64,000 bases of DNA from Schmidtea polychroa (lineage: Eukaryota), in contig CM097885.1 in assembly GCA_044892525.1 (NCBI GenBank), forward strand, positions 30,754,001 to 30,818,000. The letters run 5' to 3'. The notes under the pieces are model-generated. The model ran no database searches. It was not told the DNA's origin and saw only the letters and a program-made list of their open reading frames with translations. Both the position numbers and the translations under genes were made by a program. Positions 1-64,000 of the stretch are shown piece after piece (position 1 is the first letter of the stretch; the number at the start of each line of letters is the position of its first letter).

Positions 1-501
1 AAAGAAAATAGAAAATTTGAAGAATTATCTGAGCAACTTTTACATTTTGATCCGGTTTCAAAAAATCTAAGAGAAAAGGAATTGTTGAGTAAATTTCGTC
101 ATTGTCAATATGAAATTGAAGCATTGAAAGAGAAAATAAATGATTTAAATAAACAAATCAAGTCACGAAATGAAGAAATAAAAATTATTTCTTTTGAATT
201 GAAAAGATTAAAAGTCTACAATGTAGAATTACAATCTCATGCCGAAGTCGCCACTGATAATCGGACGAAATCAGAATTATTGGCGATTTTAAGATCTCGA
301 ATTGAAGAGAAAATCCACTGGGAAACATACGCAGAAACTCTTTTGAGAATGATTTTAGTTAAATGTCCTGATATACTTGAAGTTACTGCTATTAAACGGT
401 ATTGTGAAATTAGTTCAAGTGAGCTCGTCGACATGTGGAACTTCCACATCAATAAGGTCATTAATGAGTGTGAACTTGTTTCCAAATATAATACTTCGTG
501 A
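1..501 (+). CDS. Coiled-coil repeat protein, copy 1 (5'-partial, runs off window)
   Basis: Open frame from the window edge to TGA at 499-501, K/E/L-rich heptad-like sequence. Near-identical to parts of 4801-5666. Confidence 0.55.
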   Translation, partial: KENRKFEELSEQLLHFDPVSKNLREKELLSKFRHCQYEIEALKEKINDLNKQIKSRNEEIKIISFELKRLKVYNVELQSHAEVATDNRTKSELLAILRSRIEEKIHWETYAETLLRMILVKCPDILEVTAIKRYCEISSSELVDMWNFHINKVINECELVSKYNTS

Positions 502-1218
502 AATGATTTTCCTGCTCCCCTAATGGAGATTGAGATTTCACTTTTATTTATTTCAGTAAGAGAAAAAGTTTTTTTTGAACTTTTTTTCAAATTATTTACG
601 ATAAAAATTATCATTTATTCTTCCAAATCCGGCTTGTAGATTTGATTAATTTTTTTAACAGTTTATTTTAATTAATTTTCGCTTTGGATTTCTCATGTTT
701 ATTTTGTACAATTTGTTTTGTATTTATTTTTTATCAAAATTTTTTTTATTTTATTATTAAGAAACTGTTGAGAGCATATTTATTGAAAATTGGAATATCA
801 CTATTGTTTTAATATTTAAAATATTATTATTGGTGGGTTACAGGTTACCAAAATTACACCCTTCTGAGCTGCTTTCAGTGTAATCCAGAATACAATGTTT
901 CCCTGCTACTAGACAACCGTTAAATAAGCAACTTTGGTCATGTGTCAAATGGCGAATGTTAGTAATAAGATAGCTCACTCTGGTGAACTATAATTAGCTA
1001 AAAATTCTTATGGTCCAATTTAGTTTAAGGTCCCTGCTGTCGTTTAGCGCTCAATGGAAAGTAAAAGAATTGTAAAAATCTAGACCTACATAATTCATTT
1101 AAATTTATATTACACAAAGACTAATTTTTTATCGCAAATTTAATCGACTTGAAAATGGACATAAATTATTTCCCATTTCAGACTAGGACTCTGAATTTCA
1201 TCATTGACCAAATGTTTT

Positions 1219-2459
1219 GGATCTATGAAAAAAAACTCTCCATGGGCAGTTTTTTATCATAGGTTTTAAAATAAATAAATAATGTCTACAGTATTCATAT
1301 TATAAATGCTGGATCCATAAAACATTTTTATGTCGTTAACCGTTTGCGGACGGAATTAATTTTAATAAGTAGTATTTTTTAGCATAATTTTTTTCAATAT
1401 ACGAATACCCGATATCGTTGTATGATTTTTTAATGTTTGCCCAGTACAGCTGGCCATTATACATTGTAGAACGTCTGGAACAAAATTCGTGGCCAGCAGT
1501 GCTGGCCTAACGTCCGCAAACGGTTAAAATGAAACTAGAATAATTCGAAGAGATGATCATAAGAATGAATGACGAGGAACTAAACAATTATCTTTTTAAA
1601 AATAAGTTGTTGCATTGTGAAATTACGTGTTCTGTAAAATGTATAGCTTCTTTAAGTTACGAAAAGTGTTCAAGTTTTACCGACTCCTTTTGCTTCAGAT
1701 GTTGTACTGCATCGTGCAACCAGTATAGAAAGAGAATTTCGATCCGGGCATGATCTTTTTATAAAAACATTGCTAAGGATATAAGAACGGTCTGAAAAGT
1801 CTTACTAAAATGGAGTACCGGACAAAGCCAATCCTTAATACTACAATGCATCTACTTATCATAAAATTATGAAACTCTTAATTACTAAGATGGATGTCGA
1901 TAATAAAAATGGAAGAAAACTTGGAGGACCCGGAACGATTATACAAGTTGATGAAACAATGCTCAACATTAAATGTAATAGTCATCGGGGTCGTTCCCCA
2001 GATAACAGAACAGATGCTTTGTGCATTGTTGAATGCGCACCGGAATTATCAGGGTTTTCGTGATGGTCATAGAATACAAAAACCAGACACAATTATGCCA
2101 ATCATTTGCAAAAATGTCGTTTCGGGTAGTACGGTTTATGCTGATGAACACAGAAGTTACCTAGCACTAGCAAGAAATGAGTTTGTACACCATACAGTCT
2201 ACACAAGCATAACTTCGTTAACCCCATTGATGGTACACATACTCAACATGGTGAGTCATTCAACAATGTAATCAAGCAGGGAATAAAGAAAAGAATGGGC
2301 GTATGAGTTGAAAAAAGAAATGAATTCCTGGCAGAGACTGTTTGGCGATGGAATAACAAGAATAATTTATTTGAAGCCGTAATTGCATTAATAAAACTCT
2401 AATAACTTTTATAGTTTCTATTTTTTTATAATATTTGGGCAGTTTTTTTTCATAGATCC
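1219..2459 (+). mobile_element. Merlin/IS1595-like DNA transposon, degenerate
   Basis: ~24-bp TIRs GGATCTATGAAAAAAAACT(C/G)... and ...AGTTTTTTTTCATAGATCC. Broken transposase with Zn-knuckle N-terminus, IQVDETM, YADEHRSY and HTQ motifs. No clear TSD. Confidence 0.85.
1340..1523. mobile_element. piggyBac-type MITE nested in the Merlin element
   Basis: TTAA|CCGTTTGCGGACG ... CGTCCGCAAACGG|TTAA (13-bp TIR, TTAA TSD). Confidence 0.85.
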
Positions 2460-2789
2460 CAAAATTCTTATACTAAGACTTTAATAGTGAACACAAATTT
2501 AAAAATAATGATTCATGGAAAAGAAGGCACCTATGGCAATTTTCCAAATTTGCAGCTGCGTTTCGATCACATATTGTTCCCGCCTTTCACCGGGTCTTAA
2601 GTATACATATATATATTTTTTTATATAAATGAGTATCAAAATACATTATAAAATTAATTTTATAATTTAAAAAAACACATTGCAATATAACTTTTAGAAC
2701 ACAAAGTAACAAAAAATTCAGCATCGAAATGTTTGTTCGAATTATCAAACTTTACAAATATACACAAAATAAATATTAATAATATAATA

Positions 2790-3480
2790 GCCGTCATTAA
2801 TTTGCTTGTTTGTTTGTACGCGTGTCGGATCAAATCAAAACTGGTCCTATTTTAAGGAATAGGTAAAAGAGTAACAAAAAAAGTCTTAGTCCGGAGGAGC
2901 TGGAACGTAAGCGTGCGAAGAACAGAATTCAACAGCAACAAAACTCTCTAATGAAACTGAGGACCAACGTGAAGTTAGAAGACAGGCAAATGACAAAGGA
3001 GACAAAATCTAATAGAAGAACGTCAAAAAATACTCGAGGCAAAACGCTTGAGGTAAGCTCAAAGGAGAAGAACTGAAACTGAGGATGAGCATCATGCCAG
3101 TTTGGAAGCTCAACGTTTGCGACCAGTTCAAAGAAGTAATGACGAAACTGAGGATGAACGTCAGATGAGACAGAGTATTGCTAGAATGACACAAAACGTA
3201 GAAAAAAAGCGAAACTTTAGAACAAAAAAAAATAGAATTTCATTAAGTCGGTCATTATAAATTGGGGCCCAGGAACGAAGAATCAACAGATAAGAGAGGA
3301 GGCAACTATTTTCAACGAAAATTCAGTGCAACAAAATTCATGTGGAGAATTGAACATGAAATGACAGTTTTACGGAGCTCTTCTTTTTCTACAAGAACGA
3401 ACCAAAAATGGAAAATTCAATTCCTGCTATCATAACGCTAAAATAAAACTTTTCCTTTGCTTAAAGGGGGATTATACTAG
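2790..3480 (+). mobile_element. Helitron-like remnant (5' Rep region, internally deleted)
   Basis: Degenerate ETEDQR/ETEDER repeats, then a CGELNMK...GALLF...CYHNAKI-like Zn motif. Ends in CTAG at 3477-3480. Confidence 0.5.
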
Positions 3481-3499
3481 TTATATATAAATATATATA

Positions 3500-4150
3500 G
3501 GCAGTTTATGGAATATTCTCTATACCATTTCCCGCTTTTAGTTTGTCTATAAAGACTGTGATAATCTTTCAAGTTTGGAAATTTCTGAATGTTTCCTGAT
3601 TTTCACTACGACCTTCAAATAGGTGTTCATACACTGTCTGCTATGATGTTCATATTTCTTCTCTCGTCCATATGTGACTACTCTTTTCCAGATCCTTTGG
3701 AAAATGTTGTTTCAGCTGGCTTTTCATTTTGATGATAATGTCTCTAGGAATTCTCCTATGGCTGTGTTGTTTTTGTCCCATCTTTCCACTTTCCCATTGC
3801 ACTGAGGATGATATTATGTAGTGCCACTGTGGTCAAATTTGTGCTTGTTGCAGTGATAACTGAATGTTGGTGAGATGAATTGTTAGCCATTATCAAATAT
3901 GACTATCTTTGGTCATTTATATGGGACAAACAATTCAAAGGCTATAGTGACACAATTCCCAGTTATTAATGTATGTAAGGAATGACATGACGTTAGTAAT
4001 TTATTTTGTCAGTAGTTGTATTAAAAAGTTTTAAATTTTGATTTGGTTTATCTAGTTTTCTTATTTTTCTGACGTAGTCCGAATTTTTGTACCATTTCTG
4101 AATGAGTTCTTATTATTAGCTGAGTATAATGGGATTTTATCAGTTTCATA
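3500..4150 (-). mobile_element. Possible decayed non-LTR retrotransposon (RTE-like) 3' fragment
   Basis: Purine-rich minus strand with weak similarity to RTE C-terminal motifs; many stops. Confidence 0.3.
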
Positions 4151-4242
4151 GTTACGTACGTGCTAAATTTGTTGAGGATCTATATTTGAGTAAAGAATAT
4201 TGTTATAAGTAAAATTAGTGTAAGAAATATTTTAGTTAAAAC

Positions 4243-4510
<268 letters not shown>

Positions 4511-4602
4511 GAAATTATTCCTGATATATTATGTAATATTTTTGATATATTGTATAATAATATTATTTTTAAAGAGATTATAATTTCAATTATTTATTTT
4601 AG

Positions 4603-5666
4603 ATGGAACAATTAGTTGCTTCAACTCAAAAAATTCACGAATTAGAAGATGTAAATTATTTTTTACAAAAAGAAAATGCTGGTCTTTCAAAGGACATTGA
4701 AAATTTGAAACAAGAATTAATCGGAAAAGATTTAATGGAAAGTGAATTACTCCAAAGAAATGAAGATTTAGCGAGAAAATTGACATTATTAAATATTGAT
4801 AAAGAAAATAGAAAATTTGAAGAATTATCCGAACAACTTTTACATTTTGATCCGGTTTCAAAAAATCTAAGAGAAAAGGAATTGTTGAGTAAATTTCGTC
4901 ATTGTCAAAATGAGAATGAAGCATTGAAAAAGAAAATAAATAATTTAAATAAACAAATCAAGTCACAAAATGAAGAAATAAAAATTATTTCTTTTGAATT
5001 GAAAAGATCAAAAGGTTTTAAAGTAGAATTACAAAAAGAAAATGCTGGTCTTTCAGAGGACATTGAAAATTTGAAAAAAGAATTAATCAGAAAAGATTTA
5101 ATGGAAAGTGAATTACTCCAAAGAAATGAAGATTTAGCGAGAAAAGTGACATTATTAAAAATTGATAAAGAAAATAGAAAATTTGAAGATTTATTAGAGA
5201 AACTTTTAACCTTTTATCAGATTTCGATAAACTTGACAGAAAAGGAATTGTTGAATAAATTACGGCCTTGTCAATATGAAATTGAAGCATTGAAAGAGAA
5301 AAAAATTGTTTAAATAAACAAATCAAGTCACGAAATGAAGAAATAAAAATTATTTCTTTTGAATTGAAAAGATTAAAAGTCTACAATGTAGAATTACAAT
5401 CTCATGCCGAAGTCGCCACTGATAATCGGACGAAATCAGAATTATTGGCGATTTTAAGATCTCGAATTGAAGAGAAAATCCACTGGGAAACATACGCAGA
5501 AACTCTTTTGAGAATGATTTTAGTTAAATGTCCTGATATACTTGAAGTTACTGCTATTAAACGGTATTGCGAAATTAGTTCAAGTGAGCTCGTCGACATG
5601 TGGAACTTCCACATCAATAAGGTCATTAATGAGTGTGAACTTGTTTCCAAATATAATACTTCGTGA
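4603..5666 (+). pseudogene. Coiled-coil repeat protein, copy 2, frameshifted
   Basis: ORFs 4603-5313 and 5364-5666 are joined by a 1-nt deletion near 5300 relative to copy 1. Internal 366-bp (122-aa) tandem repeat. Preceded by a splice-acceptor-like TTTTTAG. Confidence 0.6.
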
Positions 5667-6949
5667 AATGATTTTCCTGCTCCCCTAATGGAGATTGAGA
5701 TTTCACTTTTATTTATTTCAGTAAGAGAAAAAGTTTTTTTTGAACTTTTTTTCAAATTATTTACGACAAAAATTATCATTTATTCTTCCAAATCCGGCTT
5801 GTAGATTTGATTAATTTTTTTAACAGTTTATTTTAATTAATTTTCGCTTTGGATTTCTCATGTTTATTTTGTACAATTTGTTTTGTATTTATTTTTTATC
5901 AAAATTTTTTTTATTTTATTATTAAGAAACTGTTGAAAGCATATTTATTGAAAATTGGAATATCACTATTGTTTTAATTTTAAAATATTATTATTTTGTT
6001 TAATTACTTTTAATTTTTAAAATAAGTTAAAGAAAATGCATTTTCATATGGTCCAAATGAATCATCAGAAAGTAGATCATAAAATGCCCTCTAGGCCAGT
6101 TTTTGGTGCACCCTCCCCTTATTACTAACTAACAGAAATCAATAATTATTCCATTACTTAGTATTAACTTACTTAAATTACTTAACCTAATTATTTAGTT
6201 AAATTCTTTTTAAGTATAAAGTGATGATTTCTTGGTAGCAGCATTTGACAAGATTGACAAGGACTATCTTATAGTCGAAATTTTTTTCATTAAATACAGT
6301 ATTCGCTGCAAAAGGCTTAAATTATCACTTTATTGTTTTAAATTCTTTTTAATAATATTAATTTTTAAATATTTTAATTTGATTATTAAATTATTTTTTT
6401 TATTATTAACTTTATTTTGCTTAATTCTTAATTACTTTAAATAACTTTTTTTTATTTTGAAATTTTTTATATTAAAATTTAATTGTCTTTTTATTATTAT
6501 TAATACAATTACATATTAATTTTATTATTATTTTACATGTTTCGTATTTTTTTATTATTCAGAACACATACATAATGAATAGTCAGTTTATATACCATAA
6601 TTATTGTTAGCCACAGAACTTCTGGTATTAATTGGATCCATTTAATATTTCAAATACAACGTTTTATTATATAATCACAATAGTATTTAAACAAATCATA
6701 TCATAATTTGTTTGAGGAGTTTCTATAAAAATAATTAATGCATAAGTAAGGATTGCAACATACAGACAACATACAATAATAATTTAATAATTTTTTAGAA
6801 TGCCTCACAATTATTATAAATTTTAGCACTAATAACGACAAAAATAAATATGTTGCAAAATGAAAGATCCCATCATTGAATTCAAATAAATGACATTAGA
6901 GGGTTTAATACATATGATTTACATATACATAACAACAAAATAAGTTGAG

Positions 6950-7480
6950 GACGACGATCTGCTCGCAATTGGAATAACTCATGATGACTTTTATGATTCC
7001 GATTTTTGTGAAGATAATAATGACAATGATCATTTCGAACGGAAATTCTTTGAGATGGTTGGAAATGATAGGTCGGTATGACCCAGTTATTGCAGACAAT
7101 TTAAATAAAGTCAAAGAGGCCCAAACAGAGAAGAAAAGAATGCAAGTTCACTAAATGTCGCCTGATTTTCAAAACGAATTCCTTGCAGTTTGTGCGAAAT
7201 TCGTTCTACATGTCATTCAAGAATCTATTCTGGAAGCGGTCCATTATTCTGAATTATTCGATGGGTCTCCTGACAACAGTCTTATGAAACAAAATTCATT
7301 CGTCATTCGTTATGTTTCAGTCAACAAAAGAATATAATATTTATGGAGAATTTTTCAGGTTTTGGCAGCACTCATTCAAAGTGATCTAGAAAAAATGAAT
7401 GTTCCAATCGAGAATTGTAGAAGCCAAGGCTATGAAAACGCGTTCAATAAATCAGGAAATATGTACATCAGAGAATATCT
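6950..7480 (+). mobile_element. hAT (ZMYM1/DUF4371-like) transposase fragment
   Basis: NFFEM..RYDP, SPDFQNEF, FDGSPD, VIRYV and RSQGYENA motifs. Confidence 0.7.
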
Positions 7481-7902
7481 GAACATCAAAAAACTAAAAG
7501 GCATATTAGTTCTGTTGTTTCATATTTTACACCTACTGGCTCTTCAAATTTGGATGTATTATTTTTTGAAAAACAAGAGAACATTAAAAAACAGAAAATA
7601 AAAAAATAACACTGAAGTTATCAATATTGTAATTAACATCGTTAAAATGATCGGAAAAGAGGTCTAAGCTTTCGAAGAAAACATGAAAACATCGTGTCAC
7701 TTGAAAATATAAATTTGGATCAGGGTAACTTTTTAGAAATTTTGTTATTACTTAAACAACATAATAGAACATTAGAACTGCACATTGATAATTTAATAAA
7801 AAAGCAAAAGATCTTTAAACATCCTGAATATAAAGTACGTGGATCTAAATTAACTTTTTTCTCATAAACAACAATAAACAAAATTGTTCAGTTACTGTAA
7901 GA

Positions 7903-8658
<756 letters not shown>

Positions 8659-9410
8659 CTGTAAGATATGTTTATGAAAGTGACATACATGAACGAATAT
8701 TCGTTATGAAAACTTGTAATGATACAAATGGAAAAGGTCTTTGCAATTTGTTTGAAAATATATTCAAAAAAATTGAAATGTGTTAGTTGCTCTACTGATG
8801 GTGATTCAAATATGTGTGGAGAATATGATGGATTTCGTAACTAGCTGGAAAAAATCACGAAATTTCAAATATATGTTTAATGTTATTCACATAAATTAAT
8901 TATAATTTTTTAAAGACATAACGTCTGAAACCAATTTCCTTATTCGGACTCATAGCAGAAAATTAAAAATTTTTTACGAGAAGGATATAAAAGAATGACT
9001 GTGCTTTGACAGTATACAATAACGATTATATCTACAATTTCAAATACGAGAAATTTGGTCTACTATTATGACCTAGGACCCGTCAAAATCAGTCTAAGAA
9101 GGGGTATACTCCTCCATTAGGACCTATTGAAAAAAAAATTTTGGTTCAAATTTTAACCTGTCTATGATTTTGGAAATTACAGTGATCCAGATACATCACT
9201 TTTTTTTCAAATATTTCTGACATTAAATCACATTAAAAATGATTCTTCTTTTCCTTCGCATGCTCATTTTGCAGCTTCGAATTTATTAGATAATTTATTT
9301 AAATATGAAACCGTGTTAACTGATCACATATATTTATAGTTATTTGGCTGTACAACTCCTTTATCAAAATATTTGCAAACAATCAATCTGTTTCATGTTA
9401 CGGTTGATAC

Positions 9411-9697
9411 CAACGTTCCCTCTAAGCTGCGCGCGCGCAGCAAAATTATTTTCAGCGCAGTATATTTATTATAAAACATTACGAATTTTTGATACTCAAT
9501 ATTATTATGTGGTTCATTTTGAATATTTAAAAATTTCAATGTTAATAACCAGATGCATAATAACGGTATATTTCTGTAGTGTCGTTTTAAAACTCTTACA
9601 ACCACGTTATATCATTTTGACGCTCATTTGTATTTAAAGGCTGCTCAGCGCAGCTGACTTTGCGCGCACTGCTGCTTATGGCTTAGAGGGAACATTG
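9411..9697. mobile_element. hAT MITE
   Basis: TIR CAA(C/T)GTTCCCTCTAAGC, 8-bp TSD GTTGATAC. Confidence 0.92.
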
Positions 9698-10373
9698 GTT
9701 GATACTATATCGACTGATCTAAATAATTTTAAAATAATAAAATTGGATTGTGATAAGTTTATTCAATTCATTAATAATAAATATGAAAGGTATTCAGTTG
9801 ATCTTGATGATGAAATTGAAATTAATAATATTCAAATTCAATCAAATTTACCTGTCGTCAGAAAAAAGTAACAAAAATAAAACAGTAGAAGAAATTGATA
9901 CAGAAAATATAGAAAATTTAGAAAAAGGAATATTAAAAAACATGTATGAACGAGTATTGGAAGATTTTAAGGAACGATTTTCGAATAATGAAGAGCTGTT
10001 TGATGAAATTCAATATTTGCAACCAAATTTCTTTGTGAAAAATGCTTATTCAGATAATTTTAAATCTCTAAGACCAGTAATGGGAAAACTAGATTCTAAT
10101 TTCGTAATGTCCGATTTATTTGTGAGATATGAAGACTTTGTGGAGAAATGGAAATATTTGAAAAAAAATCTATCTGAAAAATATTTTGCTGGGAATTATA
10201 AGCTGGAGATTAATGGGGTGGCGGAGTCGAAATCGGAAATAATGAGTGAGTGTATATGATGCAAGAATTGCTTACTATGTTGTTTTAAGGTATTATATGA
10301 GTATGATTTGTATAACGAGGCTTACAAAGACGTTTTTAAAATGATAAAAGTTGTGCTGATGTTGTCAGTGACC

Positions 10374-12768
10374 CAGGGGCGGATTAAGCTTGCACGGGGA
10401 TCTTGGCTGCAATTCAAACTGGGGCCCGGTCCAGTACAGTGTCCATATAAAATGATTGCTAGCAGCTAATGTAAGACTGTAACTTGTAAGGCAGAGTTAA
10501 AAATAAAAAATTAAATATAAGTAAATTTAATTTATATAAAGTTAAATGAATTCACACTTCATTAAAATATTTATTATTAGACTATATATTTCAACCTAGA
10601 ACCTACGCTTGCGAACTTTTCTCATGGCGAAGTTATCAATTATGTCAGTAAAGCTAAGTGAGCATACAATTTCACTTTCGATGCTCATTAAAAAGAGCAG
10701 ACTCAGCCTTTGGCAGATGCCCCTCGGATGGCATCATTGCTGAGCTGAGTTAGGTTTGTAAGAAAGCCAAAGCTCTCATGGATGTCTTCATATGCGTCTA
10801 ACCGATGTTGGAGAGCTGAAGAGAGTTTTTCAATGATTACCAAAAATACCTCAACCTTGAATTTTTGTCTCGGTCAAAATACTGTTTCAGCTAATGGCCC
10901 TTTATCAAACTAACACTTTCTCTTTTGTAATATTATTGAAGATTGTTTATACTCTTTCTCCACAGACTTCTGCTTTCCTTTTTCTTCATAAGAATCAAAT
11001 TCAGAACGCTGCCTTTTAACAAACTCAAGGAGAGATTTCAACAAATGGATGGCTGAATTCAAAGATAGTCCTCGCTCTTGAAGGGACAAATTCGTTTTCT
11101 GAAATCTTTCTAAAATTGTGTAGCAAATTTCAAGTAAAATAGCGACTTTTAGTTGTTCAAGTTTTTCCGAAATCCTTCTGCTTTAAGTCGACTGTCACGC
11201 GGCTGATTTTAGTCAGTTGCCAATTCTTCCAATGATGCAATATTCTCATTGTATGATTTATTAACAGACCTCACAGCATCATGTCTGACTGATCATCTTG
11301 TGTCAGAAAAGGCTTTGTTAACAGGTAACCTTTTTAGGTGTTTTTGATGTACCTGCCAACGATGAGTAGATGCAACAAGCCAGGTATAAAGATTTTGCAA
11401 AAGGCAAAAAAAATCTGGCTGCAGCAGGACAACCTTCTGCTGCAATTTTCCCAAACAAATTAAGGGAATGAGCCGTGCACGGCACATAATGAGCAACACT
11501 GCACTTCTCACGAAGGATAGCCTTATACTTCCCACTCATATTTGCAGCGTTGTCGTATGACTGTCCACGGCAATCTTGAATTTGAATGCCATTTTCTTCC
11601 AAAAAATTAAGAATAGTTCGGGCAATTTCTGATCCAATGTGGGAATACATTGGTATGAACTTGATGAATCGTTCTACAGGGCCAAATTGTGCAACATACC
11701 GGATTATCACTGTTAACTGGTCCACATGCATAACATCTGGCGTGGAGTCTACAGATATCGAGAAGTACTTTGCAGATTTTATTTCAGCAACAATAACAGA
11801 CAATACCTTTTGACCCATCAGTTCAATCAACTCTTCACAGATAGTTGAGGAAATATAAGACGTGTGCCACATCCTTTATTTCCATGTTGGGAGATATGTT
11901 CAACAAGAAATGTGTCAAACTGACTCAGTAGTTCCAGCATTCCAAGGTAGTTACCATTGCTCGGTGAGCCTAAAAGTTCGATTTTTGCCACGGAATCCAA
12001 GACCACGAATACAAAGAAATTGTATAACGCTTACTATCCTTATAAGTACTTTTTTCCAATATTGGACTTCACTTTCAAATTGCTTGGAAAGATTGGAGTC
12101 TATTTGCATGGATGATTTACGACCACTTAGTGTTGCCATTACATTAAGATGTTGCTTAGAGTTTTCATGACTCGAAAGCATTTCATGGGCATGCTTCGAA
12201 TCCTTAAAGCCAGTTGTAAGCTTGCTCACTGTCTGTGAGATCAACTTGCATACAAAACAATAAACACAGTCACTAGTTTTTGAATAGCATAACCAATTTC
12301 TGTCAAACCGCTTTCCTGTTCGCGCATGAGCACGTGTAAACAATGTTAAAGTACAATAACGGCTTTGTCCCTCCTTATCCGAATGTATACATGATTCTTT
12401 AAAACCGTCATCCTTATGTTGACAAAATGATGAACCACGCTGAATCAAGTGATTATGCATGTTCTCAGAGATTTTTTCTGGCCAAAGATGAAGATCATTA
12501 ATGGCAACATAATCCAAATCCATAACAGCCTGTGAAGAAGCAGGCTCATTAGTCATGACTTCAGTGTTCACTGAGTTCTCTTCATAATCTGTTTTTGGCA
12601 TCGTAGTTGGGTTGCAGAAGAATGTAATTTTATGAGTTTTTTCATATAACTCCTTTTCTCTTTTTTCAGTTTTAATGAAGCTGCACGATTTTGTGCGCCA
12701 CTGGGATATGAACGTTGCATGACTATAATTAATTTCTGATATAAAAACAAATTTTAGACAACGATATA

Positions 12769-12799
<31 letters not shown>

Positions 12800-12910
12800 A
12801 TTTTTTGAAAAAGCATAATATGCTATTCTAATTTTATTTTTAATTTAAAATTTTTGGGGCCCTAAAAATTTGGGGGCCCCTGACTTTAGCCCGTTCAGCC
12901 CTCCCTTAAT
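10374..12910 (-). mobile_element. hAT transposon with ZMYM1-like transposase pseudogene
   Basis: ORF pieces with a TTF-type Zn finger (WLCYS..YCFVC), SVDSTPD, RGQSYDNAANMSG and CTAHSLNL. Left TIR CAGGGGCGGATTAAG; right TIR truncated at CTTAAT. TSD CAGTGACC/CAGTGATC. Confidence 0.9.
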
Positions 12911-13248
12911 CAGTGATCGAAGTTCAGAGTGAACGTTCCTTTAATATTCTAAAATATATTAAGAATCACTTAAGAAATAGATTAAGTGAAGATCATCTGG
13001 ATTTGCTAAATATAATTAATGAAAACAAAGATTTTTAAATGGTTATAGAGAATGAAGAAGTGATTAATGAAATTTGTAAGTGTGGTACTGGGTTTACCAA
13101 AAATTTAATATTGTAACTTAACTTGTAATGTTGTGTAATAAAGTTGCGATTTTGAACAATTACTGCTTTTTTATAGAGAAATGCGGGCAGGTATTTCAAA
13201 ATTTCCCGGTGCAATTTCCAAATCCAGTCCAACCCTAGTATTATGAGC

Positions 13249-14294
13249 TAGTGGCCTGCCGAACTTTGATTTGAACTTCGATTCGGACCAAAGTTCAAAC
13301 ACTTCGGAAACTTCGGACTTCGGCAATAGACCCTGTACGATCCAAATATTGAAATTTTGCTTGAGCGATAATAAATTATTATTGTTCCGTGATTATTTAC
13401 ATTAAAATTAATGGCGACACGCAAACAATGAAAGTAAATAAAATCTTAGTTGTTGTTGTTCATTTTTCTTTACTATCGATTTTCCTTTCTACGACTATGT
13501 CATACGAACACTGACAAGTCTAGCCTAGCCGTGGCTGTGTCGCTGTGTACACAATAGCCGTTCATGTTCATGCATCTCTATTCTCTACACTATAGCAGCC
13601 TTATACGTTAATCTCCGACTATACGTTTGATCGAACAGAGAAAAGCAATAGCTCTCTACATCCAAGACAACGAAGTCACCAATCTGACAAACAATCAGTG
13701 GAACTTAATTGAAAGGGTCGTGTCGACATTGCGTCCATTTGAAGAGGAAACGCGGAATGCTAGTTTGTCACCTGCAACAAGCGGAATGATTATTCCAAGT
13801 GTGCGTGTACTTCAGGCAGTTTTGAAGAGAGGGTGACGACCTCTGCATTCAAACAATGCGTGCTGAAATGCTTGCGGATCTCAGCCGCAGGTATGCTAAC
13901 GTTAAAAATAATAAGTTGTGCGTGTTATCTACTGCTTTGGATCCAGTGTACAAGCTTCGTCTCTTTAACGCGGAAACTGCTGCCACTGCAAAACAATGGC
14001 TTCTGGATGCAATGAATGCTGTAACGTCGACGGACAACTCGCGTGATGAAGTGCCAGCAGGCCCAACACCTTCCACATCATCTTCATCAGCCACATCTGC
14101 TTTGGATAGCTATAATTTAGTTATAATTTTGGTTAGCGTTGATTCCTTTCTTGGTATCGCCGTAGGTCATTGCAGTAGGTACAGGTCCCTAAATTATTTT
14201 CGCGCACCAGACATTTGATTCGACTTCGGCCAAATAGTAATTTAAAAATTTGAACTTCGGACTTCGGCAAAAAAGTCACTTCGGCAGGCCCCTA
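13249..14294 (+). mobile_element. hAT (ZBED1/ZBED4-like) deletion derivative
   Basis: TIR TAG(T/G)GGCCTGCCGAA, 8-bp TSD TTATGAGC, and the fragment LTNNQW..LRPFEE..TALDPVYK. Confidence 0.9.
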
Positions 14295-15419
14295 TTATGA
14301 GCATTTGTATGAACAGTTTGATGAGCTATTTGATGATTATTCTACAAATTTTCACTATTCACTATCATGTAATGATCATATCTTGGACTTTTATTCTTTC
14401 CCAACCAAAACCGTTTTATCTTCATTATTTTTAAGATTGACTTTAGTAGTTAGAAATCAATAAAAATTATGATTGCTGGTGCTTATTCTAAATCGAGACA
14501 CCTTAGGTAGTTCTAATCCATTGCAACAATCCAGATAATACTGTTTTTGAATATCTTGATCTTTCAATGTTACACATTTCGCATTTTTCGCATTCGTATT
14601 ACTTAGTAAACTATAAGATTTTGGTTGCAGAAATATTCACTCTGTAACCAATACCCTTACATAATTCCCACTTTATCAGTTATGTTACTGGTGCGTTAAA
14701 ACAAATAGACATAGTAGTCAATTTTTGCCCGACGGAATGAATTATGAATAATAAAATATGCCGGAGAATTCTTAAAAGATCACGAATGGGAAATGACAAT
14801 TAAAGGAGACGAATAAACTATTTTCGATATAATTAAAATCAAGTATTTACTGTGAGAATGTTTTAACCAACCCAATATAAGCTCGACATTAGTCTTCCAT
14901 TATAAATCACATTTAATCACTTTAAAACTTAATTTTATTCAGTTAGTTATCCATAAAATCAAAAATAATTTACTTCAATGTTGATGGTTAAATTAGTTAT
15001 TCATTAATTGTTAATTATAAAATATAAAATTTTTTTTAGAAGACTTTTAAAAGTAAAACTTTCCATTAAGACTAAATCTGAGTACTTAGTAGAGTTTTAA
15101 AATATATATTTTTTATCAAAAAATACAGTAAAAATATAAATCATAATTAAAATTTTGAGCTTTTAAATTATATTAGAATCTTTTTCAAAATATTAATTAT
15201 CACATGACATTATTTTGTTTTGTTAAATAATGTAAAAAAATAAACACCATGAATTAATTTTTTGCTAAATTGCAATTTTTTAATTTTTAGTATAATACCA
15301 TGCCATATTTAATATTTATCAAATTATTGTTTTTAAATTCATTTTATACTTATATGTTTAATTGATGTTATAGCTTAAGCAGTAAATTCTTTACGATTTA
15401 TATTTTAGATTAATACAAA

Positions 15420-18400
15420 ATGAGCAGTGAATCTGTCGAAGTACATTCTTATTATTGAAATTACCTTTTTTACTGTCTTTTGAAAAACTTTCAGTGTCCA
15501 TTATGTATGGAACCCATGGATTTTGATGATGTGGACTTTTACCCTTGTCCTTGCCGATATCAAGTAAATAATTAGTTCAAAATTAGTATGGTGTATCATG
15601 TTTATTGCTATTATAGATTTGTAGATTTTGTTGGTATAAAATTATTAATGAAGAAAATGGATTATGTCCTGCTTGCCGAAAGGTGAAAAAATATTTTTCA
15701 ACCAACATTTAATACAGAAATTTTATTTGATTTAGCCATACAACTCTGAGCATCCGGCTTCATATAAACCTCGTACAGAAGAAGAGTATGAATTTTTAAT
15801 TTTATTTTAAAGAAATATTTCCCAATTAGTTTTAATAAAATTGACATCTTGAAAATTAATATGAAATATTAAGATTCATTAATCATGTTTTTTTGAAGTA
15901 TATTTAGCTAAAATAATTTTTTTTAAATTCACTTAAACCTATTTATATAATTATGAATTCTATATTTAATAAAAGTTAATTATTAATGTTCATGATAGTA
16001 AGTTGATATAAAATGATTTTCCGCCTCAAATTGTATATTAAACTAAATTTCTCATTCGTTTGTTATATTAATAATTCCTTAAATTGAACTGACTAGTTTG
16101 GAGTATTTATAAAAGATAATGTCAACATCAATAATTGTAGGGCTTAAATGATAATAAAATAAGATTGTCATTCTTTCATTTAATGCCTAATCGAAATTTT
16201 TGGTTATAAATAACTCATTTTAGGACACCTTAATTTAATTACATAATGTCCTAATACGGGAGGATGAGGTAAAAAAAATGCGATAATATAGGGATGGGTT
16301 AAAGTTATTCATTTACTCGTTACGTAATTTGTTGAACAATTCATACGATAGCGCTGTTTGTTTATTTTCTAAAACTCCTTACAGTTGATTTTTCTAAGAG
16401 TTTATAAAGCTCCCAATAAATCGGAATAATATAGCCAACAGTGATGCCAGATCCGCAAAAAGGTTAAACAAACGCATTTCGATTATATTTTCAACATATT
16501 AAAATCAAGGTAATCTAAAAATGATTTAAAATTTTTTTGTAAAATTCGTTTTTTTGGCTCGGAATTGTTATTTTGATATCGATATTTAAAAAACTGAAAA
16601 TTTACAAAACATACACTCAAATTCACGGTATCCCTCATTAGGTCGCGTTAATTAATTCTATTGGACTATTAATAGCATTTAATTATTTATATATTAATGC
16701 AATTCAACTGAAAACAGATAATTTACAAATTGGGAAAAAACATAAAATAAGATTAAATATGTAAAAATCGATAAATTAATTTGAGGATAACTCCAAATAC
16801 TCAACAAAGGCTTAAATGACCATTAAACAATTTTTACCGTTTAAATAATAATTAAAATACTTAACGACAAACGGTAAATCAATTATTTCCTCTTAGCACC
16901 AGAAGTTTTAAGTTTTAATCAAAATTAAACTGCTTTCCCATCATTTTAAAGCTTAACATCTGTTTTAGTATAACGAATTTCTCAAAAATCCATATAAATC
17001 ATGCCCACCTATGAGGCCATGTGTGTCGTTATTAAGAGAACCAAATTAGCATCTGTTAATTATTAATATTACTCAAAATTTAGAAAATAAAACCCCAATT
17101 TTTTCGCTGTTGCCTCACAGTTATCATTTCTGGATAAATATAATATAATGATATGGTAATCTAATTAACATCTGTCATCGAAATCCAATCGATAGACTGA
17201 AATTTTGGAACTCGAAATTAAACCAAATGAAGTGTCTGTGAATTTATATTTATCTCACTGTTAGAATTGAGCAATCAATATAAAATATGGATTGTTTCTC
17301 ACCCGCCTACTGCTAACCACCTTAATTGACCAACCCGGCATGTACAATGGAAAACACGCCTAAAATTAGTTTTCATTTAAATGATAAGCAAAAGAACATT
17401 TCTAATCTTTTTAATAACCAGCATTAAAACTTCCGATATAATATTTCCACCGGTTTTCTACTCTTTACTCGGTATATCGTTAGCAAGGAAACCTTCACTT
17501 TATAATTTCAAAGGTTATCCGTGTATAGAGGGTTGTCATTCAGTTCAACAATATGAAATCTCAGAAAACACTAAAAATTAACAAACATTAAGTTCCACTT
17601 TATATTTTTAAATAAAGACAAATAATAATAATTGACGTAAATTTTGTCAAGTACCAAAAATCGTTTTAAAAATAAAATCTATACATAAGGTACATTTAAA
17701 TAATTTCTAAGCAATATTGGTTCTGTCATGTTAATGGGTCGGAAAAAGTGAGCCTCATCTATAAAACTACTGATACGTTGAAAACTCTAGGATACATGAG
17801 TTACAATAGAAGGTATCATACTCTAGGAAGCCTATGCTATGTAGGTTACAATAGAAGGTATTATACTGGCAAATGTATCAGTTAGGCCTAGGGTGCATGG
17901 GGGCAATAGAAGATATACTCTAGGAAATGTATCATCAAATCGAGGGTACATGAGTTACAATAGAAGGTAATATATTCTAGCAAATGTATCAGTTAGGCCT
18001 AGGGTACCTGGGGGACATTAGAAGGTATTATACTGGCAAATGTATCAGTTAGGCCCTAGGGTACGTGGGGGACAATAGAAGATATACCCTAGAAAATGGA
18101 TATGTATCATCAAATCTAGGGTACATGAATTATAATAGAAGGTATTAAACTCTTCCAAATGTATCAGTTAGGCCTAGTGTACATGGAGGACAATAGAAGA
18201 TATTCTCTAGGAAACGTATCATCAAATCGAGGGTACATGAATTATAATAGAAGGTATTAAACTCTAGCAACTGTATCAGCTAGGCCTAGGGTACCTGGGG
18301 GACATTAGAAGGTATTATACTGGCAAATGTATCATCAAATCCAGGCTACATAGTTTACAATAGGGTACATAGACTAGTAAATTACTGTAGATAACCCAAA

Positions 18401-19424
18401 AATGTAATGAAAGTTGATGAGTATAATGAAAAACAATTCCCTTAATAAATTAATTTTTTAAAACATAATTCAATTATTCAACTTTCTTTTTCATTTGATA
18501 ATTTAATTACAAACAAACTCGTTTTTCTCCACTTGATTAAATAATTTACTGTAATTTTCAATTAAAATTTCCCGAACAACAAAAACAACAGCAATACATA
18601 TGAGTGTTGTTTGTAATCATTATTTATTATTGATTAAACGCGCACCATAACTATATTGAATGAGAAATTGCTAATAAATTGGGTAATATTTCTCATCGGA
18701 TCTCTGGAATATTATAATTGATCGTAATTGTGATTACAATAGAATTAAAAACAAACTGAAAAGTTCAAAAAAGGTCTGTCCAAAAAAAGGGAAGCCCGCG
18801 CCAGAAGGCAAAGAATATCTATCAGAATATCGAGTATTACAAAAGAATCTAATATTCGTAGTCGGCCTGCCAATGCGCATGGCCGATGAAGTGGAATTAT
18901 TGAAGGGGTCAGATTACTTTGGTAAATGCGGCAAAGTTTACAAAATAGTTATTAATCAAAATCAAACTTTTCCCGGTCCTCAAGTAAGAGTTTAATTTGT
19001 TTATTTATATATAATTATCATTAACAATATCGCATTAAATTCTCTAAATAACTTGAATAAAATACTAAAACAATAATTAAGTGAAAATCTATATATAAAT
19101 ATAAATATAAAATGGGAAAAGTTAGTTAAGAATTAAATACAAATAAAAATGTAAATTGAGAAAGTTTTTATTTATAATAAAATATGATAGTTTACAATTT
19201 AATACTTTATTATTTAATATTTTTATTATTATATTATTAAAATAATAAAATGATAATTTAAGCCTTTTTCTGCAAATAATGTATTTATTGAAAAAATTTT
19301 CGACTACAAGATAGTCCTTGTCAATCTCCTTTATTGTTTTAAATAATAAATGCTGCTACCAAGAAATCATCATTTTATATTATTATATTATTATTTTATT
19401 ATTATTATTATTATTATTTTATTA

Positions 19425-19495
<71 letters not shown>

Positions 19496-19565
19496 TTATT
19501 ATCATTATTATTATTATTATTTTATTATTTTTATTATTATTATTTTATTATTTTTATTATTATTA

Positions 19566-19614
<49 letters not shown>

Positions 19615-19626
19615 TTATTATTATTA

Positions 19627-19675
<49 letters not shown>

Positions 19676-19713
19676 TTATTATTATTATTATTATTATTTT
19701 ATTATTATTATTA

Positions 19714-19774
<61 letters not shown>

Positions 19775-20984
19775 TTATTTATTGATCCGGTTACAATTAA
19801 TAATGTGCAAATTGGGGTAAAATCATATAGGACATAGAAAATAGAAAAACAACTGGAACTTAGCCGAGAACAGTATTTGTACAGAGATCGATATATGAAG
19901 TGCAAAATAGTTATTAGAAGCACTTTTAGGTGTTACGTATAAGAACCGCGAAGTGTGAATAACCCCGATGTGACCATTAAACCCCAATAACATCAAAAAT
20001 GATATTATTGGTAAATTCTTTCAAGTTATCGATTTTTCCTGCCCAAAAACATTATCTATCCTGTTTAAGATAGAATTTAAATAGAGACTTGAATCTTTTT
20101 CCGATTAAAACGATTTCTCCTTGAATATTAGTTCTGTAATCATAAACTTTCTATGCAATAACTGGTCGCATATAATTGGAACAAGTTGATATTGGTTGAC
20201 ACATCCAACCGTTTCCTTTAGGTTTCATATTATCGATCTTATCACCGATTAAGATGCTTCTTTAACTGCCCATTGATTGACTGGGTTTTTTTCCAGTTCA
20301 AACTTTCTTTACATATGTTTTTTTTGTGTCGTCTATTTTCAAGTGGCTTTTCTGGCAACAATAAAAAATATGTCGTTTGAATATCTTGTAAAATTTAATT
20401 TATAATTTTTAATATTTTTTATATAAAAATAGTCTTTATACACAAAATCAATATTTTTTTCTACTCTGAAATTCAATTTGCCCACAACATAGTTGTAAAA
20501 TTTCATAAACAAAAAATTGTTCACAATAATAGTCAATATTGGTAATATTTCTTATGTGTACGAAGTATTGATTAAATAAAATATTATTTCTATTATGTTA
20601 TTTTATTATTATTATTATTATTATGATTATTATTATTATTATTATTTTTATTTTATTATTATTATTTATTATTTAATATTTTAATATTATTTTATTATTA
20701 TTTAATTTATTAATATTATTATTTTAATTTTATTATTATTCAGTTAATATATTAATATTATTTTATTATTATTATTATTTTATTTTATTATTTTTATATT
20801 ATTATTTATTATTTATTTATTTATATTATTATTTTATTTTTAATATTTTAATATTATTTTATTACCTTAATATTTTTATATTATTTTATTACTATTCTGT
20901 TAATTAATATATTATTTTATTTTTAATATTTTAAGATTATTTTATTATTATTCTGTTATTTAATATATTAATATTATTTTTTAA

Positions 20985-21039
<55 letters not shown>

Positions 21040-24000
21040 TAGCTATTTTCATTTACTCAATTATGAGATTGTATAAATAGATATTGATTAAATAGAAAAG
21101 ATCTAAAATTCATTTTATAATAAAATGACATATTCAGGGAACTCCGTGTTTAAGTGCTTATGTCACATACCACCGAAACGAAGATGCATTAAAAACTCTT
21201 GTCGATCTAAAAAAATTAGAAATCGACGGTAGAGTTGTAAAATTATCTCTGGGAACAACAAAATACTGTAGTCAGTTTTTACGGAACCGGAAATGTACAA
21301 AACAAGACTGCATGTATCTTCATGAGATGGGTGATCAAGCTGCCAGTTTTACTAAAGAAGACATGGCAAACGGTAAACATACCGACTATGAAAATCAGCT
21401 AATCCAAGAATATCATGATATATTGAAACTCATTATTGTCAATGTTTGTACATCTTCATCGACATGTACCACAACATCGGTTACAAATACTGATTGTGCA
21501 ACACCTACCCAAAGAAAAACCAGTTTGACAACCAGTTCATCAATTAGCGCAGCAGCAGCAGCAGTTGTAGTACCGAATCTTTTACCATCTACCGCCACAA
21601 AGTCTCAGCGTCCGGGTTTAATCCAAATGACGCCAATTGGAACCGACCCGAATGATGCCAGTAAACTCTATTCAGTTTCTGGCGAAATTAGCAATTCAAA
21701 AGTAACCGTCAGTAAATCCACCACAGAATTAACCTCTAGCGTTTCGAAAGATATAAACTATCAGCATAGTATACTAGATAACAATTCTCAATTATCAAAT
21801 GTCGTATCACATCCAAGTGAAATATTAACCAGTACACTGAATTCCACATCTCCCCTGTCACGGGTTTCAGATCAGAAATCATTTATGAACAGTTTGAATT
21901 CAGTTGGTTCGTCGAATTCTCTGCTGGAAAGTTTCTACCAGTTAAATTCTCAAAACCACGCCGCAATCAACAATAACAACAATAATAATAACAACAACAA
22001 CAACAATAATAATCAGTCATACGATCACAACATTAATCAACAGGCAAACAACAACGGTGTGCTTAACTACGGTCAGTATCAGTATCGAAACGAAATGGAT
22101 ATAAATCGCATATTTGGCTCGGAGAAACCGAATTCACATTACGATCAGAAATATAAAGATACAGCCGATATAGATTTTGATCCGATTAATGTTTCCCGGC
22201 AAGCATTGGCTGAAATGATTGCCGTTGAAAATCGTCAAAAAATGACTCCGATCAATAATTATATACCAAATAACAAATTGCTAACGAGTGATGTCTTATA
22301 CGCAGCCCCACAACGCAACATGCTTCGACCAAATCCAAATGAATTCTTAATGCAACAGAATAATGATTTTTTCACATTAAACTCTCGTGCACCGGGACAG
22401 CCATTTATTCACGATAATAAACCGTCTCCCAGCGAATCGAGACTCAATCAGCAAATGTCCAATCTAAATCTAGTTGGAAATTCAAACAATATTATTCCTA
22501 GCACTTCAACTGCTGTGCAATCACTTTCTTCCGGTTTCCCATCACCTCCTCCTGGGTTTGAGTCAACAAGCAATAACAATTGTCTTGGTGATCCGTCATC
22601 CAATGATATTATGACTATGATAATGAATTCAAACAATGTTGACATGTATCCAAGGTATCAGAATCAACACTCAACTCCAGATCTTCAATTGGGAATGAAT
22701 CATAATCAGTTCAATAATCAGTTTCCTATCAATTATAACTGTCAAAATCAGGTAGCTACTTTTATCATATTTTGTATTGTTAAATTCCATTGCATTATGA
22801 TAATAGCAATTATTATTATATCCAGCGATATAAATATTAGTTTCCTGTTAGTAATTCGTAATTATAGAATTTCTATTCTAATTTATTGTTATATTTAAAT
22901 TATCATTGATACTCTACAACTAATTTGAAACTCCTTCCAATCATTGGCTGATTGGCTAAAAATATATTTGATCTGTAATTTCATTAAATTAATGATTTAC
23001 AATAATTATTTTAAATCAATATTATTAAATTAATGTTTTACGGTAATTATTATAAATCAATAATGGAGATCAATATTATTAAATTAGTTTTTACGGTAAT
23101 TATTAGAAAATCAATAATGAAGATCAATATACTGAAGATAATAATAACGAAGATTTTTTAATCATTGTCTAATTGGCTAAAGATATATTTGATCTGTAAT
23201 TCATTAAATTAATGATATACAATAATTATTTTAAATCAATATTACTAAATCAATAATGAAGATCAATATTAGTTGAATAATTGTTATATTTAAATTGTCA
23301 TTGATACTATACAACTAATTTGAAACTCCCCTTCCAATCATTGGCTGATTGAATAAAAATATATTTGATCTGTAATTTTATTAAATTAACGATTTACAAT
23401 AATTATTATGAGTCAATAATGAAGATCAATATTGTTAAATTTGTTTTACAGTAATTATAGTAAATCAATATGGTTATATATTAAAAAGAGAGCTTGAAGA
23501 CTATAAATCAGTTTATATATCGATGTTTTGATACTCACGAATTTTCGGCACTGCCTTTTTCAAGTGAATTTATATATCGATTACAAGTAATTACAAATAA
23601 ATGTAATTTATTGATTTGGATTTGGATAATAACTTTTAATTTTAATCGATAAAATGACATTTTAATTTCAATGCTCTCTAAAAATATACTTTTCTCTATC
23701 AAATAGTGGATTATTTGTCTCTAGTCGGGCAGTAATTTTTTGAATAAATATTTTACAATAATTTTTTATTTTAATCAATTATGCAATATTTCCATTCAAA
23801 TGCAACCGGCAATCGATTACACCCATTCAACTTATGTATAATTTATCCCAGTATTTTTGTTACAAAAATCATTGACATTTAACATATTGATTGGAATTTT
23901 TAAATACACTTTTCTCTATTGATTTAAAAGATTCTATCCAAATTTCACCAGGAAATCTCCATTGAAACTGCTAAATTATTATCATATTAATTGTTTTGAT

Positions 24001-26099
24001 TTTAGGTCTATGAAAAAAATTAGAATTGTATTGGTTTTTTAAATTATTAAAATTATATGATTTCCCACATTTTCAATTACCGTTACCGTGACTACTGGAC
24101 AAACATTTAATCTGGAATTTAATTTATCCTAATATTGATTAGTATTTTTTCGATATTTGTTTGGGGTTTTCAGTGAAGTGTAAAATTTACAATTATTGAT
24201 CTGATTGACATCAATAACGAATCCCATAATTTCATTGATCAGCAGAATTGATTACAAATATACAAATATACAAAAAATATATAAAATTTTCCATACATTT
24301 CTGGCATAATAACAATGAGTTCTTTAATTATACAGAAACAGCAACTATATAATGGTTATTCTCAATGAAACCAAAATTGTCAATAGCTTTATCTAACATG
24401 ACGATGCCACCAATGTTTCGATACCATTCATTTCTTTCATACGATACTGTATTTAACATAGATTCATCCAATAAATATCAATCTTTAAAACTCGTATAAT
24501 CGTAAAACAAATAAAAAACATCATTTCAAGAATAATTTAATTTAGCGTATTTAATGATTAAGATCACTATGATATCAACGACTTCTTTCATGGCAAAATC
24601 TAACCAATAAAATTAAGAAACCAGTGACCACATTAGCTCAATTCTACCGTTGTATTTAGTTTAAATGCCAAATTTTTTTATTGGGAATTTTTGGTGCTTG
24701 ATAAGCAATCGCCGATTCATTAAATAAATTGTTTATTTAAAGTTTATTAACATTTCAATTTTCTTTTTTTACAAGATAAATTTATAATTTAATTTCCATA
24801 AAAATCAGATGCGCATAAAAGTTCTTTTAAGAACCTATAATTATTGAATTATGAGGTCAAATATTTCCCCATATTTTTTTGGATTATTCTTGATTACAGA
24901 TATTTGAGAATACAAAGTTTTCATGATTTTAAATGCCTTACGATGAACCGATTAAGCAACATATTCACTCCTAGCTTGAAAATAACACTGACAAAATTTA
25001 TTAAAAATTTCAAATTTTTTAAGCACTGTGTTGATACTGAAAATTTAGGTAGTATAAATTTAATAGAAAAACAAAATAACGGAAATTTGGCCAATATTAC
25101 CCTCTTCCCACGAAAAGAGAGCTTGACGTTATTAATACCCATAAAAACTTGAATATTCTTGTAAAATGCTTTTTCTTGTAAATTATTATTGCACATTCTG
25201 AGCCTATTTACAATAATCGACGTAATAAAAAGATTCCAGAAAATCCAAACGCAAAACTAGCGATGAGAAATATTGGATTACAAAAGCTCTACAGTTTCAT
25301 GTCACTCGATCAAAATATATTCCAATATAGGGTACTATTTTCTCGCTTCTGAATACTATACAATTTTGTGTTTTTTTAATAACACTGAACAGATAATAGA
25401 ATAATAGTAATATAAAAATGCTTAATAATAATTATTAATAATTTAAATAATTTAAATAGTAATCAATTAATCGATCAAATTAAAGAAATTTAGATATATC
25501 TTAATAGATGTTCATGTATAAATATATAATTTTAGTACTTTATTGTATCAATAAATCAGGACTTGGTTGACAAATTATCAAATTTTTATAAAGTAAATAA
25601 AGTTAACAGATTTAGTTAAAATCGACTTTCACGATTAAAATTTAGTTCTATAATGCAAAGCTGTATGAATAAATAATTTATCATTTTATAATGCTCTTGA
25701 ACTTTCCCTAGACATAATTTGTATTATTTATAAGAAATCCCGTAAATTAATGCATCATGTTATAGATTTCTACTGGAAATAACTATCATAACGAATTTAA
25801 TTACTCAAATGGAGGCTTGATGTTCAATGACATAAATTCTCAGTCACTGCATGGATCACATTCTTGGAAGAATGCTCAATCAGCGTTCTGCGACAGTCCG
25901 TCTGATATTTCACATGCTGCAATTCGTTCTTCTGGTTATAATAGATCTCATTCGATGAACGAAAATTCAGGTAACCTATCGATTGGATATGTAGAGGAAA
26001 TGAATTTTTATCGATTTTGTTGCTGTAGGAATTAGAAATTCAGATTGGAATGGTTATTCCACTTATACCAGTCCTAATGAATCACATCTGAGTAAATGA
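15420..26099 (+). CDS. CNOT4: CCR4-NOT subunit 4, RING E3 ligase. Exons 15420-15440, 15495-15563, 15617-15682, 15736-15785, 18743-18983, 21138-22751, 25766-25970, 26029-26099
   Basis: Spliced translation gives a C4C4 RING (CPLCME..FYPCPCRYQICRFCW..GLCPACRK), an RRM (RVLQKNLIFVVGL..YFGKCGKV..SAYVTY) and GTTKYC..C..CMYLHE, followed by an N/S-rich tail. All introns are GT-AG and phase-consistent. Confidence 0.96.
17780..18370. repeat. Minisatellite (~55-58-bp degenerate unit) in a CNOT4 intron
   Basis: Recurrent CTAGGGTAC...CAATAGAAGGTATTATACT...AAATGTATCA, about 10 copies. Confidence 0.85.
19385..19775. repeat. Interrupted (TTA)n microsatellite
   Basis: Direct inspection. Confidence 0.95.
22884..23470. 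repeat. Local tandem duplication (~395-bp offset) with internal subrepeats
   Basis: ATTGTTATATTTAAATT..CATTGATACT..ACAACTAATTTGAAACTCC occurs at ~22884 and ~23279. Confidence 0.75.
23480..25300 (-). mobile_element. Penelope-like retroelement remnant in a CNOT4 intron
   Basis: Decayed RT-like (WYRNIGGIVM) and GIY-YIG C-terminal-like (LYI..; FLESIEIK) segments on the minus strand, ending in a hammerhead-like motif. Confidence 0.5.
23533..23569 (-). ncRNA. Minimal hammerhead ribozyme-like motif (Penelope pLTR type)
   Basis: Minus strand reads AUUCAC-UUGAAAA-A-GGC-AGU-GCC-GAA-AAUU-C-GUGAGU: stem I, U3:A8 core variant, stem II, palindromic AAUU stem III. Confidence 0.6.
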
Positions 26100-27479
26100 C
26101 TGTTTAAATGCGAGAGTGTGAGATTTGCAACAGATATTAGCTGCTCTGGCCTGAATTTTTGTCATAATTATTTAAAAATATAACCGTATAAAATGGTTGT
26201 TTTCGCCATTAGTGTAATCGTTGATTTCAATTGGTTTCCTTCTTGTTACATTTGGTCATTATCTGCAGCCTTAAGGGGTTTTGTTGTTTGTTATTATTAT
26301 TCCAATTTTATTCAGTTTTTCAATTGCCAAAGGGATTTTCTGTTTCGCTTTATCTGATTCGTCGTTCGTTATTGTCTTTCTTCTCAGGCTATATTTCCGT
26401 TTAAACCGGGTCCAAGGTATAGACTATGTTTGTAACTATTGAGTCGGTTGCGGAATCGAGAAATCTAAGAGTTTTCGATAATATTAATAATATAGATCAA
26501 TAATATAAACCAATTTAATTAAAAATCGATAATATTAACCAATATATTTATAAAATCAATAATTTTCTATAAATCTATATTAAAAATCAATATATTTAAA
26601 GCCGGTAATATAAATCAATTTAATATATAAATATTATCGATATAATTAAAATCGATAATATAGACCAATATAATCAATATAATATATCAATAATATTGAG
26701 TCAGTTACGGAATTGAAAAATCAAATAAAGTTTTCGATAATATTGATAATATATATATCAATAATATAAACTAATTTAATTAATAATCGATTGTCTATAA
26801 ATAAATATATTTAAAAGCCGATAATGTAAATCAATAATGAAAATCTATTGATCAATCGTGTTAAACTGATTGTTATTTTACTTAATTAATCGGCATTGAA
26901 GAATATTCCATAATTTTAATCAATTATGCCATTTTATTAAAATATTATTTAAAATCGATTTTATCCAATATAAATTATGCATGGCTTAATCTATTTAACC
27001 AAGCATTCCTATTAATCTTTATGTCGATTACAAATTATTGCAATTAAATTTATTGATTTTGATTTTTGTGTTACTTTTAATTTAATCAATGACATGGTAT
27101 TTTTATTTCGATTTTTCTCTATCAAATTCGGAAATTTTTATTCGATAAAATTTATCCATTCAGAACAGCTTTAAAAAAGGAAAAATCAAATTTTGATTTA
27201 TAAATAAATATTTATAAAGCTTTAAACGAAACTAATTTATTTAATTATTACATTTACTGATTTAATTTTTGCCTTTACTGATTCATAGTCAAATTTTTTA
27301 ATAAATTATTACATTACTTATATTTCAAATATATAAATTCTTCATTAAAATGTAAATTAGCAGATAATCAATTAAAATCAATTTATTAATTATTTTATAG
27401 TTTAAATAATTAATTTGTTGAAATATAAATATAAAACATTTCTAAAAGAAATTCCAATTACATATCGAACTAATTAAGC

Positions 27480-28300
27480 AGAAATAGATGGATAGAAATG
27501 GATTTTCAGGTGACATTTTGGTAACAATGGGATAGTTTCATGAAAGATTTTGGAAAAAGCAATCTAGAAAATTCGTGTTAAATATAAAAAAAATAAACAG
27601 TTTGAAAAGAAATTTTGAAAAAATCAATAGTGAAAAGTAACATTTACGATTGTAAAATAATTTGTGGAATTCTAAAAAATGAGAAATACAAGAAGGATAA
27701 AGTCAAATGAGGTTTCTTTACAATTAAAATATTTGAAAGAGGAAGTCAAATTTATCAAATTGTAGTTGGATTAATAATTTCAAAATTGAAAGCAAATGTG
27801 TTGAAATTAGGAACTAACCCAGAAAAGGTTTCTTTGTAATTGAAAAATTTGGAAGAAAGTCAACTTTAGAAGAAAGTGATTGGATCAGAAAATTTATTGA
27901 CTGAAAACCTTCAAAAAATACATTGCAGCAAATTAGTGTTACATTAAAAACAATGTAAAATTAGAGAAAAAAATTGACTGAGAAAAGCTAAAAAATTGTA
28001 ATTATAGAAAAATAATGCATAACATTTGAAAAACTGTAAAACGAAAACAGATAAATGAAGTTTCTTTGGAAGAGGAAATTGAATTCGGAAAATGTTTTGT
28101 TTTTATTTAAGCAAGTGTCGATAATCCATGGTAAATATATTGAAAAATAATAACAAAGCTGTAAACACAACGAAGTGGAATTAATTTTGAGGGAAATCAA
28201 TAGAGACATTTCAACAAGAGTGGAGTTTAAGGTAAAATTAGGTTTCGTTGGAAAATTAATTTAAATTGGCGTAACAATAGACTGGAATGACTCCATTGGT
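27480..28300 (+). mobile_element. Decayed LINE reverse transcriptase fragment
   Basis: Weak RT C-terminal-like motifs (NPEK; IEFGKCFVF..; REINR) with many stops. Confidence 0.35.
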
Positions 28301-28847
28301 TATTTCTCGATTTTCATACAAATCATATGAAATGGTTCGTATTTCCGGGATTATATTGACAAATTATAAAAAGCACTATTGAATAATATGGAATTTATTA
28401 ATTGGATTTTACTAAGATAACAAATCTATATGTTCAAGATAACAAATGGATTGATTATTCGAATGACAAATATTATAACTAATTTTTTTAAATCGATTAA
28501 AATTCTCTCAAACGGCTGTTGTTATTTTTGTGAAAAATAGGGTTATTTGAAATGTTTTAACGTCTCTCTACGCGGGAACATATTGATCAATTATTACATT
28601 GGATGAAATTGTAATTATAAATTACTAATAATATGATAATAATAACTGCAACTTTTTTGATTTCATATATTACCATACGATTCTATGATAAATAATTTGA
28701 CATCTTAATACCTGTTATTAATAAAATCAATAATCATGTTTTATTGATTTATTGGAAATAAATTCATTTTACCCGATAATATATCAGTAAAAAAAATTCA
28801 CTATCGATTTTTTAAAAACTGTGTGATTGATAATAGGAAAAATAGTA

Positions 28848-28980
<133 letters not shown>

Positions 28981-31900
28981 TTATATTTATAACCTACCTA
29001 TTTGATCTTAAAATGACTTCCAATCGATCTTTCACGTAAATGACCCTGAACCGACTTATTATTTTTGTATACAATATTTGATATACGACCTACTTATTGA
29101 CTTTTATCAATTTTATGACCTTAAATTGACCTAATCTCTTTATTGAAACTTTATCAAACTTACAATCTCAAATGTTCGTATCGTTCTTTAGTTTTACACT
29201 AAGCAGAATTCTATCTGGATTATTTACACTTCAATCATAAAGTAACAATTAACTCTATCAAAATTTATTGTTATTGAATTGGAAATTTAATCAATTACAT
29301 CCTGTATAACGCATTTCGTGGAGAATAGCACTGATTATTCTTATTTCATGCATCATTAAACTTTTCGTTTCTTTTTGACTTCCGCTTTATGAGGATAAAG
29401 TAATAGTAATATCCTACTGGTTGTTGTACTAAGTTACTATCTTTGGTTTTCATATTTGAGTGACATTCAAAAATGCTATTTTTCCTACTTCTCCATTTTT
29501 ATTTCAACAGAGGACAAATTCTTTTAATTTCAACTACAACTGTAACTTTTAGTAATTTTAGTAATCCATTTGAGATTGCAAACGAGTTATAAATAAATGA
29601 AGAAAATCATGAATTATTAATTCCATATTTTTTCTGATCATAAATCGGTTTTACTCGAAACTATTTCTGATTTTTTCCTACAATCTGCATCCAATTAATT
29701 ATGTTGGCAATTTTTGCTTTTAATTGCAATATTGTAGGAATAAAATAAATTAATAATAAATTCAATATTGATCCATATATTAAATTAATTAAATAATATT
29801 AATATAAAATGAATATTGTTTTATGTTTATGGAACCTTAATATTCATTTAAAATTATTTTTTTTGTTACTTTAGTTTTGGCTTATATTTACATGTATTTC
29901 AGAAAAAGGATTTCTAAAAAATATTAAATTAAAAAATATTTGGATTCTTATTTATTCTTATTCCAAGTTTGGACTATGTTATTCAATATTTTTCTATATA
30001 AAATTCTTAATTATCAATTTATGCATTTCCTAATCTAATAATGTAATGATATAGATCAATTGATAGATAAATTATAATATTGACTTCAATATAAAAATAA
30101 TAATTAAATATTTTTCAAGGCCGCAATACAGCTGAAATAAAATTGAACAGAATTGGAATAATAATAACATTGAAAAAAAAATTTTTTTTTTAACTAAAAT
30201 CTAACAATGTTCTTTTTGATGAACTTTTAAATTTGTAACTGTCACAAAATCTTTCGTTTTTTCTTGAGTGCGGTAATTTAATTTGCGTAATATCTCAGCT
30301 GACATTCATTTCAGCCGCAGCATCAAAATAATTGTTACAAATTTCACAAGATGATAATATTGATTAATAAAAAAAAATTATTTTTCTACTCTGTCAAACA
30401 TTCTAACGAAATGGCTAAATGTTTCTAGGCAATTTCCAAGAAGGTAATTTCAATATGATGCCAATGCGGGTTCAGAGTGTACAGTGTGCACCTTCAAATG
30501 TCAGCGGTAATGATCCTCAATTATTTTCCAGGCAACAGACAAGCCACTCTGTGAACCACTAGCAAAAATAATAATAATAATAATAATAAAAAATAATAAT
30601 AATAATATTAATTGTGTTTAATTACTATTATTAAGAGCACAGAGAGTGCGCGAGTTTCTAAATGATTATGATAAACACAACCAGCTATCAATTTGAATGA
30701 TTTCTATTAACTTAGTAAAATAGAGTCAATAAAAAACCAGTTCTTTTTAAGATTGTTTTTTTTTTCAATTTTAAATTTCCTTTAAAGACAAATATCGATT
30801 TTTACAAGAAAATTTTTATTTTATCATCAGTTAAATGATATTAATATTATATATCAAGTATAAACTAGATGAATTTTCCAGTTTGCATATTGTCTGTATA
30901 TAAATTTATTAAACTGAATTCGTATTGAAATTTATATAGATTAGAAATATTGTGATTGGTTAAAATACCGACCAATGAAATCGATGGGAAAATATTTTGA
31001 TAATATTGTTAGTGTTGATTTAATTTGAATAGATTTTTAAACTATTTATGATTAAGATTGATTATTTATGTGAATTAAAAATTGGAATAATGTTTTAAAA
31101 TATTTTTTACAATCGAGTGAAGGGAGTTACACACAAAAATCATTGTCAGGTTTTCGTTGCAGGTAATTAAGAGAAAATGAAAATTTAATTAACGTTTAAT
31201 GCTACTAATGTGGTTTTTGTATAAATTAAAGTGCAAATAATTCGGATATGGAGAACCGCGATTGGAGGACGATAATATGAGTAAGTAGTATGAAAGCGTT
31301 CGGTTTTTACGAATTCTTATCATATTAAATTTGTTTACTTCACGAGTTCAAATTTATTAATTGAACGGGATCAGAAAAATCGAAATGGGTTTCAAAGGTA
31401 ACAGGAGAATTATTATACAATAGACTATTGTGAGGTAAGAATCGCAAGCCTTCTACTAATTATAATCGAAATACAAGGACATTACCTACTGAAAATGTAA
31501 GAGAAATTGCAATAGCGAGTTGTTTAGAAATCCAAATTTATCCGTCCATTAATTGCTAACTTTGTTATACAATTCCAATAAGGTTACCGATAATGTATGA
31601 AAAATAAATGATCTTGATTTCTTAATACATCTGCGGTCTAAAGTCGTTTTTATTAGCAGTCTGAATTCGCCTTTTTATGTAATTTCTATTTATAATATCA
31701 GATTTTATTTTAATCCGATCGAAGTATCTTTCACAATAGCGTATAATTCTACTAGTTTGGTACGCATACACAGTAATGAAAACATCCATTTATAATATTT
31801 CAATGATGATAAAACTCATATTGCATTCTATGACTTTTGTCTGATTTCCAAGAACTATAAAACTACTAAATGATTGCATTAATATTCTTGAAATCTTTCT

Positions 31901-33380
31901 ATTTAATTCTTTTATCCTATTAAACCAATCCAAAGTATTTTGCTATTGAAGTGAGATACATCTATTTTGAATATATTGAGATTATCCCTGAACTTTACTT
32001 TTTTGTATATTATTCACACAAACAGAGATTTCAGTGTTAATCGAAGTTTTGTTTTTTGCCTACTGGACTCACTCGTACTTCTTTCTCCTGACCATCAGGG
32101 GTAGATCTGACTACACCAGGGTGTACGTTCCTAGATTGTGTTGTACATGAATGTGTCCATTTTAGAGAAAAATTAATTGTAATCGCAAATTATAATTAAA
32201 AGAGTAAAACTAATTTAACATAATACAAATTTTCTAAAAATAAATCTCCTTCAACGAAGCATAAAAATATATTGGCTTTAAGGGTACAATGAACTACAAA
32301 ACAAACTCAACAATAAATTTTATAACGTAGAAGTTTAATCATTTATATGTGAAGCCTTACTTTTGGGGCTTCTTCAACTTGAATTCGGATAGTTCTATCT
32401 TCTCTTTACTTAGGATTGTTGTTGAATGGTTTTCCACGTTCTAGTTTTGCCAAAATTTCACTGGTTTTTCTTGTTTTAGTTTAGATTTCTGTTGAGTTTG
32501 ATCAGTTTATTTCTATTGATAGTTGTTTTCTTTTGAGGGTGTCTCTAAGTGATTTTTCCTTTATGAGTGCTCCTTATCCGAGATTTTGTTTGAGCCTGAC
32601 AGATTTGCTTTTCGTAGTATAGTGTTCTTGTCTTGGAGTTTGTAATTTGTAGATTTTTTGTGTCGTTCTTTTGTATTTTATTGGGTATTTAATCATTTGG
32701 TTTTATCTCAGGTAAAATTCAAAGCTACCTGATCAACAGTTGAATAATTTTAGTTAAGTGCTGTTGATTCAGCAACTTTCTCTCCGAAGTTTAAAAAACA
32801 TTGATTCTACTTAAGTCTAAATTTGAATATCAAATTAGAATTTTTAATTTTCTTTCTGACTATTTTTCGTAGTCGTTTTTTCGCGTTGATTTATCAATAA
32901 TTTATTTATCCAACTTATCGTTCTATTGGATTTTAACGATTTATCATAGTTTTATTGAAGTTAATGACAGATGCCCCCTAAAATTCCATTATCTTCCGAT
33001 ACTAGGAAACCTATATCTACATTTTTAAAATTCGGTAAAAACTCCGTTGCTTATTTTTTGTTCGTTTTTTCTGTGGGGATAACTTGCAATTTTAAATTCA
33101 GTTCAGCCGCACAGCCCCAGAGTGAAATTCCATTTTCTACTAAAAAAACTAAGAGATCTATAATAGTTCTCGAAGAATAGACGATAGGAGATATTTTTGG
33201 GAATGATTCTTGCAAGTTTTGATGACCTTCTAAATTGCCAATCCCCTGTGTTTTTTCAATGACATATTTAGTTTAACAACAATATTTGGTCAGCCGCCTA
33301 ATCTGGTATTGCGATATCTCTATGTTGTTTATCACTTTCTTGATCAGAATATACTTCAAATTCATAACCGAAACCTTTAA

Positions 33381-34220
33381 AGTAGTATATAATGAGGACT
33401 CCAGCGCACTTTCAATGTCATGGAATATCAAGATCTAATATAGACCAATCGAATCATTTATTTTTTTTAATTAACATTTTATTTAATTACTTCTTTTTAA
33501 TTTTTTCTTTTTAATTTTATTAATTAATTATTTTATTATGTTTTATTTTAATTTATTACATTTAATTAATTTATTAGTTTATTAATATTTTATTTTAATT
33601 ACTTACGCTATTTAATTATTATTATTATTATTTTTTTTTATTTATTTATTTATTTATTTTTTTTTAATTAAAATTTTATTTAATTACTTCTATTTATTTA
33701 TTTTTCTTTTTAATTTTCTTAATTAATTATTTTATTATGTTTTTTTAGTTACTTACTTTAGTTACTAACTTTAGTTAATTTTTAATTTATTACATTTAAT
33801 TAATTAATTAGTTTATTAATATTTCATTTTAATTACTAACGTTATTTAATTATTATTATTATTATTTATTTTATTTATTTTATTTATTTATTTATTATTA
33901 TTTTTTTTTAATTTTACATTTACATTATATTCTAACAAGAGCGTAAATTATAACATTAATATTTCAATTTGAATAAAATTTTAATTAGAAATTATTTAAT
34001 TTATTATAAAATAAAACGCTGAGTTAATTTTAGATAAACCGGATATTAATTTTTCGGAAAAAATAAATAAATAAATAAAATAAACACGAAAATAATATTT
34101 CTTACTTGAAACTAATTATCTAAATTAATTGGACAAATGAATAATTAAATGATAAAACACATTATAATTAACTAAATCAAACAATTCGCAATATATATTT
34201 TATTATTCACATAAATTTAA
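33381..34220 (+). repeat. Left TIR (840 bp) of the Polinton-like element
   Basis: Reverse complement of 40243-41021, apart from few substitutions and indels (including a ~47-bp segment near 34039-34085 absent on the right). Confidence 0.95.
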
Positions 34221-34633
34221 AAGAGACAAAGGGGTGAAAAGAGATAGAAAAAACAGTAGAGTAGGGTAATGTGTGGAGCCGGGTGAAACCTTTGCATAGA
34301 TCTCTTCAAGACCTTTCGAATGATGTGAATAAAATATAATTAAATTTTAAAATACCGCAACGTAATATATTTAAAATACCGCAACGTAATATATTTAAAA
34401 TACCGCAACGTAATATATTTAAAAAGTATGATGAGTAATATGTCTTTATTACGTAATATGTATTTGTTATGTAATTAATAAAATTTTAAAAAAAACCATC
34501 CACCCAGGGGTGGGGGTATGACGCAATGTCCCATGTGACGTCATCGATTACGTAATAGTTCTTTGTTCCCGGCTCCACACATTACCCTACTCTACTGTTT
34601 TTTCACTCTCTTTTTCACCCCTTTGTCTCTTTT
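34219..34633. repeat. Inner ~65-bp inverted repeat enclosing 3 x 24-bp tandem repeats
   Basis: Arms at 34219-34283 and 34568-34633. AAAATACCGCAACGTAATATATTT x3; TGACGTCA near 34536. Confidence 0.9.
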
Positions 34634-34724
34634 CTCTAAGTGCGATTGGGATTTAAGTGTAACCATGTATAGGCAGAATTTAATTCTCTACAAAATGGCT
34701 CATTTACAATTTTAGTTTGTCGCT

Positions 34725-35135
34725 TTGTGTGTAATACACACACATTTTTTTACAATAAATTTGTATTTTTCGCGCGGTTAACGTAATTTTCTTGGATTTT
34801 TATTCATATATTATATAGATAAAATTTAATTTTCTATAAAATAGCTTGATTAAAAATTATGTCTCGTATGTTGTGTGTAATACACACATGTTTTTACGAT
34901 AAATTTGTATTTTTCATACAGTTAACGTAATTTTCTTAGGATTTTATTCATATAATATATAGATAAAATTTAATTTTCTATAAAATGGATTGATTAGAAA
35001 TTATGTATCTTATTTTGTGTGTAATACACACATGTTTTATGATAAATTTGTATTTATTATACGTTAACGTAATTTCCTTGGATATTTATTCATATATTAT
35101 AGAGATAAAATTTAATTTTCTATAAAATGGATTGA
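34725..35135. repeat. Three ~143-147-bp tandem repeats, each starting with a TGTGTGTAATACACACA hairpin
   Basis: Copies start near 34726, 34873 and 35016. Confidence 0.88.
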
Positions 35136-35739
35136 TCTAGAGTTTAAAATGTTGTATTATTTTATTACTTTGTTGCAATATTTTTATAATCTTATAACAA
35201 TTTGCTTAAATATTTTACATCTGGTGAAATATTTCCGAAATATGTTATTACTTTGTTGTAATTTACTGAAAGACTTCACAATTTATTACAATATTCTTTT
35301 TTAATTTGTTGTCCGTCTTCGAAATAATGTATTGATTTGTCCCAATTAACATCATTATTTTATTACTTTGTTGCAATATTTTTATTATTTTAGTTACAAT
35401 TTGAGTAATATTTTACAACTTTGTTGAAATTTTCTGAAATATGTTACTACTTTGTTGTAATATTTTCTAATCTTGTTACAATTTGCTTAAATATTTTACA
35501 ACTGTTGAAAATTTATCTGAAATATGTTATTACTTTGTTACAATTTTATGAAAACTTTATTACTGTTTTGCAATTTGATGAAAAATGATATTACTTTGTG
35601 GGTTCATCACATTATTTTTATTAAATTATTATGAAAATGTTAAATAAGTCAAATTTAGCGTAAAAATGTGTTTTAATATATATTGAAGTTTTAAAATACT
35701 GCAACGTAATGCATTTATTTTTCCTACCCCTTCCTTGAT

Positions 35740-35805
35740 TTTGATTGGTCAGAATTTAATCATGTGTAATATATAAGCAGTAACTTTTCAAATGTTTGTC
35801 ATTTA
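35740..35805 (+). promoter_or_regulatory. Putative Pol II promoter of pPolB
   Basis: Inverted CCAAT (TGATTGGTC ~35742), TATATAAG ~35770 and Inr-like TCATTT ~35799. Confidence 0.45.
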
Positions 35806-35831
35806 AACTTTTAATTTAACTTATATAAGTG

Positions 35832-36180
35832 CAGTGGCGTACCAAGGATTTCTGGGGCCCTTGTGCAGATTTTGGGACGCACAAAATATTTGTCGAACGA
35901 TGTGATCCGAGGAACCAAACCAAGCAAATAATTTAATAGATGAATGGGTGTGACACATGTGGTTTACAACTATATCCAATATAGATTCCAAATAATATTA
36001 AATGTATAAACCGTCCAAACTGTGGTTGCTGTCTTAATAAAAACAAAACAAACGCCAAAGCGATGCTTGGTTTGATGACAATCGGGGAATTTATAATGCT
36101 CGAACGTATAAATTTTACTAATTTTTCCTCCTGGGCCCTTGTGCCGTGCACAACCTGCACAACGTATTGCTACGCCACTG
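35832..36180. mobile_element. hAT MITE in the pPolB 5' UTR
   Basis: TIR CAGTGGCGTA(C/G)CAA, 8-bp TSD TATAAGTG. Confidence 0.93.
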
Positions 36181-36184
36181 TATA

Positions 36185-37242
36185 AGTGAATAACTTTTTA
36201 TTCTCTATCTAATATTAATGATTATTTTCTTTTAGTGAACGGATGCAGTTTATATAAATTTTGTATTGCCGAAAGTCATGAAGATGTGGAGAACTGTAAA
36301 TCAGTTACATCATCATATTTCAAGATAAATGACTCTACCTTATCGGTTTACATATGTCCGGAATGTCTCATTATATCACCAGGTAGGTGGTTAATGTTTG
36401 TACGACAACACGGACACCATCTTAGAAGATTCGAAGAAACGAAGAGCAGGATGATCACTCTTTCTACTATTAACAATTATTAATTTTTTATAGAACAATC
36501 GAAAATGAATACATCATACGATCCTAAGCAGATTAAAGAATATGTTACAAGTTATGTTATTTAAGTTGTTTAATATTAATTATAAATATAGTTAGACAAA
36601 ACTCTGGCACCGCAAAACGAAAGTCAATATTTTACGGAAATGGAGACTCTAACATACAATTGTGTCCACGTCGGGAGTCTGACTTAAATGGTTCTCGTGT
36701 TGAATTGACAAGCGATGTATCTGCAATTAATTCTCCTGACATTGTTGTTCCAGATTGTCTCATCAAAGAAATAGAAGATCATATTCAACGAATGGGGACA
36801 GTAAAAATCCAATTTGGACTTTGTGCAGAGTTTATCAAAGAGGATGGTGAAATTAAAAAATGGTGTTTGTCGAATAAAGCAATTACAATGTCATCTTCAT
36901 TTATTAATGATGGAATTGAAAAATTAAAAGAAAAGTTGGAGAAATACACTCAACAAAGTAGTGGGTGGAGAATTCATAAAATATTAGAAGTTACTATGAT
37001 TTTAACTAAATTATCAGACATAATACATGTATCTGGTAAGTTTATTTACATTATTATATATATAAATCAAGAGATTACTTAGGTTCAAGTTACATTAAAA
37101 CGCCAAATTACCTGAAAAACTGTCAGGCTTTAGTTAATGTTCAAAACAATGATCAATTCTGTTTTTTATATAGCATACTAGCCGTATTACATTATGATGA
37201 CATACGTCGGGATAGAGAAGGAACAAGAAAATATAACTTAAG

Positions 37243-37333
<91 letters not shown>

Positions 37334-40239
37334 TTATAAATGTCATAAATCATTGAATTTTGTTTTTAAGACTTAAAATGGAAATTTGAATGGTTTCCGA
37401 TGAAGTTGGTTAACATTTGTCAATTTGAAGCAATGAATCCAAATCTAGCGATCAATGTTCTCAAATATAATAAAGATCCAATTAAACAAAAAACTAATGA
37501 TATTTTCAAGAATCCGTTCGTTGACTTGGTATATAGAAGTACTTCGACGGGATCTCAGATATATCTCCTATTGATTGAAGAAGGTAATATTTCTTTTAAT
37601 CATTAAAAATATTAACTATATTTAGAATTAAATTATCATTTTTTGGCTGTAACTAATCTCGATCGACTGCTGAATTACAGAGATAGAGTAGAAGGAGTCA
37701 GAATCCAATCACATTGGTGTCATACATGTCTTCATGGGTTTCGAAAACATCCTGCTTTTGAAAGACATATAGGTCTTTGTAGGAAGAATGTGGAGCGGAC
37801 GACTCTATACTCAATGCCAGAGAATAAATATATCGAATTTAAAGACTGGAGTAAAACTATAAAACAGCAGTTTGTTGTCTACGCGGACTTTGAATCGATA
37901 TTACCTCTAGATGACAAGCACTTCTAAAAACATGAACCGATTGCATCTGAATTTGTGCTTCTTCATCAAGGTTGTCCGATCCGAAATGAAACATTTGTTG
38001 GGAAAAACTGTATCATTCAGTTTATACAAGCATTGGATGATATAGCTACAGACATAGTTTATCCGTGGTATAAAACTAATGGATCGAAGGAAATGATGGA
38101 ACTCACCTGGGAATAGCAGGAAGAATTCACGACTCAAACACATTGCTACCTTTGTAAAAAGATTATCAATATACCTGTTCGAGATCATGATCATTTTACT
38201 GGTCAATATCTCGGAGCAGCATATCAAGATTGCAACTTGGCTAGAAGAATCAATCCGTCTTTACCTGTTGTATTTCATAATCTTCGTGGATATGACATTC
38301 ATCATATATTAAAATATGCAATTGGAAAATTCCCCGATTGGAATTTAAATGTTATTCCTCAATCAACAGAAAAGTTTCTCACACTTACAGCGACATCGAA
38401 AGGCAGAAGAATTAGATTCATTGATTCTTTACAATTTTTAAATAGCAGCTTGGCAAATTTATCAAAAAATTTACCATGTCTTCCACTGACCTCAGATGTT
38501 TTCGAATCACAGATGATGACTTGTAAAAACATTTTTCCTTATGATATGGCTACATCAATGGATGTTTTACAGTCAATAACAGAATTACCACCGATTTGGG
38601 AGGGAGTTAGCCAAGAAGATTATATACATGCAAATCGAATCTGGCAACAATACAACTGTGAGACACTGCTAGATTACATGCTAGTATATCTCAAGCTGGA
38701 TGTTTTTCTATTGGCCGATGTTTTTGAAGCTTTCAGAGAAAAAACATTTGACGAAGATGGACTTGAGGCTCTATCGTTTGTTTCCATACCCGGATTAAGT
38801 TGGGCATCAGCTATTAAACAGTTACCTGAACCGGTAGAACTTATTCAAGATCCAGAGCTTTACCGTTTATTTGAAGCTGGTATTCGTGGTGGAATGACAT
38901 TTATCAACAAACATCATGTTGAAGCTGATGAATCAACACAAATGTCATACCTAGATGTTAATAATTTATATGGATGGGCGCTGTCGCAAAAACTTCATAT
39001 TGGTGAATTTAGATGGATAAATGATCAGACTGAAATGAATGGTATTGTTGAAAGATGTGCAAATGGGGATGAGTTTGATGGAGATCGTGGATATGTTCTA
39101 GAGGTTGACATCGTCATTCCTGATAGTATACAAGATAAGCTAGATGATTTACCTATAGCTCCTGAGCTTTGTTATCCACCTGGTAGTAAAGTTGAAAAGC
39201 TGTTAATTACACACGAATCGAAGACCAATTATGTTATTAATAGTAGAGTTTTGACTGAATGGTTGAGTTATGGCGCAAAAGTCACAAAAGTTAATCGTGC
39301 TGTAGAATTCAAGCAAGTAGCTATTTTTAAAGGCTATATTGATTACAACACCCAAATGAGAGCAGCTAGTACGGATTCGTTTCAGCGAGATTATTATAAG
39401 TTAAAGAACAACAGTTTATACGGTAAAACTGTGGAAAACATGAAGAAACGTATAAATTTGAGATTATGCAACCAAAGCAACCAAAACAACCAAACTTATT
39501 GTAGTCATCCTATGTTTCGTCGTAGCATCAAGATTGCGGATGATCTCATTGCTGCTATACTTGATTAGGAAATGGTGTGTTTAGATAGACCAATGTATAT
39601 TGGACAAAGCGTACTTTATCTAATTTATCTAAACTTCGCATGTACCAGTTTCAATTTAAAGAACTAGAGAGTTATAGAGAAGAATTCAATTGTCAAATTA
39701 ATATCGTAGCCGGTAACACAGATTCCTTGTTTTTAGAGTGTAAAAATGTTGATTTACGCTTACAACTGTATCCAAAAATGATTGCCGATGGGCTCCTAGA
39801 TACTTCAAATTATCCAGTGACTGATCCATTGTTCTCAGATAAAATTTGTTCGGTAATCGGGAAATTCAAGGATGAGAATAAAGGAAATCAATATAAAGAA
39901 TGGGTGTTTCTTCGACCCAAGTGCTACTCACTCCAAGGCGATAAAAACACTCTAAAAGCCAAAGGAATAAGACTTACAAACTCTAATCTTACACATGAAG
40001 CCTATAAAAAAGTGTATACTGATGGTGGAACAGTGAGCATCCCACAAAAAAGAATAGGAAGTGTCAATCATCAGTTGTATACTTTCATGACCGAAAAACG
40101 AGCTCTCCAATGTTTGGACGATAAAAGGTATTGGTACAATTGTAATGAAAGTTATGCCTATGGTCACTATAAGATTCGTCAAATGCATATTGCAACTGCT
40201 ATGTCTAGAAATGAATGCAAATCGAAACAAGCACTTTAA
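36185..40239 (+). pseudogene. Intron-containing protein-primed family B DNA polymerase (pPolB), ~1,200 aa when repaired
   Basis: Motifs SGW, GSSYIKTP..VNVQNNDQFCFLYSILAVLH, FPMK..FEAMN, YADFES (ExoI), RDHDHFTG (endoVII-like), FHNLRGYD (ExoII), LKLDV (ExoIII), DVNNLYG, KNNSLYGK and GNTDS. Introns at 36186-36235, (36383 or 36449)-36493, 36551-36591, 37036-37082, 37242-37370 and 37584-37625. Stops at 37925, 38114 and 39566; frameshift near 39620. Confidence 0.93.
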
Positions 40240-40242
40240 CAA

Positions 40243-41021
40243 TTAAATTTATGTGAATAATAAAATATATATTGCGAATTGTTTGACTTAGTTAATTAAA
40301 AAGTGTTTTATCATTTAATTATTCATTTGTCCAATTAATTTAGATAATTAGTTTCAAGTAAGAAATATTATTTTCGTGTTTATCTAAAATTAACTCAGCG
40401 TTTTATTTTATAATAAATTAAATAATTTCTAATTAAAATTTTATTCAAATTGAAATATTAATGTTATAATTTACGCTCTTGTTAGAATATAATGTAAATG
40501 TAAAATTAAAAAAAAAATAATAATAAATAAATAAATAAAATAAATAATAATAATAATAATAATTAAATAACGTTAGTAATTAAAATGAAATATTAATAAA
40601 CTAATTAATTAATTAAATGTAATAAATTAAAAATTAACTAAAGTTAGTAACTAAAGTAACTAAAAAAAACATAATAAAATAATTAATTAAGAAAATTAAA
40701 AAGAAAAATAAATAAATAGAAGTAATTAAATAAAATTTTAATTAAAAAAAATAAATAAATAAATAAAAAATAATAATAATAATAATTAAATAGCGTAAGT
40801 AATTAAAATAAAATATTAATAAACTAATAAATTAATTAAATGTAATAAATTAAAATAAAACATAATAAAATAATTAATTAATAAAATTAAAAAGAAAAAA
40901 TTAAAAAGAAGTAATTAAATAAAATGTTAATTAAAAAAAAATAAATGATTCGATTGGTCTATATTCGATCTTGATATTCCATGACATTGAAAGTGCGCTG
41001 GAGTCCTCATTATATACTACT
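40243..41021 (-). repeat. Right TIR (779 bp) of the Polinton-like element
   Basis: Reverse complement of 33381-34220; begins 3 bp after the pPolB stop. Confidence 0.95.
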
Positions 41022-41099
41022 CTTTAACACCACAGAAAATAATAATTTGAAACTTCAATTGTAATGTTTTAGATGTTGTTTAATGAATTGACATATTTT

Positions 41100-41900
41100 T
41101 GTGAAACATAATTGCTCGTCTACAAATATGGGAATTTCATATCAATATATTGATAATAAGCAAATTAAAACATTGGAGAATGACAATGACTATCTTAGTC
41201 GAAAATTTTTTCATTAAATACATTATTCGTAGAAAAAGGCTTAAATTATCAGTTAATTGTTTCACGTTGGTGTTTCAACGAAAAACGATTGTTTGATAAA
41301 AATTTGTTGCTGTCCTACAAAATAATTAGATCACTTTGATCTAATGCGGAACTTATCAATTGGTATACATTATGGTATTCATCAATTGGTATTTAGAATG
41401 TCACTGTCGAGCCAATGGATTACATTAACTGCTCCGGGATAGAAATCAATAAAGAAATGTTTCACTTTAGTTTCAATGTTATAAATTGCTCTAGGATCAA
41501 TTGCTACTTATAATTGAGGATTAAATAATAGAAGAACATAATCTAAATTTGACTTTAAATTCAAACTTGAATTAAAGGACTTTGTATATTATTATTAGAC
41601 AAATCTGATAAGCAACATACACCTAGTTATCCTGGGAATCAAAGTTTTGATGAAACGAATCAATCGAATCTTTCAAAGGAGTTCCTATGAAAGTTGCAAT
41701 ATTTTCATTATTATCCTTAAAAATTCTACATAAAATGTTTATCACATTGGGATTTTTATCTCATTGACAATAAATTATTTTCATGAGCTACCTCTTGAAC
41801 ATATTCAGGATCATCCCAACTACTTCACAAATGTCCCTAAAATGATTCGCAATATTTTCTTGATGTTAGGATACTTATTTTGCTGAAATCAAAATAAAAA
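41100..41900 (+). mobile_element. Decayed Gypsy-like RNase H/integrase fragment
   Basis: ARLQIWEFHI...NDYLSR and HTPSYPGNQ...NR-like motifs with frameshifts. Confidence 0.4.
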
Positions 41901-42303
41901 TTCTTTGTTAGATATATGTCCATGTAATATAGAAATTTAAGCTAAATGCATAATGTTGTATATCTATAAGATGCATATTTTACTGCATCAAGACTGTATA
42001 ATATTTCTTTATATAATATAATATCATTTACTTGATATTTGCAAATATTTATTTAAAGCTTATCATTGCACTAGATATACCTCAAAAGAGACAGCGAGGT
42101 TTCAGGTTATGCCTGTTTATTATTATGTTTTTCAATGAATCATTAACAGTGCTATGGGCAATATATTATTTAATTGACAATAGTTCAAGGACATTCCAGA
42201 TTTTATCGTCAATTATTTTCTAATGGTCTTCAATGGGGTCTTTTTCACAAAATTCACATACTTAAGCATCATACTCGATTTAAAAACGGAATTTACTAAT
42301 GTA

Positions 42304-42407
42304 CAGTAATCTTTTTTTACACGATTTTGAAATAACAAGAAGAAATTTTAAATTTTTTTACACGTTATTTTTGATTAAACACGAAATCGTGTAAAAAGAC
42401 TTTACTG
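42304..42407. mobile_element. Tc1/pogo-type mini-MITE
   Basis: TA|CAGTAA..TTTTTACACGATTT ... AAATCGTGTAAAAA..TTACTG|TA. Confidence 0.75.
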
Positions 42408-43069
42408 TATCAAGTAACTAGATGTAACCTATTGTTCTAAGTAATAAAATATCGCGATTAAATTTGTTTTTATATATTACTCGAATTAATGATTGCTTGT
42501 TTTTTAGAAACATATTCATGTAAGAATTTATTATATCGTTCCTGAATTGTTAGTCAGCACATGTTTACTTCTTTGAATTTTATTTAATCCACTTAAAACA
42601 ACTGAAATTTAATTCAATTTCACAGATGTTAAAAACCGAGTCTTTTTTTGTTAGTTCCTGCTGATATCGCCTGTTTTTTCACATTTTATATATTGTGCTC
42701 GTCGAAATACAACTGATATATATTAGTGTTTTATCCACGACAAAAATATGCCCATCATTCATGTTTACGGTTCAAAGTTTGAATACTTATATATAATCCA
42801 AAACTGTCTTCTTGATATTTTCTTGACCTGTGTGGTTGATCCAAAATCACTCGCTTTAAAATCCTTCCCTCTACTTTTAATCATTCAAAAAGTTCTACCC
42901 GATCCCAATGATTAAGTGTTAGTTTTTTTTACAAGAGTTCAGTTTCTTATTTTCTATTCGAGGAAACTAAAACTAACCTCCCTTGCTGTTTTTTATTTTC
43001 AGACAAAAGCTTATAATTTTTAAATTACAGTGTATGATCTTCGCATCAATTATTAATTTAATTAAATCA

Positions 43070-43170
43070 GTAATATATCGATGTTTGTTAATACTCAGAA
43101 TTTTCGGCACTCCCTTTTTCAAGTGAATTTCACTTTTTACTGATTTAAAATCTTCAAGATCTCTTTATAA
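43070..43170 (-). mobile_element. Second, degenerate copy of the Penelope pLTR/hammerhead motif
   Basis: 43073-43130 matches 23515-23571. The adjacent 43140-43170 matches 23481-23511 in inverted orientation. Confidence 0.55.
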
Positions 43171-46100
43171 TAAATTTAATGAAAAAAATAATCAGTTCTT
43201 AAATTCGGGAAAAGTTCTTACAATTATTAATTTATATTTAAATCTACAAAAATTATTTAAAAATATTATTGATGTAATTAAGTGAAAATTGAAATATTGA
43301 TTTTTAAATTTTAAATAATTTGAAAAAAATTAAATCAAAAGAATAAAAGAAATGATGCAATATTTTTATTGGAATAAAGCTAAATTAAAATTTAGAACTC
43401 GATTATTACTAATTTTCATTAAAGGATTTCTTCAATTCACATAAGCTGGTCGAATAAACATCGATGATCCGCGACTTAAGGCATGCTAAGTTATTATATA
43501 ATCACGTATCATCGGAAGTCAGCATATTATAAATTTACCTTTGACTTCAAATATAAATAAGCATCCCAAAAGCCACTCAATGGAATAGCACAAGATAAAC
43601 TAGAAATCAATTATATTGCGTCGCTACAATTATTTTAATGATATTACTTGCTGCCAGAAACCGCCAATGTGGTAGCAATTACATTATATTTATAAGAGAA
43701 TTGAGTAGCCATCATCTAAATGCGCGTTTAATAGTGTAATTAAGGACAACATAAGAATACGTTGGAAATTGTCGGTGTATATTCTTTCATATCATCCGTG
43801 GATTTTGATATAAAGTAATTGTTTATCAGATAGACCAGAGATGCTGCTAACGATAGGGTAAGAAATTCACCGATTAACTTAGACGTTACACCTCTACATG
43901 ATTATACATAGTTATCCGGGTAAGTGAGAACAAGAAATATAATCCTATTTTTAAACGGCAAAACAATGTGTAATCTTTATTTGGTTTTCATTATATTTTC
44001 ATGTTCAACAATTTTCGCGAGGTAGCTGATAATAATCATTTTCATGTACTCAACATTTATCAGGTTTAATTTCAATTCAAAATACACTTACTATAACTGT
44101 TGAATACTCAACAGGATCTTATAAATTATCAAATAGCGTTTGAATCGATTATAGAATGCCGTTATTTCATTTGTCAACAGTTAAATTTAGACACAATATA
44201 ACGCAGGTTTAAATGTAAAATGTCTTCCTAGCTCTGTTATCGATTGTTGCACTTTGCCCAATTCAGTTTTCATTATCGTTTTGGTTTGATGTGATCATAA
44301 AAAAACAAGGAATTTAGATATTAGAATAATCACGCTTATACTCCGATAAAGTTATTATGAGTGCACCGGTGCATGAACTTAGGTACGAGCTATCTCGAAC
44401 TGGACAAACGGTAAATGATATATATGTACAAGCGTGTTAAATTATGAAGATGGATTTAGCACCTAACCGTAACCAAAGGCAAATGGAGTTGATTAATCTC
44501 ATCAATTATGTAATTTGGTCTCAGAGGCGATTATATACAGTGTATAAGCGGGAATTTTTTTCAAAACATAGCTAATGAGTATCAAAAATGAAATGTGCCA
44601 TCAATTATTAGAAATAGTAAATTTAAAATCAAAAATACCAAATATTTATACAAGACAATATATTTAAACTAAGATTTTTATTAATATTATTAATTCAATG
44701 CAGATAAACAAATGATTAACTGAATTAATTATTATTAAAATTCAATAAATAGACATTTTTTATTCACAAAATTTTGTTAGTTTATAAGGCTGGTTAGATA
44801 ATTTAAAATGCTAATAAAATAAAATGAAACCAAATAATAACTAACCAAAAAATAAGTTCTCCCACTTCATATGCTAAAATACCTTTTTTATAAAATGCCC
44901 CGTTTATAGAAGTTATACTGTATATAAATAATCAATTTTAGCACTTGATTATAGGTTTCCCATCTGGCAGCACCCCACTAGATGAAAATTTCATTTATTT
45001 CGATGTGGAAAATTGATCGAAATTTTTCACTGTATTTTTCAAACATCAATCAATAATCAAAATTTAAAGAAAAAATCAAGTATGTATAGATATGTATAGG
45101 TATCAGTCAGGCGTTACACTTACTATCTTAACAAGCAAAGGAGGCTGTGTACAACAAGGCAGAGCATCTCACTATGCTGTAACTGAGCGCGAGTTTCTTG
45201 ACAACTGGTTGATAGGTCGATGAGCACCGATTGAACGGGCACCATGAAAAAGTATATTCCAGAAAACAGTTCAATATCTATGAAATAAGACGAACATGTT
45301 AATAAATGCATAGCAAAAATCCTCTGTGAGACAGTAGGTAGAAAATAGGCTACGAGAATGGAAAAACGCAGAATGCCGGCAATTTGAACAGTTAATAAAT
45401 TGATTAAACATAATGGCAACTGCAATTTATAATAAGTAACAATATAAATAGTTCAGCTAAGTTTCATTTTAAATAACTAATAGCTGAAATTTCCTTATTG
45501 TGCAAAAGAAATTTAATTGAGTGCACATCGATAAAAATAGCAAAGATATGTAAAAATTCCCATATTTCAGGGGTAACAGGTGTTTGCTAATGGCAAGTGA
45601 AGAGACAAATACGAATACAATTATATGAAAATCAATGATGGGCCCCACTGTAAAAATTTTATTTTTTGTATTTTAAAGTTTGTCGGGGAGAAACTTGTAT
45701 AAAAATCAGGGACATTTGAAATTTAGTCGAAGCTAAAATTTGGAATAGATTGATTCAATGAATAGTCGAAGATAAAGGCGAAATTAGAGTTAATGAATCA
45801 AATCAATTAAAGATGTACCAGGAAATGCAGATAAAATTAACAGTATCCTTGCCTATATCATTCGAAATTGCGGTGAAAGTATATAAAATCGATTGTGTTG
45901 GGTGTCATTTTTTAATTTAACTAAAGAGCACACCGAGTCAGGGCGTGGTATCGATTTACGGTAATAACCTATCAGCTTCCCAAGGGAAACTCCTTGATAA
46001 GCCTCAAGAATAAAGCAGATAAACAATGGTAAGGAAGGCATATCATATCAAAACACTATTCAAATGAGATCAATCAGTTAAACGGCTTGTATTACTTAAT

Positions 46101-47667
46101 AACGATTGTAACCTTTTACCAATGTAACCTTAAATAGTGCATTTGTGTTCTTTTATATAGAAATAAATCCGTGATTTAAGTGATAATTTCATTAGACAAA
46201 TAGAAATCAAGTACTAAATTCCAAATTGGATATATTGATTGTATGTTTTATATTGTAAGCCTTTCTCCTATTGATTTTGACAGTTCTAATGCTGAATAAG
46301 TGTTTCATTATATTAACAAATGTCAAATTATGGATTTCTCAATTGAGAACTAGCAATATAAACAATAAGTGTAACATATGAAAAATTTGTAATTCTATCT
46401 GCATTTTTCATAACATGAAGACCAGTTTAAAGAAATCTAATCTGATATTTATTGGTTTTATTTTTGTGAAATAAAAATCGATTATTTGTCATTTTTTTAA
46501 TATTTTATTGATTTTTATGAGGATGAATGTTACAATCACAGAAAGTCTAATTTTGATTTTTGGTCACAATGAAAATAAATGAAATATCAATATATCAATA
46601 TATTATGCGAATGTTGTTAAGTTGGTAGTACAGTACTTGTAGTGTATCAACAGGTTCATGCATGTTCAGTGCCACTTGTAGTGTGGTAGAGGCGTGACTG
46701 TGCAAACATTTTACGTATTATTTCATTAATTCAGTGTTGAAAGGGTTAAAGACCTCACATTAAATAAAACAACATAAAAAATTATAAATTAAAACAACAA
46801 AAATTCAATAAATTTCACAGAAAGTATAATATTTAAAAACGAGGTTAGGAGTATAACTATGTATATAACTGTTGGGCTGAGTCAGAAATTTAAACGTTGA
46901 ACGTCGAAAATGTAAACTTAGGAAATTTAAACTTAGAAGGTAAGACAAATAAGATACTAAAGAAAATAAAAACAAAATAAATAACTTAAGAATAAAACGG
47001 AACAAGAAAAATAAGGATTAGAAAAATGAGAATTTAAACAAAATAATAAAATAAGAAAATAGAAATAGGAAAATAGATCAACCAACAAAAGGAAAGAAAT
47101 TTAATAAATAATGAGGAAGTTAAGGAAATAAATAGAAAAACATAATAAAAACAAAGAAAACAAGGGAAAATAATCATAAAACAGAAAAAATAAATTAAAT
47201 AATTAAAATAAGCGGTACTCAAATCTGATTGGTCCGCATACACGCAAAAATACTATATATACAGACACAAAACCCATTACATTCACTGTTAATTTCAAAA
47301 TTACTACAGGTAAGATTAAGCGAAAAATTATGCACTGTTAATTTCAAAATTACTGCAGAGACAATCAGGACTCAAGAATCAACGAAACCTACTCAACGCA
47401 TTCAACAAGAAATCATAATTCAAGGGAACAGTATCGCACACTACTAAATCAACGTTGCAGAGAGATAACGTATAATTTTCGACTCAGCTCACAAACTTCG
47501 ATTCATTAACTGCAGTAAGACGATTTTCTTCTTTAGATTATTAAGTGTTATAAGTAATTATTTAATGATTAAATTCTTAACTTAAGAAGTTTTTATTCCT
47601 TCATTTGATTTCCCAGTAATGAATGTATTTCTTTATTTATTTATTTCTATTTAAATAGATATTTTGA

Positions 47668-50152
47668 TGTAACACTCATTCGTAAATAAACGATTTATCG
47701 TAGCAATTTATAATTTATGACTATTTTATGAATATAAAATTTATTGAGACACGTGGCGTTGAGATAGATGGCGTTCATGACAAGAGGTGCCTTCGAGAGC
47801 TCTATCGTTGGACGTACATCGTTTCAATCACGCAGCGAGAATGGGCCGTCAGGTGAAGGTTTCTTCACGGGTTCATTCGCTGAGGGCGACCAAACATATG
47901 ATTTGAGTAACAGGAATTTGATCGAAATAGTAATTCAGATTTATAGTAGAATAGCTATGCGATACACAGTGATTGAGGTGGAACTGTTAGAACTGTTTTT
48001 GCAAGGTTAAAAGACGTTGAGTAGTTCTGGAAAAAGGTTGTGAGGATTGAATTTAGATTTCTTAGACCCTACTCAAACTAGGGATTATACTAAAACCTTA
48101 ATAAGTTAATAAATTTTCCTGTATTTACGAATATCATTACAGTATGATAGACTTCTGATGATCGCACAAAGGGCATATTTAGGTGATGATTGTGAAATGC
48201 CAACGGAGGGGGGATGATGGAAAATTTTTCGAAATAAACTTGGACCGATAAATGCGGTAAGAGAATAGGCTTTTTACTAAGTGCGTTTCGTTCAAAATTT
48301 TAACTCAAGTAGGGGGCAAAATAGAATAATTAATAAACTGAGTTAAATCGATTAAGGGGAATAACGAACCAAACTAAAATAAAGATATGGAGGTAGCTTC
48401 TAAGCAGCCATAAGATAATTTCTTTGTAAATTACCTTGGTGCCCGAAAAAGGGGAAATTCAAGGAGTGGATTTAGGTAAGTGACGGATAAACCTCTGATA
48501 ATCGACTATACAGGGAGAGAATTGATCTCATTAACTCATCTTGTCCTTCCTCTTGCCAGGTACCTCACGGCAAATAGACCCTTATAGCTAACTGACGATT
48601 ATACGTATCATTATCTAAATTTTCTTCGTTACAGCCATCCGACATGTTATCACAGAATAAATCAGTACTACGACCCTGCTTCTCCTGCGCAGACAAAAAC
48701 GCAGTGATAAAAGATCTACAAGCCCAGATCGGTTGATACAAGCGGAAAATCGACGAGCTGGAAGGCACATGGTTCAGCCCAGTGCAAATGAAGGAGATGC
48801 AGAAAAAGCTTCATCGTAGCGAACATTGCCGGGACGCTCTAATCTCTGAGAGCCGCTCCCAACGAAGCTTGATTAAAGAGCAATCCGAGGCACTACACAA
48901 GGTGTACGTGCATGCGACAACGACGAGGAAAATTATGCAAATCCCCATCCATGAAGCCGATGATCTGTTCCCGGTGCACCACGACACCTCGGCGAAAACG
49001 TCGTCTCCATTCAAGAGGTCCTGTCGTGAGTGTGTGGAAACTGAACTCTCACCAAGTCGTCAGGATGTTATCGTCATATGGACTAGTAAAGTGCAGCCCA
49101 ATGTCCCACCTACATCGACTCCGCCGCAGGAGAATCGGCCAATCGCGAAACCTAAACGCCGGCAACCCACGAGGACCGAGCGTAAGAGGAGGCAGCGTGA
49201 ACGAGCCTCAGTAGTATCTAATAACCCTTCGGCGGGAGATCCGATCACTACCACTAACTCTCACCTCTCGATTGACTTAACCACCGGAGTCCCAGCGCGG
49301 ATCATCGCAGCCACGGGAGTGACGTGGGAAGAAAATGCCAGTGAATTCTTTGACCTGGACGAGTTACTAAAAGAAACCGAATGGGAAAAATGAACAGCTG
49401 TAGTGAATTATATATTTGTTTTCTCGATCTTTACCTGACGCACTATCTTCTCATTGATTCTCTCCCTGAGGATAGTGATCTGTTTAAATTTGTATAGCTC
49501 AATGTCATAATGTTGCAATAAAATTGTAGTTTTAGTGATTGGGTTTTTATGATAAATAACTAACAACTGTGTAAAGACGAAAGCTTATTGGTTTATTGTG
49601 TCGAGATATATGTGCATTCGTCGTGCCATAAGGAAGATTGACAGCGTACGTAGACTTAAGTCCTTCTATCGGCAGTCGTATGGGGAGAAGGCGAGGCCTC
49701 AGTAAGGAGTAGTTCTAAGGCAGGAGCTCACCTGCTTACTGACGTCTCGTCAGCGTGGTACAGTTCCAACGTGGAGCAATCCACGGGTACCACGTTGTAG
49801 GATAAATTATGTGGGGTCCTACTCGAAGTTGACAAGGGAATAGTGATTTCATGAAATGGGCAATCATCCCTTAGAGCTAAGCGTAAACCAAGGAAGGCCA
49901 ACTGAGTGGTGCCCCAGCATAACTCTGGGTCCGCAACTGCGGGAGGGGGCAGGTAAAGGGGGAAAGCCGGAAACCGAAAACCATTATAATCCTTGTAAAA
50001 TCAATAAATCATGCTGGTAGACAGATTATGTAGAATATTACTATTGACGCGTTGTCGGCGCATATTTTTAGGCTAGTGAGCAGTGACTCAGACTCGAAGG
50101 CAAATTATAATCGCCAGATGACGTCATTACGCTCATTGCCAAGTTGTTGACA
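47668..50152 (-). mobile_element. Putative long solo LTR (~2.5 kb)
   Basis: GC-richer block bounded by TGTAACA...TGTTGACA with 5-bp flanks TTTGA/TTTAA. Minus-strand TATA (47939-47946) and AATAAA (47740-47745) lie near its 3' end. Confidence 0.5.
48644..49393 (+). pseudogene. Unknown CxxC/coiled-coil/basic protein (~249 codons, one in-frame TGA) inside the putative LTR
   Basis: ATG 48644 is in frame with ORF 48782-49393. Upstream acceptor TTTCTTCGTTACAG (48634); AATAAA near 49517. Confidence 0.55.
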
Positions 50153-50605
50153 TTTAATTAAAAAGTTTTATTAAATAAATTAATAAAATAGTTTTGTATG
50201 ATATAAAATATATAATTATTGTCTATCAGATTGTCATTGGCTGTATTAGGGGGACATTTTGAAAATTCTACGTGGGGGCCCGTAACTTGAAGTTACGCCA
50301 TTGTTGGTTACTGTTTTACTGGATTCTGATTAGTTCATTAGGTTATGACTGCAATAGTTCACGTGACATACACAATACAGATTCAATACGCATGAATCCA
50401 TTGCTTATCACATAAATCCAATCTATTAATAGTAACAATCAATTGACATGCTGTTCAAATGCAATAGACATTACTAATTAATAGATTTTCGTATTTTGAG
50501 TACAATAAGCTAAAAATATTTTGAGAAAAATTGATTATTTCATGTCAAAATCGAAACTTTGAAAATCGATAAGCTCTATTATTGACTTATATATATTTTT
50601 TTAAT

Positions 50606-52186
50606 TCAGAGATTGGTGTAAAGACGTTCATTGATCCTGATTGATGAAAAGCATAGTCGAACCATTTTACCAAAAGGAAACTCCCGGTGTAATTGTTAAT
50701 AATGATTACCTATGTATCGGAACGATCTAGTTTGCTAAATAAAACAGAAAATAACCGGTATAATTCGTTTCTCAATCCGTATGAAGTTGCTTGATGAAGA
50801 CATTCTCAAAAATGACGTTTCTCGTGTTAAATTAATATGTCGTATTGATTTATGTGCTATTTAGTATAATAAACGGGTTTAGGTGGGGTAGGCGGGGAAT
50901 TTGGTAGAAATTAACAGTATTTCCTTGGGAACACGGACAAATTGCAAAAATTGAATACATTACATTTAAATATTAATTACGAACTCATAATTTGTTAGTG
51001 GAGATATATTAGATTTATATTTCTCCCCAGGTTGGTTTTATGAACCTCAAATGAGGGAAATGAATTTAAAAACTTAAAATACCCGTAGAATCCTACTAAG
51101 CCTTCCTCTTTGAATATCGTCCTAGCCCATGTTAACATTGAACTATATTATAAACTATTATTTCTAATCTAATAAATTATACAACAAACGATGATCCGAC
51201 TCCGTTTTCTTCCATGATTTCAGCCATTTGGCGAATCATGATTACTGAATAAATACCTCATTAACAAATTATCATTACATGGTCCATTTTACCTTCAAAT
51301 GGATATGATAGCAACACTCCAGACATTTTAGCACCAGCAAGAATAGAAAGCTTTAAATTACAAAATTAAAAGCTAATTTAATAAACTCAATTGAACCTCG
51401 CCGAGATATTCTTTTAAAGGTTTATCGGTATTCAGTAATTTTGTTTTCTTTCCATTTTCTTCGCGAGTTATCTTTTCAAATGACAAAATGTTCAAATGAA
51501 ATAAATATTCAACAAATTTACATGGTCGTAAACAACTTCAGTTACGTAATTGGAAATATTGACAGAACATATTCGAGCAGGTAATCCGATAAAAAATAAT
51601 CCTGTCCAGCCAACTTTTTCAGTAACGCGTTTGCCTTAAAATTAAGAATTCCGTTTATATGTTAATGTAGGTGAATGAACGAAAAATTTGTTTCCAAAAT
51701 TATGAATAACATTTAAGTTGTAGCATACAAAAATTTCGCAGCTTACATTATGATTAATATAATTGGATAAATATTATTCCTGCTGTTGTTCGATTATCCT
51801 TTTCTATTTGTAGTAAACTACTTACAATTTATGAATTAATTATGAATAAGATTAGTAGAAAATAAAATACTAAATGAATTTTAAAATAGTTCTGCTTTAA
51901 TTTAATGAATCACAATATATACTTACAGTAAGTAAATATTGAAGGATATTTCATTACTTTACTTCCGAGTGTTAGTACAGAAGCAAATGAGTGGCCACTA
52001 AAAGGAGGATCTGGTTCATAACCCAACTAAATTTGTCAACCCAGGAAAATAAATAATTAATTAATGAACAAAAAGTTATTTAACCTGCATTAAAATTCTG
52101 CAATGAGAAACTGGATGGTATACTAAGCCAAACCCAATTGGCAAAGCAATATCGAATGCATTTTTAACAAGTGGATTATCAACCAT
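50606..52186 (-). CDS. MTCH2: Mitochondrial carrier homolog (MTCH1/2-like). Clean exons 52186-52085, 52026-51927, 51634-51522, 51471-51397, 51350-51293, 51244-51190, 51142-51083; 3' part disrupted
   Basis: Spliced translation HPVSHCRILMQ-LGYEPDPP...GLFFIGLPARIC...SYPFEVIMIRQMAE...IFKEEGLVGFYG, and C-terminal HREFPFGK, resemble MTCH2. In-frame stops occur below 51045. Confidence 0.85.
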
Positions 52187-52496
52187 TTTATTTAAATAAG
52201 GATAAGTAAGAAGTTTTAATAATGATTATTTTAGTTATTAAAACAATAACAAAACTAATTTGTTATAATCTCAAAACATTGTGATAATTTATAAATATTA
52301 ATTACACAATTTTCACTGCATTTAGGTAAAAATTATAATTCTTATTATTGAAAAAGAATAGGAAAAATTACATAAAAGAAAACTCTTGGTTACATTTTTA
52401 AAATAACTTTTTCAGTTATTTCATTGGTTCGTTTAAATAAGTAAGTATTTCACTGAGCTTTTCAAGTTAGGATTATAGCTTGGTCAGATCAATATT

Positions 52497-53090
52497 ATGC
52501 TGTCACACACCTATGGAAATTGGAATGATTTACCATGTTTTGAATATATAAGTGGTACAAATGACTCAACTGCTGAACTAAATCAAATTGTTAATAAAAT
52601 TATTGATAGAAATACATGTGACAATAACTACTGTGAAACTAAAACTTTAGATAATTATTCATCTTGGAGTACGAAAAGAAATGAAATTGACGAATTAAAT
52701 AATTTCAATGGGGCTTCGTATTTAAATATTAATTATAGATTTAAGAAGAAACATTTCTATTCTTATCGAAAATTTGATGAATCTGCAAAACAAGCAAAAC
52801 TTAATGCACTTGATGATGGATATGATATAATTTTACGATCTTTGCCAGTTCTCTATCCCAATAATATGGGAAATGAGAATATAAAATATCCTAATGTTGA
52901 AATAGCTAAAAAGGAAAAGCCAAGAAAATTGAAAAAACAGAAGTCGAAAAAAGTAACAACTAGTCTTGCGGAGTGTGAGTCATTAGACGACAAAATTACT
53001 CGCATGGTTTTAGACTCTCAAATTCGAAATAAAATTTCGAATAATTATGTACCTGATGACTACATAAAGAGCCTCCATAAACCAATTTGA
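52497..53090 (+). CDS. Hypothetical 197-aa protein, head-to-head with the MTCH-like gene
   Basis: Long ATG-initiated ORF in AT-rich DNA with a 38-nt GT-AG 5'UTR intron at 52441-52478. No recognised domain. Confidence 0.55.
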   Translation: MLSHTYGNWNDLPCFEYISGTNDSTAELNQIVNKIIDRNTCDNNYCETKTLDNYSSWSTKRNEIDELNNFNGASYLNINYRFKKKHFYSYRKFDESAKQAKLNALDDGYDIILRSLPVLYPNNMGNENIKYPNVEIAKKEKPRKLKKQKSKKVTTSLAECESLDDKITRMVLDSQIRNKISNNYVPDDYIKSLHKPI

Positions 53091-53602
53091 ACATGAATCA
53101 TAAGGTAAATTTAAAATTAATTTGAATTTATAAAATATTTTCAGTTAATAATTTGAATAATTTAAATTACTCTGTAGATTTGAAGATTGATTTTATAGTT
53201 AATAGATATTAGTGAATTATTGATAGATTAAATAATATTTGTTTTTGATAAATTACGCGTCATTTATTTTTGAATTCAGTAACATTTTTCAATTATCGTC
53301 CATCATTTATAACGATAATATTTAAAGGACAATTTAAATTATTGTGTATACAATCAATTTCTTTCAAAAGTCGCAGGATGCAATCAATTAAATTAAGAAA
53401 TTGAAACATGGTTATCCTATGTTCAGTTTTCCATCAGTTCCCAGTTTGTCTATTTCAGATAGTATAATTTTAAATAATGTATTTAAGTAGCGCTATAGAA
53501 ATAAATAATCAGTTATTTGACGCTTAAATCAGGCGATTACGGTAATTTGAAAGTAATGTTAAAAGGCGAGTTTCTCGCCGTTTATAGTTAAACGCTTTAG
53601 TG

Positions 53603-53797
53603 CAGTGGTTCTCAAACTTTTTTGATCACGACCCAAATTTTTGACATTTCATGCCAAAAATTTTATTGCGACCCACATGACAAAGATTAAATAAATTTAA
53701 AAGGCTTAAACTTCCAAAATTTATATTTGTAGATCTTTCCATAAGTCATCGCGACCCACCAAAAATTCTTTCGCGACCCATAGTTTGAGAAACACTG
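53603..53797. mobile_element. hAT-Charlie-type MITE
   Basis: TIR CAGTG(G/T)TTCTCAAACT, TSD CTTTAGTG, repeated CGACCCA. Confidence 0.92.
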
Positions 53798-54755
53798 CTT
53801 TAGTGTATTGAATGATTTATTAGGTATATATCAACAGATGGTATTACCTTGGCAAGGATGTGCTTATGACAAAGTTTGGGATGCCAAATGAATGTTACAA
53901 TTGTAATTGTAATTCGTGAGGGTCTTGATGTAAATGTTATGGTTAAAATACAGGGATTGTCCCATATACTTCCTTACTAGTTTGCGTCACCACATAGACC
54001 TCATATCTCTCAATTACAATAGTAGCAGTCGTGTTGATTTTTAATAATATAATGGTAATCAGTTTCTCATATAAATATTGTTGTTTATGTTTTTAGTAAA
54101 ATCTTATTTAAATCAGTCTCTAACTAAATATTTACGTATTTTATTTATAATGATGGTTACAAGGTTTTTAATTTATATAAATACTCAAGACTGTTGCGAA
54201 CTTTTAAAAATTGCAATGGGCTAAAAAAAGAATTTGATAATAAAATTATTTATTATATGATGTAGTAAATTAATTAAATTTAAATGTTATAACTAATCCA
54301 ATTATTATAATTTAGAAGAGTATGTAAACGATATAAATATATTTTAGTTTAACTGTAATTAAAACATTATTATGGTATCAGAACTTGACTTACATTTCTA
54401 GGGGCTACCAAAAAAAATCTAAACTCCCTGGTACCCCCTAATATAGGTCAAGTTTTATTAAAATAAGTTTAAAATTCTTAATTTGTTATTTACTCATAGT
54501 TTCATCGGTACCAAATAGACATTAACATATAAAGAGAAAATAATTTTATGATACTCACAGCATACAAAGTTTAGGAAGATAGTGACTGAAATGACACTAC
54601 AAAGTTTGTCAATCGAGATTTAGCGCGATTATAATCAATAAAAGATTTGCGAGATTGTACAATATGAAATATTGCGAGAGTCCTATCTTAGAATAATCAG
54701 ATCCTCATAAAATTAAAATTAGATTTTCTGACCCTCGGGCTGGTTTCAGGGAAAT

Positions 54756-55783
54756 GGTATCTGGTATTTTCCCCCTATTGCAAAAACATTATTTTCCCCC
54801 TATTTTTTAAAAAAATATTTAAAAATTATAAATAAATAAAAAATAGTATTAAAATAAAGTTTACATAAAGAAACATATTATCGAATTAAATTTATTAAAT
54901 TATCAAAGTCTCTGTTTCCAAGTTTATCCTTCCACAGTGAATGCATGCTCAAATCCATCATTCTTTGTAGTCGTCGTTTGAGTTTATTCCACAATGATTC
55001 GATTGTCTGAGTATTAACTTCGTTGACAGTATTTACAAATTTTATGCTGTGGGTTACTGTTTGATGTACATATCCCTCGTTCGATAATTGATTATAAGCC
55101 CGCCATTCATCACTCCAAATCATAGAACCAGGACGACGAACACTTCTTATAATAGGAAGCAATAAGCTTGCAGATCTGTTTTCTACCAAATATACGTAAT
55201 ATTTTGCAGGTGTGCAAGATTTATCGGCTACACCAAACACCCATCTTTTCGAAGTCGAATATCGGCCTCTGTGGTACTTTTGTTTATATTTAAAATTCGA
55301 TTCGTCGATTTGATACAAGATGCCATTGCCGCCAAAGCAGTATGCACTTTAAAGATAGTTGTTTTTGAGACGTTTTAATCTCTTTCAGTAGTGGAAAGTG
55401 GTGTTTCGAATAACCATTTATAGTATACTAGAAGAAGTACTGCCAGGTCTGAATTAAAATCTTCAAAAAACGATCCTTTTCTTATGGACGCATACTTGTT
55501 CTTATTATTACAACCAGATTTTTAACACCTAAAGCCTGTTCCTTCCCGATGTCTTTTGTACTTCACGCTTTTTAAAAGAATCATACATCCTTCACAGTGT
55601 ACAATTTTTCTTAAGATTTCTTTAAGCCTGCAGAATTCAACTGCTGCTGGTGTGTTATTCAATAGAGGTAAAAATTCATTAGAAAAATCAATTTGAATTT
55701 TTTGAAATTTATATTTTATTTAAAAATAAATAAATATTTTTAATGAGTAGTATTTTTTTCTACTATAGGGGAAAATACCAGAT
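54756..55783 (-). mobile_element. Merlin/IS1595-like transposon, degenerate
   Basis: TIR (GGT)ATCTGGTATTTTCCCC; motifs QIDES..KYHRGR..WVFG, WSDEWRAY and NTQTIESLW. Degenerate flanks CAGGGAAAT/CTGGGAAAC. Confidence 0.9.
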
Positions 55784-57479
55784 CTGGGAAACGTGCTGAA
55801 CTTTGGTCGCAGCAACCGTTTAACTATTTGATCCTTTAGATTTATCTTTATAAGATGACTGTGATTATAAAAATACATAGAATCTTAATAAGGTAAAGAG
55901 TAAATACACTTGCAAATTTTAAGACTTTAAAATTTCTTGGAATAAAGACATTAGGTTTCCTTATTGATCCTCCGGTTGGGTATTTTTTCCCTCATACATT
56001 GATATTCACAAATTTAAAAGAACTATATTTTGAATTTCCTGAAACATATTGAAAATTTTGAGATTAAATAATTTAAAATCCAACTTTCACTTGATTTGGT
56101 AGTTCTACGACTTCACTTTATTACTAAACAAAAGGTTTCAAATAGTTTTCAACTTAAGCAACTTAAATTCCATTCTAGCATTTCAATCGTAATAATAATA
56201 ATAAGCAATAAATCAAACTGTTAATTAATTAATTAATTGGCTAATGGAAAACCCGAAGAAAACCCGAGCGCGGCAATTTGGGAGAATAAACAAACTGAGA
56301 ATTTACAGAGGAATTATCCAAACAGTCGGATAAACGAGAGTAAACAAAAGAAGGGGAATTACTAAAAGGGTCAAAAGAAATAACTAATTAGAGAACGATA
56401 ACTACGGAAGTCAAAACCAGTTAGGTCAAAAACGGAGCAATTACAACAAATACAAACAATAACTCCAAATTCAGACAATCGGCAGTAGCCTCAAGTATGG
56501 AAGAAGAAACCGAGTATTGGAATTTGAGCAACAAAGTCAAGAACTAAAAAGGGAATTATAAGAGGAACTGAAGAGTTAGAAATGGAATATTAAAGGAGTC
56601 TCTGATCAAAGAGCGGAATATCAAATAAAAAAGGTGAAACTTATTTTTGAATCGCACAAGGTTGAGACTTTCCAGAGCGAAGTTAGATCAGGAATTGTGA
56701 ACAAAATCGTGGTTAACTAAAAATTGTTATCATCTATTGAGAATTGTAAATTTGCTATAAACAAATATACGTTGGGAGTTTGTGTTTAACAATTTTGTAG
56801 CACGTGGACTCAGAATAACCAACGGTCGACTTTTTAGTATCATAAAACCCAACACATGCATTAGTAGGATTTATAAGCCAATAGTATTCATACAGAAGCG
56901 CAAACATTATAGAACATTAAATAGTCCGAATTTCATTTACCAGACCGGAAGGTTTAATGATTCGATTTGTATTAAGCGAGCAACTTTAAATTCACTTTTA
57001 AAGTTTTTAATTGAATAATTAAAAACTTGTTTTACTAAGTTTAATTTATTTGTAAAGATATTTGATTTTGTTTCATTGACAGATTATGAATCGCTGATTT
57101 TAGAAAACATGTCAAACAGAAATTAGATTTGTTTCATGTTTTCATGTTCGATGGTGTTGCTTTTGAAAGAATTTAGAATTATTTATTAATGATTAAATTA
57201 AAATGACATTGTTATGCCGATTGATCAATTTTTATAATTTTAATAAAAGAATGGCTTCTTAATTGAATTGTCTTATTATTTTTATTTTACCAAAGAATTA
57301 AAATATAAACTCGAATTTAAGGCCACCAGTAAGGATATTGAGTAAAGTTTAATTACTATTGTTCACTAATTTGATTAACATTTTTTGTGTAAATGAACTT
57401 AATTAGCTCTCATATTTACCGGTATTTATTATAGATACAATGAAAGTATTAAAACTGTATAGCATTTGTATCCTGGTAC

Positions 57480-58010
57480 TTAAATTGCACTTAACTGGAA
57501 TTGTGGATTGTTGAAAATTTACTTGTTGCTTGGAATGCTTGAACCACATTTATGAAGACATTGAGTATTCATATTTAAACGGGAGCTTTCAGCTCTACAC
57601 AAATGTATTGCTTTTGCCAAGTTCTTTCTTCATTTATCCGCCTTTCTGGTGGTATTGGAATTTAATAATATATGCCTAATACAAATAAGCTATTAATATA
57701 TTCATGCTTCAGAATTATTATATAATAATTAAAATATTAAATACTGCATGACATCAATTCGTAAATGATTATAAAATTTCTTCAATTTTTTATAAATGAG
57801 AGACCGATTAGACATCATTAAAACAATTTATCAAATCATTAACATAAGTCTAACAAAAATGCAAATCTTCTTTACATGTCTAGCATAACAACAATATTTG
57901 ATTTGATGAAAAACTTAATTTGAGAAGGGAATTTTCAAATGAGGTCTACCATTCATGGTACACATGATGAAGTTGATATTCCATGAGTATTCAGCTCATT
58001 TCAGAAGATA
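57480..58010 (-). pseudogene. Possible degraded GLD-2/TENT2-like PAP-associated domain fragment
   Basis: LICIR..(frameshift)..IPIPPERR..WQKQYICVE resembles the ISVR..IP..W..KYICVEEPF signature; heavily disrupted. Confidence 0.3.
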
Positions 58011-58337
58011 TTTATTCTGCAATGTTAACGAAATTATTATAAATACAGTCACAATATCAGCAAAAAATAGTTGTTACTGAAAACATATTAATGCATTTTG
58101 AGGTTTTCTATCAAAAAGGCGATTATAGAAACATGTTTTAAGCCCTTGGTTCTCAAACTTTTTGAAGTCGGGGAACCCTGAACCCCCATTTATTTTTAGG
58201 CGGAACATATACAATACAGCATAAACTTTAAAACAGGGGCGCGGGTTGCTAATCTTTTTGAATCCAAAAGAGCAGAATCGGCTTAAGCACAATTTTGATA
58301 ACTGCAATAATATTTTATATTTCCAAAAAGTAATTTT

Positions 58338-58853
58338 GGTTCTTATTTGATATTTCCCCCCACTTAAAATTAAATTAAAATTAAATATATAAATAATAAA
58401 ACAATTAACGCAGCAAATCCTTTTTATTTATATACCGAGTTTATTGCGTCAATAATACACTCAAAGGTATCACCTCCAAATTTTTCCCTCGTATGCCCAG
58501 TAGTAAATAAAAAATAGAATTTCCTTTATATCGAGCTTTGAAGCCTCAAAGAAAGTCCCATCACGTATACTTACTTCTAGACGGCAAGGCCGTTTACACC
58601 GCCAGTGGAAAGGGAAGTTGGTCTTGGTACATGCTACCAAGTCTTTTACTTGTCCACAAACAGTGCACAGTTTAGTCATTGGAATTAATCCCAATTCTTG
58701 GCAAAGTAACAGTGTTGCTTGCGGAGTTTGTGTTCGTTCAAATAGATTGTTTGCATTCATAGGTAGATCAATAATTTTATTATCGTCAATTCTAATTCAA
58801 TAATATAATACTAATTATAATAATAAAGTGGGGGGAAATATCAAACAATATCC
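58338..58853 (-). mobile_element. Internally deleted Merlin element
   Basis: ~28-bp TIRs (GG..TTTGATATTTCCCCCCACTT) and 8-bp TSD GTAATTTT. ORF 58470-58760 is a Merlin N-terminus (CxxC..WRC..C..SIRDGTFFE). Confidence 0.9.
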
Positions 58854-59381
58854 GTAATTTTTAACCCGAAAGATATTTTTATTCATACAAAGGCTTGTTT
58901 TTTTTAAATATTTAGACATCTTTTTCCAATGAAAAATTTGACCAACTAAAATCTATATCCTTTTAGTTTTTTAGCTGAATCTATCAAAAAGGTGCGTTCA
59001 AAAAGACAATTAAAAAAGCGAGCAATGATTTAATTAATAATTAAGCACCACAATTACCCTCAAAGCAAACATCAAGCACGGAATTCATTAAAACCTTGGT
59101 TCTCAAAGCATGTTCTGCGAAAAAATCAAATGTACAATTCAATTAAAAATTGTTTCAGAATAAAAATCAATTCAATGTAAAATTTACACGTACCATTTGG
59201 CTTTGTAACAAAAATATATTTTTAAAGCAATAATCCTATGATAATACAAAAGACTAGCTTTGAAAATGTTATAGTAAGCTAATCTTAAAACCGTAATCAT
59301 CTTGCAGCAACAGTGTCCACTTGCATTCAAGCAAATGATGTCATTTTTATTATCATTTAGACACTTTGTCGTACCTATCTA

Positions 59382-60342
59382 CACCTAACCGCGAAAGTTA
59401 ACATTGTCTATAATATAAGTTGGTGTGCACACCACCTGAGGTGAGTCACCAATTATATGACAATGTTAACTTAATTTCATTTATTCAATTTTCCAAAAAT
59501 CGTTTAAAGGTAAGTTTTTGCATTGAAGTAATTTTTAGGACTTGAATTTTGATTTTATATAATTATGAGATCATTATTCAAGTTCTTAAATATTACTGTT
59601 AGTCAGCATTTATAATATTGATAATATATAACATTGATAATTAAATTTCAGGTGTTTTTTTAGGAATTTTATGGTATTTTATTTGGATTTATTTGGATTT
59701 ATTTCGTAAAAATGTAAGTTAGATATTTTTATAATTATAAATATGTAAAGTAATCACTAAACATTTATTTTTTAAAGACATTTAGTAAAGAATGGATAAA
59801 ATATTTTTTAAGTTTTTGTAATCTTCTTTCGAATTTTGTCTATTTCTGTAATTCTATGATTTAATTTATTAAAATTTACGATTTGCGATGTTTTTCCTGC
59901 AAATTCAAAGATGTCGAAGGATCTTCTTCAATATCTGTAAATCTAAAGAAATTTTATATTCTAAATTATTTTATAATTAAATCTTACGATGTATTTACTT
60001 CTTTTTCCCTAAAGCTCAACGTAGAGCAGTCGGAATCTGATTCAAAAGTTTTTTTGTACATAATTTTTTAAATAATTTTAAAATATTGATATGTTAATTA
60101 TATGTTAATCAATCTGAATTTCGCATGAAAAACACTTTACTTAATTTTGTATGTATTTTTCATTATGTATGCTGTGTTTGTATGCTTAATTATTTTCTCT
60201 CACTTTTTAGAATCCTATAATAAATATGTTAAATTTCGCGGCATTAAATTTCTACACACAGGTAAGTTTGTGTGTTCCTATAATATATATTTATTGATTT
60301 TTTTTTTAGATTATAGATAATGTTATATTTCGCGGTTAGGTG
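59382..60342. mobile_element. Non-autonomous Tc1/mariner-type element
   Basis: TA|CACCTAACCGCGAAA..TAACATT.TCTATAAT ... ATTATAGATAATGTTATATTTCGCGGTTAGGTG|TA. Confidence 0.8.
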
Positions 60343-61481
60343 TAATATCTTTGCAGCCTACTTTATCTATGTGAGAATTCGAAAATTCCATTCAAAATTT
60401 ATTTATTCAACAAATCTAGCAGTTTTTAAATCGAATATTCGAACGACTTTCACTTGAAGAGTAATTACTACAAAAAATTACCCACTTTGTTTTTGATATT
60501 TAATTTAATAATAGTTGATTTTATATATTATAATAATCCAGTGACAGTTAATTTAAAATTTCATTAATTTAATTATAATAATCCTTCGAATCTAAAACGT
60601 GTTTTCGTAACAATAAAGCATTAAGATATTAATGAAAAATTAAAAAAATGAATCAATTACGTTAACGGTTTTGTATAATGTCATTTAGTCATATTTTTCA
60701 CTCTTTACTATCTTTGTAATGAGGGTACCCTATATATGACTGACTAGAGGGTCATATTTCCTGGCAACGCCTATGCGTCCATGTCTGTCTTAGAACTATC
60801 CTAATCGATGTAAAATTAAATTGTTGCCACAATTACTGTACTTTAATGATTAATTTCATGTGCAATAATGCGTGTGTGTGTATGTGTGTTGAATTGCTCA
60901 ATTTATTATATATTTTCATAGACCTTATTGATTGGCACTAAAATTTGCTTATCTCAATGCTTATCTAAAAAATTTGCAATTTCATCGAAATCAGTGCATT
61001 TAGACAACAATTAAAGTGTAAATAATTTAACAACATAAACCATCAAATATTCCTTTGAAAAATAAATCATTTTTGTCCCTGTTGTCAATTTCAAGTTTCC
61101 TTAAAGATCAGTAGCGTTGTGATGGGGAGGGCAGATGCCGCCGGGCATTAAATGGGGTGACAGCAGACTAGGACATGTACTAGGCATAAATCTGTAAAAT
61201 AATGAATCATATGCATAGGATATTAAATATCAACTTCATTGCTTTGATGATTTCCGGCATGACATCCTAAAATAAATAGATTGCGTGGAGAAACGATTAC
61301 ATGATATCACAATAAATTTTAAAGAAGAATTGTTGTAATTACTAGTTTTTGGCATTAGAACTCAGAAAACTCAGAGATAGATTTTGTACGTTGGAAATAA
61401 GATTGGTGTTTGATGAAAATTTGAAAATAAAGCTCTAGTGGAATTTACCAGTGATGAGCTGATGTCTGTTATTGTAAATAA

Positions 61482-61554
61482 GCGGCGATAGCTCAGTTGG
61501 GAGAGCGTTAGACTGAAGATCTAAAGGTCACTGGTTCGATCCCGGTTCGCGGCA
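61482..61554 (+). tRNA. tRNA-Phe(GAA)
   Basis: 73-nt cloverleaf with A box TAGCTCAGTTGG, anticodon loop CTGAAGA, B box GGTTCGATCC and a T-run at 61561. G3:G70 mismatch in the acceptor stem. Confidence 0.93.
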
Positions 61555-61701
61555 ATTAAATTTTTGATCCAGCAACTACAAAAGCAAAAGTGAAATACAA
61601 ACAATAATGCATTATGAATCCGTTCTTATTTAACACGTTAATCGCCATGCCAAAGGTGCATATAGAAAAATTTACTTTATTGTATAAAAGTGTTTATAAA
61701 G

Positions 61702-61902
61702 TATTATAGTATTTATAGTATTTATAGTATTTATAGTATTTATAGTATTTATAGTATTTATAGTATTTATAGTATTTATAGTATTTATAGTATTTATAGT
61801 ATTTATAGTATTTATAGTATTTATAGTATTTATAGTATTTATAGTATTTATAGTATTTATAGTATTTATAGTATTTATAGTATTTATAGTATTTATAGTA
61901 TT
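61702..61902. repeat. 9-bp minisatellite (TATTTATAG)n
   Basis: About 22 near-perfect copies. Confidence 0.97.
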
Positions 61903-62699
61903 ATATGAAAAAATAAAAAAATGACATGAAAAAGTTAGAAATTTATTTGGTTCTACTTTATAAACTTTGGTCCAGGTAACAGTTTAAAATCGAACTCGTT
62001 CGACGATTAACGTATCAATGTCAATTTTGTTAGTGACGCACACACTTTTATCATTAGTTAGTTTTATTTTTATTAATATGGCTTTAATATTTTGTCATTA
62101 AGGCTTTTATGCATTGCACTTTGCCGCATAAAATATAATTTCATTAATTTTTTAACTATTTCGAAACTCTTTCGCTGCTAACCGCACCAATATGCGCTTG
62201 CGAATATGTATATTTTTCTATATAATTTAAATAGCAACACTTTTTATCTCGTAACCAGGGAGAACTCAAAAAATGATAAATAATAAAATATAAAATCAGA
62301 AGTGCTTATCGCATATTAATCATTAATTTTTACTTGAATTTTCTAGGATATTATATTTTGATAAGTTTTTCTCCTGTCTTTGTAACAAAAAATTTCTCCT
62401 TCTTATATGGTAATCAGCAGCGCGGCCAGCCTTAAGCATATTCTTCTGATTTACTCAAGTATTTCACTTCATTTAAAACCAATTATGAAAAAACGAAAAT
62501 AAAAAATTTTTTGAAAATAGATTTTTCAAAAAAAATTTAACAAACATTTGTTTATTAACTTTTGTCATTTATTAGAAAGTTTAATTAATATTTGTCAACA
62601 TTAATGAAACTAATGGTTAACTCTTGGTAATTTGAATTTCAAAATATTTTTATAACAACATTGAATTAAGATTTTGTAAAACTTTTATTAAACGAACTG

Positions 62700-63220
62700 A
62701 ATAATATTGACATTTAGCGTTGTTTACAATTTTTCCACTTATAATTTTCCATACTGGTAATATAACTCCACTTGATGCTATTTAGAAACCCTGGATACAT
62801 ATTTTCAAATTCCATTTAACATCTGGTTTAAAAGGTATTTGGTTATTTTCTTCATAAAATTTACTTGATGGTCCAGCTAGAAATGATCCGCTTTCAGAAA
62901 CTACAAGGTCCTTATTGATACATGCAAGTAATGTACCAATAGCATCTTGATCACCTTAATCAAATTGTTCGATCTAATAATTATAGCATGTCTTCACTAA
63001 AACGATAGGATTCGTCAAATTATAATCTATTGGTTTCTTCAATAAATGCATTTCATAATAGTGGAAAGTATAAACTGGTTTAAATAATGACTGTTCCTTC
63101 TTAATATTTCTCATCTTTAGTTTTTGAAATAATGACAAAATCCAGGTAAAATATACATATTGTTTAATATACACAACCCTTTCTTTTGGTCGTAAAATTG
63201 AATAGATTTGAGGTCTTACG
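62700..63220 (-). pseudogene. Degenerate intronless ORF of unknown origin
   Basis: The frame of ORF 62974-63174 continues through 3 stops (..GDQDAIGTLLACINKD..FKPDVKWNLKICIQGF*IASSGVILPVWKIISGKI). Confidence 0.35.
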
Positions 63221-64000
63221 AAATTTGTATATTTTAATATTTATATGTTTTAATCGGTTTTTGGTATATACTAAGAGATTGTAAGAGTCCAGCAGAGTCT
63301 TCTTTAAAATCTATTTTGGGACTGCTGGGGTGCATGTGTGTCGAGTGCAAAAAAAAGGTATTTAATTGAATAAATATAAATATTAGCGCTCGAATAAATT
63401 GATAACAATATAAATAAATTATCAACAACTTTATTCAATTAATATAAACAAATAAAACCTTTGACCGCCCTGAATTGCTTGATATATTGGAGGGACAGAT
63501 ATGTTCTCGAATTTGGTTATTCTCAATCTAATTTACAATCTTGATTGAAAGGAAAATTGATAGAGGTGATGGTTAATATGACGTATGACTAAAAGTGTTA
63601 TTGTCGCGTACACAAAAATGTTATAAGTTCAGATTCAGATTCTCTCTGGGAAAAGAATAGTAGTCGAATGTTTTCCTTTGATTATTTCGAATTGCTAGGT
63701 GTGATGGAGGTTAGATATATCCCTTATATATTTTTTCTTCTTATAATTTCTTCTCTTTGGTTTTCTTTGAGATATTTAACTTTTGTATTAAACTTTCGAA
63801 TTTTTACTTTGTATCTTTTAATTTCCTTATTTCTTCTAGTTGTTTTGTTTATATTTTATTATTGACTTTGTATTTTTTTTAATTTTTGATCAATAATTCC
63901 ATAACAATAATTCCCATGTTAAATTATAGCCATAATAATTATCTTATAATAATAATTAACAACATAAATAAAAATAATGCATTCATTACAGATTTGCTAT

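Follow-up and report, generated by a model that had tools for sequence, protein, structure and literature searches.

The element at positions 33381 to 41021 of the window (the 64,000-nt stretch of Schmidtea polychroa DNA analysed here) has intact ends, as originally predicted. Its termini read AGTAGT...ACTACT, and the 6-bp target site duplication (TSD) CTTTAA flanks it at 33375..33380 and 41022..41027. The expected 840- and 779-bp terminal inverted repeats (TIRs) are also present. The left one (33381..34220, forward strand) is AT-rich and mirrors the right one (40243..41021, reverse strand); their alignment contains 772 matches, five substitutions, and seven gap events, one of which is a 46-bp gap in the right copy. 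These apparent TIRs are the outer parts of two arms of unequal length. The left arm is interrupted by a deletion junction with 2 nt of microhomology (34220..34221), beyond which only its inner 39 bp remain (34221..34259, forward strand), ending in the fixed junction motif ACAGTAG and mirroring 34592-34630. This second inverted repeat (34221-34630), which the original prediction missed, surrounds a 332-bp palindrome centre, or loop (34260..34591), that consists of the ends of another Polinton family, a composition not stated before. The centre contains three 24-bp repeats (34346-34424) and TIR sequence of a full Polinton, family A, with a 24-bp family-A terminus at both its edges; its flanks are inverted to each other and do not represent a TSD. 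The right arm is complete according to comparison with other copies (6,430 bp including a MITE; 34592..41021, forward strand). On the same strand it contains 2.9 copies of a 144-bp tandem repeat (34725..35136), whose copy number differs among elements, degenerate 31/83-bp repeats (35153..35599), and a putative promoter-like region (35624..35779) resembling a stretch of other Polinton-type elements in the genome. This region features a TATA-like motif at 35770 and, at 35693, an 18-bp box shared with the centre repeats and the family-A TIRs.

A single gene for a protein-primed DNA polymerase (pPolB) had been proposed as the only gene of the element. One pPolB gene is indeed encoded (PF03175, E 3.6e-19), and tblastn with eight helper core proteins (two integrases, two ATPases, two major capsid proteins (MCPs), a protease, and a minor capsid protein) retrieved no match in the whole window. 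The gene (35779..40239, forward strand) is predicted from the DNA to contain six phase-1 GT-AG introns: 35780-36235, one with its acceptor ending at 36493, 36551-36591, 37036-37082, one with its acceptor ending at 37370, and 37584-37625. In the window copy it is a pseudogene. The donors of introns 2 and 5 are lost, and motif C, which is canonical in 43 of 44 other sampled copies, is altered. The last exon (37626..40239, forward strand), which codes for an exonuclease with an endonuclease-VII-like insert and for the polymerase, carries all three stops (37925, 38114, and 39566) and a frameshift caused by a 5-nt insertion near 39616. This pPolB copy is dead. Neither its introns nor its breakage had been stated in the original prediction. 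The MITE noted earlier was confirmed as a 349-bp insertion in intron 1 (35832..36180) with short TIRs and an 8-bp TSD, by whose length we take it to be hAT-like. It is missing from the other copies spanning the site and is private to the window copy among those sampled.

An unbroken family copy encodes about 1,236 amino acids (PF03175, E 1.3e-29) including the exonuclease and polymerase motifs. All five internal exons are multiples of three in length, the splice sites are conserved in all 19 other arms compared, and indels in the 5' region fall within introns. The exon at 36592..37035 (forward strand) encodes a predicted terminal-protein domain. Its structural model (36594-37034, pLDDT 89.1) matched best the little finger of PDB entry 4IR1, with a middling Z score of 8.5 (rmsd 2.4, 92 aligned residues), and eight of the nine top PDB structure matches were Y-family polymerases. 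The best viral matches were adintovirus and MELD PolB, and a PDB sequence search remained blank. Polinton pPolB is described as carrying an N-terminal terminal-protein domain with an LF/PAD fold (PMC11161782), and the family polymerase is predicted to keep this fold. Between the terminal protein and the exonuclease, at the place where a vOTU protease domain would be expected, the alignment shows conserved Cys- and His-bearing stretches that have no Pfam match. No internal stop interrupts 61 of the best 66 pPolB matches. Among 24 arms, dN/dS was 0.20 when calculated from shared changes and 0.56 when calculated from singletons, and the shared value of about 0.2 indicates that purifying selection acted on the family pPolB.

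The window element is a decayed, half-deleted, one-armed copy of a larger palindromic family. Complete members are palindromes of about 11.9-14.6 kb, whose two arms of ~6 kb are 97.5-99.97% identical and each hold a whole six-intron pPolB pointing outward. From left to right, they consist of an outer end, a leftward pPolB, promoter and repeats, the centre, repeats and promoter, a rightward pPolB, and the other outer end. Among the best 66 pPolB matches, 36 form 18 divergent pairs. Taken in genome order, the first 100 of 870 pPolB matches include 64 non-cluster ones, of which 42 make up 21 divergent pairs and none has a same-strand neighbour within 40 kb. Likewise, when the first 100 of 685 inner-arm ends were inspected, 66 were arranged head to head in 33 pairs, which in 32 cases enclose centres of 215-2,590 bp. 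Both outer ends were found at 21 of 23 loci, and no two of these 21 have the same 6-bp TSD; two more such cases were found elsewhere. The palindrome inserts as a whole and generates a 6-bp TSD, and the family comprises several hundred elements in the genome. Within 13 two-armed elements, the arms of the same element differ by 0-4 of 1,917 nt (by none in nine elements), and the nearest other element differs by 1-39 of 1,917 nt. Most of these structures were derived from best-scoring or first-listed loci, a sampling that favours intact copies and chromosome C1. Close to the start of C1, pPolB matches cluster on one strand. An array of whole arms was considered for this cluster and rejected, since it consists of 3' fragments in composite tandem units.

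No rve integrase, ATPase, protease, or major or minor capsid genes belonging to family elements were detected by tblastn at 50 family loci; the core-gene matches lay in the flanks, apart from one helper piece behind a TIR fragment. The centres contain no ORF of at least 130 amino acids that matches helper core proteins. In two long family members, a family-X Polinton is nested as an insertion of its own. The genome also contains a palindrome without genes (L128-129), whose arms measure 7 kb and whose ends are those of family B. Two family copies at different loci (L018 and L020) share the same 111-bp pPolB deletion, and defective copies are therefore apparently able to move. Half-elements that combine a helper end with an end of the family itself were also evaluated and rejected: in the four cases with sequence of both flanks (L019, L234/248, L244/247, and L235/249), these flanks are not a TSD.

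Potential helpers are plentiful. Family A is a full Polinton with integrase, ATPase, MCP, protease, and minor capsid genes; eight of eight end pairs have a 6-bp TSD, and 511 end matches and at least 150 integrase matches were found. Family B, also a full Polinton, has 810 end matches, and families A, B, and X all begin with AGTAG. The short centre of the palindromes is assembled from end sequences of two full Polinton families, with the join at one fixed nucleotide. This nucleotide is the start of all 39 distinct arm-flanked centre ends, several of which match free helper ends over 67-70 of 70 nt. Moreover, centres have been swapped between near-identical arms. Elements whose pPolB arms are only 4 nt apart have different centre types (A in L002, B in L025), as do the sisters L132 and L134. 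Inner-arm variants mostly travel with the centre type, and some swaps may therefore be crossovers between elements and not fresh captures.

The left arm of the window copy is short by about 5.5 kb, including its pPolB copy, and the deletion junction has one match genome-wide at up to one mismatch. Siblings of ~7.3-7.6 kb with the same structure, as anticipated for a mobile form, did not turn up, and the sole other 7,642-bp element (L008) has a different interior. Because the pPolB is dead and the junction is single in the genome, the 7.6-kb form is not the mobile unit. The initial interpretation as an integrase-less, pPolB-only Polinton derivative holds at the family level, where 6-bp TSDs and abundant AGTAG helpers agree with it, but not for a mobile 7.6-kb form. 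Full helpers starting with AGTAG are common as expected, but none of full length was found with the family's own outer ends. The alternative of a one-off deletion was correct in that the deletion is real and its junction unique; however, the parent was a two-polymerase palindrome, which had not been foreseen, and the relatives are not full-length Polintons but palindromes of 12-14.6 kb. Similar losses from the left arm, with an endpoint no more than about 65 bp away from the stem-loop boundary, are found in the window and at L033, L041, L234, L244, L240, and L242, and other deletions removed the centre altogether (L001, L035, and L043). The window pPolB has accumulated 24 private changes in 1,917 nt, from which ~18 TIR differences would be expected, but five were seen (P about 0.0003). 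Decay was thus not simply post-insertion, as the TIRs differ less than the pPolB damage predicts. Possible reasons are a move of this copy after it had become defective, in-place conversion of its TIRs, or incomplete sampling of close relatives.

The resemblance of the TIRs would also be in line with a one-armed ~7-kb form that is itself a mobile "mini-Polinton", with one pPolB, ordinary TIRs, and a helper integrase acting in trans. Two more one-armed, TSD-flanked elements (6,982 and 6,970 bp) do occur among 13 single-pPolB sites examined, and the apparent movement of the defective L018/L020 type points in the same direction. However, their junctions differ from that of the window copy, and no one-armed junction was found twice. 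The three elements also differ in centre and end subtype and are 84-95% identical in their common parts, and the best other copies of the window element reach 98% over 401 nt, among 40 that were scored out of 1,346 candidates. We consider a mobile one-armed form improbable. An artefactual origin of the palindromes in long-read sequencing or assembly, for example from fold-back chimeric reads, is very improbable. Some arms are indeed 99.97% identical, and one derivative has flanks that are 100% inverted, but 21 of 21 elements lie between unique, non-palindromic flanks with their own 6-bp direct TSD. In addition, the arms bear private indels and substitutions, the centres are asymmetric, and a nested Polinton is present in one arm only (L060-062).

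Another explanation would be that the palindromes are passive, fully helper-dependent fold-back elements, in which pPolB is a passenger and host gene conversion maintains arm identity. The gene-less palindrome L128-129 shows that such an architecture can spread without a polymerase, and helper polymerases abound in the genome. This explanation is nevertheless quite improbable with respect to the low dN/dS of shared pPolB changes, the retention of motif C and of the splice sites, the confinement of 5' indels to introns, and the outer ends, which are the family's own and not those of a helper. The pPolB family further differs from L128-129 in having a polymerase in both arms and helper ends inside.

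The family pPolB is 54-56% identical to those of families A and B and 27% to that of family X. It groups with two metagenome proteins that are 61-63% identical (SH-aLRT 98 in a quick tree), and by these comparisons the family polymerase does not appear to derive from the full Polintons sampled here. No parent Polinton with the family pPolB was found among the loci sampled. Four long end pairs or centres, regarded as parent candidates, turned out to represent nested insertions of family X (L057-062) or a palindrome of another kind (L123-125). Helper genes were present at three of the 13 single-pPolB sites (L233, in a separate element, L237, and L239). A search of IMG/VR yielded three distant loci. 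The closest metagenome contigs, of about 4 kb, contain pPolB alone and are too short to show the architecture, and longer related metagenome contigs contain no long inverted repeats.

Like Polintons/Mavericks, for which (AGT)2 ends and 6-bp TSDs are described (PMC8097293), the palindrome family combines these features with a fusion of terminal protein and pPolB. Unlike them, it lacks integrase, ATPase, protease, and capsid genes and has two pPolB copies, and its inverted repeats are about 6 kb long with the gene inside, compared with a reported 100-1,500 bp (PMC10748475). Its pPolB has six predicted spliceosomal introns, whereas Maverick core genes are reported to be intronless where intact in vertebrates and nematodes. 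Nine Polintons without MCP, protease, and ATPase together have been noted (PMC4028283), and cytoplasmic linear plasmids are described as Polinton descendants that lost the morphogenetic module (PMC11161782, PMC4405056). The palindrome family resembles such virion-less Polintons and linear plasmids (pGKL, kalilo type) as a capsid-less pPolB replicon. In contrast to these, it is wholly palindromic, has no gene beyond pPolB, lacks RNA polymerase and capping genes, and is integrated with TSDs despite having no integrase. Chromosomal copies with TSDs and spliceosomal introns do not correspond to a cytoplasmic or mitochondrial linear plasmid, and the introns indicate that the family is nuclear. Snap-back or copy-back defective genomes likewise have one end duplicated as a long mirror image with a short loop. 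However, the palindrome family is heritable, integrated, and present in hundreds of copies with a selected polymerase, its loop consists of the ends of another element, and no parent was identified among the sampled loci. Other palindromes are those of Tetrahymena rDNA and of Streptomyces linear plasmids. In yeast, breaks close to inverted repeats are described as leading to inverted duplications through fold-back priming (PMC10622511).

On balance, we regard it as probable that the window element is a decayed one-armed copy of a palindromic Polinton satellite that is self-replicating, helper-integrated, and of fold-back origin. The family would have arisen when, in an ancestral Polinton, a short helper-ended element lay upstream of the pPolB promoter and a single strand folded back and primed itself. 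This event would have doubled the pPolB end, while the remainder of the ancestral Polinton was lost. Such TIR-seeded fold-back fits one short family member within a DDE transposon, whose flanks are perfectly inverted (316 of 316 nt; one case), although no parent Polinton with this polymerase was found among the sampled loci. Excised copies might replicate from both ends by means of their own terminal protein-pPolB fusion, and the displaced strand could form a 6-kb panhandle that keeps the two arms near-identical. Alternatively, chromosomal gene conversion could account for arm identity. The rve integrase of resident full Polintons, which have the AGTAG start in common with the satellite, would insert it, and template switching at AGTAG may trade the centre for the ends of co-replicating helpers. 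Integrated palindromes would then lose one arm by deletion, often from the stem-loop boundary, and the window copy may be such a product.

A further-reaching and tentative interpretation sees in the family a distinct animal nuclear replicon, a palindromic, polymerase-only polintovirus satellite that replicates as free linear DNA, exploits several unrelated helpers, and repeatedly takes up their ends in its centre through end-to-end template switching. It would use its own protein-primed ends and depend on helpers for integration and perhaps for packaging, as its size is near that of the helpers, and the loop ends might serve as an enhancer or packaging signal.

Palindromic or two-polymerase Polintons were not described in the mostly open-access papers searched. 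In genome annotation, such palindromes risk being mis-called as short-TIR mini-elements or written off as assembly artefacts. As for the window copy, it is an ordinary fossil. The self-copying mode of Polintons has been inferred from gene content. A family whose mirror arms number in the hundreds and are near-identical, whose polymerases were under selection, and whose loops consist of helper ends renders a panhandle/strand-displacement model and integration in trans testable, and existing long-read and RNA data would suffice for this purpose. Polinton replication intermediates are not known to have been observed directly; if the further-reaching interpretation is true, the centres would be a written record of them. 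The family may also illustrate how an integrating virus can become a plasmid-like nuclear replicon, with its polymerase gaining introns on the way.

The element at positions 33381-41021 of the window is flanked by a copy of CTTTAA on each side, has AGTAGT/ACTACT termini, and carries TIRs of 840 and 779 bp whose alignment has 772 matching positions, with 5 substitutions and 7 gap events. Its sole protein-coding sequence is pPolB; a search for integrase and virion-type genes with eight core proteins of the putative helper Polintons gave no match in the 64-kb window. A MITE of 349 bp (35832-36180) with an 8-bp TSD is not present in other family copies spanning that site. Since all these features were found again on re-measurement, the structure described in the original prediction is correct. 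The polymerase gene itself is dead. It contains stops at 37925, 38114 and 39566 and a frameshift near 39616, the donors of two introns are lost, and motif C, canonical in 43 of 44 other sampled copies, is altered. Two of the stops, checked by alignment column, occur in none of 36 other aligned arms.

The element is a decayed copy of a palindromic family, whose members consist of two mirror arms, each with an outward pPolB, around a short centre. Its right arm (34592-41021) is kept whole and the centre (34260-34591) is also kept, but the left arm is reduced to its outer 840 and inner 39 bp, with ~5.5 kb missing. The original prediction envisaged either a 7.6-kb satellite mobile in this form or a one-off internal deletion after insertion. 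Of the former there is no sign, as the deletion junction occurs once genome-wide and the nearest other copies, among 40 scored of 1,346 candidates, show 98% identity over 401 nt. The latter agrees with the unique junction and the lost ~5.5 kb; however, 24 private changes in pPolB predict ~18 differences between the TIRs, where 5 are observed, and this counts against purely post-insertion decay. Taken alone, the window copy is a fossil.

In the AT-rich genome of 781 Mb (1,012 contigs, four of them large), a degenerate pattern for the outer arm end has at least 341 matches, a pPolB 24-mer has 870 (at least 36 of them fragments in a single tandem cluster), and 685 matches fall to the inner arm end, a sequence also found in at least one sister family. 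Among the 66 best pPolB matches, 61 lack internal stops and 36 fall into 18 divergent pairs. Likewise, 42 of the 64 non-cluster matches among the first 100 of 870 in genome order form 21 such pairs, and 66 of the first 100 of 685 inner ends pair head-to-head (33 pairs). Such pairs, when opened, proved to be giant palindromes, 11.9-14.6 kb long, whose two arms (~5.4-6.6 kb) are 97.5-99.97% identical to each other and each contain a whole pPolB gene oriented outward. Both outer ends were located at 21 of 23 loci, and the 6-bp TSD differs in 21 of 21. All of these samples are biased to intact copies and chromosome C1. The palindromes are inserted as units. That they are artefacts of fold-back reads is highly improbable, because their unique flanks and direct TSDs, private differences between arms and a nested insertion confined to one arm all appear to speak against it. 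The one-armed form could also be a mobile element in its own right: among 13 single-pPolB sites examined, two others (6,982 and 6,970 bp) each have their own TSD. Their junctions and centres differ from those of the window copy, nothing indicates that the latter spread in that shape, and we consider this reading unlikely. Across the family, seven left-arm deletions, that of the window copy included, end at most ~65 bp from the stem-loop boundary, other deletions removed the centre itself, and a 111-bp pPolB deletion is common to two loci.

An unbroken pPolB copy is predicted from the DNA to contain six phase-1 GT-AG introns, 41-99 nt long, and a split start codon. Each of the five internal exons has a length divisible by three, and the predicted product has ~1,236 aa. 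The splice sites are conserved in all 19 other arms compared, whereas the introns vary in length and sequence; the later intron positions are read through in one frame in a pPolB of the resident Polinton family A and in the closest metagenome proteins. For the third internal exon a little-finger/PAD fold is predicted (pLDDT 89; structural match 4IR1, Z 8.5), which the available text of PMC11161782 reports for Polinton terminal proteins. Across 24 arms, dN/dS is 0.20 for shared changes and 0.56 for singletons, and within each of 13 elements the arms differ at 0-4 of 1,917 nt, compared with 1-39 to the nearest other element. Selection on pPolB and arm homogeneity are both evident here, and it is quite unlikely that the gene is a passive passenger whose arm identity stems from host gene conversion. 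The identity to resident pPolBs (54-56% for families A and B, 27% for X) and, in a quick tree, the grouping with two metagenome proteins of 61-63% identity point to a separate lineage with no parent found among the sampled loci.

Full Polintons are present in the same genome. Family A encodes integrase, ATPase, MCP, minor capsid, protease and a TBP-like gene; 511 matches to its ends and at least 150 to its integrase were counted, and 8 of 8 end pairs have a TSD. The core genes of family B (810 end matches) are 95% identical to these but its pPolB is different; X and Y are less closely related. All four share the AGTAG start with the palindromic family. The TBP-like gene, present in A and B, was identified at L050:2736-3224 (PF00352, E 5e-15), and a family X integrase carries a fused phospholipase-A2-like domain (L058:3936-5327, PF08398, E 5.4e-9). 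Nested Polintons are frequent, repeatedly in or beside TIRs (L060-062, L057-059, L053-056, L073, L086-087, L009, L130, L134-135). Inverted pairs of family-A integrase matches a few kb apart (G000:C4:60551544-60553886, C2:12270854-12276873) could represent palindromes derived from this helper.

The centre of the palindromes is of helper origin. It both starts and ends with an A or B terminus (once with a third type). The join invariably follows one and the same motif of the arm, and the flanks are inverted and show no TSD. Of 30 ends sampled from each family, 4 in A and 8 in B are flanked by an arm. Several centre ends are identical to free helper ends of various subfamilies at 67-70 of 70 nt, and centre types differ between elements whose pPolB sequences differ at 4 nt. 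The repeats in the centre contain an 18-bp box that recurs in the TIRs of family A and in the promoter region of pPolB.

In the reading that we consider the most likely, the family would have originated by fold-back at a short insert with helper ends, similar to the inverted-repeat-seeded duplications described in the available part of PMC10622511. Both ends would serve self-replication via a long panhandle, a helper integrase would supply the integration step, centres could be exchanged through template switching at AGTAG, and palindromes would decay by deletion of an arm. If a short TIR element seeds fold-back, mirror-image flanks are expected, and in a single case, a 3.3-kb family member (L250:1902-5234; G000:C1:2835352-2838684) inside a DDE transposon, the flanks are perfect mirror images over the 316 nt compared. 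From its translation, we take the host transposon to be Tc1/IS630-like.

Other palindromes and repeats were also encountered. A 15.4-kb palindrome (L128-L129, G000:C1:33265903-33281268) has 7-kb arms (99.2%), family-B ends and a 6-bp TSD, and no ORF in it reaches 150 aa. A second polymerase-bearing palindrome (L123-L125, G000:C1:55491000-55521000) combines an inner arm like that of the palindromic family with a family-B-like pPolB; its 14.9-kb centre is itself palindromic and begins with a third end type. At L237, sequence resembling the gene-less palindrome abuts a palindromic-family arm at the equivalent of window position 35323, which suggests recombination between the two. Near the start of C1, G000:C1:380000-1340000 (L136-L147) contains 36 same-strand pPolB 3'-end fragments in composite tandem units of 2.3-4.6 kb, mixed with pieces from other Polinton families; this may be a segmental array or a cluster that acts in silencing. 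Within the window, an ORF of 528 aa without Pfam match (21312-22898, plus strand), whose ends presumably resemble the C-terminal part of CNOT4, is probably a host exon. Fragments of a hAT-type transposase lie at 11318-12601 on the minus strand (DUF4371, E 2.7e-10), and an 831-bp direct repeat (1-831 and 5167-5995, 96.8%; further partial copies at 4663-5399) is LTR-like or a local duplication.

The palindromic family behaves like a helper-dependent Polinton derivative and like a snap-back defective genome. Unlike Polintons, it has no integrase or virion genes and contains introns (six predicted here), whereas intact vertebrate Polintons are reported without introns in the accessible sections of PMC8097293; Polinton TIRs are given as 100-1,500 bp in those of PMC10748475. 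A two-polymerase palindrome is not described in the available portions of PMC6431247, PMC8532177, PMC4028283, PMC4405056, 10.64898/2025.12.11.693146 or 10.1101/2022.07.12.499685, and a search of the mostly open-access literature found no description of such palindromic Polintons. New here are the anatomy of a two-polymerase family without a parent among the sampled loci, the selection on its polymerase, and a centre built of exchangeable helper ends.

Follow-up and report, generated by a model that had tools for sequence, protein, structure and literature searches.

Polintons, also referred to as Mavericks, are adintovirus-like elements whose polymerase, pPolB, is laid out as terminal protein, vOTU-type domain, exonuclease and palm (TP-vOTU-Exo-Palm), with an N-terminal terminal protein of little-finger (LF)/PAD-like type, according to the available part of one recent account (10.1101/2024.03.18.585575). 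That their genes are usually intronless, as an earlier note on the DNA studied here stated, agrees with the accessible portions of two descriptions, namely of intact vertebrate Mavericks, for which no introns are given (PMC8097293), and of nematode Mavericks, in which core genes are intronless and cargo genes intron-bearing (10.1101/2022.07.12.499685). Introns of another kind, introners, are reported within Maverick-Polinton-like elements of dinoflagellates, where, in the part of the source available, they are transposon-derived families that mostly inserted after integration (PMC11957031). The accessible text of five further papers mentions no introns in pPolB (10.1101/2023.08.22.554363, PMC8502044, PMC6431247, PMC10680173, 10.64898/2025.12.11.693146), and our literature search found no account of a Polinton pPolB split by introns, nor of palindromes with polymerase as their sole gene, though annotations of this kind may exist in Repbase, in supplements or in subscription papers.

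Here, we describe a Polinton-type pPolB gene from the 781-Mb, AT-rich genome of Schmidtea polychroa, lying in a 64,000-nucleotide stretch of contig CM097885.1 (hereafter the window), whose coding frame is divided by six short inserts, all within its first third. We think it probable that these are ordinary introns gained by a Polinton-derived lineage, and that the host spliceosome excises all six, so that a single protein results. The gene is the sole coding sequence (PF03175) of a 7,641-bp element (33381-41021) that ends in AGTAGT, has inverted repeats of ~800 bp (92% identical) and is flanked by a perfect 6-bp target duplication. Ends, terminal repeats and duplication length are those of Polintons, as is a pPolB with a terminal-protein domain of little-finger fold (10.1101/2024.03.18.585575, accessible part); unlike Polintons, the palindromic family to which the element belongs has no integrase, ATPase, capsid or protease, and its pPolB carries six introns. 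The features are listed below in window coordinates, sisters being other copies in the same genome and P numbers denoting pPolB homologues.

33375..33380, no strand: left 6-bp target-site duplication; the same 6-mer stands at 41022-41027
33381..34220, forward strand: left terminal inverted repeat with AGTAGT end, 92% identical to 40243-41021
34221..35831, no strand: non-coding centre, a spacer with a short inverted repeat and tandem repeats of 144-146 bp and ~199 bp
35832..36180, no strand: MITE-like insert of 349 bp, bounded by short inverted repeats and flanked by a target duplication of 8 bp
36186..36235, forward strand: intron 1, 50 nt, dividing the predicted start codon (A/TG); joining its flanks yields a Met that is aligned to the initial Met of P0005, P0010 and P0013
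36236..36459, forward strand: exon 2, a Cys/His-rich leader predicted to bind zinc, with weak tblastn matches to the N-termini of P0005, P0010, P0013 and P0014
36460..36493, forward strand: remnant of intron 2, 41-42 nt in sisters, its donor gone from the window copy through a 12-nt deletion
36494..36550, forward strand: exon 3, a poorly conserved linker unalignable to homologues; all 29 scorable sister arms keep its length of 57 nt and have no stop in it
36551..36591, forward strand: intron 3, 41 nt; several solutions restore the frame, the shortest being of phase 1
36592..37035, forward strand: exon 4, 444 nt, the entire terminal-protein (little-finger/PAD-like) domain according to its model fold
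37036..37082, forward strand: intron 4, 47 nt, interrupting an invariant Gly codon of the linker that joins terminal protein and vOTU-like domain; no gaps in 23 of 23 continuous relatives
37083..37244, forward strand: exon 5, 162 nt, carrying the vOTU-type Cys motif, from sister arms and homologue alignment
37245..37370, forward strand: intron 5, with an expanded (AT)n run; the donor used by sisters is altered in the window copy
37371..37583, forward strand: exon 6, 213 nt, central part of the vOTU-like domain
37584..37625, forward strand: intron 6, 42 nt, immediately 5' of the vOTU-type His strand; the alignment there is colinear with all 23 continuous relatives
37626..40239, forward strand: exon 7, end of the vOTU-like domain, exonuclease with endonuclease-VII-like insert, and polymerase (PF03175, E 1e-29; PF02945 in homologues)
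40243..41021, reverse strand: right terminal inverted repeat with ACTACT end
41022..41027, no strand: right 6-bp target-site duplication

The window copy is decayed. Its sisters have a full mirror-image arm, by comparison with which the left terminal inverted repeat is the remnant of a left arm whose pPolB was deleted. The family consists of 12-14-kb palindromes with two pPolB genes, from which the 7.6-kb window element derives by deletion. The 349-bp insert, which we take to be hAT-like, is missing from 29 of 29 sisters, and its right 8-bp duplication overlaps the intron 1 donor; the region directly 5' of intron 1 was considered as an exon of the element and ruled out, being this copy-specific insert. 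Besides the insert before intron 1, the 12-nt deletion at the intron 2 donor and the altered intron 5 donor, exon 7 is broken by stops at 37925, 38114 and 39566 and by a frameshift near 39600. The non-coding centre has a TATA-like box near 35770. Elsewhere, the window holds a near-identical duplicated segment (1-760 and 4801-5924, ~5.2 kb apart), and ISXO2-like transposase fragments (PF12762) and a DUF4371 protein (PF14291) at 54881-55348, 1882-2268 and 11321-11875.

The intron 4 donor has 658 exact matches in the genome versus 0 for the reversed control, and head-to-head pairs stand at 62 of the first 100 of these sites, an unbiased figure whose extrapolation suggests a family of ~450 elements. 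A closer view comes from 20 neighbourhoods, 10 of them picked for looking paired: 12 hold a palindrome of 12-14 kb in which two pPolB genes stand head to head, four have both ends with one arm partly deleted, like the window element, and four are truncated; six further palindromes were seen in addition to these 20. Each arm is 5-7 kb long with a whole pPolB, and 6-bp duplications with AGT-type ends occur in the window element and in 16 of 16 sisters that have both ends. Between the ends, no ORF for integrase, packaging ATPase, capsid or protease was found in five elements screened at >=80 aa and six more at >=150 aa. The arms of one element are nearly identical (median 99.98%, versus 97.7% between elements), and in 18 two-armed elements 87 private substitutions lie in both arms versus 42 in one; one arm would therefore be a copy of the other, made through conversion or fold-back replication.

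This genome is unusually rich in Polinton-type elements: a first look gave 13,856 candidates for pPolB, and for the capsid family 2,527. A bipartite arrangement, in which a capsid segment shares the ends of the palindromes, found no support in 10 capsid (PF21738) neighbourhoods, which represent another lineage with a pPolB 27.5% identical to that of the palindromes. One element of the capsid-bearing lineage (L103-L105) has its capsid and integrase end duplicated as a 3.2-kb inverted arm (99.9%).

The sister copies allow the gene structure to be read without the damage of the window copy. Introns 1 (50 nt), 3 (41 nt), 4 (47 nt) and 6 (42 nt) have in 30 aligned copies the sizes that the earlier note gave them, intron 1 measuring 50-51 nt in all 30. 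The boundaries first proposed for introns 2 and 5 were wrong because the window copy is decayed. Intron 2 had been read as 111 nt, which would excise a coding stretch with counterparts in P0005 and further continuous homologues, or as 45 nt from a mutated GG donor; the real donor lies within 12 nt near 36459 that are present in 29 of 30 copies and absent from the window copy, giving an intron of 41-42 nt and an exon 2 of 228 nt in sisters. Intron 5, read as 129 nt, does exist, with its donor 3 nt further downstream in 29 of 30 copies, which matches the length of the homologues; it spans 43-120 nt in sisters because the (AT)n run varies, and the length first given reflects the expanded run. The exonuclease/polymerase region is intron-free, as proposed: it runs in one frame against homologues to 39622, and its 867 codons are open in 16 of 29 scorable sister arms. 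The introns were also said to match those of two host genes in size. At 41-50 nt they compare with 53-54 nt for three introns, a small sample, of a gene that we take from its motifs to be CNOT4-like (15420-22898; 54, 53 and 53 nt, phases 0, 0 and 0, then a phase-2 donor); no MTCH was found in a Pfam scan of 150 of the 197 window ORFs.

For frame conservation, 32 sister arms were examined, of which the 29 with all six introns located were scored and three left out. In 29 of 29 scorable arms the internal exons measure 228, 57, 444, 162 and 213 or 210 nt, all multiples of three and stop-free, and the intron lengths drift by single bases; with one arm taken from each of 26 elements, 1 of 130 internal exon lengths departs from a multiple of three. 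In the same 26 elements, pN/pS for shared variants has the same value, 0.17, in exon 7 as in exons 2-6; for single-copy variants it is 0.61 in exons 2-6 and 0.44 in exon 7. The spliced frame thus appears to be under purifying selection, with the proviso that shared variants stem partly from recombined patches and may record ancestral selection. Introns 2 and 3 have zero substitutions over the 26 elements of this young family (median identity 97.7%), and are therefore no freer than the exons. No copy lacking intron 4 was found genome-wide by exact pattern (0 versus 658); in some copies this intron is 48 nt, with a stop-free read-through. A subfamily has a different, diverged intron 5 of 41 nt with site and phase unchanged and its ends conserved. 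The subfamily's diverged patch (L165:2880-3070; at least 40 near-identical matches, 844 candidates) spans exon 5, intron 5 and exon 6 and looks like recombination with an unseen sister lineage. What a P0010 search first returned as a divergent intron-bearing family was rejected as such, being the subfamily, at 96% identity.

GT-AG ends whose excision restores the conserved frame, the basis on which the introns were first proposed, recur in sister arms and in the comparison with continuous relatives. Frame-kept exons, drifting introns, selection, fit to homologues and the subfamily's intron 5 together make real introns much likelier than chance GT-AG pairs, and on this genomic evidence the six inserts are very likely spliceosomal introns. 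RNA data add no such support. Contigs from three runs guessed to be RNA and one high-depth run, any of which may be DNA, were placed on a sister arm; among the 15 of 79 joints listed, all 15 from the high-depth run X7, there is neither a spliced joint nor a skipped-exon joint, and unspliced contigs among those listed cross intron 1 (X1), intron 2 (X3) and intron 3 (X1, X3). Given hundreds of genomic copies, such contigs may be DNA or read-through; overall, the RNA data give no support for splicing and count mildly against it. They would fit inserts that are never spliced, namely insertions that became fixed because the gene is a mere passenger, the element being non-autonomous and relying for all its copying on helpers, which an element devoid of integrase and capsid would need anyway. 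We regard this as highly improbable: six inserts with GT-AG ends at frame-restoring sites, a pN/pS of 0.17, a diverged intron 5 that keeps its ends and a last exon open for 867 codons in 16 of 29 arms are hard to reconcile with a passenger.

As to when the introns arose, the comparison set consisted of 20 continuous metagenomic pPolB ORFs and three other lineages of the same genome, 23 in all, aligned with an X placed at each junction. Introns 4, 5 and 6 fall at gap-free positions relative to all 23; introns 2 and 3 lie within the linker that cannot be aligned to homologues. Scans of metagenome and viral contigs for continuous homologues returned no loci. In a tree from a quick search without bootstrap, the window pPolB stands beside the continuous P0002 and P0005 (support 82), with starred branches between it and the other local lineages. 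This placement tentatively favours gain of introns 2-6 in the lineage of the window gene, the homologues compared being metagenomic ORFs. The proposal that a Polinton pPolB had gained host-style introns is thereby supported, since its closest relatives in the tree are continuous ORFs and its spliced frame is under apparent purifying selection.

The note also held that all six introns are of phase 1, which remains so for the corrected sites, with intron 3 the least certain and the phase of intron 1 dependent on an assumed donor. When every frame-restoring GT..AG pair of 35-130 nt was enumerated, all pairs proved to be of phase 1 at intron 2 (two pairs) and intron 6 (three pairs); at the other sites, each with five pairs, phase 1 was found in four at intron 5, three at intron 4 and two at intron 3. 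Intron 3 is least secure, since introns 4-6 are fixed by homology and introns 2 and 6 allow no other phase; intron 1 can be assigned a phase only on the assumption that its donor is the one completing the ATG. Six phase-1 introns out of six have p = 0.0014 under uniform phases, 0.004 for any single phase and 0.003 when exon-final bases and the gene's codon-position usage are modelled. Under these simple models the pattern exceeds chance at p ~0.001-0.004, for a finding picked for its pattern. That selection, the partly assumed phases of introns 1 and 3, and the preponderance of G at codon position 1 of this gene, with a probability of phase 1 given G of 0.45, are what speaks for a different reading, in which real, constitutive introns share a phase by chance or as a by-product of an exon-final purine at codon position 1. 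We find this improbable, as p is still 0.003 for the six and ~1e-4, by the codon-position model, for all nine introns predicted in two lineages (below), every one of phase 1, and the CNOT4-like gene has phases 0, 0, 0 and 2, a sample of four and too few for a host baseline. If the introns are ordinary and constitutively removed, the shared phase would instead reflect a filter, the most tentative step of our reading: where introns of 40-50 nt flank exons that can be as small as 57 nt, splicing may join a donor to the acceptor of the following intron, and the polymerase would then stay in frame only if the gained introns share a phase.

The protein encoded by the joined exons would read, in order, zinc-binding leader, terminal protein, vOTU-like protease, exonuclease and polymerase. 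Exon 4 alone gives a confident model (pLDDT 89) that, among solved structures, is most similar to the E. coli Pol IV little finger (4ir1, with Z 8.2 and an rmsd of 2.4 across 92 residues), Y-family polymerase entries making up seven of the top nine rows, and an LF fold has been reported for Polinton terminal proteins using 4IR1, in the accessible part of Krupovic et al. (10.1101/2024.03.18.585575). By this modelling, the whole terminal-protein domain would reside on one symmetric exon. In a model of the homologue P0002, whose best solved match is phi29 polymerase, intron 4 maps to the linker after the terminal-protein domain, and introns 5 and 6 lie inside the next domain. This vOTU-like domain is thus split by introns 5 and 6 and spread over several exons; its Cys and His motifs, to which the available text of Krupovic et al. 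(10.1101/2024.03.18.585575) assigns a catalytic role, are intact and at their expected place in the sequence alignment.

Since exon 4 is the terminal-protein domain, skipping it would delete that domain cleanly, and it had been suggested that the symmetric exons are skipped in frame to vary the terminal-protein region. No result supports such a function. By analogy with adenovirus E2B, symmetric exons under regulated alternative splicing could yield polymerase with or without terminal protein, an idea to which the coincidence of exon 4 with the domain, the position of intron 4 in an inter-domain linker, the shared phase of nine of nine predicted introns in two lineages (p ~1e-4) and a strong in-frame alternative donor inside exon 2 in 30 of 30 copies all lend something. 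We nonetheless hold it to be unlikely. Introns 5 and 6 cut into the vOTU-like domain, whose intact Cys and His motifs mean that proteolysis could free the terminal protein; the ATG is completed by exon 2 only; the stop that retention of intron 4 would introduce is not shared by all copies; in the second lineage the terminal protein is not flanked by introns; and no skipped joint occurs among those listed. Constitutive removal of all six introns accords better with these observations, and the terminal protein would then be freed by the vOTU-like domain rather than by splicing. Splicing would moreover be obligatory, because the start codon arises only on removal of intron 1, and most of the introns, if retained, cut the frame short.

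The second lineage is likewise palindromic (14-15 kb) with a double pPolB, 56% identical over the polymerase stretch (L131-L136: G000:C1:245966600-245986599, C1:228136100-228156099 and C3:42833900-42853899). Upstream of its long ORF of 1301-1309 codons, three leader introns (44, 46 and ~204 nt) are predicted; they occupy sites different from those of the six introns above and are all of phase 1 in three of three copies, and none lies around the terminal protein. The tandem repeats of the non-coding centre are shared between the two lineages at 78-90%, against 56% for the polymerases, and this disparity suggests exchange on a common scaffold. Complete Polintons of ~16-19 kb with a related pPolB are also present (L137-L148, L174-L176), their ORFs presumably TBP-, ATPase-, integrase- and capsid-like from motifs. 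They are the likely, inferred source of integrase for the palindromes, which would borrow it within the same genome. Donors for the acceptor-like sites at which the pPolB frames of L137-L148 and L174-L176 start were not found; the view that the other local lineages are intronless was rejected, one having three predicted leader introns and two starting at acceptor-like sites. A bolder interpretation, which we offer tentatively and think rather unlikely, is that the palindromes form a distinct class of polymerase-only Polinton satellites, with pPolB selected in cis and the phase-1 exons acting as a splicing switch that sets the ratio of primer protein to polymerase, a rule that would have arisen independently in two lineages.

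If the six inserts are indeed introns of one constitutively spliced gene, several consequences follow. ORF-based surveys would score such a gene as broken and overlook its terminal protein. Comparison with continuous relatives locates six recent intron gains, which can be traced over hundreds of copies, so that intron gain, 5' bias and phase bias become testable in a virus-like element, and a start codon made only by splicing would tie replication to host nuclear splicing. We know of no direct demonstration of how Polintons replicate, and polymerase-only palindromes with mutually copied arms bear on that question.

Three described systems, besides Polintons themselves, come close to parts of what is seen here. 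In adenovirus, the E2B unit gives pTP and polymerase from one spliced unit as separate products of alternative splicing; the pPolB gene is similarly a gene of protein-primed replication with its start in an upstream exon, but here terminal protein and polymerase share one frame, the vOTU-type motifs are intact and the introns are host-sized. Mirror-image genomes are known as snap-back or copy-back defective viral genomes and as non-autonomous foldback transposons. The palindromes resemble these in being mirror images with both replication ends and homogenised arms, and differ in keeping two polymerase genes under apparent purifying selection and in having precise 6-bp duplications. As in the dinoflagellate introners, spliceosomal introns would lie within Polinton-like elements; compared with the accessible description of that system (PMC11957031), however, the six introns here are fixed in hundreds of copies and, by eye, have no evident common ends or target duplications.
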